A stretch of DNA of 63,620 nucleotides, filler included, from Reticulomyxa filosa (taxonomy: Eukaryota; Protista; Foraminifera), in the NCBI GenBank assembly GCA_000512085.1. It is 15 parts of 15 records of this genome, joined end to end, with 100 filler letters (N's around TTAATTAATTAA, not from the genome) between each part and the next. Parts side by side here need not be neighbours in the genome. Positions count along the whole stretch, not along the records: positions 41,150 to 47,666 come from ASPP01048181.1; 14 more parts are not named here. One strand, written 5' to 3'. Shown piece by piece: positions 1 through 63,620 of this stretch; position 1 is the stretch's first letter; every line of letters begins with the position of its first letter. The notes beneath the pieces were generated by a model. It did not search any database. It saw only the letters and a program-made list of their open reading frames with translations, and was not told the origin of the DNA. A program made the position numbers and the translations under genes.

Positions 1-440
1 TTTGACTTTGATGAGCGTGAGGAAGAAAAGAGGAGGAGGGGGGGAAGAGAGAGGATGTGTGTATATGTAATATGCGACTTACCCATATGCAACGAAGCAA
101 ATCTAACCAACACATCCAATGCAATTGATACACAAACACCAAATGACGACATCGCTCTTTAAATGATACAGATCGTGCGTCGCCATAGCTTTCCAACAAT
201 TTTCTCAGTTCTTTGCGCATGATTGACACTATATAAAATCCGTTAATGTTCCTTTTTTTTTTCTTATTCAAACATCGCCTCCTTTCAGTTCCTCCTTTTT
301 TTTAGCGACCTTACCATAAAAAGTCATGTAAAATGATAAGCATAAACCTATTACACCCAACAGGGCTGTTGGAAATGCCAATTCAACTACTTTTGCATCT
401 ACCATTTGCTTGTTTGCTGGCTTTTTCCCAAATATTTGAA
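1..440 (-). CDS. Partial multi-exon membrane protein of unknown function
   Basis: Hydrophobic exon (VELAFPTALLGVIGLCLSFYMTFY) in ORF 268-498; a further hydrophobic exon ends at a GTAAG donor near 80. Confidence 0.35.
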
Positions 441-936
441 GGAAAAATAGAATTCTGAATTTATTTCTGCCCTTTTTCCTTTTTAAGTTTCCAAACATGC
501 TGTCGCTCTGTTAGGCGTTTAAGCAATATTGCAATTTAAAAAATTATTTTAAAAAACATGCTATATTGTTGTTGACTGTTGGTCCTTGTTTCATTTGGTA
601 TTTTCCACCGCATTCCGTCTAATACAAGATGAAAATTTTTTAAAAACATAATATAACATTAGTAAGTAGTTGAACTTGCTTTTTGTTATGTGACAGCCAA
701 ATTGAATAATAAATTCTTCTATTATTGATATAAACTTTGCGATAGTTGTTCGGTTCCTATATGATAACATAGTATAGTAGCTTCTTTTAAGATTTAACCA
801 AGGTAACCAAAAATATTCAATAAAAAAAATAAAAGCAACTGTCAGTCTGTAGTACGTGTAGTATTAATCATTATCAGAAGTCCAAGTGAACCTCAGAACT
901 CCCTTTATTCTGGTTCACGCTCACTTCAATCCTCAG

Positions 937-1065
937 TCTTTTGTTCTTCTTACTTTTGGTTGTTTGTTTTAGATCATTATTTTCTCGTTATTTAACAAAT
1001 TTCGTTTTGTTGAAAGTTTGATCATGAGAGCTAATCAACCTTTCGTATTACATTTTGCGCAGTTC
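937..1065 (+). repeat. Dispersed repeat shared with 46579-46701
   Basis: Shared blocks TCATTATTTT..., TTAACAAATTT.GTTTTGTTGAAAGT and TTTCGTATTACATTTTGC..AGTTC at both loci. Confidence 0.8.
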
Positions 1066-1246
1066 TTTTCAAAATTGATTATACTTGATCGTCCAATTAC
1101 CCCATTAAGTCAACGAAAAAAATTGTGGATTTAAAAAATTTAACAGACATTTGATTGTTAATACTGCAACGAAAACAATACATATTTTTAATTTTTGAAA
1201 GCATTGGCCATTGTTCTTAAAGAAAATCAAACTGAAAAAGAAAAAA

Positions 1247-4200
1247 TTAGTTTTTATTTTGGTTCTTTGACATTTTATTCAAGCTATCTCTCGGACTTGG
1301 AATACTAAGATGGACTGCATTTGTTTTAAAGGGTTTCAATGTGGTTGAACGAAATTGCTCTTGCGTTTTCAAAGTTTTACTTCCTTGTGTTGCAATATTA
1401 TTTTTTTTATCTGGCGCAGTAACGATTTGTTTATTTGGGCTGACACGTGGTGTTTGATTTTTTACTGTATCAATAAGGTTTACAATATTTTCAAATGCAT
1501 CCGTATAGTTACACATATCCCATTCTGTATTATTGTTAGTGTTCAAGTTCGCAGGCCCCGCATTTTGCTTTTTTAATAAAGTAGAACATTTCACTTGAGA
1601 TTTGTATTCATTTTTATTTTTGTTTTTATTGAGAGAAAGAAAAAGAATTTTAAAATTTGTTTTCCTTGAATCAAAATGAAATCTATTACTGTTGTATTTC
1701 GAAATGTTTTGACCAGTTGAGTGGCCCAGTCTTTAACAATAACCAATAAATTTTGAGAGCGTGTAAATTCTGCTTGTGAGCCATTGAGTTGTCGTTCCCA
1801 ATGGCGTAATTCTTCTTCTTTCGTATATGCATCAATCATGTCGTATTTTTGGAAAAGGAAAAGTCAGTATTCTGAGACTTCAGTGCCATTTTGCATTGTT
1901 TCTTTATTTATTTGAGCAAATTTTGAGTATGGATTGTACACAAGAAACAAAATTTCAAAATTCGTGCGTTTTTGTTACTAAGGGGAAAGAAGAAAAAAAC
2001 CTGAAGTTCGCTCAATTGATCTCGTTTTTTCACTGCTTCTGTCAATTGCAGTGATAATTCTTTAAACATTTCTTGCATCAAAAAAAAACGATCAATGATC
2101 TGTTAATGAGTCGGGAAAGTGTTTGTAAGTTAATTGTTTTTTTTCGAAACAACAAGGCAGTTAATTGATAATGCAACAAACAAATAAAAAGAAAAGTAAC
2201 CTCTGTTGTAGAATCAGCTCCACAAGCATTAGAAAGTTGCCGGAAGTGCTCCGTGTGATGTAAATACTGTTCTGTTAGTATTTGTAATGTGTTCTTTAGT
2301 TCTTTTGTTTGTGATTCTTTTGTTTCCAATGCTTCTTCTAATGCCTCAATTTTTTTCTTTGCTGCCAAAGTTTGTTCACGTATTTTCTGCTTTTGTTCCT
2401 GTTTTATCAAACATAACACAACATTGTTTAATCCAATTCAAAAAATGGAACAAATGAATAATGCACTTAACTAAAGTGCTCTGTTTTCGATTTGATGTTT
2501 CAATTTGTGTGATATGGGACAATTCTTTCAAGCACTTTTGAGCAAAGATATTAAATTGAGAGACATCTTGTTCAAACGCTTTTAAACCAAACTCACTTAT
2601 TTCTTTTTGTTGAGTATACTCTGTTTTCAATTTTTTAATTTTTCGACTTATGTTTGTTGCTTCTTTATATTCTTGTCTGAGTGCTTCCAAATTGAAAAAT
2701 CGTTCCATTTCCTCTTCCTTTGTGTCCATATTTATATTATATTTCCCTTTTATTTTATACTCCTTGAGTCAAAACGAAATGAAAAATACAAAATGATCGT
2801 GCCTTAAGAAAGCTAAGATTAAGTTCATAGTTTTTTTTATTTTCTTCGGCTTCTGCCAATTTGATTAAAACAGTATCTAATTCGTGTTTCAATCCGGCAA
2901 TCTTCTGGTTAAATTTTCGATTAACATTAGTCATGTCGTCTTCACTTTCTCTCAGAAAAGTATATGTTTCGTGCAAGCTGTCAACGTACTCGTTTTTGCT
3001 TCTGGTAGTGTTTTTCAAGTGATCCAATAGCTTTCGCTTTTCGCACAAGAGTTGGAACTCGTTCTCCAATTCTGCGGGTGCAATTTCTTTCCCTTTCATT
3101 TGAAACACTTGGGCCATGCGAGAGACTATAGAATTGGACTCTCCCAAATATACTGTGTGTGATGACATGATCGCGTTTTTTTTTGTTTGAAGTTTGCGAT
3201 AATGCGGCAGTAATTTGTTTTGTCGCCACGGTAGTTGCAGCGGCATTTTTCACTTTGTGGAGCTCTTCTGCAGGATGTTGGTTTAAATGATCGATATTAG
3301 AATTATTTTTTACGTGCTGTTTTCTTGGTGAACTGTTGCGACTACTGTTTGTGTTGTTTTCATGGGGGCTATTTAGTTCAAAGGTTGGATCATTTTTGTT
3401 ACCAATCGTATTACAGTTACTGTTGTTACTGTTAGTGTTATTGTTTATATTCTGTAAATCAGTCTTATTTTTCCCAAACTTTCGAGTCAAATTCATACCC
3501 CTTTGATTGTGTACAAGAGGCACACGATTTTCATTGTCATGAAAATTGCTATAGTTATGTGTCCTTTGTGACATTCTGCGACTGTTACGCTTGCCACTAT
3601 TTTTCAGTGAGGAGTGCAAATTGTTGCTATTGTTATTGCTGGTGACGGCAGATAACTGCAATTGTAGTTTGTTTTTGCTGAGAATTTTGGCTGCTTGTTT
3701 GTCGATAGTTTCTTTTTCGTGAGCTTTTTCTAATGTCTTTTGTTTCTTTTTGTTGTCGTTGTTTTGCTTTACTTCATGGCTTATTTGGTAGTAATGCTTT
3801 TTACTCAGTCCTTTGCTCGATCTTTGCGAAGCTTTCACTTTCAATTGATATTCTTGATTTTCCGCATGAATATGCTCTTCCACATCCGGAGCTAATTTGC
3901 TCCAACGTACCGCTACATTTGGAGAATGATAAAAAATTTTGAACAAACAAAAAGAAAGGTCCTCTTTTGTTTTATTTATTTATTGTTCGTTTGTTTTTTC
4001 TTTAAACAAAAGCTAAAGTTACATGATAGTACACAATTGTGATGCTCGCCACAAGCCATTTGTCCGACAACACTCCCATGCAAGGAGTCAATCAATTTCG
4101 GGACAAATATGATCTCCTCAGCGTCTTGACCACATTGTCCATTATCATTCAATCCCCACGCGTAAACTAGCCCATGTTTGGACAAGGCCACATTGTGATA

Positions 4201-4490
4201 TCTCCCAGCCTGCACTTGATGAATGCACTTGTGTTCAAGCACTAACCGAGGCACGGTACTGCTGACACCAACACCAATGCCTAGTTGTCCCGAAGTGCCA
4301 TCTCCCCATGTGTATACGTCGCCTTCCACAGTCAGCGCTACGATATGAGAATGCCCGCATCCCACTTGCGTGATTTGGAAAGGGATGTCAATCTTCTGAG
4401 GACTGTAATAGAAATTCCTTGGTTTATTCATGTACAAATATTCGCCAAACCCGCAAACATAAAAATTGTAGCTTTCATCGATCAATACTT
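1247..4490 (-). CDS. RCC1-repeat protein with N-rich linker and long C-terminal coiled coil (multi-exon, 5' truncated by contig end)
   Basis: Clear RCC1 repeats (VGCGHSHIVALTVEGDVYTWGDGTSGQLG; VQAGRYHNVAL...YAWGLNDNGQCG; MACGEHHNCVL). Downstream exons are heptad-rich. The apparent frameshift at a T-run near 3176-3184 is likely a sequencing error. Confidence 0.8.
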
Positions 4491-4564
4491 TTTGATCAAT
4501 GAAAAATGTGACCCCCCCCCCCCCCCGTCCAGTTGCAAATTATTTTGTGTATACGTAATTTTTT

Positions 4565-4664
4565 NNNNNNNNNNNNNNNNNNNNNNNNNNNNNNNNNNNN
4601 NNNNNNNNTTAATTAATTAANNNNNNNNNNNNNNNNNNNNNNNNNNNNNNNNNNNNNNNNNNNN
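4565..4664. other. Artificial contig-joining spacer (N44-TTAATTAATTAA-N44). The same spacer recurs at 31893, 34463, 36990, 41050, 47667, 49378, 53134, 54518, 55984, 57182, 58401, 60576 and 62268
   Basis: Identical 100-bp N/six-frame-stop linker seen 14 times. Confidence 0.98.
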
Positions 4665-6984
4665 ATTTGCATTCGCATTCGCATTTGCATTCGTATTCAT
4701 ATTTGCAAATGATACTATCATCGTCAAGGATTGGTCGATCGATTGCCTTGCTTGCTGCGTTGTCGATGATGCCATCGCGGTAGACTTGTTGGCTCGAATC
4801 ATCTTCTGCAGTGCGTTCACTCGGTTGGCGTCGGAGTGATCCACACTGTCCGCACGTCCAAAGCCACGGTAACGACGAAACAAAAACGACGAGCGTGCGC
4901 TTGCGAACCGTGTTCGGTCCCCTTTTTTGGCCCAGTCTTTTTCATTCGCGTTGTGGTCGCCGTTCCGCTGGCCGTAGTGATGTGATCTGTATGCCGGGTC
5001 TCCAATGTGCTGGGACAAGATCAACGGCACCTGGGTTGACGATGTGTCAAAGTCTGCATTGGCGCTGGTGTGGTTGTGATTGCCATCTGTGAGATCATTG
5101 CTCGGGTTTATATTCGCATTATCGCGACTATTTTGACATTGCGTTTGCAGGTATTGGATAATGTGTTCATACATATCATTCCATATGGGGTCGTGGAACA
5201 TCGTCACCAAGTAGTTGCGACTGGCTTGTTTGATTACTAATTTCATGACCTCTCGACATTGATAGGTGATCCGGACATGTGTGATATGATTCTCCATACA
5301 TTTCAATAGACTCTATTTTAACACGACACAAACAATACAATACAATGTAATATAATATAACTGCAAAAAAAAGGGGGGGGGAGAAATAAAGTCAATCACA
5401 AAAAAAGAAAAATCGAAAAACAAAAAACTTGATGAATGTTTTCTTTGGCCAATTGTTCTCCATATTTTCTGGCCGTGGTTCTTAATAAGGTGGCGACCAA
5501 CTCGAGAGCGTCTTCAATATGGTTGGTAAGATCGTCCTCGTATGTAACCGGGGACCAAGGTCCGTGTATTCCCTCCGACGGGATGTGGCGAAGCGCCTGT
5601 CCTGACGTCCCCATTTGCGCCACCACCATGGACATGGATATCACCGTCGACGATGATGACACTATCTTCCACTGTTTCTGTTGCTGCTGCTGCTGCTGCT
5701 GCGACAGCGTCCGAGGCGTTGTCGTCTTCGACACGAGCGAGAAGAGGGGATTCGGGAGATTGCGGACTTGCGAGAGAAGAAAGAAAAGAAAAAGAAGGAA
5801 CTGATGCGATTTCTAATGTGCGCTTTATTAACTCCACTACCGGTTTATTGTTCGTGTCGGCGATGGCTTTTTCCAACTCACGACTATCTGCCATTGTGGA
5901 GATCACTCCCATTACAACGCTTATTACCTTGGTTGCAGACACGTAGACTTCTGCTTGTGCTCTTGTCAATGGCTCGTCTCTCATCTTTCCATTCTCTTTG
6001 TTATTGTCATTGCCATTGCCATTATTGCCACTGATATTGTCAATCAGATCCATTTCTTTGTCTTCTTTGATTGTCCTGCGTGATGACCACGCTGGTTCTA
6101 TCTCTCTGCTGCTTTCCTCGCATACGTTCAATGCTTCCAGCCACGTATTCAATAGCAGTTCCATCAGTCCCCGTTGGAAATATAAGATCCACATCACTCG
6201 TCGATTCGACTCTTCACAACATACCAAATGGTCCATAAAGTCTTGCAGTAAATCTTCTTTATCTTCAAAAGTGTCCATTTTCGACAATTTAAATATTTGT
6301 TCCCACAGTGGAGCACTTTCTGATTGCTTTGTTTTTTTTTTTATTTAAAAAAAAAAAAAAGGGAGGGAGGGGAAAGTAAAAAAAGGACGGAGACCACAAC
6401 ACTAAGAAAAAGTATGGACAAAAAAATATATATATAAATATAAATGTATATATTTTATGCGTAAAATGATATTAAACTGTGGTTCCTGTTTTTTTATGTT
6501 TGTCAGTACTCGGTGTTTCCTTGTCACCGCTTTGTTCGTTTTGCTGTTTTAAAAGCTTCAGCTTCCATGCAATGTAGGTACTTGATGCACTTATACCATC
6601 AATAAAAGAGGTAGTATCTGGTAATTTTTCTTGTTCGTCTTCTGATTCGATATATTCCTCTGACTCACCGATCGCGTTTACTTCTTCTTTATTCAACAGA
6701 TTATTGTTTACTATATTTTTGTTTTCTTCCGTTATTGTCTCGATTGTGTCCGTATCAATTGTCTTTGTCACTTCACCATTTTTCACTTCTTTATTTTGTT
6801 CTATTTTTTTTTTTCTCCCAAAGTTATGCTTATTGCTTTCGTTTTTTGCTTTGTTATAGTTTTCGCTTTTCAAACCTGTTACACTCCCTTCTTTGTCAGG
6901 TACTGTGGTGTAGCCTTTTCGATGGCCACGAATGGTATTTACATCCAACACTGAAGGCGCTGGTCGACCACAAACTTGACCCAT
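4665..6984 (-). CDS. Putative N-myristoylated/palmitoylated protein with helical (ARM-like) segments; multi-exon, 3' truncated
   Basis: ATG at 6984 gives MGQVCGRP (MGxxC acylation-type motif). Collinear ORFs 6472-6984, 5514-6287, 5396-5734 and 4665-5306 are separated by AT-rich introns. Confidence 0.6.
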
Positions 6985-7955
6985 ACTTTTTCAATTCGTC
7001 GCTGTAAAAAATATTAAAAAGCAGGGTTGTTGTTTCCAGATTTTTTTAATTCTCTTCTAAAGAGCTTTCCTTCCAAGTGGTTGTTTAAATTCATTGTTTA
7101 CGAAGGCGATGCCACTTTATTTCTCTTCTCTTTAAAAAGAATATTTCACATTATAGTGTGATCTTTAAACTTCTCGGTTTGAAGCTTTTCAATAACTACA
7201 ATGAAAAAGGAATAAAAACAAAATTTATAAATGCTTTTTTCATTGAGGAATCGATCATCTCTACAAGTGGCGTTTTAGGTGTCAACTTTTTAAAAATTTT
7301 TTATACATGTTAAAAATCAATGAAATACTCAATTTTGGAAAAATTTGACATAGTGTTTTCCTCAAATTGATGAAATTTGCCAATTTTTAAGCTTTCCAAA
7401 AAATATCATATAATTAAATTTTTTTACGTTTTTCCTATCTTTGCTTTTTGTTTTTGCTTTTTTCCGTTTTTTGAAAGGTACATTGACGTATAATTTATTT
7501 TTTTGCCTTTTTGTATTTATGTATATTTATTGCTGATTACTTATTTGTTTTACTGTTGTTTGTGCTTTTAATTGTATCAGTCATTAGGGTTTTTTGGATA
7601 TATCATTAGTTTGGTTTGTTTGTATTACTCTTCTCAAAAAACAACCTCACAATTGCAGCAAATTTTCAAAAGAAAAACGAGATAAAACTAAAAAAAATTA
7701 GTCAAGATAATAACCTTAAAAAAGTTAATTTATGAAAAAATAATTAATTTAAATTTTGAAAGATAGAACAAAACGGAAATCATACAAAAAACTACACGAC
7801 TTGTTTTTACCATTAAAAAGTATTTAATTAAAATTTTTTTAAATATATTTGCAGTTGTCCCCGTAAGTAACGTTTTTAGTTGGACAAGTTAGAGCTTTTG
7901 AAAGTGTTCTAAGGTTTCCTTGAAACTGTCACTTAGTAGTAATGCTTACGTACAA

Positions 7956-8005
7956 TAATTACTGAGGAGCCCGCGAAAACGGGTGAAATATTTTTATTTT
8001 ACTTA
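7956..8005 (+). ncRNA. Candidate type-I hammerhead ribozyme (slightly degenerate)
   Basis: Core CTGAGGA 7962-7968; stem II GCCCG/CGGGT with CGAAAA loop; GAAA 7985-7988; stem I TAATTA (7956-7961) vs TACTTA (8000-8005), 5 of 6 pairs; very short stem III. Confidence 0.5.
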
Positions 8006-8933
8006 GACGTTGTTGCGTGTCTTTGAGGTTTGTGGAAACGGGCACCTAAGACATAACACAGGAGCGAAATTTTATAAGCAATTCAAGTCCTCGTATTCAA
8101 TTTAGCTTTGTTTCTTTTTATAAAGAAAAATCCATTTGTTGGAAATAGATTGCGAAATATCAAGAAAAGTTGATGCAGCAGAAAAATCGTTTGGAAAACA
8201 AAAATGGACGAATAAATTGCTATTTGTTTCTTTTTTTTAGTTTAATATCCCAATTTTTTGCAAGTTATAAGTTTTAAGCGATTGAAATATCGCTTATTTG
8301 AATGTTTGAGAGTTTCTTATTGATGAGTTAGTTCGTCCCATTAAAAGGCTGGTTGGGAAGAAATGAACTACATTTTTTGCAAAAAAAAAAAGATGAAGCA
8401 AAGTAAGACATTGTACTGATCAAAAATACATATTTTCGAAAATTCTTCAAACTTAGTTCGCGTTATGCCTTTTTATTTTTCTTTCAGTTAATTGAAAGAT
8501 CATTTTGTTGAGATCTCTTGATGGGCGAGAAAATAGGATTGTCAAGCTCTAGTTGTTGAGCGGCAAATAAATCACTATTGCGTTCAAGAAATGTAAAAGA
8601 AACAGAAGTGTAGTTCAAATGTTCCTTACTACACAAGAAATTATTCAAAATTGAACCATGGCATTTCCTTTTGGGGAAAAACAAAAGCAAACAAACAAAA
8701 TAACAAAAAAAACATAGTGTCCCCAAACCCAAAAAGAGCATGCTAGTTTTTAGTTCCCTCCTTCGAATTAAGTAGGATTCGAAAAACATTTGTTAGTACA
8801 ATGTAACAATGGCAAAACAAAACAAAAAACTCAGTGTAATGAATGCCACCACCCGTTTCTTATTCTTCGTTATTTTTGTTTTTTGTTTTTTATCTGAATT
8901 TTTGTTTTTACATTGCATTATGCTCATTTTGAT

Positions 8934-11424
8934 TCACATTTGTTTCATTCCAACATCATTGAAATTTTCGTCTGCAATTCTCTCTTGCTTAACCGTTGGT
9001 TCAAGTCCAGGCGGACATACAGGCATATTTCCAGGTGGAGGCCCCATTGGGTACCCAGGGAGATAAGGGTGCGGAACGAATCCAAACGGAGGTAGTGGAG
9101 GAGGTGGCGGTGGCATACCTATTCCATGAGGATCAACACCGTGCACAGGCGGGGAGGCTCCACTGTAAGTAGTCATAGGTGTGGAGAATGTGGTTGGGGG
9201 CGGCATAAGTGTGGCCCATGGGGGCAAATGCGTTAATGGTAATGTGTCGCGTGCATATTTTTCATGGAAAATGCCAATTGCACTGACATACAATTGCATC
9301 GACGAACGACCAGTGCTGTTCATTCGTAAGGTGTTGTCAAGCCAAAACAATTCACCTAAATTTTTAAATGGATCTTTGTCGTCATTGCTTTTGTTTTGAT
9401 CTTTTGAATTGCTATCGGAAGCTGTGGCTTCAGGTGTAGTTTTTGGTTCTGCTTGCATTTTGCTCTCACTCATCTAGTTCGTCAGTCAATTTCCATTATT
9501 TATTTATTTTCACAAACACAATTTGCAATTATTATTTTTGTCATCACGTTACAGATAATTAAAACAGTATACACATACTTGAAGTTTAAAGACATTTGCG
9601 GCTTCGTTGATAGCTTTCAACAAGGTTTTGGCAAAGTCTAAGGATTGAAAAGTTGCCTCATACAGTATCGAATTCGGGCCACCCAAAAACTCTGTTATTG
9701 TCAGCAATCCACGATATTTATTCTCATTCAAGGCAATGTCATCGATCGTGAATTGACTCATTAATTGTTGCATTTGCTCTCTTTCCTTTTCTTTGTTTTG
9801 ATCTGTTTCCAATTCTTTGTTGTTTTCATTTTCGTGTTCTTTTTCTTTCTCGTTGTCTTTTTCCTTTTCCTGATCCTCTGTCGAAGATTTTAATCGTTCC
9901 AAAGTATTGATATACAGCCGTTCGTAGCAGTCTTTGGCCATCAAATGGACGACGCAAAGGTGTGCGTATAATGCACGATCAAAGGGAGGTGTGCTATACA
10001 ATACAAAAAGAAATTTTTCAAATGTGGTTGTAATTACCAAAAGTGCGTTTGTGTGTGTACATTGCAGTTTGTAATGTAGAAATTTTTGAATCAACTGAGG
10101 TGGAATATAAGCTGGGTAGCCCATAGCTGGAGGAGGCATTGGCGGATGGTACAACTATACGCATTTCAAGAATGAGGGAATAAAAAGAAATGTGAAAGAT
10201 TGCAAATCATTAAAAAAAAAAAAAAATTATTTTCACTTTTTTTTTTTTTCTCAACTCGCTTTTTCTTTTTCATTTTTTTGGAGCTCTTGTGAGAAGAAAT
10301 GGGTTGCACAGTCATCGGAAATATTAATTTTTTATCGTCGGGAATATCTTGATTGTTGCTATAATTCAGTGACTGTTCCAAATGATGATTGTTGCTATTG
10401 CTGTTATTGTTGATATTATTGCCGTCAGTGTAATGGCTATTGCTATTGAAATGACTGTGTTCATCATCATCGTTCGAATCACTTCGATCATCTCCAACAG
10501 GATCAAAATCTTCCAATAACCCCGTTGCACCCGATGCAATAACAACATTGGGTCCAATCTTTCCTTCTTTGCGTAATTGTTGTAACGCAGACTTGTGTTT
10601 TTCTCGATTCAAATGTTTCGTCAAACACCGTCGGGCTTGTTCCTGGGCCGGTTTCGTGCAAAACCCGCCCGATTTGCTTGCTTCAATGCAAATGCGGCAA
10701 AATATACCACCTTTTTCTTCGTCAAAGAAAAACAAGACATGTCACGCCCGCTGTTGCTCAAGTCCACCATCCATTTTTCAAACCGTTCTTTGAACTCAGG
10801 TATATTTATCTCCAATGGGTTATTGCTGTCACTTCCGCCACTTTTGTGTTTTTGACCTGGGCTCATCGACGAATGACTTGACCCTTCACCGCTGGCGACA
10901 TTCGAATTATTGGGAAATCCGTACGATGAAACTGAAGGAGGCATTGCCATACCTTTCCCGTCCCCATTCTCCATCTCTCAATTATTGTTTTTTTTTTTTC
11001 CCACATTCCCCCAAACACTAGACACCAACACTAAAAAAAAATGACATAATAAAAATGAAAAAAAGAAAAACAAACTGTAATGAGGATGGACAGGAATCAT
11101 CAACGTTGGTGGGGGTATTCCTTGGGAGTGAACATGCGAACTTGGTTCAAAATGTTCGTGCTTTACGCCCATCATCGGCGCCATTTGTGTGGGTGCATTC
11201 TTCATTGTTTGAATGTTGAATCGGAGAAATACAACCACACAAAAATAAACATTTTTTTTTTTAAAAAAACAGATATACGTATAAATCATTTTTGTTTTCA
11301 ATTGGAGGGAAAAAATAAAAACAAAAAGTAGAAACATCACTGAAGGTGGAAATGGGTAAGGGTGGAATCGGTGATCAACAGTTGTGTGGGGTGATGCATG
11401 ACTTGGGCCATAAGTATTCAACAT
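8934..11424 (-). CDS. Proline-rich multi-exon protein with a TTF-type-like zinc finger (putative transcription regulator)
   Basis: FFFDEEKGGIFCRICIEAS...CLTKHLNREKH (C-x2-C...H-x5-H). Pro/His-rich flanking exons. A 1-nt frameshift near 10735 joins ORFs 10621-10974 and 10166-10735. Confidence 0.6.
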
Positions 11425-12336
11425 CTTTTGGTGTGTGTGTGCGTGTGTCAAATACGCAATCACGCAGAAACAAACACACACTTATGTTTGCACAAAAGAA
11501 CCTCAAGATTCGCGAAAATCTGAAATCAATTTTTCTATTGCACTCAAGGGATGAATGCACGGGCTAACAAAGATCTAAAATTGCAAAAAACAAAACAATC
11601 AAATTGTTTGTTCTTAATGGATGAAAGCCTTGGAAGGGGGAACAGGTTTATAAACAGTAAGAAAAGCTCAATTTCAAAAAAAGAAAAACGAACCAACAAA
11701 AAAAAACAAAGTAATCTATCAATTGTGTTGTAAATATAAAAAAAACACGATTCCATTAAACATGGGCACGTATTCATTTGTAAGCAAATTTTAAACATGG
11801 TTAAAACTTTTTAAACTTACAATATTATCCAATAACTTCTAATTTCCTGAGAATTTAACTTGAAATAACATAAATTAAAACAATAAACTCCCTTTCAATA
11901 ATATTTCATCAAATTTTCCGCTGTAGATATTTCATAGCATCTAAAATACCTCAAAGACAACAACAAATTTTTAACATTCTTATCGGCGTTTATCTATTCC
12001 ATTATTGCATTGTGTGTGTACGATTCGAATTGTTGCATGCATTTCCTTCACGGTTTAAGACGGACTCGAGAAATAACCACTTAAAGGCTTGTCGGAGCGA
12101 AAAATTCCAAGTTCGCAAGCTAGCTCACAATATAAAATGCTATGCGGCAATGTTTCACGTTCTGACTCGATGCAGCTTGATTTGGAACCAAGAGAAAAGA
12201 ATGAAAGACAGACGGTATTTACAGCATCATTTATTTAATTTTATTTGTGTTGGTTTTTCTGTTATATCAGCAAGCAACTTTTTTTTTTGAACATGCGTTT
12301 CGTTTACTTGCGCTCGAATTGAAGCAGAACAAAAAA

Positions 12337-15300
12337 TGGAATCACCCAGCAGTCCTTACAATAACTCCAAGCACAAACCATGCCACACCACGCGTTTCTC
12401 CAATATCTCATACACTGACTTTACTTCAGACAGAGATTCAAGGCATTTTCAATGAGTATAGACACTACCAAGTGTGGCTTAAGACACTACAAAAAAAAGA
12501 GAGGAGAAGGGAAAGCATAATGCATCCCAAAAAAAAAAAAGGGGGAAAGCAAAGGGAAAAAACCTAACGTCGAACTAAATATAACAACAACAACAAAAAA
12601 AAAAAAAAATTCAATGAAATGAAGCATCTATCATGGCATTGGTTCTCAAACAAATTCGAGCCGGTGTTAGAAGTGGAGACTGCGGACAAATCATTGATAT
12701 TAGTGCGAATGGACAAGTCCACAACAAAAAGATGTGACCGTTGCTATCGTACCAATTTATTGAAAGAAGTTTTGTTATTTGATGTATATGAGGTCCATTT
12801 CTATTAAAATTGAAGGATTAAAAAAAAATTATATATTTATATGTATATATACTTTCTTTTGTTTGCTAATTTTAACAGGAAATAACAAAAGAAGAAATCT
12901 TTCACCTTCTTCGATATTCATTGAGATTTTTCATTAATTACATTGGTGAAGTGCAGCATGTTTAATATCTGCTTACATATACATATACTATGCAATAACA
13001 CGGTTTTCTATAAAAAAACGCATACGTACACAAGTCAAAAAAAAAGGGGACAAGAGCAAAGAGTACATTACAAAAATCCATTTTTTGGGGTTTGTGTTGT
13101 CAACGTATACAAGACACCTTTTCAAAAAAAAAAAGGAAATGTAGTTACAAAAGAAAACTACGAGAAATGACAAAGAGGTGGAAAGAGCAAAATCGAGTAA
13201 TCCGAAAGCTGAAGCTACAAAATTGGGAAAGTCATGTGAGCGATATGGTAAACTTTAGTTCAATGAACCTTGGCCCATTGATGTATTGTCCGGGAAACAA
13301 ATCACAAAGCTACGTAATGGAAGATGAGGAACGACAATCACAACAGCATCAATATCAACAAGAGCATCAATATCAACAAGAACATCAATACCAACAACAG
13401 CATCAACATCAATATCAATATCAATATCAACAACAAGAGCAACAGCAATTCAAAGCATATTACGAAAAAGAACGACAGCGACGCAAAGCGACTGAAATCG
13501 TAATGCAAAAATTAGAAAAACAATTGACAGAGCAAGCTCAGTTGATCGAAAACATGCAAATGAAACAAAAAGTGCAAAGTGCCGAACAAATGAAATTCGA
13601 TCAATTGAAAGCACATGTGACCACGTTTGTAGCCAGACATCCACAATTTGCCAATGACTTCAGCATTCCAACCATGTCTTACAAATCATATGAATCCTCG
13701 TCTCTGCTTGTCTCCAACAAACCAGATTCTCTCATAGAATGTTGGATGCTTATTGACCAAGTTTTGTTGTTGTTGTTGTTGTTTTTCTTAAAAAAAAAAC
13801 AAACTGTTACATTCATACATTTATATGTGTAAATGTATGTATCGAATTCAAAATCTTGGTATGTCGGATGAAACGCATTACGTTGTAAAGTTGAGAAATG
13901 AGAACAAACAATTGAAAAAGAATGATAAGAGAAGTCCAGACGAATTGATATCGAGTTTGTTGAAGTCTTATAATTTGCGATTGGAACAAGAATCAAAACA
14001 ACTGCATCACAATATTGATCAATTACAGCAAGAGATCGACCAATTGCAACATACCATGGTAATATTATATATGTATATATATGTATATATATGTATATAT
14101 AGATTCCCTTTCGTAAATAAGACACTAATGATGTAAAACAAAAACAAAGGATGATCTCTCTTCCAAAGTCTTGTTAACGGAAAGCATAGACGTGTCAACT
14201 CGCAAATCTTCAAAAAAGCCACCCAAGCATCTGTCTACGTCCAAACAAGTGAACATGAATGCAGACTTTTCTGAAAACGAAGAAATCGACGAAAAGGAAC
14301 TTGATCGCGTGCTATTTGTTGAGTGTGTGTGTGTGTTTTTTTTTCCGGTTTTATTTGTCAACATGAAATGATTTCATTGTTTGCTTTGAACGCGACACTC
14401 AAATGGGAAAAAAAATAAAATAAATTAACAAACGAAATTAAACAGAAAGCGGCTCCAGACTTTCCATTGATTGGAAAAAACCAAGAGTTGCAATATAACA
14501 ACAAAGATTTGTTGGCCCGTGTCGATATATTGACAAAGCAAAGACAATCTTTGCAAGAGTCGTTGGTACTGTTTACAAACTTATGCTTTTCCAATCTTCG
14601 CTTTCAAATATATCTTTGTGTACATACCAATTTTGCGTTTGTCTTGGAAACAGCAACTGTCTATTCAAAGATTCAAAAAAGAAGCGTGTGGAGCCAACAG
14701 TCACATCTTTATCAATGATCAAGTTACAATGCAAATATCACACAAAAACACACAGGCATATACATAAATATATAATATAAATATGTGTTGAATTGAATTG
14801 TTTTTTTTTTTTTTTCTTCAAAAAAAAAAAGAATCACTTGATTGATGAACTAAACGAAAAGCTATTGTTCGGATTCAATTTACGTCCAACTCCTTCCGGC
14901 AAAAAGACTCCTCTTCAACGATTGGAAGACAGCATTGACGAAGTCATTCAAATGGTGTGAAGGAAAAATACAAGAGCTTTTTTGTTGTTTGTTGAATCCA
15001 TTGTCTGTCTGTCTGTCTGTCTACCTGTTGTATGATGGTGTTGATTGCATCTGTTGTCGAATGGATAATACACTTGCACATGCACACAAATGGAAAGTAC
15101 AAAACGATAACCGAAAACAACAAACATTACATGGATTTGAATGGAAACGATTTCAGTGATCACAAAGACTTGGTGGAAAGAGTGACCGAACTCAGCCGTT
15201 GGATGAAGGAGTTTTTCCAAGAGAGCAGCGTATTGAATGATATCTTTTTGGTCGGGACAATATTTAAAGAGGAAACCACCGTGGAGTTATCTCAAAGAGA

Positions 15301-18300
15301 CCTGCAAAATGCCTCACACATAAGTCGAGTGGAATACGGATTTCAAGTCTTCAAATATGTCATTGACATGATTGCAAACAACGTTGAGCGAATTAGCAAA
15401 GACCTGCACATCTTGGACACGGAAGCTATTCACGACCCTTTCGAAATCCTGTGCAAAATCAGTCTACCCTTGCAGTCTACGGTCGATTCTCACGGAGATG
15501 ACCCTGCAGTGTGGGTGAACAATTCCGATGCAGTTTGTAAATGAGGAGAGCACAAAGGGAGGTGACTCGTCTTATTACTATATATTACAAACATACAACG
15601 CAAACATGGGAATGGGGGGGGGGGAACTGGAGTACAGTCGTCATCGTCGAATCGGACCCAACATCAATTGTTCTTTGAACGTTATTTGAAGAAAAATCAA
15701 TTGAAGTTTGACATGCTTGAAAAGTATTTAGAGATGGTCCAAAAGTTTGATCAACAGATCGAAGACAATGTGTTTCAAGAAACCAAAACAGATTTGTTGG
15801 CCGAAGAAATACGACAGAGAGAACAAATTGCACTCCGTCTAGGCTTTCCCAGTTTGGGCAAGCTAAGCAAGCTGACTTTGCTTTGGCATAGTTGTTCCAG
15901 CGATATGCAACAAAAATCGGCCCTCATTAAAATTTTGACGCAACTGCAAAGACTCTTTGTTCAAAACATGGTATCTTTCCCATCGCTCTCTTTTTGTTTG
16001 TGCCAAAGACGAACTTTATTATTATTTTTTAAAAATAGTTTGGAGAAGAAGATAAAGATCAAGAACCGCCAGTTAGTCATATCTATTGTTACCTGGAAGA
16101 CAAAGTGCAACTGCTAAAAAAAAGTGTAGACATTTTGCGCAAGCCCAATGACGTGTTGGAAGAAACCCATGCCCTCCTCAGTGACTACTTCATTCATTTC
16201 CCAAAACACGTGTTGATGCTCACACCGCCTCCAAACGCGTATGAAACCGTCGCGCAAACATTATTACAAGACATGAAAATGTACTTGACTGCAGAAGATC
16301 GTACCGACCTTGTCAACATTGCAAATACTCATCCATTGCTGGTTCATTTTTTTTTTAATGTTACAAAGGGGGGGGGGAGCATACGTCCACAAAATAGTGT
16401 TCTGTCGACCCACGATTTCTTTATAAAAAAAAAAAAAAAGGAACGTGAAATGGCTCGACTGGGGTCGTTGTCCAATTGGTTGTGCGATGGAGTGAAACGT
16501 ATGCTGAAAAGCGTGGATAGTTTGTACGACCGCGTTTACAATTACTTGTGCAGTCAAGATGCGAATTATGCCCGTGAATTAGAGAGAAAAGTGGCCAATT
16601 TACAAACACAATTAAACAAAGAGACTCCTACAAAGTCCAGTCTCAAACTCAAACAAAAAATGAAAAAACCGTACAATGAATTGGGCGACAATGAACAAAC
16701 TAATGATACTGTTCAAACCCAGCCCAACAAACGACTGCACAATTGTCGTCTCGACACCCTAGTTGCCATGATTGAGACACTGCTGAGCCAAGAACACATA
16801 CCTGTCATAACTTCTAATCCAAATGGTGTATTATATTCAAACAACAACAAAAAAAAGTCGAGTCTTTTTTTTTTCCCTCCCATGTCAAATATATATTCGT
16901 ATGTTTATTTGTACATGTGTTTATGTTTATTGATTTGTATGCGCATACGTGTGAATGTGTATGTGTATGTTTGGAGATGCATGGATGATCATTGCAACGA
17001 CAACACAAACAAAAAAGGATTCTTGAGCGCTCACACAAGCTGCTCTTATGAAAAGTGGTCGCGAAATAGCAAAGACATGTCCAAGGCAAAAGGGAATGAC
17101 AGCAGTGGGAATGAAGTCCCGCCACATACAGATTGCAGCAGTGACGAAGAAGCTGCAACAGAACAAAAGAAAAAACAAAAGCCATTGACCACGTCCAAAC
17201 CCCAACAACCAGATCCGCCGAACAAATCAAGCGATTTGACAATTCTACCTCATTCTCAATCCTTTAACGCGACAACAATCCAACCACCACAACCCCAAGT
17301 GCAAGTCACTGCCGGATCATTCGCAATCGCCACTCCAAATGCAGTTCAAAACATCCGCAAAAAATACCACATGTTTTCTTTTTTAAAAAAAAAACTAAAT
17401 TAGTGTTATTGTTACCCGCAAAAGTGAAATTAAAAATCAACTTTGAAAAACAGGATGATTTTGAAGAGGAAGAAAGTGAGGACGCCAAAGTTGCACAACC
17501 GCTTGAAACAGCACTTGATCTTAAAAATGCGAAAAACTCGGTTTGATTTGTCTCTATTGTTTTATTTTTGCTTTTTAAATAAATGAATAAATAAAAACAG
17601 ACAGAGCAATTGCTACAAGATGACATAAACGGAACTCATCTACACAAAGTCAACGCAATGGCTGGACATCCGAGTGGCCTGTTAATTATATCTGGTGACG
17701 AGCATGGACAGGTACGCTTTTGGAAGGTTCACAAACAAAGGAAGTGGATCAAACCCATAAAGGTATCGAATTGGCCAGCTACAAGGCAAAAATGGAGTAC
17801 GGTGCAATGTCTGACTGTCAGTGCGCGAGGAACTTTTGTTGCTGCAGGAGGAAGCTCAGATTCTGAAAAAACACGCGGCATGATATGTTTATATCACATT
17901 CAAAACCAAGACGATATTGATATCGACAAACCAATGGTCTTTCGGTCTGGTGACAATAGTAATCTTTTTGCATTTGCTGGAATCACTGCTTTGTGCTTTA
18001 CTGTAAATGAAATGTATTTGTTAGCTTGTGATCTTGCAGGTACTATTGTTTGTTCCGTTTATTTTGTTGTACTTTCTTTTTTCTTTGCATTCTTCAAAAG
18101 ACCACATATATTTCATAAATAAAAATAAATAAATAAGGTAATGTAATTGTATTTTCACGTCAGCGAGGTGAAAGAAAAAGCGATGAGTTTGACCTAGTTA
18201 AAGTAATAAAAAGTGGAGTTAACAGCAGGATCAATGGAATATGTACACACGATCAAGACAAGTATGTGTTTTGTTCCAATGGATCGGAATCATATATACT

Positions 18301-18952
18301 TGCTTGTCAATTTGAGCAACTCATTGACACCATTGAGCCAGTAGTGTTTCAACGCTGCCTCCGTGCGAATGGTGACGAAGACAAAACCACTGGAGTGCTG
18401 TCAACGAAGCACGGGCTGTTTCTTATTTCCAAAAGGTTACAATTATATCAAGTCATTACAAATTCGAATGGTTCGAGGAAAGAGATAATATTGCAAATTG
18501 ATCGCAAAACCCGTTTACCCAATCGATAACGAAAGGTTACATTCAATCTGCAGATGTTCTCCTCAATGGAGATTATATTACTTGTACTAAATCAAATGGT
18601 TTGTTCATGCAAAAACCTATTTTGTTTTATTTTCTGTTCATTTACTGTTTGTTTTTCTCTTTCATATCTGGTTTATGATTTATGTGTAATAGAAACCGAG
18701 CAAGTGCCTTGCAGTCATTTGGTTGTCTATTATTATGATACTGAAAAAAAGAAATGGCAATGTAAGCAGCATCAACCAACTGGCACCAGTGAGATCGCTG
18801 GTGCAGTGCTCATTCCGTCTGTCAATAGCTCGAGTAAATCTGAGCTTGTTGCTGTTTGTCAGCAAAAATACTTACTTCAATCAGGGCGAAGTAAACCATC
18901 AACCAAAAAACCACAACCCTGTAAAATGGTACTTTTACCCATTAAGTTATAA
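12337..18952 (+). CDS. Large multi-exon coiled-coil protein with C-terminal WD40 repeats (boundaries approximate; may be two genes)
   Basis: Collinear + strand exons 13092-13832, 13825-14136, 15032-15544, 15668-17403, then WD40-like exons (HLHKVNAMAGHPSGLLIISGDEHGQVRFWK; ITALCFTVNEMYLLACDLAG). Stop at 18950-18952. Confidence 0.65.
13340..13450 (+). repeat. Coding minisatellite, 18-nt/6-nt units encoding QEHQYQ / QYQY
   Basis: Tandem caagagcatcaatatcaa-type units. Confidence 0.85.
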
Positions 18953-20372
18953 TTTTTCTGAGAAAAAGAGGAAGAAAATAAAAATATATCGGGTGCTAAA
19001 AGGGATGTATTGTTTGTGGTGTATTTATGGATCTGCACATCCAAGATTATTTCTTTCTCAATTTTTCTCTTATCAACTCCATTTTGGCATTGTCACTTTC
19101 AAATGGAGATAGACAGAAAAAACATTGTTTCATTACATCAATAAACATTTACAAATTGGAATCATCTCGTAAGAGGTTAAAAATTATTGTACAATGCATG
19201 TTTCCTGCAATCTTTCGAAACGTTGTGCTGTCAAACACATAATTCTAATAAACAAAGTGCAAAAGAGTCAATAAATTATTATTTTAAAGATATCACTTTG
19301 TTTTTTCTTTCCCACTTCAAAAAGATTACAAAAGTTAAAAGAATATATCATCATTAACAATATGGAATATCTATACTTTGTTGAAATTCTTTACATGTTC
19401 AAACATTTAATTTTTTGGCTGATCATATTTGTTGGAATATGTCACGAAAGCGTCTCGTATCATACAGTATTTTGTCTAGCAACTCGTTAGAAGGGCACTT
19501 CTAATGTTTTTTGAATTTTTATTTATGAGACAAAGAGAGGATGCACATAATACACAAGCATACGAAGGTGGTTCATGGTTTTAATTGCTGATAGATTCTA
19601 TTGTTGTTCAGTTTTACACTTGTACGTATTCATTTCACCGTCTAACAAGAATATAATTCTTGGTGATTCAGCCGATCAACACCACAACTTTTGTAGGTAT
19701 ACAGGACAATAGAAATGTTGCCATTGCAAGACAAAAGTGGTATGCATGGTTTTTTCTTTATAAATCAAGTTCTTTTTAAAAAGTTTTGCACGACCTTTTG
19801 GAAATGGTTACACGATCTGATTTTTAAAAATAATACCTATCTGTAATCTGATGTTAAGAGCACACGATGATATATGTTTAATTTACAATCGCTGCACTTT
19901 GATTGTTTTTTGGGTAGTGCTTCAATATGAAACAAGTTTTTTTGCTGTTGACCATTTATGGAACTGTAGCTACATTATTTCATGTTTTGAAGTAATTTTC
20001 CATGTGTCAGCAGCAAAATAAATATTGGCCGCTATGCTTCAAAAAACAATTACAAAAATTGCATCCTTTATTCAGACAGAAAATTTTTTTTGTGGAGGTC
20101 TTTCTCAAGTTACGGGACGATTGTTTCACTTGTATAAAAACATACTCATCGTCACAGTTGATATTGTCAAACACGATATCATAAGCTTTTAATATTCGTG
20201 TTAGAAAAGAAAGAAACGAGAAGGAAAAAAGAAAAAAAAAATTAGCAATCACGAAAACAGAAAAAATTGATCCAACAATTGACAATTTTCATAACTTACA
20301 GATGTGTAATTCTTGAGGTTTTTCTCCATGTAATCTAATTTTTTTGTCCTAAAATTTTTGGATTATGGAAAT

Positions 20373-21746
20373 TTACATAACATTTCTTTTCACAGCGAGC
20401 TCTGATGAGAAGATAAGACCACGCTGCTCATGATTGGAAAATTGTGAATGGCGTTGCAAACCGCTTTCATCGACAAACTTTCGATAACAAGTAGAGCAAC
20501 AATAAGGTTTTTCGGCTATTATTGTGTTATAGGACCGAAAGACAAGAAAAAATGGTATATTGTTTGAAATTATTTTTGTCCTCAATACTAAAAAAAAAAT
20601 TCCTAGCCTGAATGGACACGAAGATGATCAAGTAAATGATTTTTTCGATAAAAGCGTTGGTTGCAATATTGGCACAACAAGATGCTCCCACCTACATAAT
20701 TGTATATTATTGTTTGTTTTGACTTTTAAGACAATTTGGCGAATAACACCTAAATAAGTCGAAGAGACAGAGAAAAAGCCAACCTAAATTAGTTTTAGTG
20801 ACATCTGAGGCATCCACATTCAGTACAACAGGCAACCACGATGTTGGATTACTGGAAGTGACACTCGATGGATTGTTGCTGTTTTGAGAATTAACAACGT
20901 ACACACAAACATTTGAATTCACGTTGTCTGGTACAATATTCTCACGGGTACAACAATCTCTTTGTTGGTTCAGGGGAATTTACGCAATTTTGTTGACACA
21001 CAGTAACATCAGAGCCGACAGGTAGATCATTAGCTCTCACCATATTACCCGCCGTAGCATGTGACGAACATATTTGATTCTGTTGCATTAGGGTCATCAG
21101 ACTCGTTGCCACCTCTTGCTCTTTTTCGCTAAACTGAGTTGATGCGTTTGCCTTTTGTTTTGTTATTATTTTTTCTAAACGTACATATTTCAGAGTGCAT
21201 TACAACATCACGTAGACATAAGCTTTTCTTTTTTTGATTTGTTTTCACAGTTTGAAATTTTTTTACAACTAAAAAAATTGCAACTAAAAAAAAAAGAAAT
21301 GTAATACACAAAGCCTTACGTACCTCGACGTTGAAAACAGCAATTGGTTGCTTTTTTCTTTGCTCTGAGTGCTGTAGCTGTTGTCTTTTCTTCGCGTTAT
21401 TATACTTAACTTGTTGATATTCTTTCAAAATTTGTGCTGTTTTTCGCAAAAATGCGCTATAATGGAACACTGAGGGCGCATAACCCGAAATGCTTTTGTA
21501 GTAACACCATATCTTACGCTCATTAATAGCCTGCTGAAGACATACTTGATTCATTCTGTTCCACATTTGATCACATGACAATTCCATCTCTTGCAAATAG
21601 GTACTGTTACTCCACGCCTTTTCTTTTTCTCTTTGATCCGCCTGTTCATTGGGGAGCATATTTGTGCTCTTTGCACCTTCAATATCATACCCTTTATTCC
21701 AATCCAGATAAGTCGATGAAGTAGAAGTCACATTTGGTGCTGTCAT
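20373..21746 (-). CDS. C2H2 zinc-finger protein (multi-exon)
   Basis: Spliced fingers CQYCNQRFYRKNHLLDHLRVHS-AEKPY-CCSTCYRKFVDESGLQRHSQFSNH with a TGEKPY-type linker; N-terminal exon 21129-21755. Confidence 0.75.
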
Positions 21747-22271
21747 TTCTTGCAAGTGATCCTCAATTTATTTCTATGCGTGTTTTTAATTAAATGCAAA
21801 AAAAACATGTTACGACACTACTTGTAGTGTTTTGTGTCTTCTACTTGTGCTGTGAAACTGACCCAAGTATTATGCCAAAATTCAAACTCAAAGTGTGCTG
21901 TCCAAGCCAAAAACCAAGAATGTGCTCACTTCTGGTCACAACCGTATTTTGTAGCGAAAATTTTTTTTGAAAAGAGCAATAGTTTTTGGGTTGTCAAAGC
22001 AAAAATCACTTTTGCATATACTGAGGAACGTTTGACTGCTATAAGGCTTGGCTTCTTGAAACTTCAAGAAACTTTAGGACGTGAAAAGATTTGCTTATAA
22101 ATCGAGAAGAACTGATCAGATTGCCAAGTTTTCTTGTTTCACGTGTTTACAACAAAATATCGACTGCAATATTGATCGAATCCAAAAGCAAAGTTTCGAG
22201 TTGGCTTCGTTTTTAAGATTTTTTTAAAGTTCGGGTACCTATAATTTTTCTAAAAACCATCCACATCCACA

Positions 22272-23004
22272 ATGCTCCCCCCTTCAATGATTACAATAGC
22301 TGGAACGCTCTATAATCTCTTCTTTCATTGGCCGTATCTTCTCATTTCCTATTGTTTCTTCCTCTTAAGTTGGCTTGTATTTTTTGTGTCAAGAAACAAT
22401 ATTGTACTAAATGAAAATCTGAACAAAAAGGGGAAAAAACGAAATAATTTAAATCACAGATCTTTTGGTAATTATCAGTATTGTGACAGCACCGTGTATT
22501 TATCAATATTTCCTTCGTAAGCAACAACAAGAAATGAGACAAAGCGAGCCAAAACCCAAAACACAAGACTTAGAACTCAATTTGAAAGAACAAAACGAAT
22601 TACTGAACTACAAATTGTGTTATTTTGTGAAAAAAATACCACCACTCAAGCATTTGCAAACACAATATCAAATCGACTCACACAACTTGTCGAAATATGC
22701 ATTCGAAGAGATTGGCGCAGCAAATATAGCCTTGGTAAAAGGTTTGATTGATTTTTTGCAAGGTGAAAAACGAAAAGCAAAAGAAGCACCAAAACAAGAG
22801 AAAAAGAAAAAACCACGCAGTTCCGAGAAACCCAAGGAAGTTCATGAGGTACAACAAACACAGCCACCAGTACAGCCAACACAACCGCCTTCAACGAATA
22901 GTTCTGCACCTGCGGCTGTATCTGCGCCTACTATTGATCTGCCCCCAGCCCCTGTTCCACCTTCAGCTCCAACTCCTGCTCCTACTGAGACAAGTACTAA
23001 CTGA
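22272..23004 (+). CDS. Small membrane protein with Lys- and Pro-rich C-terminus
   Basis: Hydrophobic N-terminal exon(s) and ORF 22465-23004. Confidence 0.55.
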
Positions 23005-23338
23005 AGTACCACCTAAAGTGTACATCGTTTTGTGTTTATTAGATGATGCACAGCCGTTCACTGCTAATAAATTTTGGTTTTGTTGGTTGCTTGTCTCTTT
23101 GAAATGTAATAAACTCGGGAGAATCAACCATAAAGTTTCATATTAAAAGAACTATTAAAAGGTGTTTACTCGACGTCATTGGCAATTTAAATTCCAAAAA
23201 CTAAATAAAGCAAAAAAAAACAGAATTGGAAAATCTTTCATTAACACTTAATTCAATCAATTTGCAAAAAAAAAAGTGTGAGTTTTGCGTAATGGATCGG
23301 ATTACAAAGAGTAGTTTTAATTTCCCTCCTTTGTTTCA

Positions 23339-23866
23339 TTAGTAAAAAAATCCAAGCACTTTCCCACCAGTGTGCTTTGCTAGTGCTTCTTCATGATCCA
23401 TTATCCCATAGCTGGTTGTTAGTACCACAAAACCATACTGTCTGCTTGGCAACAGCTCACTGGATCTTCTTTCAATTTGTTTTCGACCAATGTCAAAGCG
23501 AGGAGATATCACTCCAGCTTTGTTAAGTCGTCCTAGCAATTCCACGACACATTTTTTGTTTCGTTTATCGTCAATAACTTCAAAATCGCCAATATATCCT
23601 ATTCGTTTATTATTTGACTTTTTAAAAAGAGTGGACCTGCGAAATTTCGACAACGTGCGTAACCAGTATACATTAAAAACAAGAGTTGGCAAAGCACTTT
23701 TACAAAAACTTCAAAACAATGAACAATCAATACCGTGCTTTTGCATGACAAGCAAAAACTTTAACACGACTTTTGAAACAGGACGAATCAATACTTGTCT
23801 TCGTCCAATTCTTTCAGCATTCACCAAAGCAGTCAATGCATTACGCAACACACTGTAATAAACCAT
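23339..23866 (-). CDS. RPS15A: 40S ribosomal protein S15a (uS8); exons 23866-23734 and 23598-23339, intron 23599-23733
   Basis: [45 protein letters not shown]|[10 protein letters not shown]...[18 protein letters not shown]...[24 protein letters not shown]...GGKVLGFFY; GT-AG intron. Confidence 0.97.
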
Positions 23867-25036
23867 GTTTGGTAAATTGTGTTATGCTAACAAAAGGAGG
23901 GTCCACTGACAAAAATTTTTTTAAACGGATGAAGAGCCTGGCTGTTGTGAAGCATTCCTCAAAAAGGATTTGAATTTTGTTTGCTTTTTGGTCAATATGT
24001 GATGCAATTTGTGTGCGCCTTAAATACAAAAAGATAATATGTAATAACATTTATTATGCCATATAAAATTAGATTTCTCTAATAATTTTTATTTAAATAA
24101 ATCTTGCAAATTTTGAGCAAGTGATCATTAAAATTCAACAAAAGACAAACAAACCAAACTAAATATCTTTTGCATATCAAATGTGTTTTTTTATGGCACA
24201 CGAATTATGAGTTATTGCAAGTATGTATTGATACAACAATGGCTGAAAGAAGTTAGTAGATGCTTAGCCTTTTTTTTCCAAAATAACAACATCATTGCAA
24301 ACAAGAAAGGTAACCAAAAAAAGGCAAGGGCAAAAAAGGACCCACTCAACTGTATTTGAATAATTTATAATTTTGTGTGAAATGATCAAAGAGGGGTGAG
24401 AGATGTCTCAAGTGAGTGGAGGAGACTCTGATGACTCACATCAATTGTGTGGCAAAGCATATGCTTTTCCTTTCAAGGTGATTGAAGAGAGAAAAAAAAA
24501 CAACCCAATAAACAATAACCAAAGGGGGTGGAGTGTGTGCCCTTTCCAAAAAAAAGAAAAAAAGGAAACAAACAAAAACTGCGGATAGCATTTGCAACTT
24601 GTCCTCAGCCTATTTTTTTTTTTGCACACAAGGGACTTTTTTCTCCGTATTTTTACTACTTTGTTTGCGCCCCCTTTTATTTTAAACAATAACAAAAACC
24701 TTTGAGAATGAACCATTTTTTTCTTCTTAACTTTCTTAACTTTTTTTTTTTTTTTGATAAATTCATTTTGCAATAAGCCAACACCAACAACCAAAAAGAA
24801 CAACAGCAAACAAAATCTCAAATCCCAAACATTAACTTTTTGTCATTGTCAACCCTCTTGATCAAAGCAAAGAATTTCAATGATTGTTCTCTTTTTTTTT
24901 TTAGTTCCCTCTCTAAACTATTCCCATTAAAAAGAATAAGCGGGTCAAAGGTAGAGAAGGGTGAGAGCAAAAAGAAAGTGGTTTGCAGTTCTGGTTATTG
25001 TTGTTGCGACTTCGTTATCTGTTTAGAGCGAGTGAT

Positions 25037-25770
25037 TTAAAACTTGAAACCGGGAGGGCTTTTTCTCCAATTGGAATCATTACCAAACTGACTGCCGTAA
25101 CGGTCTGCTTCCCCATTTCCGCCTGCTCCAGGCCCAGTTCCAACCCCGCGACCACGTCCAGTGCCACGAAGCGCACCTCGTCCACGCATATACATTGGCT
25201 GCATTAACTCTTTCATACCGCGACCCATGCCCAAGCCTTCTATTTTTTGCAAAGGCAATCATGTATAACGTCGCTCTTGTACAAAACACAAGCACAGCAA
25301 GATGTGTGGCAGAAAAAGAGCATCAATAAATGGAAATAGAAATGGTTGGAAAGTTTTGTTTTCTTTGTCAATGTATTACTCGTACCAATAGTGGCCTGCT
25401 TTTTATAATGCGGATCCAATCTTTTGAACATTGGGGCATGCTTTAGCATATCTGGCATTACTACAAATCGAATTTTTCTCCCACATAGGTAAATGTTTGA
25501 GAGCAATCGCTTATTGCCTTTTGCGTCCCAATGTGTCACATCCTTCATTTGTAAGTTCATTGAATCCTGTTAATATCATATATTTTTCAGTGTGGTCTTC
25601 TTTGACAAGAATATTCATAAAAATGCACAACAACATAACGCTCTGACCTCTGCTTTGGCTAGTACTCCTCGAAACATTTCTCCTGTTGCAGTTTCAACAC
25701 ATATAACGTGGCCTTCACATTCATTCAAGAGCTTAATGGGGACTCCAAGTTGTTGTGCTGACAGTGACAT
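25037..25770 (-). CDS. SNRPD3: Small nuclear ribonucleoprotein Sm D3 (3 exons)
   Basis: [34 protein letters not shown]|[11 protein letters not shown]...[18 protein letters not shown] plus an RG-rich tail. Confidence 0.93.
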
Positions 25771-26029
25771 TGTTTTGAAGAAATTGAGCGGAATTAATAA
25801 ATAAAATATTTGCCCGCGGGGCAACTTGGAAAAGGGAAAAACAAAGACAAATGCGCGGACAAAAGTTATCAACTTAATTTTCTTTGAAAAGCTAAAAAAC
25901 CACCGAAAGTGATGTAACTTCTCAGAACTGAAAGTAAAGGGTTTTTGAAACGCTGGTTAACTTTACAACGTTTGCTACCTTAGGAACTTTTTAAGTCTCA
26001 AAAAGCAAAAGCGTTGAAAACGAGCAATA

Positions 26030-29000
26030 ATGACCTCTTCAATGGAAAAACTTGCATATAAAAAATCGACTGGGGAACGTGGACACTGGCATCGTGGCCA
26101 ACCGGTGAAAGTGTATAGTGTAGGACTAGAGCAGTGGTGCCCAGGGGAAATATTTTGTTTCAATCAAGACGAGCAAGGATTGTGTTTGGACGTGAGATAT
26201 TGGGTTGAAGATCAAATGAAAACGAAATTTCTGGACCCTAGTTCGGACCATCTCCGTCCCATACGTGGCGTTTGGAAATATATATCATGTGTTGTTGTTA
26301 TCGCTGAAACAAGCACACCATACACACACACACACAATATGTTTGAACCCAAAATAAAAAACAAAGGCACCACTTCGAAGAAAATGGACGGTCAGCTCAA
26401 AAGTAGAGTGTTGGAGTAATACACATAAGAGTTGGTTCCTGGCAGAAATAATAAACTGTTCGACGACCAGCGAAGAGGGCAAAAGAAAATGGCTCAAGTT
26501 ACAATGGCGAATGGAAAATGCAGCGGGACAGTCACAACTTATGTCGAAAGAACTAGCAAGATTTTCATTTTGGGTACGTTATCGATATCCGTCACTAGAA
26601 GATGAACTGGTTATGAATCTCTGGTTTTCAGTATATGGCTCCGTTCCTTCCGACATTTTCGCATAAGCCAATTTCACACATAGCACACAGCACACAAAAC
26701 TACTTTGATAATTGTTACTCTTTACAGCAAATATTTGTGTTTGATGTAAATGGAGTAAAAAGACATCTAAATGCACAATACAAATAAAGCCTCCAGGCAT
26801 TGTGTTTGCTGACGAAGTCAATGAACATGCAGGAGAAGATAGAGAGGGCAGTGTCAATGCGGATGCAAATGAAAATGAAGAGAGAGAAGAACACGAGCAA
26901 GTGGACGAAGATAAAGAACAAGAAATCCAAGCAAATCGAGAGAAAGATATGAATTTGTCAATGCCAACAAAGAACGAACAAAAAAATGTTGAGCACGATG
27001 ATGTTATCTCAAAGCCTCTTGCGCAAATAAATGGCAATGACAATGTTACTAACAATGGCAATGCGAATAGTAATGGCACTCCACTTCCGAATGGCAATAC
27101 GCCAAATGAACAACTTTGTACCCCTATCACTGCCACCTCTGCGGCTAATCATTTTCACAATCACAATCACCAGTCGATTTGCATTGACACGAAGTCAGAA
27201 CAATTTGATCCATTGGTTATGCAGACAACCCCACAAACCAGCCATGCTGAGTTCATCGTACCGACAGGTAACCATATGCATATATACATATATATGTATA
27301 TATTATACATATTTTTTTTTATAAAAAAAAGTCTTTGCATACCGGTACCTGCACATACGTACAAAAAAGATTGGAAAAACGAGAAATCCAAGCTATTAGA
27401 AAAGATAGCAGCGCTAGAAACGGAAATCGAAATGAAAGACCAGCAAATCCAAAACGAGGAAGAGACGAGTGAAGTGTTATTGAAGGAATTGGAATTGAAA
27501 AAACATACGATAGTGGAACTGGAACGAGAATTGTATCGATTGCGAGAGAAAATTACTTGTTTGAAAGAGCATATCAAAAAACAAAGTCAAGCGAATGGTA
27601 TTGCAGTCGCGGATGCAACAGCGACAACCGATGCAATCGATGCTGTTGCTGGTGCTAGTGCTAGTGCCGGGGCTGGGGCTGCAACTACTGCTGATGCAAA
27701 TGGCGATGCTAGACCGATCAAAGAATCGTTCACCGAAATGAGCGAAGATGATCGAAAGTCTTCTCATTCTTCTCTAATTAAAAATAATAAAGTAGCTCAC
27801 AAATATGAGGTCTGCCAATCCAAGTCGAACATGCAGTGCTGTATGCATGTTCGATAGACCATACGTTTTGTTGACTTTTGTGTTTGTGACAATGCTTTGA
27901 TTCAACAGATTGTCCAACAAAGCAACAAAATGCTACGCGAAGAAAATAAAACATTGAAAGAAAAATTAAAAGAAACTGAGACATCATTGAAACTTAAAAC
28001 TCGTTAAGCAAAGCAAATTCATTTGCTATTTTTTGTTTGATATTTGAAATAAGACGTTTGCTGTGTTTGTGTTGTCAGTGGAACAAATCAATGATTTGAC
28101 GACTGTGTCTGGTGACAAGAATGCGCTGGTGAATGGACTGCAATCCAGTCGTAGCGATCCCAACGCAGGAATGACGCAAAGCAACAATAGCACAACGGCG
28201 ATGACCACGGACCCATTGACCGGGAATGCGTCTGGGAACATGAAAAGACGTCGTACGATGACATGATGTCGGTGTGGCAACTGAAGCAGCGCAAGTTGTA
28301 TCAACAAATTGAACAGCTATCCAAAGAGCTGGAATCAGTGCAAAACCAAAAGTTGGCCCTCAGTTTATCCACTCAAAAATTTCGCCAGGAATATATTACA
28401 CAACAAGAGTTTAATAAAGCCATGGTCGATTATATCAAACGAGCACTTATCAATTCCCAATTGTTGCAAGACACCATACTCAGTATTCGTCAAAAATGCG
28501 TCGATCCAAATGTCTCTGTTAAAAACGCTGATTTGTTGAAGCAATTACTTAAATTGGAAGTAGAGGTTTTGGCTTTGAAAAACAATCTGGACGATGCCAT
28601 TGTCGAAAAAAACAAAGGAAAAGGTGGCACAAGACGTTAAGTATCAAACACTTTTTTAAATGCACAAATAACACAAATATACAAATGCACAATAATTAAA
28701 AGCGCAAGACCGTAATCAATTAAAATCTGCTACTTCGGAAAGAGCCTTGGACAACGACAGTTGATATGTTTTTTTTATGTTGTTTTTGGAAGAGGGAATT
28801 CATAATTGGGTTTTTGCTTGTTGGAGAGACACTCCATTAAAATTGGAGGAATGATTTTGAGTTAATCTCTCCTAATTCTTGCATACACGCACGCACAAAA
28901 GGAAGAGCGCTTGTTCAAGGCCATCGACATTTGGGATCGGCGCGTATGCCTGATCGCCTTGACTCGTCACGAAACGGCGTGATAAAAAAGTCCAAACGAA

Positions 29001-30280
29001 CCAAGCACGATAGCGACGAAAGTGACAACGATAGCAAAGGGAGTGACAGTAGCAATGACAATGACAGTGACAGTAACAGTGACAGTGATAGTGATAGCGA
29101 CAGTGACGGTCGAAACAAAAGCAAAAACTTGATTGAATACAGATACTTTGCATCAAATAACAAATCGCAAATCCAAATTCAAAAGCCCGTTTTGTCCAAG
29201 TCTTCGCCCACACACAAAGGCCTGGCGATGGCGGAACACCAAGGTAGGGCTGACGTTCCTCCGATCAATGAGATTCATTCTGCGTTGATGAATGACAGAT
29301 CAAGGACGAGGAAACACGCAGCATCTCGATCAAAACAAGTTTGACAGTCTTGTATTGTATACACATATGTTAAACATGTGCACTGTGTGACAAATTTGAC
29401 ACGATGTAAAATACAAATAAAACAAAGGCAAAACAACATGTGCTAGAAAGAAAGAGAAGGAGCATACCAGGGACCGAAACATCACCAAATTCCGTCTTCT
29501 CTCCGGCGTCAGCCACGTCAAGTGGATCCAATATCTCCATAACTAATTACTCTTCTGGCAACAATCGCAAAGCAAATTCGAGGAAGATCATACGGAATGA
29601 GAGTGTCACATATCAAACCCCTTCCAGTAAACGATCACAAAAAGACGTAAATATAGTTGTTTCTGCTACTACTACGCCGATACAGGCCTTTGAACACGAT
29701 CAACTTACAAATGCTGGCTCAAAACATACGTCAAATAATGATAACACAAACCACGATTCTGCGTTATGGACCATATATGTGAAATGGCCCAAATCCTTCA
29801 AGTTTAAACAGAGGACAAAACAAACCAACGTATTATTGAGCACAAACAAAATTCTATTTATTGATCCTAAGGACTCAACACAACGTATGTATTTTGCTCA
29901 CTTGCTCATTTGGCTTTTTCTTTTGTTCGGCCTCGGAACGTAAAACTACACGTACTTTGGTTTGTTTTTGCTTACTCTCTACGTGTCTTGCTACTTCACA
30001 TAGAACAAATGTATTCATGTTCTGATTTGGATAAATATAAATTCGACTCCAATGCAAATTCCCTCTTCGTTGTTTTTAAAGATGGATGCAAATTCGAGTT
30101 GTATTTACAGTCAAAGTTGAGTCTTGCTTTAGGAGAGGAAAAATCATCAACGAGGACAAAACACATGAAATATTTTTTACCTGTGTACTGAAACTCAATA
30201 CAAAAAGGGAACAAGTCAACGGGTTAATTCGCAAAGTTGAACAGTTTGGACGAAGTCTTATGGAAGCAAGCTCCAAATAG
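26030..30280 (+). CDS. Multi-exon protein: two Tudor/Agenet-like repeats, coiled coils, SD-rich linker, C-terminal PH-like region
   Basis: WHRGQPVKVYSVGLEQWCPGEI...VRYW and SKVECWSNTHKSWFLAEII...LQW repeats; heptad exons 27360-27590 and 28263-28620; beta-rich terminal exons 29760-30280. Confidence 0.6.
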
Positions 30281-31549
30281 TCTTTAACTAAATGCTATTC
30301 GACACGTCTTGTTTAGTTTACTTTATAACCAATTACTTATTGTTGCTGTACCTGGCTGTTTTTGTTTGTAATTTTTTTATCTTATTTTATTGGGCCACAT
30401 GCTTACAGCCAAGCTCGCAAACATTGTTCTTTATCCTTCAAATTAATGCTCGACAAAAATTATTTTTTAAAACATTTCTACTGTCCAGTTTAAAGAAATG
30501 TCTTGCCTTGTTCATCTGCAAGCTGGACTTTCATTTTTTTATCCTTCTCAAGTACTTACGTCTAGAAAGCGGTATTGCTACTTTTCAACGACAACTCTTT
30601 TGAGTATCTTTTTTCTAAGTCAATTCTTAAGATATAAAATGAAAAATAATGCACAAAATAATTTTTGTTGTTATTTATGGAAAAGAGAATGCGTGATGTT
30701 AAAACATATTACAAGTTATTTTTGTTAACGTAACCTAATGAATCGAGGAAGGTAAATACGTTTACAAAATGCTTCCGAGTTACAAAAAAGATTTTAATTT
30801 TTTTTTGATTACATGCGGTGTCAAGTGCGTTGGACTAATAACTGGTTTAACTTGTACTGATTTTTGCACTTCATACATAAGATCAGTTCTTTCAAGTTAA
30901 AAGAGCAAACCGTTGCAAGAAATAGAACACGATAATCAAAAAAGAAAAAAATATAAAGTACACACTAACATAATCGTAATAAAATATATTAATGAAACTA
31001 CAAGATATTGATGATCGTGGAAAATTTTAAAACTTTCAATTTTGACCTTTTAAAAGTGAAGTAAGCACTAAAGAATTTTCTAACTACACTAATTTTTTCA
31101 AAAAAGTTATGTGTTAAATGAGATTAAAGGCTACGATAATAACATCTAGCAGTGTATGAAAGAATTTGAAGAGTGTGAGTTCTTCCATTTTATTGCTGTT
31201 TCTGGCAACATCGTCTGAATAAATTTCAACAAAAAATGTAGTCTGTTCGGCAACTACGTTGCGTGACTGTGATAGTTGGAAGTACTTGTTGAACTTCGCT
31301 AGTATTTTGTATTCAGTTGCGTTAAGAGTACCGATGTGCAGGTTACTGGTAATTGAAATAGTAACTCTTTTACTAGAAACGGAGACTTATTGGAAAATGT
31401 CGAATTTCGATTAGAACAAAGAGTGTAAGACGTCTTTGAGAAATTGGCAATCTCCAGGCAAATACATGGTCTTGTGTAGTAGAACTCCGAGTGTTGGGTA
31501 ATCAATACTGAAGTGAATAGATGTTCTGCTTCGAAAAGTATAAACTCGC

Positions 31550-31892
31550 GAAAGCTAATGTGAAGTCAAGGACATTGGAATCAAATACAAGAAGTAAAGC
31601 GAGTCCATAAGATATCAATTATTAAAGTGATGTTATTCAAGACTGAAGATGTTGTTAAGATATTATAAGACAATGATATTCAGATTGGATATTCAATGGT
31701 GAAAGTGGAACCATTTGACAAAGGCAAATCAAGACCAAAAGTGCATTTCAAGCAATGCAGGAAATGCCACAGATTGAACTATATTACTCGTGAATGTAAT
31801 TTCAAAATATGTAAGTATTGTGGGTTCATTGCGATGTGATATGATTCGCAAAGCAAGAGAAAAGCTTGGTATCAAATTGACAAAGGAGATGT
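31550..31892 (+). mobile_element. Decayed non-LTR retrotransposon ORF1 (gag-like zinc knuckles)
   Basis: ...IQIGYSMVKVEPFDKGKSRPKVHFKQCRKCHRLNYITRECNFKICKYCG: a CX2CX4(H>Y)X4C knuckle followed by a second CX2C; stops and frameshifts upstream. Confidence 0.7.
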
Positions 31893-31999
31893 NNNNNNNN
31901 NNNNNNNNNNNNNNNNNNNNNNNNNNNNNNNNNNNNTTAATTAATTAANNNNNNNNNNNNNNNNNNNNNNNNNNNNNNNNNNNNNNNNNNNNATGTACT

Positions 32000-33930
32000 T
32001 TGCCACTCCTGCTTTTCCTCGTCACGTAGTCTTCACACTTGAATTGGATTTTGTTTTGATAGCGCATGACACATGTTTTGTTTCTCAATATTCGAACTCA
32101 ATCGCTGATAGCCATATCACCAAATTCACCGTCCTTTTTGCGGGTCCATGTCCAGCTTTGTTGTCTTCGTCTTCATTTTCATCCTAATCTTCATTCGCTC
32201 GCTTCTTCCGCTTTCTCACTATCGCTTTTTTGATTCATCCAAAGACATTTCGTTTATCTCTTCAGTTCACTGACTGATTATCTTCTTGTATTGTTTTTCA
32301 CGATTTGGAGGAGGTACTGTTCCCAAATGGACATGCAACATAAAGTATTGGTTTGTACGCGCCATCGTGCTTGTTTCATCCATCGTGCCACCCCACACAT
32401 ATCTGCTCGTTTGTTGCGAGGTAACGAGGTTCCAATGAAACGGATCGTGTCCACGTTCTCACCCAATTCAAAGGGCTAATCGTCGCTTTCTTCGATCCAT
32501 TTTGATGCCTGTTTGAGTTGTGTTGTTGTCTTGGCCGAGACGTGGGCAGCAAATTGTCAGTAATGTTGAAACTTGAGCGAGTTGTGATTTGTTAATATTT
32601 CATACTGAAGCACCTTGTTCATCCCACCTCGGCGTTTTTTTGGCTCCCCGATCCATATGTCGAACTCGATGCCAGAGATTTCTTCTTCTTCCATTTCCTC
32701 AATTTATGTTATGTGTCCATGACATCCATTGCGCAATTTCGCTCGCTCTCCATCTTGATTACGTTATTCCTCACAAATATATCGCTTTCCAGGTCTTTTA
32801 AAAAAAAAAAAAAATATCATAATTATTGAATTTTGTTCATTTGCCCGCCTCTATCTTCTATATAAATGGCAATTGACAAATAATGACAAACCTGCAGGTA
32901 AAGTATCTCATTTGCCCACCGTTATCTTCAGTTATTCTTTTCTAACTCCAACGCCGTATACGTCATCTACTTTCGCATCTTTTCCAATGCATGATATTGT
33001 CTATTTTTCCAAATTTCAAAGTTCAACATTGTACGTCGTTTAAAAAAAAAAAAATAGTCAGATTAACTTTTTCTTTTTTTTCCTGCGATCTGTATTTTTT
33101 TTTCTTCCATTTTGTCGTCGCCATCGTCCATCGTCTGTTGCTGTCATTTCCGGAACATATTGTTGATCTTCGTTTGACGAATATCGATATTCTTTTTGGG
33201 CACTACATTTTACATTCGAAACAAGTCATTCTCAATTGGTATATGCGTCGACAAGTGAGGTGGTTCGAACAAATAGATTTGACCATTCTGGAACGATTTT
33301 TCGCTAAATTGACATTTTCTCCAATTTTCAATTTCATTCTTGCCTTTCCAGTTTCTTTTTCTCTAGTTATTTTCCTTTTGCCGAGAACGAAGTTGTTGTG
33401 ACGATGATCTTTGCAAGTCAAGACGAAGGCGAACAGTTTGACCAAATGCATTTAATTCAATCTGTCGCCCCTCCATTGACAAAAGTTATACTGTTGTTGG
33501 GCTTGAATTGTTTCCATTTGAAGTCACATTGAAGGCTTTCGGGTCCACTGCTTGAGAAATGAAGCATTTTTGCTTGAAGTGACCACGACATGCGTTGTCT
33601 TCAAAATACTCTTTCATCGCAATTTGAAATTGTGCCACAAGAGTTCCATTTGTCCAAATCCAAACTAACGATCTATCCTTCACGTCTTTCTCTGTTGTGC
33701 TTGCCATGGAACGTCGACGATCGCAAACTATATTAAAACACACACAAGTATGGTAATATAAAATAAAAAAAGCATTTTTTTGGTAATGAACTGAACTATT
33801 TCTCCATCATCCACTCATCGTCGTCGTACTCCGACGATATCACCTTTCGTCATGAGCCCATTGGGCCAACTATTCTTTGAATACGCAAATGCGCGTATCT
33901 CAATGTTTTTGGGATAATCTCCCTTTTTTT
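32000..33930 (-). pseudogene. Degenerate multi-CAP-Gly-like gene
   Basis: Fragments LKIGENVNLAKNRSRMVKSI, FELGENVDTIRFIG, VSLDLDKWNS...RGHF and MRYFTC|.PGK, broken by many stops and frameshifts. Confidence 0.55.
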
Positions 33931-34235
33931 TCTTTCTTTTTTTCATCTTTTTCATCTTTTTTTTTTTTTTCTTTTTTTCAATGATATTTTTTTTTTTTCT
34001 TTTTTCCAATGACATTTTTTTTTTTTTTCATTTACAACATTTCTTTTTTCTTCTTTTCTCATTTTTCTTTTTTTTAATTTTTTTCTTTTTTCTTAAATAA
34101 AATTTTTCACCTTTTTCCTCTACTTTTTTTTCCTTCTTTTTTTTTCTTCTTTTTTCCCCTCCATTTTCTTTTCCATCATTTTTTCCCCATTTTTTCCCCT
34201 CCATTTTCTTTTCCCCCAATTTTCCCTCCTCTCTA
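33920..34235. repeat. T/C low-complexity tract
   Basis: Nearly pure pyrimidine runs near a contig end. Confidence 0.85.
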
Positions 34236-35167
34236 TCAAACAAAAAATAAAAACAAATAAAAACTTTCCAATAATGTCTTTTGCAACCTATCACACAGCC
34301 ATAAATTAAATATTTTTTTCATTTTTTCAAAAAAAAAAAAAACATACTTTGCCTCGGAGCTGAAAGCTCCAATTCTAACAATCTATATTTTTTTTTTGTC
34401 ATGGGAAAGGGGGAACAGAAATTTATTTTGATATGGACATGCCTATTGACAAACAAACAACCNNNNNNNNNNNNNNNNNNNNNNNNNNNNNNNNNNNNNN
34501 NNNNNNTTAATTAATTAANNNNNNNNNNNNNNNNNNNNNNNNNNNNNNNNNNNNNNNNNNNNTTATAAATAATATTGGTAAAGTTTACTACTGTTCAAAT
34601 TGCAAATGAGTTGATGATGAGTATGAGGTAATTCGAGCAAGAGTATATGAAAATATAGATACACTATTTTTTGTTTGCCCACAATCTGGGGTATTCTTCT
34701 TGAACAATCAGAATAAGTTAGGTTTAATTATTTTGAACAATTGTTGCTATGATAGGCAAAGGGTATCGAGACAAGTGGTCATTCGATGAAATCATTTGCT
34801 GAAAACTAAAAAAAACAAAAATATTTGTAATTATCACTCTATCTTTTTAAGTTTACTGTCTTGTGACCAGGAACCAATATATTTTTCAGTTTAATAAAAA
34901 ATAATATTTTATTCATTTTTCAATAGAAACAAAAGTAATATTTCACTATTGGCAGCACCGGAAAAACGGTTGATGGTGTTTTCATAGATTTCTTTTCCAA
35001 GGTAAAAGATTTTCAGGTTGCAAAAAAAAAAGAATTTATGTAATATCACAAATTCTGGTGCATATGTTAAATAAAGTGAACAAAAAATTTTGAGCATCAC
35101 TATGGATACGTTAAAATATAAAAACAACGAAATTGGGCACATTTGTTTTGTTTTTTATCTTCGCTCC

Positions 35168-36895
35168 TTATATACACAACTTCTTCCACCTCTCGGCCAG
35201 GAGAGTACAATACTGCGTATCAACCCATCCATCCAAACGATGATCAAATATACTTAGCCTGCGCGATTTTCGCAAGAAGCGACCTGTTTGAGTGTTGCTG
35301 TTATTGTTTTCTCCAGTATTTTTTTCACGAACATCTTCCAGTAAACAAATGAGTGATAACGATCCCCATACATCCAACCAATAGCTCTGTATATTCCAAC
35401 AACAGTAAATTGACACAAGAGAACAGAAATATAAACAAAAGCAGTCAACTGATGCGCTGTATGTTTGATAAAACAAATTATTAGTGGAACATTTTTGCAT
35501 CCATGAAAAACAAATGTCTTGAAAAAGTGGATCATCTTGTAAGCAAAGAGAATGCTGCGTTTTTTCAAGAACGCATTGGATATTACGATTATGTTGAGAA
35601 TGCAACCTTGCAATACGCAAGGACAAAGTAATCAAATAGGGAGAAATGTAATGCTTGAGGTAATAGTCACTAGAAAAATCAAAGCCAATTTCGCACCCAT
35701 TTTTGTGCGACATTTCACTCACTAGTTTTTGAAATGACTCCATTTTAAGGTCACTGCAGCTACCCTTCTCCTCATTTACAATTTGCGGTGACAGCAAAGA
35801 TTTGGAGGCCGTAAAATTGCTTTGAAAACAATCATCGGTCAGATCTTTTAAGAATTCTTTCGGTTCGTTCACTGGACTGGGGTCATCAAAATGCCAGCGA
35901 TTGCCAATCAAATGATCCGCAATATCCCATTCATCCCAACTGCAATAGATGCTTTCTTTGACAAAGGATGACACACGCGATTGCATTTTACTGAAATACG
36001 AGCCCTACATGAAACAAAAAAATTAGAGTTTCATTTATACGTATGTACATATATATGTATATGTGTGTATATAATATAAAGGATACACAAACACAGAACA
36101 GTAATAGTGTAGCCATGAGGTTGAGATAAAATATCCTGACAGCAATGACTGTCGACAACAGTTTGCCAATCATCTAACCATTGCATGTTTCTGTTATTGT
36201 TATTGCCATTGTTGACATCATCTGTTATGTCGTCGTTAAAATCGAAGGAATTAGCGAAAGGAAGAAGAGGGGAAGTGATTGAAAGTGGAGTCTTCTCCTT
36301 CTTATCCTTTGCATTGTGGACGATATTTTGGAGTATTTGATGTATAATGTCCAATGCAATTTCGCGAGAGACGTCATGAATCCATTGTACGAACAAAGGG
36401 TTGGGTAGGTCTTTGTGTGCCATAAACATGGGTGTATACATTGCCGTACGTGTCCATGACGAAACGTCCTGATGATCTTCATCGTTGGCTTGAATACACG
36501 TTGGAATCGTAGCTCCGCCAAAAGGTTGGAATTGTGTGCCTGTCTTCAAATCAAATAAAGTTGGGAACGAGTTCCAGGTTATACTTTCGACCCATGGACT
36601 GTCTTCCATGGTGCACACATAAGAGTGATACATCGACTCTATGTTTTCACACTCCATTTCGATTTCATTTCGGCACCAATGCATTTGAGTGCTGTCCACG
36701 CTCGAAAATACAATCTTATCCCAAAATGACGACGAGTGGCATGCCCCATTGTTCATATTCAGCATTCGCTCGAAAATACTCTTCCTTACCTTGTCACAGG
36801 CCGTGGCTGTCGCAATGCAATTGTTTGTCGTTGGGTTTGCACTACAAGCATTTTCGCAGGCTTTTCCATTTGGAAAGAGATATGGAGTCACATCT
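35168..36895 (-). CDS. Hypothetical multi-exon protein (5' truncated)
   Basis: Long ORFs 36031-36942 and 35168-35986 separated by an AT-rich intron; no recognised domain. Confidence 0.6.
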
Positions 36896-37089
36896 TTTTT
36901 TTTTTTAATGGTATATCTGTGTACATATATATATATATACATACATATACATATATATGTATATATATTATTTTTTTTTTTTTTTTTTTNNNNNNNNNNN
37001 NNNNNNNNNNNNNNNNNNNNNNNNNNNNNNNNNTTAATTAATTAANNNNNNNNNNNNNNNNNNNNNNNNNNNNNNNNNNNNNNNNNNNN

Positions 37090-37694
37090 AAAAAAATGCG
37101 TCATGCTCAGAAGAACAACCGAGCATAGCGTCGAGACATAGCAATGCGAGTGTAGATGGAAACGCTTCGAACCCGCCCGTCACTGAAAATCAACCAAAGA
37201 CATTAAATATGAACAACAATAATATGCTTGGGAAATTGACAGAGGAACAACGAGACAAAATGCAAGAGCTAATTAGCTATGCATTGATCGATCGCGAACA
37301 AATGAAAGTGGCTCAATTATGCAATGCCAATGTGGACGACAATTTTTTGAAAAAAATTTGTGATACCATTTTATCTGAAAAAGGGCAAAGTCCGGATTGT
37401 CATTTGGAAGAACTTTGGCTGGAAAGCAATCCCATTTCCAGTGATGGAATCTCGTATCTTGCTAATTTTATCAGAAAAGATAAAAAAATTCGAGTTTTGA
37501 AACTGTTTGGCAATAAAAAGGATATTAGCACCAACGCCTGCAACGAATTGTGCACTGCATTAGAAGAAAATACTACTTTAACCAAACTTGTCTTTGAATT
37601 CCGCCTGCAGCAACATCGAGACAAGTGTGAAAAACTTTTGCGAAGAAATCAAAACATTTGGAGAGAAGCACAAAAAGCAAAAGCAAACAAATAA
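37090..37694 (+). CDS. Ribonuclease-inhibitor/tropomodulin-like LRR protein (C-terminal part)
   Basis: LEELWLESNPISSDGISYLANFIRKDKKIRVLKLFGN...LCTALEENTTLTKLVFEFR...LLRRNQ resembles the tropomodulin LRR cap. Confidence 0.75.
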
Positions 37695-38330
37695 ATAATC
37701 ATTGTATATTAGGTTTAAAAGAGAAGCGAGCATACACTACGTGGAGGCATTTCCATCTACTATCCGTGTGAATTAAGTATATTGGTTTTCATACACTCAC
37801 TTGTACATAGTGATGTTTGATGGTCTTTCTTTCTATTTGACTTTTTTAATGACTTTTAGATATTTTCTTTATTTTTGGTATCTATGCTTTGTAATTTGTT
37901 ATTGCATGAATGTCACTACTGTTCAGGTGACAAACTGCAAAACCCCAATTCATTTTTGCTACTGCAAGTTGATGTGCTTTCTTCTTGTTTCGTGGTCTTC
38001 AATGTATCAATCAATGAGGTAACTAAAATTAAATAGATCAAAGTATATCTCTTTCACAATTAAAAATGCTTACCAGGATAATTTAGTAGTTATATTCTGG
38101 CACTGTTTGTACTTGAAGTTTATTTACTATACAAAAGTTGAAGAATTTATGACAGGTAATGACAATTTAATGTCATTCAAATATAAAGATTATTTTGTCA
38201 CAAAAAAAGAAAAATCAATTTTTTTAATTAAATTTCTGTTGGGAATCATTCACAATGTTGTTAGTTATAAAAACTTATTTAAAACCAAAAAACTCTGTGC
38301 ATACTTAATATATTAACATATATAACAGCC

Positions 38331-40852
38331 TTATTGATTTCCGTTATTGTTATTGCTGTAGTATGGATTTGTTGGTTGTCCATAATAAGAAGCATATCCA
38401 TAAGGTTGAGCATTTGGTTGAGGTGGATAGCCATAGGGGTATTGTCCATATTGTGGAGGAGGTTGTCCTCCATAAACTGGGGGGCCTATTTGTAAAAATC
38501 AATATTCAAAAAGATCATTTACTTTGATGTGTTGCTGTTTTAGGAAACCATAACACACACAAAAGAAAAAGACATTAACCTGAATAGTACTGTGGTTGCT
38601 GCCATTGTTGTTGACCACTCCATTGCTGAGGGGGTGCATAGCTTGGGTTAAATGGTGGTGCAGTCGCATTGTAGGAAGGCGCACTTGGGTTGACTGAAGA
38701 TTGTGATTGAAGTTGATTGAAGTTGAGATGATTGAGGTTGAGATAATTGAGACTGAGATGATTGAGATTGTTGTGATTGTGATTGTGGTTGCGATTGGGG
38801 CTGATATTTGGGTTGGGATTGCAGCTCAGAAGAAGAAGAATTGGAAGAGGCCAAATTACCATACGCGTCAATTCCTAGCTTGGCCACATTTGTATTCAAT
38901 TCTGCTAAATTGATATCTCTTTCACTTTCACGAGCCAAGACGTAATCATTTACTGTCTGTATAGCAGTGTCATTCATATACATACATAATGTATATGTGT
39001 ATATAACATAAGAGATTATTAAAAACAAATAAATGAATGAACTGTTTGTAAAACGGTGATATAATCTTGCATCAAATCAGAATAAAACTTTAATCCATCT
39101 TTCAATGCCGATTTAATCTTGTTATATTTCTCGCATGATTGGTTGAGCCCATGAATAAAGTTTTCGCGATTAATTTGAGATGGATCCGATCCTTTGGATT
39201 TCACAAATTCCTCGTTGGCTTTGGTAATGGCTCCAAGAAGTTTTCTTGAGTCTTGAATGTGTCTTTGATTTTGTCCTCAATTTCTTTAAAAAGCAGAAGC
39301 GGTTTTTGCCTTTATATCTGATTCAGAGCTCTTTTCATCCGTATTTGCAACCATTAACAAGTTGGATGCATCCATATTTTCCGCTTGATTGGCATATTCT
39401 TGTTTAAACTCATCGCGTTGGGCAATGCATGCGCTCAATTCATCCAAAAGTCCTTTCAATTTATCTACGCTCACATTTTCTTTTTGTTCGTCACTTGGTT
39501 TGGGCAACTCTTTGCTCAAAACCTCGCGGGTTTTTTCTAAGTCGCGGAACGACTCTGTGCCTTCCTCGATTTGCTTTTCCAGCTTGGAATTGCTGTTGGC
39601 AGCGTCTGTCAAAAACTCGGTTATTTTTTTCAAATCTTCGCGATATTTGGTATTTAGCAGAGAAGACGGAGCCACTCCCCAATTCGGTCCAATTTTTTGT
39701 TTGATTTCATTGAATATCCGTTCTTCGCGTTCAAGTTTTTCGCCTATGTCTTCTTGGACCTTCCACGCCTCGGCGTTGGCCGCCTCAACGCGACTGTACA
39801 ATGACTTTTTATTTCATTTCGCGTATTTGCATACTTGTTTCCGAGTGAATCAAAATTGTTTTATTTTTGTGGAAGAATAACATATAAGAAATAAAAATAA
39901 TAATAACTTTCAATTCCTGCACACCCCCGTTGTTTTGTATTTCGGCGATTCTGTTCCACACGGAATCTGGCAATCCGCTCTCTACCTGGATGGATTCCAA
40001 AGAGGCAGGCAGCCCAAGAGACGCTAACACTGCCTTTGCACTGTCGGTCTGCTCGTTTGCCGCGTCAGCGACGCGCTTGGCCTCTGCGCGCAAATGCTCG
40101 CGCATTTCATCGGCTTTCTTTTGCGCTTCTTTGCTCACCAAGTTTTTAAAAGGATCCGTCCATGACGTCGGCAACACGAAAGGGTTCGGTTTCACATTTT
40201 GAGTTTGTTCCGGAGGGGTCAACGTTTTCGTGTCTGGTATCACCTGTATATGATAATTGCATTTCGAACGAGTGTCATACATACATGTATGTAAGTATGT
40301 ATACATTAGTAATAAATAAAACAGATAATGTATACGTATGTATATAATATGCAATTGAAGATGTATGTGTGTAGGGGGTACTTATATATGGTTACGGTGT
40401 CCATTTGATTGGTCTTATCCTTTTTTTTTTTTTTGTTAATGCTCAACTTCAAAATAAATGACTTGATTTTCTTTGGCGGCTTGTTCTAATTTTGGTTGAA
40501 CAAGAGTTTCGGCCAAATGTTTTCTTGCTTCTTCGAGGACAGGGGAGACCTTCTTCGACATCTGCGCTGCTGCAGCAAGATACTTGGAAGCAATGGTAAG
40601 TCGCGCGACTTCCTCGCCATAGCAGCCCGACGCCTTGGACTTGATGACCATCTGTGACTGCCAGTACTCAGCGGCCGCCTTGAAGCACTTCACTTGGAAC
40701 GTCGCGAGATCCTCCACATTGAATATGCTTTTGCTTAGCCAGCCTTTCAGTTCATCTTTCCCGCTTACAAGTTGTTGCGTCCTCTCATACAATGTTGCTG
40801 TACCCATGGCCAGTTTCGCAAGCAGTCCAGGAGAAGCCTTTTTTTTAGAAGC
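38331..40852 (-). CDS. ALIX/Bro1 family ESCRT accessory protein (C-terminal Bro1 domain, V domain, Pro/Tyr-rich tail); 5' truncated
   Basis: YGEEVARL...AAKENQVIYFE (Bro1 end); LASLGLPASLE...GLPDSVW; LKDGLKFYSDL...AR; NPSAP motif; PPPQYGQYPYGYPPQP tail. Confidence 0.9.
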
Positions 40853-41149
40853 CTAAAAAAAGGGCACAACAAATAAAAAGTTCATTTTTTTAATGCAGCT
40901 ATTTTTTCATTGTTTAAAAAACAACAATGGAAAAAAACCCCCCTTGCGAACGACGGATATGTATTTTGTATAGTGTTTCACACGTTCAAGTTTTTTTTTT
41001 TCCCCCTTTTTCTTTTTTCTTTTTTTTCAACCACAAAAAAAAAAGGCCTNNNNNNNNNNNNNNNNNNNNNNNNNNNNNNNNNNNNNNNNNNNNTTAATTA
41101 ATTAANNNNNNNNNNNNNNNNNNNNNNNNNNNNNNNNNNNNNNNNNNNN

Positions 41150-41620
41150 AAAAAAAAAAAAAAGTGAGTCGAGTCACACTTTTGCTTTGTTTCTTAGCTG
41201 TGTCAATTGGTGGAATGCCGTTCTCTCTTCTTGCAACTTTATGTTTTCTCTAGTGCAACTCTTTATTTCTATCTTGCAACTTCTTGCATTCCTCTTGCAA
41301 GCTGTCGTTTGTAATGTGTGTGTGTGTGCACAATATTATTACCACAACATCGACGAGATAATGGATGAAAATATAAAAAATAAAATTATCAGACGTTTTA
41401 GTCTTTTGCTCGAGTTCTTTAGTGCTGTTCATCGACACAAAAATTCAGAGTCAATTCATTGTGTGTGTTTCAATCACATTTTATTATTATTATTACTATT
41501 TATAAATTTAACTCAGCTTAATTCAATGCAACACAAATGACAAAAAAAAAACACACACACACACCTGTTTAGTTTGTTCCAATTCGGATTTTTCTTCACA
41601 CATTTCAATTATTTTTATTT
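41150..41620 (-). CDS. Coiled-coil gene fragment
   Basis: Short heptad-rich exon-like segments (e.g. SLQEECKKLQDRNKEL); stops present. Confidence 0.3.
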
Positions 41621-43670
41621 GTTTGTTTATTTTGTTGAATATATCCAAGCTAAGTCAGTGGGGATACATAGCACGTAGCATATACAAACATGCTCTTTGC
41701 ACTCACTCCTTTTTTTTAAAAATACATATATATATATGTATATACATATGTATATCAATGTAATAAACTTGAAATTATTTTCCTTACAAAAGAGAGTCCC
41801 AATTCATACCTAACCGAATCTGTTGTATGCTTTTTTTTTTTTTATGTTTAAAAGCTGTGACTATGTTTTTATGTATGAATGTTTGTGCAAACTTTTTTTT
41901 AATTGATGGAGGGAATAAAATAAAAAACAAAGTCACTGATGAATTGTTATTTACCTCCAGATCGTCGTCTATTCCTTTTTTTCTCTTTCTCTTGATTAAC
42001 CAATGTAATCGGTCCGCACAATATATAAGGCAAATACAATATTTGCATAGCTCCACCGCCGTCTTGCTGCTGAGTCCCACTCCTTTAAGAAACTGGAAAC
42101 TGCAACATACCCAAGAACAGATGCCATCCAAGAAAGACAAATGTAGCATATGTCTCTATATGGGCTTGACAGCTTTGAAAATATCCTTATGTTATTACAA
42201 TTCCAAAAAAACCTATTTTTCCTTTGTCTCAACATCTTTCGCTCACTTCTTTTGGACCCTTGTCCAATTTTGTTTGACTGTATCTCCTCAATTTAAATTT
42301 TGTAGTAGCTGAAATTATATAAAAAATATTGTCGTAGTGAAACAAGGAAAAGCAAGTATGTAAATTTGCAATTTTATGTGTGGATTTTTAGAATTGAAAA
42401 AGTGTGCTATCATCTTTTCAAATACTTCACAACTCCCACTGATTCATAAATAACTTTATTTTTAACAATGGTGTTTGTTCTTTTTTTTTTTTTGAGGAAA
42501 AAGCCAAGTCTTTTTGAAAAAAAACTAATTACCCCCATAATTCCCAATAGACAAGATGACAATCAAGACAAAAGTGCTATATCAAAGCAAAACTAAAACA
42601 TTAGCACAAGAATCACGAGGACCTTGGAAACGTTGTCGTCAACAAAAGATGAAGCAAAGGACAAAATCTCGAGTTGTCGAGGTGTCTCTGGTCCAAAGAC
42701 CAGAATTTAACATTGGCCAAAGAAAGCATCAGTTGATGAGTTCTCACGCATGGTGCATTTAGCATTAATGGAGATTTCTAGTGAAGCTTCAGAAGCTGCA
42801 AATGCTACAGCAAGGCGTTGCTTAAACAAAATATTTGGAAAAGATAGTTTCCATCGTCGTATCCGCACTTGTCCTTAACACGCCCTAAGAATAAATAAAA
42901 TGTTGCCATGTGCCAGAATATACAGGTAAGGCAATGATAATTAAAAAAACAAACAATGTGCGCAATTACGTATAAGTGATTTTTGAGAATTTTTTTTTTG
43001 GTATCTCGGTTCTTTTTTTTTTTCACACCCCGTTATGTCCCCTTTCAAAAAAAAAAGTTTGTTGTGAAATCCAGATTGCAAACCGGAATGACCTACCCTT
43101 TCGGTAGATCAATGAACCGAATAAATATTGGCCATGTTTTATTTTGTTGATAAGCCTCCGTTATAGGCATTTTGTTTCTAAGCAACAGAAGATATTGCTT
43201 GGAAATTACTAAAACTTGTCCGGCCGCATAAATTTTTTGAGAGGCAGTGATCTGCCTTTTAGTGGTCTCAACGCAAAGGGGACCAACAACGTGAGGTTGA
43301 GAACCACCAAGGACGTGTTGCAAATATCCGTCCACTATTTTGTCCTTCGCACAATTTGTTGTTGCGTTTTGATTTAAAGGCACAGGCAACGTGCATCGGA
43401 CTATTTTTTTTATGAATTAACTTTTTTTTTAATGATTTAATGAATTTTTTTTGATGAATAAAATGTGCGAAAATTCTGCGCAAATATCTCTTCAGCATTA
43501 CCAATTAATTGTTCAAGCTATTTTCGAAAAGCAATCTCACAAACAATCAAAAGTTTTTGACAATGTTTGTGGTCTAACTTCCATTTATTTTCGAACCTTT
43601 ACAAGTAAAAAAAAACAACAGACATACAAAAATTTAACAGCTAATTTGCCATTTCTATAAATCGATGATG

Positions 43671-43730
43671 CAATCCAATCTTGTCATTACGTCACTACAC
43701 TTCACAGCCAATTAGCGTCACACGTCCAAC
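43671..43730 (+). promoter_or_regulatory. Putative Pol II promoter elements upstream of the array
   Basis: CCAAT 43675-43679, TTACGTCA 43687-43694, GCCAAT 43707-43712 and TAGCGTCA 43713-43720 clustered within 50 bp. Confidence 0.35.
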
Positions 43731-44200
43731 ACACACGTTTCTTGTCGTATACCCCGTCTAAAACTATTTCAACTTCTCATGCAACACACTCCGCAAGTCC
43801 ACACAGTCGTTCCTGAAAACATGTGCATATCGCACAACATTAATTTAAGGGCTCGATGCCCATGTTACAGCATCCCAATTTATCGTCAACATCATCATCC
43901 AACTCCGTCCCACTCATCCAACTCCATATCAATCACACTCCATCCCATGCAATCACAACACACACCTAACTCCACAGTCCCACACACCACACACATACAC
44001 ATACACAATAATACCCCCAACTCCCCATACACACACTCCACATAATTCAAAAGCAATCGGCACTGACACCAACGTCAGGCCGACGCTTACAACAAACATG
44101 GGATGGTGCAATGTAGTACAATCACTACATTCTGTTGTTGCGCAAGCAACACCATCCCCTAACAAAGGGCTCACAGTAATTGCCCCCCCTCCAACAAAAA

Positions 44201-46540
44201 GTTTAGTATTTGTATGTGTGTATATATAACAAAACTTTAAATTTTTTTTTTTATATAGGTGCTAGATGACACTCCGGCACAAAAAACGGGCACAAAGCCC
44301 GAAACAACAAATTCGGGGTTATTATTATATAACACCGATGCTAAAGCGGCTCAAAACCGCAACTCCGGGCTTAAAACCCGTCAAACAAAAAAAAAAAAAG
44401 TTTTGTTGTTGTGTATTTGTTTTTTTTATGTTATAATAATATTATTATTATCATTTATAGGTCCGCGGAGCACAGAGCCACTTATCAAGCGGCCAATCAC
44501 GAGTTCAAAACCCGCATCAATAAAAATAAAAAAAAGTTTTGATTATTTGTTTTATTTCTTGACCATTATTACTCATATGATTGTTTACAGGCATCCTGTG
44601 AACAAGCCAGCTCCTCATGCTCAAACGGGTCTCCACCCTGTTCCCAACAAAAATAAAAAAAGTATCGCTATATTTTATGCCATTTAAATAAATATTATAA
44701 ATTATTACTACATACATAGATCAATTCAACTGAGACCCCGCAACACCCGACAACGGGTTTACAGCCCGTCAACAAAAAATTTGATTGTATGTTCCATTTA
44801 TTTGTAATACTATAATATTATTATCATGCGATGATTGTTTATGAAAAAACTGTACGCATGCACCACAAACGCTCCAACGCGGCTCCGACATGCCAACAAC
44901 AACAAAAAAAGTTTTGTTGTGTTTTTGTTTATATATATATATATAATAATAATGATATAATTGTTTATAGAGCAGCGCAATCAACAACGGGCTCATAACC
45001 CGCATCAATAAAAAAAAGTTTCGCTTATTTGATTGATTTAAAATTATTATTGTTATCATATTGTGATTGTCATTATATTATGATTGTTTATAGTACTACG
45101 ATGCCACATCCACCCAACGTGCGCTCAAACGGGTCTCAAACCCGTCTCCAAGAAAATATAAAAAAGTTTTGACTATTTTTTATTATTTCTATTATTTCTA
45201 TTATTATTAGGGGTTATTATGTGTATAGATCAAATGCATCCGAGACCACCCCATTCAATGCCAGACTACGGGTTTAAAACCCGTCCAACAAAAAAGTTTT
45301 GATGTTGCGTTTTTGTTTTTTATATTATAATAGTAATATTATTTTTATTTATATAGTCGCGGTGCCAGACTAATCCCGCGAGCGCAACCACCGGATCACA
45401 CCTGTATCCAAGAAAAATAAAAAAAGTTTTGATTTATTTTTTTTATTTTTATCAACATTAAATGAGATCATTGTGCACACAGTGCCCCTGCATCAGAGAC
45501 AGCAATCCAACGCACAATAATGGGTTTACAACCCGATTAGCAAAAAAAGTTCTGTTTTTACTTTTTTATATAATAATAATAATATTGTAATCTTTTATAT
45601 TACAGCGGCGCCCGAATCAATCAATCGCGCGACCTGGGTTGACAACCCGTACAAATAAAAAAAAAGAAAAGTTGGTTTATTTGTTTTATTTATTTATTAT
45701 TATTAATCATATGATTATTTACAGGGCTCCGGTGCAATGTCCACATGATGCGCGCTCAAAGGATCTCCAACAAGTCCCCAACAAAAATGAAAAAAGTATA
45801 TATTTATTTTATGTTATTTTTATCATTATTAAAGTTCATTATTGTACTAACAGGCCCTATCTCAGACATCCATTCAACACCACCCAACAAAAAAATGGTT
45901 AATTGTACACTTTATTTATTTATTATAACTATAATGTTATTACAACAAGATGATTGTTTACAGGGCTACAATGCACAGGCAATATCAGTGCCCTCCAACG
46001 GGTGTCCAACAAAAGAAAGTTTTGGTTTCTTTTTTATAATATATACCAATATAAAAAGTAACTATTGCACATAGTGCCATTGCCTCCGACAGCTATCCAA
46101 CACGCGACAATGGGCACCAGCCAGTGCAAATAAAAAAAATAAAAGTTTGGTTTCGATTTGCTTTCTTTTTAGTTATATACATATTATTGTTATTATTCAA
46201 AGGTCAACGTGCCCCTAGTCCGGCCGCAGTGCCAATGGCTCCAACACCAGCATGCCAAGCGGGTTTGTAGCCCGTATGCAAAGAAAAATAAATAAGTTTT
46301 GATTTGTTTTGTTTTTTTCTATATTATAATAAAAGGTTGAACTGTCTTATAGGTCTCCGGCCTCAAAACATCATCCAGCACGTGTCAACGGGTTCCCAAC
46401 ATGTATCAATAAAAATTAAAAAAGTTATGATGTGTTATGTTTTATTTTTAATTACAATAATGTTCTTATTGTTTTTATAGGATCAAAGCAACCAGAACAC
46501 ACTCGAGTGCGTCCTGTGTCAAATAATAATAGAAAAGTTT
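44201..46540 (+). repeat. Diverged tandem array of ~19 units (~126 bp): variable segment + CGGG-N7-CCCG inverted repeat + A-tract + GT...AG intron-like segment
   Basis: Intron-like segments e.g. 44400-44460, 44536-44590, 44662-44719, 44911-44970, 45166-45228, 45296-45356, 45549-45605, 45671-45724. Motif examples: ACGGGTTTAAAACCCGT 45268-45284, ACGGGCACAAAGCCCGA 44286-44302. Confidence 0.9.
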
Positions 46541-46578
46541 TTGTGTTGTTTTTTTAAATATTATTATAACGTGTTCAT

Positions 46579-46701
46579 TCTTTTGTCCTTTTTCTTTGGT
46601 TTTGATTGTTTGTTTTTTATCATTATTTTTTCATTATTTTAACAAATTTTGTTTTGTTGAAAGTAGATCTAATAAATTTCGTATTACATTTTGCAAAGTT
46701 C
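46579..46701 (+). repeat. Dispersed repeat shared with 937-1065, immediately 3' of the array
   Basis: Same collinear blocks as at 937-1065. Confidence 0.8.
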
Positions 46702-47766
46702 ACTTTAGCAGCAGACATTCCACATGAAGATTTTAAGATGAAAGGAAATGTTTTTTTACTTTTGTAGTGTCCATTTCATTATTTCATAGATGTTTGACAC
46801 ATTTAAAAAACTTCAAGTTAGCCAAATAAAAACACTTACCAAGAGTCACAGAAGCCTATTAATTTCAATTACTTCTCAATGACAAAAAAAGTTTTCTTTT
46901 ATTATAAATTCATTTTTGATTGCAGTGATATAAGAAAATAAATCAAAAAAACATCACCAAAAGCACTTTAAAAATTAAAGATGCAATAGTTTATGTATTT
47001 ATTGGTGCTTGTGGAGGTAAACCTTGATCATGTTGTTGGTTGGGGGCAGCAGCATTTGTTGCCATCGTTTTCAAGCCGATACTAAGGTTGTGGTCTGTGT
47101 GGTTGGGGAACACCAGATCTATTGTCAAAAAAATTCAATTTTTTTTTTAAATAAAACTAAAGCAAAACAAGACAATGATAACACCAACATAATACCAGGC
47201 AGTGAGAAAGGAATATTCAGGTTGGATAACTTTTTGTTGTTTTGTTTCTTTCTTTTCTTTTTTTCTTATTGGGCATCTAGTAAATAATTCATCCGTTGCT
47301 CGTTCATAATCATTTTTTCCTTTATAATGATCTGCTGTCAAGGCACTGTTGGTCACCATTTTTTCATCATATTCTTTCTTCTCCCAATTTTTGGTTTTGT
47401 TTCATGTATTCTTCGTACGACACATTACGTTTTTTTTTTCTGTTGTCGATAAATCACCATAGTTTTGTGGTCTAATTCTTCTTTTTTTTGGTGCCTTGGT
47501 GTTGTCTCCTTGTGGGACTGCTGTTTCTTCTTCGGCGTGCTTTTCCCACTGCATCCCGTATTTGTTCAGAAGCGTCTCCCTCAGTTGTGTGCTCCGCTAC
47601 CACGCTTTGAGTTGTCATTGATTGCTTGACCTGTTCCGCTGTGGCCATCGAATTCTCGTTTTTTTTNNNNNNNNNNNNNNNNNNNNNNNNNNNNNNNNNN
47701 NNNNNNNNNNTTAATTAATTAANNNNNNNNNNNNNNNNNNNNNNNNNNNNNNNNNNNNNNNNNNNN

Positions 47767-48030
47767 TGAAAAAGAAAATGAAAAAACTCCGAAATGCTCT
47801 ATCTACAATTTCGGATACGTAGAAGAGCAGAAACAGAGAAGAAAGAAGAAATAACAAATCCAGAACAAAGTTGTTCTGTTTAAGAATGTGTCCATTCGAG
47901 AATCGGAACAAGAAATAAAAAACTCTTGAAGAGTTGGGGTTTAACATTGAGAAAGTGGAAAGATTTAAAGATTTACCAATGGTGAAGGTAACCTTTTCAA
48001 ATACCAATGATTCCAAGCAGCCATACAAGA
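47767..48030 (+). mobile_element. Decayed LINE ORF1-like fragment (region upstream of the zinc knuckles)
   Basis: VVLFKNVSIRESEQEIK.../..GFNIEKVERFKDLPMVKVTF resembles the pre-knuckle region of non-LTR ORF1 and the 31550 copy; frameshifted. Confidence 0.5.
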
Positions 48031-49477
48031 AAAAAACATTTGTATTGGTTTTAATGTGGTGGAATGTGAACACCTTGATAAATTTCGAAGTAGACCAAGA
48101 TCAATGCGCCACAACAAATCAAATGCATTTTGGAGGTCTATTCACAATATTATTTGGGGGTTTTCTGTCAGTTTATCATGGACATTATTATTCTGAACGC
48201 TATGAGTTGGTGTGATCCTCCTTGTTCTCATGTAGAGCATGTTCTATGATATGTGTTATTCTGTTTAATATCACTATTTATTAGGTACTTTGGTTGAATC
48301 ATTACCATCGTTGACTGTCCTCCTTGACAACTTCTTAGTTATTATGTATTCTTTAAATCTCCACATATGATTCGCCAGATTTTGTTTCGAAGGTGCAGTA
48401 CGAACATTGGAATCTACCTTCATTGGGTACTATATAACACTTTTGTGCTGGATATATTCTATTTTTCTTGGTTGGTAATTTGCTGTTTATCACAATCAAT
48501 AACATTTTTCTGTTCATTATCGTCTATCATTCTTGATTTCGCTTTCTTTTCCAGTTTCGGGGTCAATAGTCAATACATTGATCTACTTGATTTAATTTTG
48601 TAGTTTTAATTTTTTGGTGTGTAAAAATGTATGAATTATAGCTTGATACACCCTTCATCCAACTCTTGACTTTTTTGAAAAATTCAAAGTTGTTAACCCT
48701 TGTAACAAAACTTGAATGCTATTCTTCATTCGAAGACACAAACAATGAAACGATAATCAAAATTCTAAACGTTTTTATTTTAAAAACATAATGTACAAAT
48801 TTGTTAAAAATCCAAGACTGGACAAAAACTTTTAAAAATTGCCTGATTTATCCGTTTGCGAAAAGTGCAAAGTTTTCACGGGGCAATAGTTATCCTCAAT
48901 TACTCAAATCAAAATTTCAAAAAAAGAAATACAAATGAACCACTTTTTTTTGTCACGTTGATTAAAAAAAAAACTTATTTTACATTTTGCTTTCGCATAC
49001 ACTTGTTTTGATATGATCTCAGTCACCTTATATGTGTAAATTCACTTCGAGTTTAATTATCACTTGCGTCGTCTCCACCGTTATCCCCGCTAACATCATT
49101 AGTCGGTTGCTCGCTCAACAAATTTAAATAGTCTTTTTCTAAAATGCCCAAATTTTCAATAGCATCGACAACTGTCATTCTTCCATGCATTCTCCTACGT
49201 ACTAATGCACAAACGCCCTTGTGAATCATCAAGCATATTTTATGCTATACGTTTGCAAATACTCGGGAATGCCAGTGTTGGTAATCATTACATCGTTTTT
49301 ACTGAAAGCATCGATATCGTCGGATTTCAAAGTTAATGCTGGGACTTCATTCATCCCAATTTGAAATCAGTCTAAAGNNNNNNNNNNNNNNNNNNNNNNN
49401 NNNNNNNNNNNNNNNNNNNNNTTAATTAATTAANNNNNNNNNNNNNNNNNNNNNNNNNNNNNNNNNNNNNNNNNNNN

Positions 49478-49700
49478 TTCTTTGTTTTCTTGATTAGTTT
49501 TAATAAATTCAAGGTAAGCATTAATGGAAAAACGAATAGAAACGATATCATCTTTCGTGATTTTATGTTTCCATTTGCATTCATTTAATATCCATACTCG
49601 AAATTGTTCATTTGACATTGTTTTAAATTTTTGAATTATCTCTGTTTTATCTTTTTGTTCTCTTTCATTCCACCATTTCATCCATTTCTCCTATTTTTTA
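49478..49700 (-). CDS. Fragment of a hypothetical protein
   Basis: KWWNEREQKDKTEIIQKFKTMSNEQFRVWILNECKWK; open frame running into the spacer. Confidence 0.45.
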
Positions 49701-50675
49701 TGTATTTTTTTTGTTTAACATACATAATACAATACAATGCAAAAAATACAAATGAAAATATATTCGTAACGTGCATTGCATTTACTTTTGCAAAAATTAT
49801 ATCATTTTCATTTTGTCCTTTCTTTTTTGTTTCATCTTTGTCCTATTTTAAAAAAATGACACAAATTATATCTATTAATTTATTAATTGAAAATAAAATT
49901 TCATTTTCCATTTACAAAGAAATACTTATCTTTTTTCTTTTTTTTTTTTTCAACCAAAAACAAAACTTGGCAGATTTCACTTCGAAGAAAATCTTCAAAA
50001 TTGCACTTGGCATAAATTTTCTTCAGTCTGTCACTCATCAATTGTTCCCCACAAGCTTCACTACACAAATAAAATAAAATAAAAATTTTTTATTTGTCAC
50101 ATTTCCTTTCTTCTGTGAAGAGTCTTTTTTAAAAAAAAAATTTGGATTGAGGCAAAGATTTTTTTTGTGCGTATATGCGTTTGGAAATAGATTTCAAATA
50201 CCAAATTCCTGCTTCGGCAACATTTATAAAGGTACTATTCGACACAACATTACACGTTGTTGGACAGGAGAGCTAACATATTCCTCTCCTAAAAAAAGCG
50301 TCAGAAAGAAGTTACGAACCAATTTGGACACGTAGGCAGGCTCGGTTTTGCAGTTTCGCAAAGTTCACAGGAATCATGCTGTGCCGAATTCTCGCACGAA
50401 CAGAAAGGGCATTCCCAGCCTGCTTCAGATGTCATTTCGTTACGAAAGCTTGCAAAAAAATTAATTTGACGGGGCTACACGACGTTGCAAAAGACTCCGT
50501 AAAAAAATTTTGTTTTACTTTATGTTAGAGACACAACAAAGAAAAAACAGATCAAAATTTTATTACAACAGTTAAAATAACTTTATTGACGTTACCAGGA
50601 CTTGTTTGGTTTCAGTTTTTATCTTAAAAAAAAGACCCCCGCAAGCATCAAAACCTGATATTAAAAAAAAAAAGG

Positions 50676-51191
50676 ATGGCAGGAAACGCCAATATGTATG
50701 GTTTTTTAACATTGCTGGGCACAGATGGCAACACTATTAATAAATTGCGCTTGGACCAACAAGAATATATCTTTGGAAGAGACGAGGCACAGTGTGATTT
50801 TATAATAGTTAAAAAAAACGTATCGCGAATGCACGCAAAACTGTGGATAGACAAAAGCTCTCAAGTTTGGATATCGAATATTTCGACCCGAAATAAGTTG
50901 ATGAAGAATCATGACCTGCTCGAAATAGGGTGACAAGGCGATGGTGTCAAACAATGACTCGATAGTGATTGGGCGATCGCACATATTATTGTTGAGTTGC
51001 TCTCAATCCAAGCAACAGCAGTAATCGGTGGTAGACAAAAGCAGGCATTGCCAAACAGCAAAAGCGAAAGTGTATGGAACGATGGCACTGGCAATTACCA
51101 AAGCGGAAAAATCAAAAAATTCGGACTTGCAAAAAAAATTAATTCGCCAACCAAAGAACTTGCGATACCCCGTTGCCTGTCAAACTCATGA
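50676..51191 (+). CDS. FHA-domain protein (N-terminal FHA), interrupted by single-base insertions (errors or pseudogene)
   Basis: YIFGRDEAQCDFIIVKKNVSRMHAKL...ISNISTRN, with FHA GR/SxxH/N motifs. The frame is restored (LEIGDKAMVSNNDSIVIGDRT) by removing single G's near 50929 and 50972. Confidence 0.8.
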
Positions 51192-52841
51192 AAACAACAC
51201 CAGAAGAAAATAAAATAAAAAAAAGGGGGGGGGCTTCCTTTGTTATGTGTGATGATAATAATCCTCATCATCAGCATAGTGATATCACAATAAAAGCAAA
51301 TCGAAATCCAATTGCAACAATGATTACACTTACAGCAACGATGACAATGCTGACAATGACAAATATGAAAACGGTTGTCCAAGGATGCAAAGAAATGTTT
51401 CAACAATTGGCCGATTCTTTGCAAAAGGTTTTTTTTTTTTCATTTATACAATATACATTATATATGTATATAATGTAATGTATGTCTCTGTGAAGGTGTC
51501 ACCAAATAAAGTAGCGAAAATAATCGCCGAAAAAGTATTTTATGGGATGGCTCAATTAAAAAAGTCTTCTCATGACGATTGAGCCAAAACAAAAAAAGGA
51601 ACTTGTGACAAAAAAAAAAAAAAGTGCTAGTGGTACTGTGACAAAAGATTGATATTTCCATAAGAGATTCTAGTTTTTTAATTATTATTAGATCAATAGA
51701 TGATCACTATCTTTGCAATCCTCATCATACTGTGGGACGTCAGCTGGAAGAGGTTGTATTAAATGTAATACGAAAATGGTTTTGCTCAAGAAACCAATGT
51801 TCGATAAAACCAAAGTGAATTAAATAAAAGAAAGATGAATAACTCAACAAAAGAAGAAACAAAACAACAGAGTAAGTGAAGTTGGTTGCCCACTTGGGAC
51901 TCCCAGATTCCTTCAACGTTCATATAGTTATAGGGCCTTGCCCTACAATACATATCAATTATTATTTATGGCTACACTCATCTTTGTATCAAATTCAATT
52001 GTATTATCTTTGGGTAACAATTATTGAAATTTTTGAAGTAATTGCTCATATTTTTTTGTAATTACTCATGTGATCTTCCAATTTTTGCTCTTTTCTTTGG
52101 TAATGTTCCTTCATTTTATTAAGTTCTATTTCGTACAAACGTTGCTGGGGTGTGTCTCCGTGATTGATCGGAGTTGTAGTGACCATGATAGAAATAATAG
52201 TGGTAAGAATTGTTGATTGTTTTTATATTTAATTAAAGTTGATTGTTCTGACAAGAGACTCCTTTGTTGTTCTTGAAGATTTTTTTAAATCGAAAAATTA
52301 AATAAATTTGTATTGCAACTGTAGGGAGATTGAGGTCAGTTACTTTGCACCAAACAAGTATAATACCAAAGGAAATAGCTCTTTTGAGCTAATTTCAAAA
52401 TAAAACAATTTGATAAAAAGAAAACAAGTGAGTTAGAGTGTTGGTTTTGTAAAAGAGTTTAACTCACTGAAAGTTCCACAGTTCTCTTGGAACTCTGCTT
52501 AACACTGTAGGACTTCATCCTACATAATATTGGAATTTTTTAAAAAAAGGGCCGAGTCAGTTCAAAAAAAAAAAGGAGTTTTGAAGATATCTTTGAAACT
52601 TTAGTTTTGGCCACTTTTATTTGTTGAAACTTACCTTACTGAACATGAAGCTGACAATGACAATAAACTCAAACTTGACAACTTTGAAGGCTTTGAACTC
52701 TTTGACAAGTCGAGCTTGTTTGACTTTTGAAAGAAAACGGTTTGTAACAAAGAAAGATAATGTATCAACATTTGGTAATATTAATATTATAACGGAAAAG
52801 AAGAATTTAATAATGATAACAATGAAATGCATTATTTATTA

Positions 52842-53133
52842 GCAATAAATTCTGATGGTAACAGAATTGTATCTGGTTCAAGTGATAGCACCATTCGATT
52901 GTGGGATGCATCATCTGGAAAACAAATTCAATCTTTAGAAGGTCATTCATATGCTATTGCTTCTGTCCAATTTTCACCTGATGGTAACAAAATTGTATCT
53001 GGTTCAGATAATGAAACCATTCGTTTGCATGATTTGCAGAATAAAAAGTCTCTGTGGAAATGCATTTGGCAAAGTGGTGTTCAAAGAACTAGTTTGTCAT
53101 TGAAGGGCAGTACTTGGAAAGATGCAAAAGGTG
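52842..53133 (+). CDS. WD40-repeat protein fragment
   Basis: SDGNRIVSGSSDSTIRLWDASSGKQIQSLEGHSYAIASVQFSPDGNKIVSGS. Confidence 0.9.
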
Positions 53134-54372
53134 NNNNNNNNNNNNNNNNNNNNNNNNNNNNNNNNNNNNNNNNNNNNTTAATTAATTAANNNNNNNNNNN
53201 NNNNNNNNNNNNNNNNNNNNNNNNNNNNNNNNNGAAAAAAAAGTTGGTGTTTTTATCATTTCAAAATTTTGTTCAAGTTAATCTCAGCCTGCTCAAATAA
53301 AAAGGCTAGCGGATAAAAATAATTTCCAATTAAAAACAAAAATGGGAAAAGCAGAACCCAGCAATTTTCAACAAAAAAGAACAAGTGTTTCATAGCTGCT
53401 GGCATAGAAAAATGCTTTATACCTCATACCATCAAGTTTGTAATGCATATCGTGGAGATTGCGTCATTGTGTGGTCATGTAATGCAATGACGAGATATTG
53501 ACAAAGCCTTTGCATTTGTTCGTTATGTCAATGTCATTAAAATACCAAAATTATATATGGTGCACAACATACAATTTCTTGACTTTGTTTTTGTTTGAAA
53601 TTTGGAGAAATTGAAATAACTGTGCCGCCATTCCAATAAGAAAATAAGCAGTATTTTCTTTCTGTTGCATTCCACACGAAGAGTGCAAGAGCGTGATATT
53701 CAAATACAGAAATTGGTGCACCTACGCCACAAATCTTTGCAAATCTCTCAATACCTTTGTATAGTCATTATGGCAATCTCACGTTGTTTATTTGAGTTTG
53801 CGCTGAGTGCTATGATATATTATTTCAAAATTCAATGAAAAATTTGCCAAAAATCTCTTTTGGTCGTCTTTTCTTTGTCTGGTGATAAACTATAACACAC
53901 TGACAAAAGAAAAATGCTCAACCAATTGCTTGCTAAAAAGAAAAGAACTTTATTCCATTCAAGGAGCTGGTTTTCTCTTTACAAGCTTCCAATCCTGCTG
54001 TAAGTCTCGTTTCGAACCTCAGTTTAAAAAAAAAGGCGTAAACACGAACTCAATGAATAAAAAGTTATTCTTTTCAGCTAGAAGCACGACCTTGATAAAT
54101 AAAACTGTACTTCGATGCAAAATGCAACTTTTCTTTCCTCAAAGGCACGGTAAATCGCATTATTTCATTTATAATTTAAAATTAGGGGAAAAACATAACG
54201 CAACATTTCTCATAAATATTTTTCTTCAAATAGTCTATTGCTTACAGATATAAATTGAAATAAACTTTCAGGTGGAGCATCAATTCAAAAATAACAAAAT
54301 TATGTAAAATCCGGCTTGACAAAAGTTTTAGTTAAAAAAAACTCTAAAAATTTTAAACACCCCTACATCATA

Positions 54373-54517
54373 ATGTCACAGTCACAAGCGGAAAAAGTTA
54401 GAACATGGGCAAGAGAAGTGAAGAAAAGAAAAGTATTGCTGATGCTCGAAGAGCAAAACAAGACAAAAAAAGAAACTGAAAGGATTCTAGTAAATGAAAC
54501 CTCAAGACCAAAAGAAA
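54373..54517 (+). CDS. N-terminus of a hypothetical protein
   Basis: MSQSQAEKVRTWAREVKKRK..., open to the contig end. Confidence 0.35.
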
Positions 54518-57419
54518 NNNNNNNNNNNNNNNNNNNNNNNNNNNNNNNNNNNNNNNNNNNNTTAATTAATTAANNNNNNNNNNNNNNNNNNNNNNNNNNN
54601 NNNNNNNNNNNNNNNNNTTTTTTTCTTCTCTTAATATACTCTTTCTTCCTTTTTCTTTCATTACAAACCTACAATTAAATGATCTACGTTCACATTATTT
54701 TAGTCAAAACATTTCACAACAACTGAAAATATGATAAAAAAATAATATATACCTTCAAATGAAGCTGCTGTCCTTCGTGCTTGGTTGATGTTTGTTCTTT
54801 TGCGTGCCTTTCTTGATTGTTCTGGCGTTGATTATATGCATTTTCTGTTTTAAATTCGAGTAAAGGCAGGATTTCATGCCACGAGGGAATTCTCCACAAA
54901 ATATGCATTTGTTCATCACAGCTCTGATACATTTCCCTTTCCTGGATTGCATGTATTATATTGATGGATTTGTGAACTCACACAAACAATCCACCTTTGA
55001 GTTTTGAACGATACAACTGCGCTGCATTCTGTCCATGAATTGGTTCATATTGTCTTTGTTATTTTTGATGATGACTCGTGACACTGGTCATATTTTGAGA
55101 TTGGAAATATATTGAAATTGCTTATCGGATGCCAATTGGTCAACTTGTGGGAGTCGATTCCAAGATTGCTGAACATAATCACGTGTTAATAAGTTGACTG
55201 GATATGTCCGATATTTGACTACTCAGCAACACAATTGGAAAGGATGCAACTCGAGAAGTTTTATTATCAAAGGAGCTCATGTGAGTCACAAATAGTGCAA
55301 ATACCATCTGTCACTGATGATAAAATATTCAATAATTCCAATTCACGATTCAGACCTTGATTATTCATCCAAGACATAGTCAGCAATGTATACGTGTTAA
55401 ATGCCAATTCTGCTTTGGACAAATTGTTACTATCTTCACGGCTCACTTGAATAATTTTTTTTATTTATTGTTTCAGTCGATATCCACAGGACTAACGCAT
55501 CAACTAGGATAAGAAAGGTATTCACTCTGGTAAATACTTGTTCCGAACATACTTCAATTGATTGACCTTTTTTCTCCATTTGATTGCGAGATTGACCATA
55601 TGGAACTTGACTTTGTATCATTTCAATATTGCATCTCGGAGGTAAGGTTCAATTTATAAGCATCTAAATGTCGATGTGTAGCATTTCATCGACTTGAAAG
55701 TAAAAGTATTAACATTATAATACTTGTTTGACCTTGCACAGCCTGTTTAGAGTAGATAGCACGAAATTCCTAGATAATCGATGGCCAATTTGAGGGTTTA
55801 TGTCTGCACGCTATAAACACATTTGCGGACGTAATGGAATTGAAGACTACTTTGGATAACAATGGTGATGGCAATGATGGAATGGATATTGCACCAATCA
55901 TGTCCAAAGGAAATGGAACAGGATCGAATTGCAAATGTGCCAATGGAAATTAGCGATCCATTGGATGTCGACTCTTGAGATTGNNNNNNNNNNNNNNNNN
56001 NNNNNNNNNNNNNNNNNNNNNNNNNNNTTAATTAATTAANNNNNNNNNNNNNNNNNNNNNNNNNNNNNNNNNNNNNNNNNNNNGATTGAATGATGAGCTG
56101 GTTGTTATCATGAATGCGCAACCTTATTCCAAGTTATAATGTTTTTTTGTAATGTGATTGAAATATGTATGACAATATGCATGTATAAAACATAGGTCTC
56201 CAAAGCATACAATGTCTCTGTCTATTAAGAAATGGAAAGTCTCTGTGGTTGCGGTGTCAAGCAAGAGTAAAGCGAAGTGCAAACAACGCCAAACTGTGGC
56301 ATATTTGATTGGAAAAAGTTGTTTTTTGGTGTGAATTGTACTTTCTTTTGCTTTTTCTTTTAATGACAATTTTAGTGTCCCACCTCCAGCTCACTTGAAA
56401 TCTTTTATCAAATTCTCAAGAAATTTCTGAACTTTAATTTTTTAAATCTAAAAGAAAGCGCGTTAGACGTGTGCGAAATAGGAATTGATTCTTGCAACTA
56501 GGAGTAGATGAAAAGAAGAATACGTATAACAGAAAGAAACAAGAAGATGATAAAGACAATGGCGAGAAAAAAAAAAGAACTTGCATTGCAAGAGTTTTTG
56601 TATCACAAGTAATGTAAGAGAACACGTGTTTTCCTCCATGTTCAACTTTTTTAAATTTTTTCAAAGGCTTCACTGTGATGACAGTTGTTCAAGTTAGTCT
56701 GAAATAATAATAAAAGTATTTTAGAAAACAATTAGAAGGGTTGATAAAATAATGAAGGAAAAACATTGGAAGATTTAAGCCCTTTACATTATTTTTGTGT
56801 GTTGTAGCCCAGGTATTTGTGGTGGCATGGGCTTATGTGCACTATGTACATATTTTTTTTCGTCACTATTTTTTTTTTTTTTAATTCATGAAATTTGAGA
56901 CCTCCAAATGCAAGTTTCACCAATATGTTTGAGGGTGTTACCACAAGCCCGATAACTTCAACAATAGTGGATGTATACGTTAGTTTCAACTTTCTATCAT
57001 TCTCTCAAGAAAGTGGCTTGTTTTTCAGGTTCAAGAATTGCTTGACCTCATATATACGCTTTTATCTTTGTTACAGCACACCTGCAAACAATGGAATCCC
57101 GATTTGTCAAGTGCGAATGGTTGCTATACATTGTCTACTGTTCCGCGCCGTATACATCGTGATGAATGACAATGTTATTATNNNNNNNNNNNNNNNNNNN
57201 NNNNNNNNNNNNNNNNNNNNNNNNNTTAATTAATTAANNNNNNNNNNNNNNNNNNNNNNNNNNNNNNNNNNNNNNNNNNNNCGATCAACCTTTTTTTTTT
57301 TTCGCTCCACCCCTGTTTTTTCTTTCCCCCCTTTGCAAAAATGACAAGCAATTTCAAAACTAATATTAAAAAAAAAAAAAAAAAACATATGGAAATTGGA
57401 GCGTGTCAAATACAAACGT

Positions 57420-58310
57420 TACCAAAGTCGTTCCTTCTTTCATTTGGGATAAGACATCAGCACTTTGGCCGGCTTTTTCTTCAGTAGGCGTGTTCTTCTC
57501 CTCTGCACTTGGACTCTGGGAATCTTTTTTATCTTTCCCAAATGCAGTTTCAGGCAAATGTAGTGTGACCTCACCATTTTCATTTTCGTCTTCGCGCATT
57601 AAATCTTCTTGTGTCCACATATTATTCATAACCATGGACATTGACGGAGTAGTCAATCCGGACGCGCGATGTTCATCATTGCCCATCAAATCTTGCAAAT
57701 ATTTGATTATTTCGGGGTCATACTGGCCAGTTTCTTCGTCGTCTTCTTTGCGCAGCTCACTCAATTCAAACGTCATGGGTTTGTTATCTTTGGGTGTGCT
57801 ATCGACCAATTTTGACAAAGTCGCTTTACGTGTTTCCGACATTGCTTGAAGTGTTGACTGTGCTCGTGCAAAAAAAAAAAAAAAAGTGTATCCAAACCAG
57901 AGATTACGTATACAAATGAAATGAAATTAATCAAAAAAAAGACAAAACAAGGAAGGGAGGGGGGGAGGGAGGAAAAAAAAAAAAGATAACATAACATCTT
58001 CATTTGGGGTAACATTGGACACGGCCGCAGTGACCATAAGTTTGGCAAGTTCTTTGAACATTTCAGTTTTTTCGATATCCAAGTCCCCTTCATTCCACAT
58101 TCCAATCTCGTTCATCTTGAATACTCCTTTGCTGCGACTGTTTCGTCTGCTGTCGTTGTCATCCGTTTTTTCGGTAGCTTTTTGCTTGTGTTTGCGCTTG
58201 ACATATTGGTTCACATGTTCAACATCGTCATCACTCGAATAACTGCTTCCAGACGAACCACTTTCACTCTCTTCACTTCCACTTTCTTCTGCAGACTGGT
58301 TATCTCATTC
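57420..58310 (-). CDS. Acidic low-complexity protein fragment, possibly leading into a PH domain
   Basis: Exons 57927-58214 and 57366-57842. The exon ends ...VLSQMKEGTTL before a GTAACG donor, reminiscent of a PH-domain start. Confidence 0.5.
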
Positions 58311-58369
58311 CCCAACATCAACAGCAAAAAAATTCAAATAATTCAAGTTGGTTGATGTTTCTTCAAATG

Positions 58370-58400
<31 letters not shown>

Positions 58401-58500
58401 NNNNNNNNNNNNNNNNNNNNNNNNNNNNNNNNNNNNNNNNNNNNTTAATTAATTAANNNNNNNNNNNNNNNNNNNNNNNNNNNNNNNNNNNNNNNNNNNN

Positions 58501-58790
58501 AATTGACAATTATCAAATGTTGAATAATCAATACTCCACACAATGTCTGTATGTCCAGTGAATGTATTGAGTAATTTGGATGATGAACGAAATGTGTCAA
58601 ACATGAAGACAGTAGATGCCTATGTTAAATAATATTGGAATGTTTTGATTTGTATTTAAGAAGAAAAAAAAAATTAACATAATTGACAACAAATTTGTCA
58701 AAGTCTTTGGTCCATCCTAATTTAATGTTTGATATTCGAATCCAATGATGAATAATGATTTGGATCTCTTCTTCTTCTTTTGACTATTTC
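58501..58790 (-). CDS. N-terminal exons of an expanded WD40 family protein
   Basis: SKEEEEIQIIIHHWIRISNIKLGWTKDFDKFVVNY|ASTVFMFDTFRSSSKLLNTFTGHTDIVWSIDYSTFD. Confidence 0.8.
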
Positions 58791-59339
58791 AATTACATGT
58801 AATAACGATAAATAAAAGAAATAATAAAAACGTAAAGAACTTAGACTTAACTTTCATTGATAAATGTAAGTTCATTCTTGAGCTTTTTTTAGTTTTTTCT
58901 TGAGAGGTTTTTTGATGATGAAAGATGCAAAAAATGATTGAACTTTTTATAATGCAGAAGGTTACTTATTTTTGAATTTTGTAAGCAGAAATACTTTTTA
59001 GAATAAATTGTAAGATATTTGTGAATGAAATAAATAAGTGTTCATATTTATAATTATTCCTTTAAAGTTAAAAATAATAGAAAAGATCCTATCAAAATAA
59101 TTTCTAATTGCGTATTAAACTCAATTTTAAACAATTACAGATATTAATTCTATTTTTTTTCAAATTTTTGATTTAGCAAATCAAACAAAAATTATTATCC
59201 AATTGCTCATGAAAGGATATAGTATTTTTGTGATCAAAGTAATTAATTGAATTATTGAAACTTAGAAACATGAATAACTTAACTTAAAATAAAAAATAAC
59301 AAAAGTCTCAAATGGATCATTTGGATCCTTAATTAGATG

Positions 59340-59540
59340 TTCATAAATTGTCAAACATGAAGACAGTAGACATCTATGTTAAATAAATTTTGAATATTTT
59401 TATTGACACAAATGAAAAAGAAATAAAACTAACATAATTGACAATAATTTTATCAAAATCTTTGATCCATCCAAATTTGATGTGTAGCGTTCTAATCCAA
59501 TGTTGAATAATTATTTGAATCTCTTCTTCTTTTGACTATT
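59340..59540 (-). pseudogene. Truncated duplicate of the same WD40-family N-terminal exons
   Basis: SKEEEIQIIIQHWIRTLHIKFGWIKDFDKIIVNY|MSTVFMFDNL* with the same intron position as 58501-58790. Confidence 0.75.
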
Positions 59541-60250
59541 TTAATCATAAAGCAAAATGTTACAAATAATAATAAAAACCTAAAAAAAAGAACTTAAACG
59601 AAACTTTCATTATTAAGCTAAAGTATATTTTGTAAAATATTAAAAAAACAAAAATTTTTTTTAGTTTACTCAAATTATGGAAATGGATAATTTGAACGCA
59701 CATAATGTATGAATTACTATTTTTTTGAAAATTCATTTCATCAATCGTTTACTAATTATTTCCAGATTGAATCATTGCATTTAGAGTCATTCTTTGTTCA
59801 ATATTTTTCATTGATTTTTTTAATTTTTTATGACAAAGAGTCTTCAAAATTATTTTTTTTTTCCAAATATACAATTAGTCCATAAATCCATTCAAGAAAA
59901 GGTATTAATGATTTTGTCGCAATTTGATGAACAACAAAGAAAATAAAATGAATAATTTTCCATTGTTCATCCAATCTCTCAAAAGTACAATGTATTATTT
60001 GTTAATTCGCACTGCCCTTTGTAACCTGATTGCTAAACGGACTTCTAAGGATTACACAATACCTTCAAAATATCTCAAGTTATTTTAATTTAAAGTTGGA
60101 TGTTATAAAATTTGGTTTTCTGTTTTATTGAACAATTTGTTTCTTGAAACAATTTCTTTAGTTTAGAAAATTTTTAATAGTTTCATTAATCTCACAAAAA
60201 TTGCCTCTTACAATAAATAAAAAATATTTGTTGACAAAAGCAAATTTTGT

Positions 60251-60575
60251 TCACATTAACGTCCATATACGAATTGTATTATCCCTAGAAGATGACACAA
60301 TAATATTACCATCTGGAGAAACATCCACTCCTGCTGTATCATCACTATGTCCTTGCAATTGTTGTATTTCCATTCCTGCTTTCAAATCCCATAATCGAAT
60401 TACTTTGCTAAAATGACATACGATAGTTTGTTCATCAAGAAATTGAATATTGTTTATACCCCTGCAATGCAAATAAAATTGTTTTAATTGCATTCCTGAT
60501 GTTACATCCCATAATCGAATTGTTTCATCGCTTGAACTAGACACAATGAATAAACCACTTCGAGAAAACTGTGCT
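60251..60575 (-). CDS. WD40-repeat protein, C-terminal fragment
   Basis: SSSSDETIRLWDVTSG...LQGHSDDTAGVDVSPDGNIIVSSSRDNTIRIW. Confidence 0.9.
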
Positions 60576-60732
60576 NNNNNNNNNNNNNNNNNNNNNNNNN
60601 NNNNNNNNNNNNNNNNNNNTTAATTAATTAANNNNNNNNNNNNNNNNNNNNNNNNNNNNNNNNNNNNNNNNNNNNTTTTTTTTTTTTCTTTCTACTCAAA
60701 CTCAAACAAATAAACAAATTAAAAAAAAAAAA

Positions 60733-62240
60733 GGATATTGTGCCATCTTTATTGGATCATTTTTTGGATCTAAAACCGGTAAAACTAGCGAATTTGCAAT
60801 CAATGCATTCTTCAAGCTGACATTACGATATTGCAGACTTTGTGTCGATTTAGTTTCGTCGTCTTGTGTTGTTGTTGCACTTTTGCAATTGTGTCTTTAT
60901 CTCTTGCATTTTTAAAAACAATGACATCACTTTTTTTTTTTTTTTTTTGTGCTATTGTTATTGTTTCCACAATGCCTTTGCACACAAAAACAATATGACA
61001 GGATATAATTTGCTTTCAAATGTTGGAAAAATTGTTTGGGTTTTTTCCAAAAGATCGTAAAACAGCCGACCTTTTTTACAAAATTGTGGGCTGCCAGAAA
61101 CCGATTCCAAATGGAATCCTGAGCTGTACGGCATTGGTGAAATGATCATGTTTTGTACAGATACATATACTATATATATACATATATATGTATATATATA
61201 GTATATGTATTTATTTAATGCTAAACAAATCACGCCCACAAATTGTATAATTTCTATTTATTTTTTTTTTTGGTTGTCCTTTTCAAACCGCAAACACACA
61301 GAATTAAGAAAATTCAACAACTCAGAAATGAGTTGAAACAAGTGCGTGAATCAAAAGAGAAAGACACGTCCAACACAACCATTCCACTGGATGACACTTC
61401 ATTCAAACAATTAATACCGCCCCCTTTCGACCCACCTCCACTACCGCCAACGACAGCACCACCAACAGTGCCACCGACACATCAGGACAAAGAAGAGGGC
61501 AAATACGAGGCCAACCACACGTCTGCAGCGGACAATACCAAGGATAATGAGAAGGACAAAGACAACGACAATGGCAACAGGTCAAAGATTGTGTCCGAGC
61601 TCGAATCAGAGTTGCAAGACACATTGTCAAAACTGCAAATATTGTGGGAGTTTGAAAGTGAAACATCGTATTTGGAAGAGTTTACCTTTGCTGGCGAACC
61701 GACAGCTTGCCAACACATCTCTTGGTTTCGACTACATAATATCAACTATTTCGGCCACATTGGAGGATTTGATCGACTGTTGGCCCGCATTGAACATGCG
61801 TCATGCCCAATCAGCCTAAACGAACTCGTCAACATTTTACGGCCCGTAGCGCAAGTTTTGCATATGGCATTACCCTACATATACATACATACATACATAC
61901 ATATACATATATATTTATATAAATATATACGACAGTAGAGTAGGTCTATATGCATATGTGCATGTTGCATTTTCAGTTGTTTATTCAGGGAGAGAGAGGG
62001 AGAGAGGGAGTAAAAACACAACGGGGTGTATGCCTTCGATTCCAACATTTTGTCAGCAAATACTGTTTGTTCAAAGCTTCGCGAATACTTCAACGACAAC
62101 TTTTTGGATGATTACGTCCCACGATTGACTGCATCCTTAATCCTTTATTTCACTGAACTTCCTGACAACGTTGTCAAGCATTTGAATCGGAATTCTGTGG
62201 ATAAAGTTGTTCGCAATTTTCATTATCTCATGACCAATGT
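60733..62240 (+). CDS. USP9X/USP24-like deubiquitinase N-terminal region (partial, multi-exon)
   Basis: WFRLHNINYFGHIGGFDRLLARIE...LVNILRPVAQ resembles the 'IN.FG..GGF..L..R...I..LI.P' segment of USP9/24-type enzymes; no catalytic domain in the window. Confidence 0.5.
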
Positions 62241-62367
62241 TAATTCAATATTCTTTTTTTTTTTTTTNNNNNNNNNNNNNNNNNNNNNNNNNNNNNNNNN
62301 NNNNNNNNNNNTTAATTAATTAANNNNNNNNNNNNNNNNNNNNNNNNNNNNNNNNNNNNNNNNNNNN

Positions 62368-62544
62368 AATACAATTCGTTTTTGGGATATTCGATCAAAT
62401 AATAATGAATTATATGTGATTGATGGAGATAATCCATTTTATGGTATATCATGTATTAAATTTATTAAATTGAAAAAAAAAGATATATATGATTGGAATT
62501 TGTGTTATGGTGCAACTAATGGTCCAATTTATATATATGAATAA
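62368..62544 (+). CDS. WD40 family C-terminal exon
   Basis: NTIRFWDIRSNNNELYVIDGD...ISCIKFIKL...LCYGATNGPIYIYE*. Confidence 0.8.
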   Translation, partial: NTIRFWDIRSNNNELYVIDGDNPFYGISCIKFIKLKKKDIYDWNLCYGATNGPIYIYE

Positions 62545-63373
62545 TTTTTTTTTTTCATTTTTTTTTTTACAAAAATATTTTTTTTTTAAAAAAAACATAT
62601 TTTAATTGTAATTATTTCATCAGTCTGTTTTGTTGTTTGTTGTGTTTGCTGTCTTATTTTCATGTGTGTAAACGTGTGATTCAACTAAATAGTTCACAAT
62701 ATTATTACCAAGTATTGTGTTTGTGTATCATTTAACATTCTTTGTTCAGAGACTGATTTTACCTTTTTTTCTGTTGTGTGGTTCATCCATCCACAAAGTC
62801 CAATTCTTTTACAATCCAAGTTACACTTGTTTTTACTTTCATCGTTAATTGCATCAAAAGTAAAGGTGGTCATTTTCAACACTATTTTTTTTTCCAACGA
62901 AAAATGAGTAATCACATTTACTTATTTGAAAAAGTTTTTCCCATCGCTTTTAAGTTTGAAGTCACCTGGGAGGATCAATACTTGTGATTGGTCAATAGTT
63001 TGCCTATTAATCATCAAACTATTGCGAAATTCTCTTTCAAACTAAGTACACAATCAAAAACAAACTTTGTTTTTAGAATTTGTAGAGTTTGCTGTAATAT
63101 TACCGAAAGAAAAATTAAAAAATATTGTTGTTCGATTTAATCGAACAAATAAATAGGTAATTTTAGAAAAAATAGCAAAGAAAAGAAAATTAAAATCGGA
63201 TAAAATTTATTTTTATGATGCGATCAACGGAAAGAACAAAGAATATTTTGTGATTGTTATGGTGTTATGATTCGGCAAATGCCCTATTCGTTATTTAGAG
63301 ATAATATTTTTTTCCCATTACAAAACATGTTGTGTCTAAGAACACGTGTTAACAAAACAACAAAAAGTCATAT

Positions 63374-63620
63374 CTAGCTATGATAAAGTGAAATCATTGA
63401 GTGTTGAAATGGAGTCAATTTTATTTTAAAAAAAGGTTCATTACTTTCAAATCTCATTTTTACAGCCTCATCGGATTCAATAGTATTATCGTTAATGTCA
63501 ACCAATTCAAGTCTTACATTTTCATTTCTCATTTTTTGGAGATGCTTCCATTCAAACAATTGTAGCTTTGACGAAGAAGTTCTTCAAATGTCAATTCATT
63601 CATTTGTATCAATTTCTCTC
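63374..63620 (-). pseudogene. PB1-like domain fragment (frameshifted)
   Basis: ELTFEELLRQSY.../EWKHLQKMRNENVRLELVDINDNTIESDEAVKMRFE, with an acidic OPCA-like pattern. Confidence 0.35.

Follow-up and report, generated by a model that had tools for sequence, protein, structure and literature searches.

The array of short, alternating segments considered here raises the question of whether it is the remains of a protein-coding gene, a precursor of structured RNAs or a transcript of some other kind. The window, by which we mean the whole stretch of DNA that was analyzed, comprises 63,620 nucleotides (filler included) from Reticulomyxa filosa, and the array lies inside the part taken from the AT-rich contig ASPP01048181.1, at positions 41,150-47,666. 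It is built from about 19 head-to-tail copies of a module of ~126 bp that consists of a short exon-like part and a very short intron-like spacer. This periodicity had been proposed in a preliminary description of the sequence, and an nhmmer search with a unit profile bears it out, returning 19 co-oriented unit copies, all on the + strand, between 44137 and 46575 (E values of 5e-24 to 6e-6). Unit 0 (44137-44257) was recovered with an E value of 4.5e-6 even though it had been left out of profile building. A repeat search gave families with 14 copies spaced by ~120-135 bp, while the divergence of the copies is too great for Tandem Repeats Finder, which did not detect the array.

The two parts of the module differ in composition in the way that the preliminary description had claimed. 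The exon-like parts (44-93 nt) are A/C-rich with a GC content of 0.39-0.53, whereas the spacers (54-76 nt) are T-rich (53% T) with a GC content of only 0.13-0.24, and on the same strand the exons have C > G and A > T while the spacers have T > A. Some decay is visible within the array, namely, one dead intron, one collapsed intron and two truncated cores. Direct reading of the sequence agreed with the two irregularities described earlier: the spacer between units 1 and 2 has shrunk to ~16 nt (44318-44333), and the segment at 44780-44843 reads TT...TG where GT...AG would be expected, the GT and the AG having gone together. The features, in which "exon" and "spacer" denote the predicted anatomy and "core" the short palindrome described below, are as follows.

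43656..43661, +: TATAAA, read directly; promoter candidate lying 5' of the first exon, which is A/C-rich
43690..44200, +: putative exon 0, A/C-rich, presumed 5' end; GC skew of -0.44 to -0.79
44167-44185 plus A-run, +: core of degenerate unit 0, forming the 3' end of exon 0 (nhmmer)
44100-44158: Y-shaped fold inside exon 0 (fold z of -3.1)
44201..44258, +: intron-like spacer 1, GTTTAG...TATAG, 58 nt
44259..44399, +: exon, units 1 and 2 fused; cores 44288-44300 and 44365-44381; ends in A13
44400..44460, +: intron-like spacer, 61 nt
44461..44535, +: exon, 75 nt, core from 44500
44536..44590, +: intron-like spacer, 55 nt, 84% identity with 45671-45724
44591..44661, +: exon, 71 nt, core from 44626
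44662..44719, +: intron-like spacer, 58 nt
44720..44779, +: exon, 60 nt, core from 44754
44780..44843, +: dead spacer (TT...TG); its neighbors are fused into a 191-nt exon closed in three frames
44844..44910, +: exon, 67 nt, degenerate core from 44878
44911..44970, +: intron-like spacer, 60 nt
44971..45017, +: exon, 47 nt, core from 44988
45018..45093, +: intron-like spacer, 76 nt
45094..45165, +: exon, 72 nt, core from 45130
45166..45228, +: intron-like spacer, 63 nt
45229..45295, +: exon, 67 nt, core from 45269
45296..45356, +: intron-like spacer, 61 nt
45357..45425, +: exon, 69 nt, core from 45391
45426..45482, +: intron-like spacer, 57 nt
45483..45548, +: exon, 66 nt, core from 45521
45549..45605, +: intron-like spacer, 57 nt
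45606..45670, +: exon, 65 nt, core from 45635
45671..45724, +: intron-like spacer, 54 nt
45725..45795, +: exon, 71 nt, degenerate core from 45760
45796..45853, +: intron-like spacer, 58 nt, 3' end TACTAACAG
45854..45897, +: truncated exon, 44 nt, core lost
45898..45963, +: intron-like spacer, 66 nt
45964..46018, +: exon, 55 nt, core without its 3' arm
46019..46074, +: intron-like spacer, 56 nt
46075..46144, +: exon, 70 nt, core from 46111
46145..46202, +: intron-like spacer, 58 nt, AAG end
46203..46295, +: longest exon, 93 nt, core from 46260, three frames closed
46296..46352, +: intron-like spacer, 57 nt
46353..46423, +: exon, 71 nt, core from 46389
46424..46480, +: intron-like spacer, 57 nt
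46481..46536, +: final exon, degenerate, 56 nt
46537..46575, +: T-rich, spacer-like start (GTTTTT...) without a matching acceptor; end of the array
46671..46676, +: AATAAA, read directly; candidate poly(A) signal of an array transcript

The spacers start at A6|GT and finish at TTTAYAG|, and the conservation of these boundaries, an A-tract followed by GT on one side and an AG on the other, was as had been described. On the donor side, A occupies positions -6 to -1 in 88-94% of the units and is followed by G in 17/18 and T in 18/18; on the acceptor side, A(-3) is found in 17/18, Y(-2) in 16/18, the final A in 17/18 and the final G in 18/18, with the Y of YAG being degenerate (T10/C6/A2). The spacer columns next to these boundaries are conserved to merely 27-83%. 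The array spacers share with U2-type introns the GT...AG ends, a pyrimidine-rich 3' region (positions -8 to -4 are T-rich), a YAG and an AG-free stretch before the acceptor. AG occurs only 9 times in spacer interiors where 23.8 would be expected (P<0.001), GA, its mirror dinucleotide, shows no depletion (20 versus 23.8), and there is no internal AG at all within 15 nt of the spacer 3' ends. These counts support acceptor-type selection on the spacers, but the AG depletion could in part be the legacy of a single AG-free ancestral spacer. The losses of GT and AG are correlated in that the sole unit without GT also lacks AG. YTRAY-like motifs are present near the spacer 3' ends, e.g., TACTAACAG at 45845-45853, and together with the size of the spacers and their T content would fit minimal spliceosomal introns.

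The donors are noncanonical, which weakens the case for splicing. The extended U2-type donor GTRAGT, which pairs with U1/U6, is not found in the array, where R(3), A(4) and G(5) each occur in 2/18 spacers and the consensus is instead GTTTnG, with T at intron position 3 in 16/18, mostly U at position 5 and G at position 6 in 14/18. The sole independent intron of the piece, that of the uL16 pseudogene, opens with GTAAGG. Since the A-run is conserved to the same degree as the GT, the latter was possibly kept as a piece of a larger block. Introns on the minus strand were rejected because their boundaries would read CT...AC, and Paramecium internal eliminated sequences (IES) or Helitron ends were rejected because the terminal motifs do not match.

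No coding signal was found in the joined exon model, which we examined for frames and for folding. The statement that joining 44461-44779 shuts all three frames was confirmed and extends to the whole joined array, where there is no continuous open reading frame (ORF) and each frame contains 12-22 stops. The longest open stretch, 148 aa, is within the chance range for this composition; open frames are not in excess of dinucleotide shuffles (P of 0.25), and frame continuity across the junctions is at the level of such shuffles (P of 0.22). Mononucleotide shuffles gave a spurious excess of open frames (P of 0.005) by breaking up the A-runs, and this excess was gone with dinucleotide shuffles. The variable parts of the exons, 18% of which is G, show no period-3 signal (mutual information at lag 3, z of 0.4). 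The exon lengths, previously listed as mostly not multiples of 3, are indeed so (7/4/7 exons with a remainder of 0/1/2), and the distance from exon start to core divides 5/5/7 in the same way, in place of the symmetric exons and constant motif phase of a protein gene. In the core, conservation of the stem extends to all three codon positions, and the loop, fixed in length, varies in sequence. Neither a signal peptide nor a convincing start is visible, and the ORF in exon 0 is just 88 aa long and stops before the array. Alternative last exons in the frame of exon 0 were rejected because the outcomes were inconsistent from exon to exon, and a ciliate code or Euplotes-type frameshifting was rejected because real frameshifts and radical replacements are present in the uL16 copy and no further feature fits.

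What is conserved in the exons is a core of 15-17 nt, the palindrome CGGG-N7-CCCG, which could form a stem of 4-5 bp with a 7-nt loop. Position 6 of the loop is A in 15/17 units, and a 5-bp stem with a 7-nt loop has the geometry of an anticodon arm. The core is preceded by a variable, GC-rich segment of 17-57 nt, and the claim that the 5' part of the exon varies while the 3' part is conserved holds: the mean similarity z is 1.05 for the variable 5' part, 4.2 for the core plus tail and 3.1 for the spacers. The earlier proposition that a nucleotide motif and splice-like boundaries are conserved rather than a protein is supported by the missing ORF, the missing period-3 signal and the placement of the core in three phases. 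Evidence for an RNA structure is another matter. The pairing level of the core, 80%, was reached by 420/500 shuffles and is explained by column conservation alone, and no stem pair shows a double change, i.e., covariation. The one-sided changes in the stem are mostly C to T and turn pairs into G.U wobbles in RNA of the + strand (10 such cells), a bias that fits transcription of the + strand. RNAalifold found no consensus structure for the units, and the folding of single exons does not exceed that of shuffles (mean z of -0.8). The only stretch with strong folding is the exon at 44259-44399, whose palindromic fold has z of -5.3 on the + strand and -5.1 on the - strand, and this equality points to an effect of the DNA palindrome. 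Rfam gave no match in the array and only two mir-297 chance matches outside it (E of 0.24 and 0.42), and ARAGORN found 0 tRNA genes in the piece; on these grounds a tRNA or SINE origin was rejected. The spacers also fold no better than shuffles (z of -1.2 to +1.0), and this, with the lack of an Rfam match, led us to reject mirtrons and a snoRNA host gene.

Searches for relatives did not reveal a second array. A two-unit motif pattern was scanned across metagenome, GTDB genome and viral contig collections and gave single matches only, 15 in genome contigs (named bacterial records or metagenome-assembled genomes) and 26 in unannotated metagenome loci, with zero in the viral contigs; none of the 41 matched loci contains an array by regular expression or unit profile. 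Ten raw ORFs of the piece were not found in the protein collection, and the unspliced 142-aa ORF had no protein match in the search. The uL16 fragment was without a match in the first protein search, and a full HMMER search then gave uL16 proteins only, at 48-58% identity. The adjoining uL16-like gene is clearly broken, with two in-frame TAA codons and three or more 1-nt deletions within short homopolymers, and aligns with fungal uL16 at 56% identity (29/52 aligned residues). It is a decayed pseudogene, and the region is therefore possibly a graveyard.

The anatomy of the array, its pattern of conservation and its lack of coding signal are plain in the sequence, and we infer transcription, splicing and any function from them. 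Our preferred reading, held tentatively and at somewhat less than an even chance, is that the array is a cis-spliced, noncoding tandem-repeat transcript. The locus would be a Pol II-type gene on the + strand whose body arose by tandem duplication of one module of an exon and a minimal intron, with a primary transcript running from ~43690 to ~46690. Cis-splicing at A-run|GT and TTTAYAG| would then yield an A/C-rich RNA of ~1.7-1.8 kb that encodes no protein, and each exon would contribute a fast-evolving, GC-rich segment of 17-57 nt, the 15-17-nt palindrome and an A-rich tail. The mature RNA would thereby carry ~17 evenly spaced copies of one small motif together with oligo(A). Selection may hold the boundaries, the spacing of the motif and the A-run and leave the remainder free. 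As for function, the most economical conjecture is that such an RNA would act as a multivalent platform or sponge, binding a factor through either the motif or the oligo(A), and the act of splicing itself may contribute.

It is unlikely, although there is a real chance, that the array is instead the relic of a gene for a repeat protein or multi-peptide precursor, with one repeat per exon and basic, K-rich repeat ends, which either has become a pseudogene or has its frame hidden by assembly indels. Tandem exon-intron modules usually reflect one repeat per exon, the uL16-like neighbor is broken and several array units are themselves decayed; moreover, the core-to-donor length is divisible by 3 in 10/17 units, and stops are slightly fewer than in dinucleotide shuffles (38 versus 45.4, P of 0.05). 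However, measured from the acceptor the motif occurs in all three phases, related units differ by indels whose lengths are not multiples of 3, conservation of the core has the shape of a stem and loop and not of codons, and the absence of period-3, of an open-frame excess, of a start or signal peptide, of an exon 0 ORF reaching the array and of a protein relative for the 142-aa ORF all speak against it. The suggestion that miscalled A-runs mask a single ORF fails, as the exons at 44720-44910 and 46203-46295 are closed in every frame regardless of A-run length. Decay like that of the uL16-like gene should also have erased about three quarters of the GT/AG sets, of which 17/18 are intact; this estimate assumes ~70% retention per site, from a pairwise spacer identity of about two-thirds (66-84% in the best-matching pairs). 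Distinctly unlikely, in our judgment, is an array that is not cis-spliced, being either a chain of mini processing units, each with an A-rich end carrying an AAUAAA-like signal, a GU/U-rich downstream element and a trans-splice-type acceptor, or purely a tandem repeat at the DNA level, in which the fixed-spacing palindrome (CGG-N9-CCG type) would be a putative site for a dimeric DNA-binding protein. The donors unlike standard 5' splice sites, the acceptor signal being better supported than the donor and the AATAAA followed by GTTTTG/T-rich sequence in about half of the tails would agree with an array that is not cis-spliced, as would the palindrome without RNA covariation, the strong folding that is equal on both strands and a loop fixed at 7 nt but free in sequence, like a bipartite DNA site. 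Against these stand the G and T kept after the A-run, since a downstream element requires no fixed GT, the absence of AATAAA from about half of the units and the joint loss of GT and AG in one unit, which argues for ends that work as a pair. The strong same-strand A/C versus T asymmetry points to a transcribed strand, and no spliced-leader gene or other evidence of trans-splicing was found in the piece.

The structured-RNA precursor or guide array envisaged in the preliminary description is not supported, there being no covariation, consensus fold, folding excess or complementarity to a target within the piece. We give only a slim chance to a bank of guide or decoy RNAs under diversifying selection, in which a spliced precursor would be cut into unit-length RNAs, each with a variable segment resembling a guide, a handle in the form of a hairpin, and oligo(A). 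Such a bank would agree with variable segments that are near saturation while core and spacers stay similar, with one duplicated two-unit block in which spacer and core retain 81-84% identity and the variable part 61%, with the mosaic relationship of the three module parts, whose similarities are uncorrelated between unit pairs (r about 0), and with the anticodon-arm geometry of the hairpin. Besides the folding results and the lack of an Rfam or tRNA match, the lengths of the variable segments span 17-57 nt, a processing signal was not identified, and the segments are weakly homologous (three subtypes), which marks them as diverged copies and not acquired inserts. Because low-complexity spacers inflate the similarity scores, it is also not established that the variable parts evolve faster than neutral. 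A bank of spliced RNA modules, in which hypervariable segments of 17-57 nt under diversifying selection would be joined to the anticodon-arm-like hairpin and oligo(A) as a guide, decoy or recognition repertoire, is very improbable; unequal exchange between modules would diversify it and splicing would mature it. A related idea is that the many weak introns might act as a built-in trigger of splicing-coupled RNA surveillance or of small-RNA production.

If the array is transcribed and spliced as in the cis-spliced noncoding reading, it would provide a clean, naturally occurring example of a noncoding gene grown by amplification of an exon-intron module, in which purifying selection is seen on splice boundaries and one small exonic motif and on no reading frame. 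It would then offer a test of what maintains introns in noncoding RNAs, of how far a donor may stray from the consensus when the exon ends in an A-run and of whether repeats of a motif and oligo(A) work as a binding platform. As a dead repeat-protein gene or an untranscribed repeat, the array would be ordinary.

Several known systems share parts of this organization. The Schistosoma MEGs and the aphid bicycle effector genes, the latter mentioned in PMC11333574, are made up of many very short exons in succession and, as in the array, exon sequence evolves fast and gene structure is conserved, but they have one ORF, symmetric exons of fixed phase and a signal peptide, whereas the array exons divide 7/4/7, their frames are closed and no signal peptide is evident. 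SP7-like effectors of arbuscular mycorrhizal fungi combine a signal peptide with hydrophilic repeats in one ORF, and their genes have a single conserved intron, located ahead of the first repeat (PMC11333574), and such a gene was rejected since the array has an intron per repeat and no ORF. In Entamoeba, 88-90% of introns have the donor GUUUGU and there is a fixed branch-point distance (bioRxiv 10.1101/2022.06.08.495308); what the array has in common with them is U at positions 3 and 4 of the intron and an A, resembling a branch point, whose short distance to the 3' splice site is fixed. However, the donor G is at position 5 in Entamoeba and at position 6 (14/18) in the array, and this misplaced G, together with the canonical GTAAGG intron of the uL16 neighbor, led us to reject an Entamoeba-type splice code. 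Spider Flag silk, Chironomus BR3 and titin PEVK, in which each exon holds one repeat and the introns are homogenized, resemble the array in having tandem modules with introns as similar as the exons or more so, but they encode continuous repeat proteins and the array has no coding signal. The host transcripts of SNORD116/SNORD115 and the C19MC host gene come close in structure, with many tandem exon-intron modules, poorly conserved exons without an ORF and retained splice sites. In those hosts, the functional snoRNA or miRNA is intronic, in contrast to the array, where the best-conserved element other than the splice sites is exonic and the spacers, at 54-76 nt and 80-87% A+T, have neither an Rfam match nor a folding excess. 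In NORAD, the FIRRE RRD repeats and the Xist A-repeat, a short motif is repeated along one noncoding RNA with variable linkers, and the binding partners are known. The idea of a platform or sponge is shared with these RNAs, but their units have no introns of their own, whereas each unit of the array is delimited by an intron-like spacer.

The piece at 41150-47666 is AT-rich eukaryotic DNA (GC mostly 0.25 to 0.45) and carries on its + strand, at 44137-46575, a diverged tandem array that is real and non-random. A repeat search returned families with up to 14 copies spaced about 120 to 135 bp apart, and a profile HMM of the array unit, trained on 18 hand-delimited units, recovered 19 co-oriented copies (E-values 5e-24 to 6e-6), including unit 0 (44137-44257), which was absent from the training set. 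Divergence between the copies is too great for Tandem Repeats Finder, which did not detect the array. Each unit joins a GC-richer, exon-like segment of 44 to 93 nt (GC 0.39 to 0.53), the 5' part of which is composed of A 0.32, C 0.35, G 0.18, and T 0.15, to a T-rich segment, or spacer, of 54 to 76 nt (GC 0.13 to 0.24, T 0.53). With all units anchored on both boundaries (n=18), A occupies each of the 6 bases preceding the T-rich segment in 88 to 94% of units; the segment then opens with G (17/18), T (18/18), T (16/18), T (13/18), any base, and G (14/18) and closes with a T-rich stretch followed by A (17/18), Y (16/18), A (17/18), and G (18/18). The unit at 44780-44843 has TT and TG at its two ends, and the spacer separating units 1 and 2 has shrunk to about 16 nt. 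The preliminary description had reported the exon lengths, the loss of GT and AG at 44780-44843, and the collapsed spacer, and direct reading together with the anchored boundaries confirmed all of its descriptive claims. The flanking features are as follows.

~42600-43130, probably to ~43400, + strand: uL16/RPL10-like pseudogene, frame broken
~42928-43070, + strand: retained intron of this pseudogene, ~145 nt, GTAAGG...CCAG
43656-43661, + strand: TATAAA, preceding a ~500-nt A/C-rich stretch
46671-46676, + strand: AATAAA, downstream of the array

Cis-splicing of some kind at the array is, on the sequence features that follow, somewhat probable. The composition switch falls exactly at the GT and AG of the T-rich segments, the sizes of these segments are those of minimal introns, and the acceptor has the typical form, in which A and AG are fixed and the Y that separates them is degenerate; in several spacers, YTRAY-like motifs directly adjoin the AG, such as TACTAACAG at 45845-45853. 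In spacer interiors AG occurs 9 times versus 23.8 expected (P<0.001), a deficit that could in part be inherited from one ancestral spacer; its mirror dinucleotide, GA, shows no such deficit (20 versus 23.8), and no internal AG occurs in the last 15 nt of the spacers. The sole unit without GT also has no AG, a joint loss that is expected under a constraint holding for the two ends only together. Spacers compared in pairs are roughly two-thirds identical (66 to 84% among the best-matching pairs), from which we estimate that about 70% of ancestral interior sites have been kept per spacer. At this retention, about three-quarters of the units would have lost at least one of the four splice bases under neutral decay, and yet these bases are intact in 17/18 units. 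Counting against introns, the A-runs are conserved to the same degree as GT. The donors depart widely from GTRAGT, with R at position 3 and G at position 5 each present in 2/18, and they are unlike the start of the only independent intron of the piece, that of the uL16-like gene. Some lineages use transformed donors, for example GUUUGU in Entamoeba (bioRxiv 10.1101/2022.06.08.495308); an Entamoeba-type donor code was ruled out for the array because its G stands at donor position 5.

We found no support for coding by the array, and a decayed repeat-protein gene is an unlikely explanation. The joined exons hold 12 to 22 stops per frame, and after joining no frame stays open through 44461-44779, as had been claimed. 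Exon lengths modulo 3 are 0, 1, and 2 in 7, 4, and 7 cases, and the offset of the palindromic core from the start of its exon is 0, 1, and 2 modulo 3 in 5, 5, and 7 units, so that the core is read in every phase. Judged against dinucleotide-preserving shuffles, neither the open frames (25 versus 22.7) nor the junctions across which an open frame continues (10 versus 7.9) are in excess, and the count of exons with an open frame is unremarkable; the stop count alone is marginally low (38 versus 45.4; P 0.05). An apparent open-frame excess over mononucleotide shuffles is an artefact, since such shuffling breaks up the A-runs. No period-3 mutual information was found in the variable exon parts, and with closed joined frames and null shuffle tests the reported lack of a conserved reading frame stands. 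The core does not follow a codon pattern, as its stem is conserved at all three codon positions while its loop varies. The proposal that A-run miscalls hide one ORF fails: exons 44720-44910 (which includes the dead intron) and 46203-46295 are stopped in all frames at any A-run length, and internal 1- to 2-nt indels outside homopolymers also distinguish related units.

The core, CGGG-N7-CCCG, is frequently lengthened to ACGGG...CCCGT. Its alignment over 18 units has 80% of cells paired, the amount given by column conservation alone (420/500 shuffles reach the same), and no double changes in stem pairs. RNAalifold predicted no consensus structure for the array units, and Rfam and ARAGORN gave no match in the array; these null results and the lack of covariation leave the suggested structured-RNA precursor unsupported. 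Fold z scores average -0.8 for single exons and range from -1.2 to +1.0 for single spacers. Exon 44259-44399 folds strongly (z -5.3 on the + strand, -5.1 on the - strand); it is a nested palindrome from fused units 1 and 2, whose cores pair mutually. The collapsed-spacer remnant at 44314-44337 is a palindrome in itself, and its hairpin may be linked to how that spacer was deleted. Where only one side of the core stem has changed, C has mostly become T, which leaves G.U wobbles (10 cells), and the loop is fixed at 7 nt with A at position 6 in 15/17 units. The wobbles and fixed loop mildly favour a + strand RNA hairpin; a pair of DNA half-sites at fixed spacing accounts for the identical facts. 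A repeat for DNA binding or non-spliced processing is rather improbable as a reading of the whole array.

The 5' exon part had been described as variable and the 3' part and splice signals as conserved, and mean similarity z scores against shuffles agree (1.05 for the 5' exon part, 4.2 for core plus tail, 3.1 for spacers). Across unit pairs the similarities of the three parts are uncorrelated (r about 0), and the units are therefore mosaics; in the duplicated two-unit block 44494-44719 versus 45629-45853, spacer and core are 81 to 84% identical and the intervening variable part 61%. The divergence is compatible with faster-than-neutral evolution of the variable parts, which we do not claim because low-complexity spacers inflate similarity scores. 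A CpG observed/expected ratio of 0.95 in these parts, without depletion, counts against methylation-driven hypermutation. The earlier idea of a guide bank is very doubtful: three subtypes are recognisable among the variable parts, which are therefore diverged copies and not foreign inserts.

Upstream of the array, the A/C-rich stretch reaches a GC skew of -0.79 and has unit 0 at its end. Within the putative exon 0 (43690-44200), 43880-44040 (+) is low-complexity and CA-rich (CAACTCC and CACAC motifs; GC skew -0.79), overlapped by an 88-aa ORF (43779-44045) with no family match. A Y-shaped fold at 44100-44158 (+) has an 8-bp outer stem around 8-bp and 5-bp hairpins, the latter with a GCAA loop (MFE -25.9 kcal/mol; z -3.1 on +, -1.9 on -), and no Rfam or tRNA match. 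To the right lie convergent minus-strand ORFs. Two in the same frame at 47554-47147 (-), with one TGA (47402-47404) between them, have no Pfam match, and their product has a hydrophobic, tail-anchor-like C-terminal ~20 aa; ORF 47648-47472 (-) overlaps them upstream, with a frame switch at an A8 run.

The uL16/RPL10-like gene is clearly dead: its frame holds two TAA stops, each at a Phe position of uL16, single nucleotides have been lost from short homopolymers at least three times, 9 nt are deleted past the intron, and near-invariant residues carry many replacements, radical ones among them. In the Protein Data Bank it matches fungal uL16 best (E 1e-9; 56% identity, 29/52 aligned residues), and a full HMMER search with the uL16 fragment gave a closest relative at 58% identity. 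A promoter-like cluster, CCAAT ... TATATAAGG ... ATTTGCAT (octamer), lies at 42000-42050 (+), ~550 bp upstream of the coding region.

The array motif pattern occurred as single sites only in metagenome and GTDB genome contigs, the latter being named bacterial records or MAGs, with no match in viral contigs and no array among the 41 loci retrieved around the matches. Protein searches with raw ORFs of the piece gave no match. An SP7-like effector gene was considered and rejected, as members of that family have only one conserved intron and an uninterrupted ORF (PMC11333574).

In conclusion, we tentatively read the array, with slightly less than even confidence, as a cis-spliced, non-coding tandem-repeat transcript whose exons would display a small, recurring motif together with oligo(A). 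No equivalent was found described in our literature search, and the array is a candidate tandem exon-intron non-coding gene, of a kind already known and in a form that is new.
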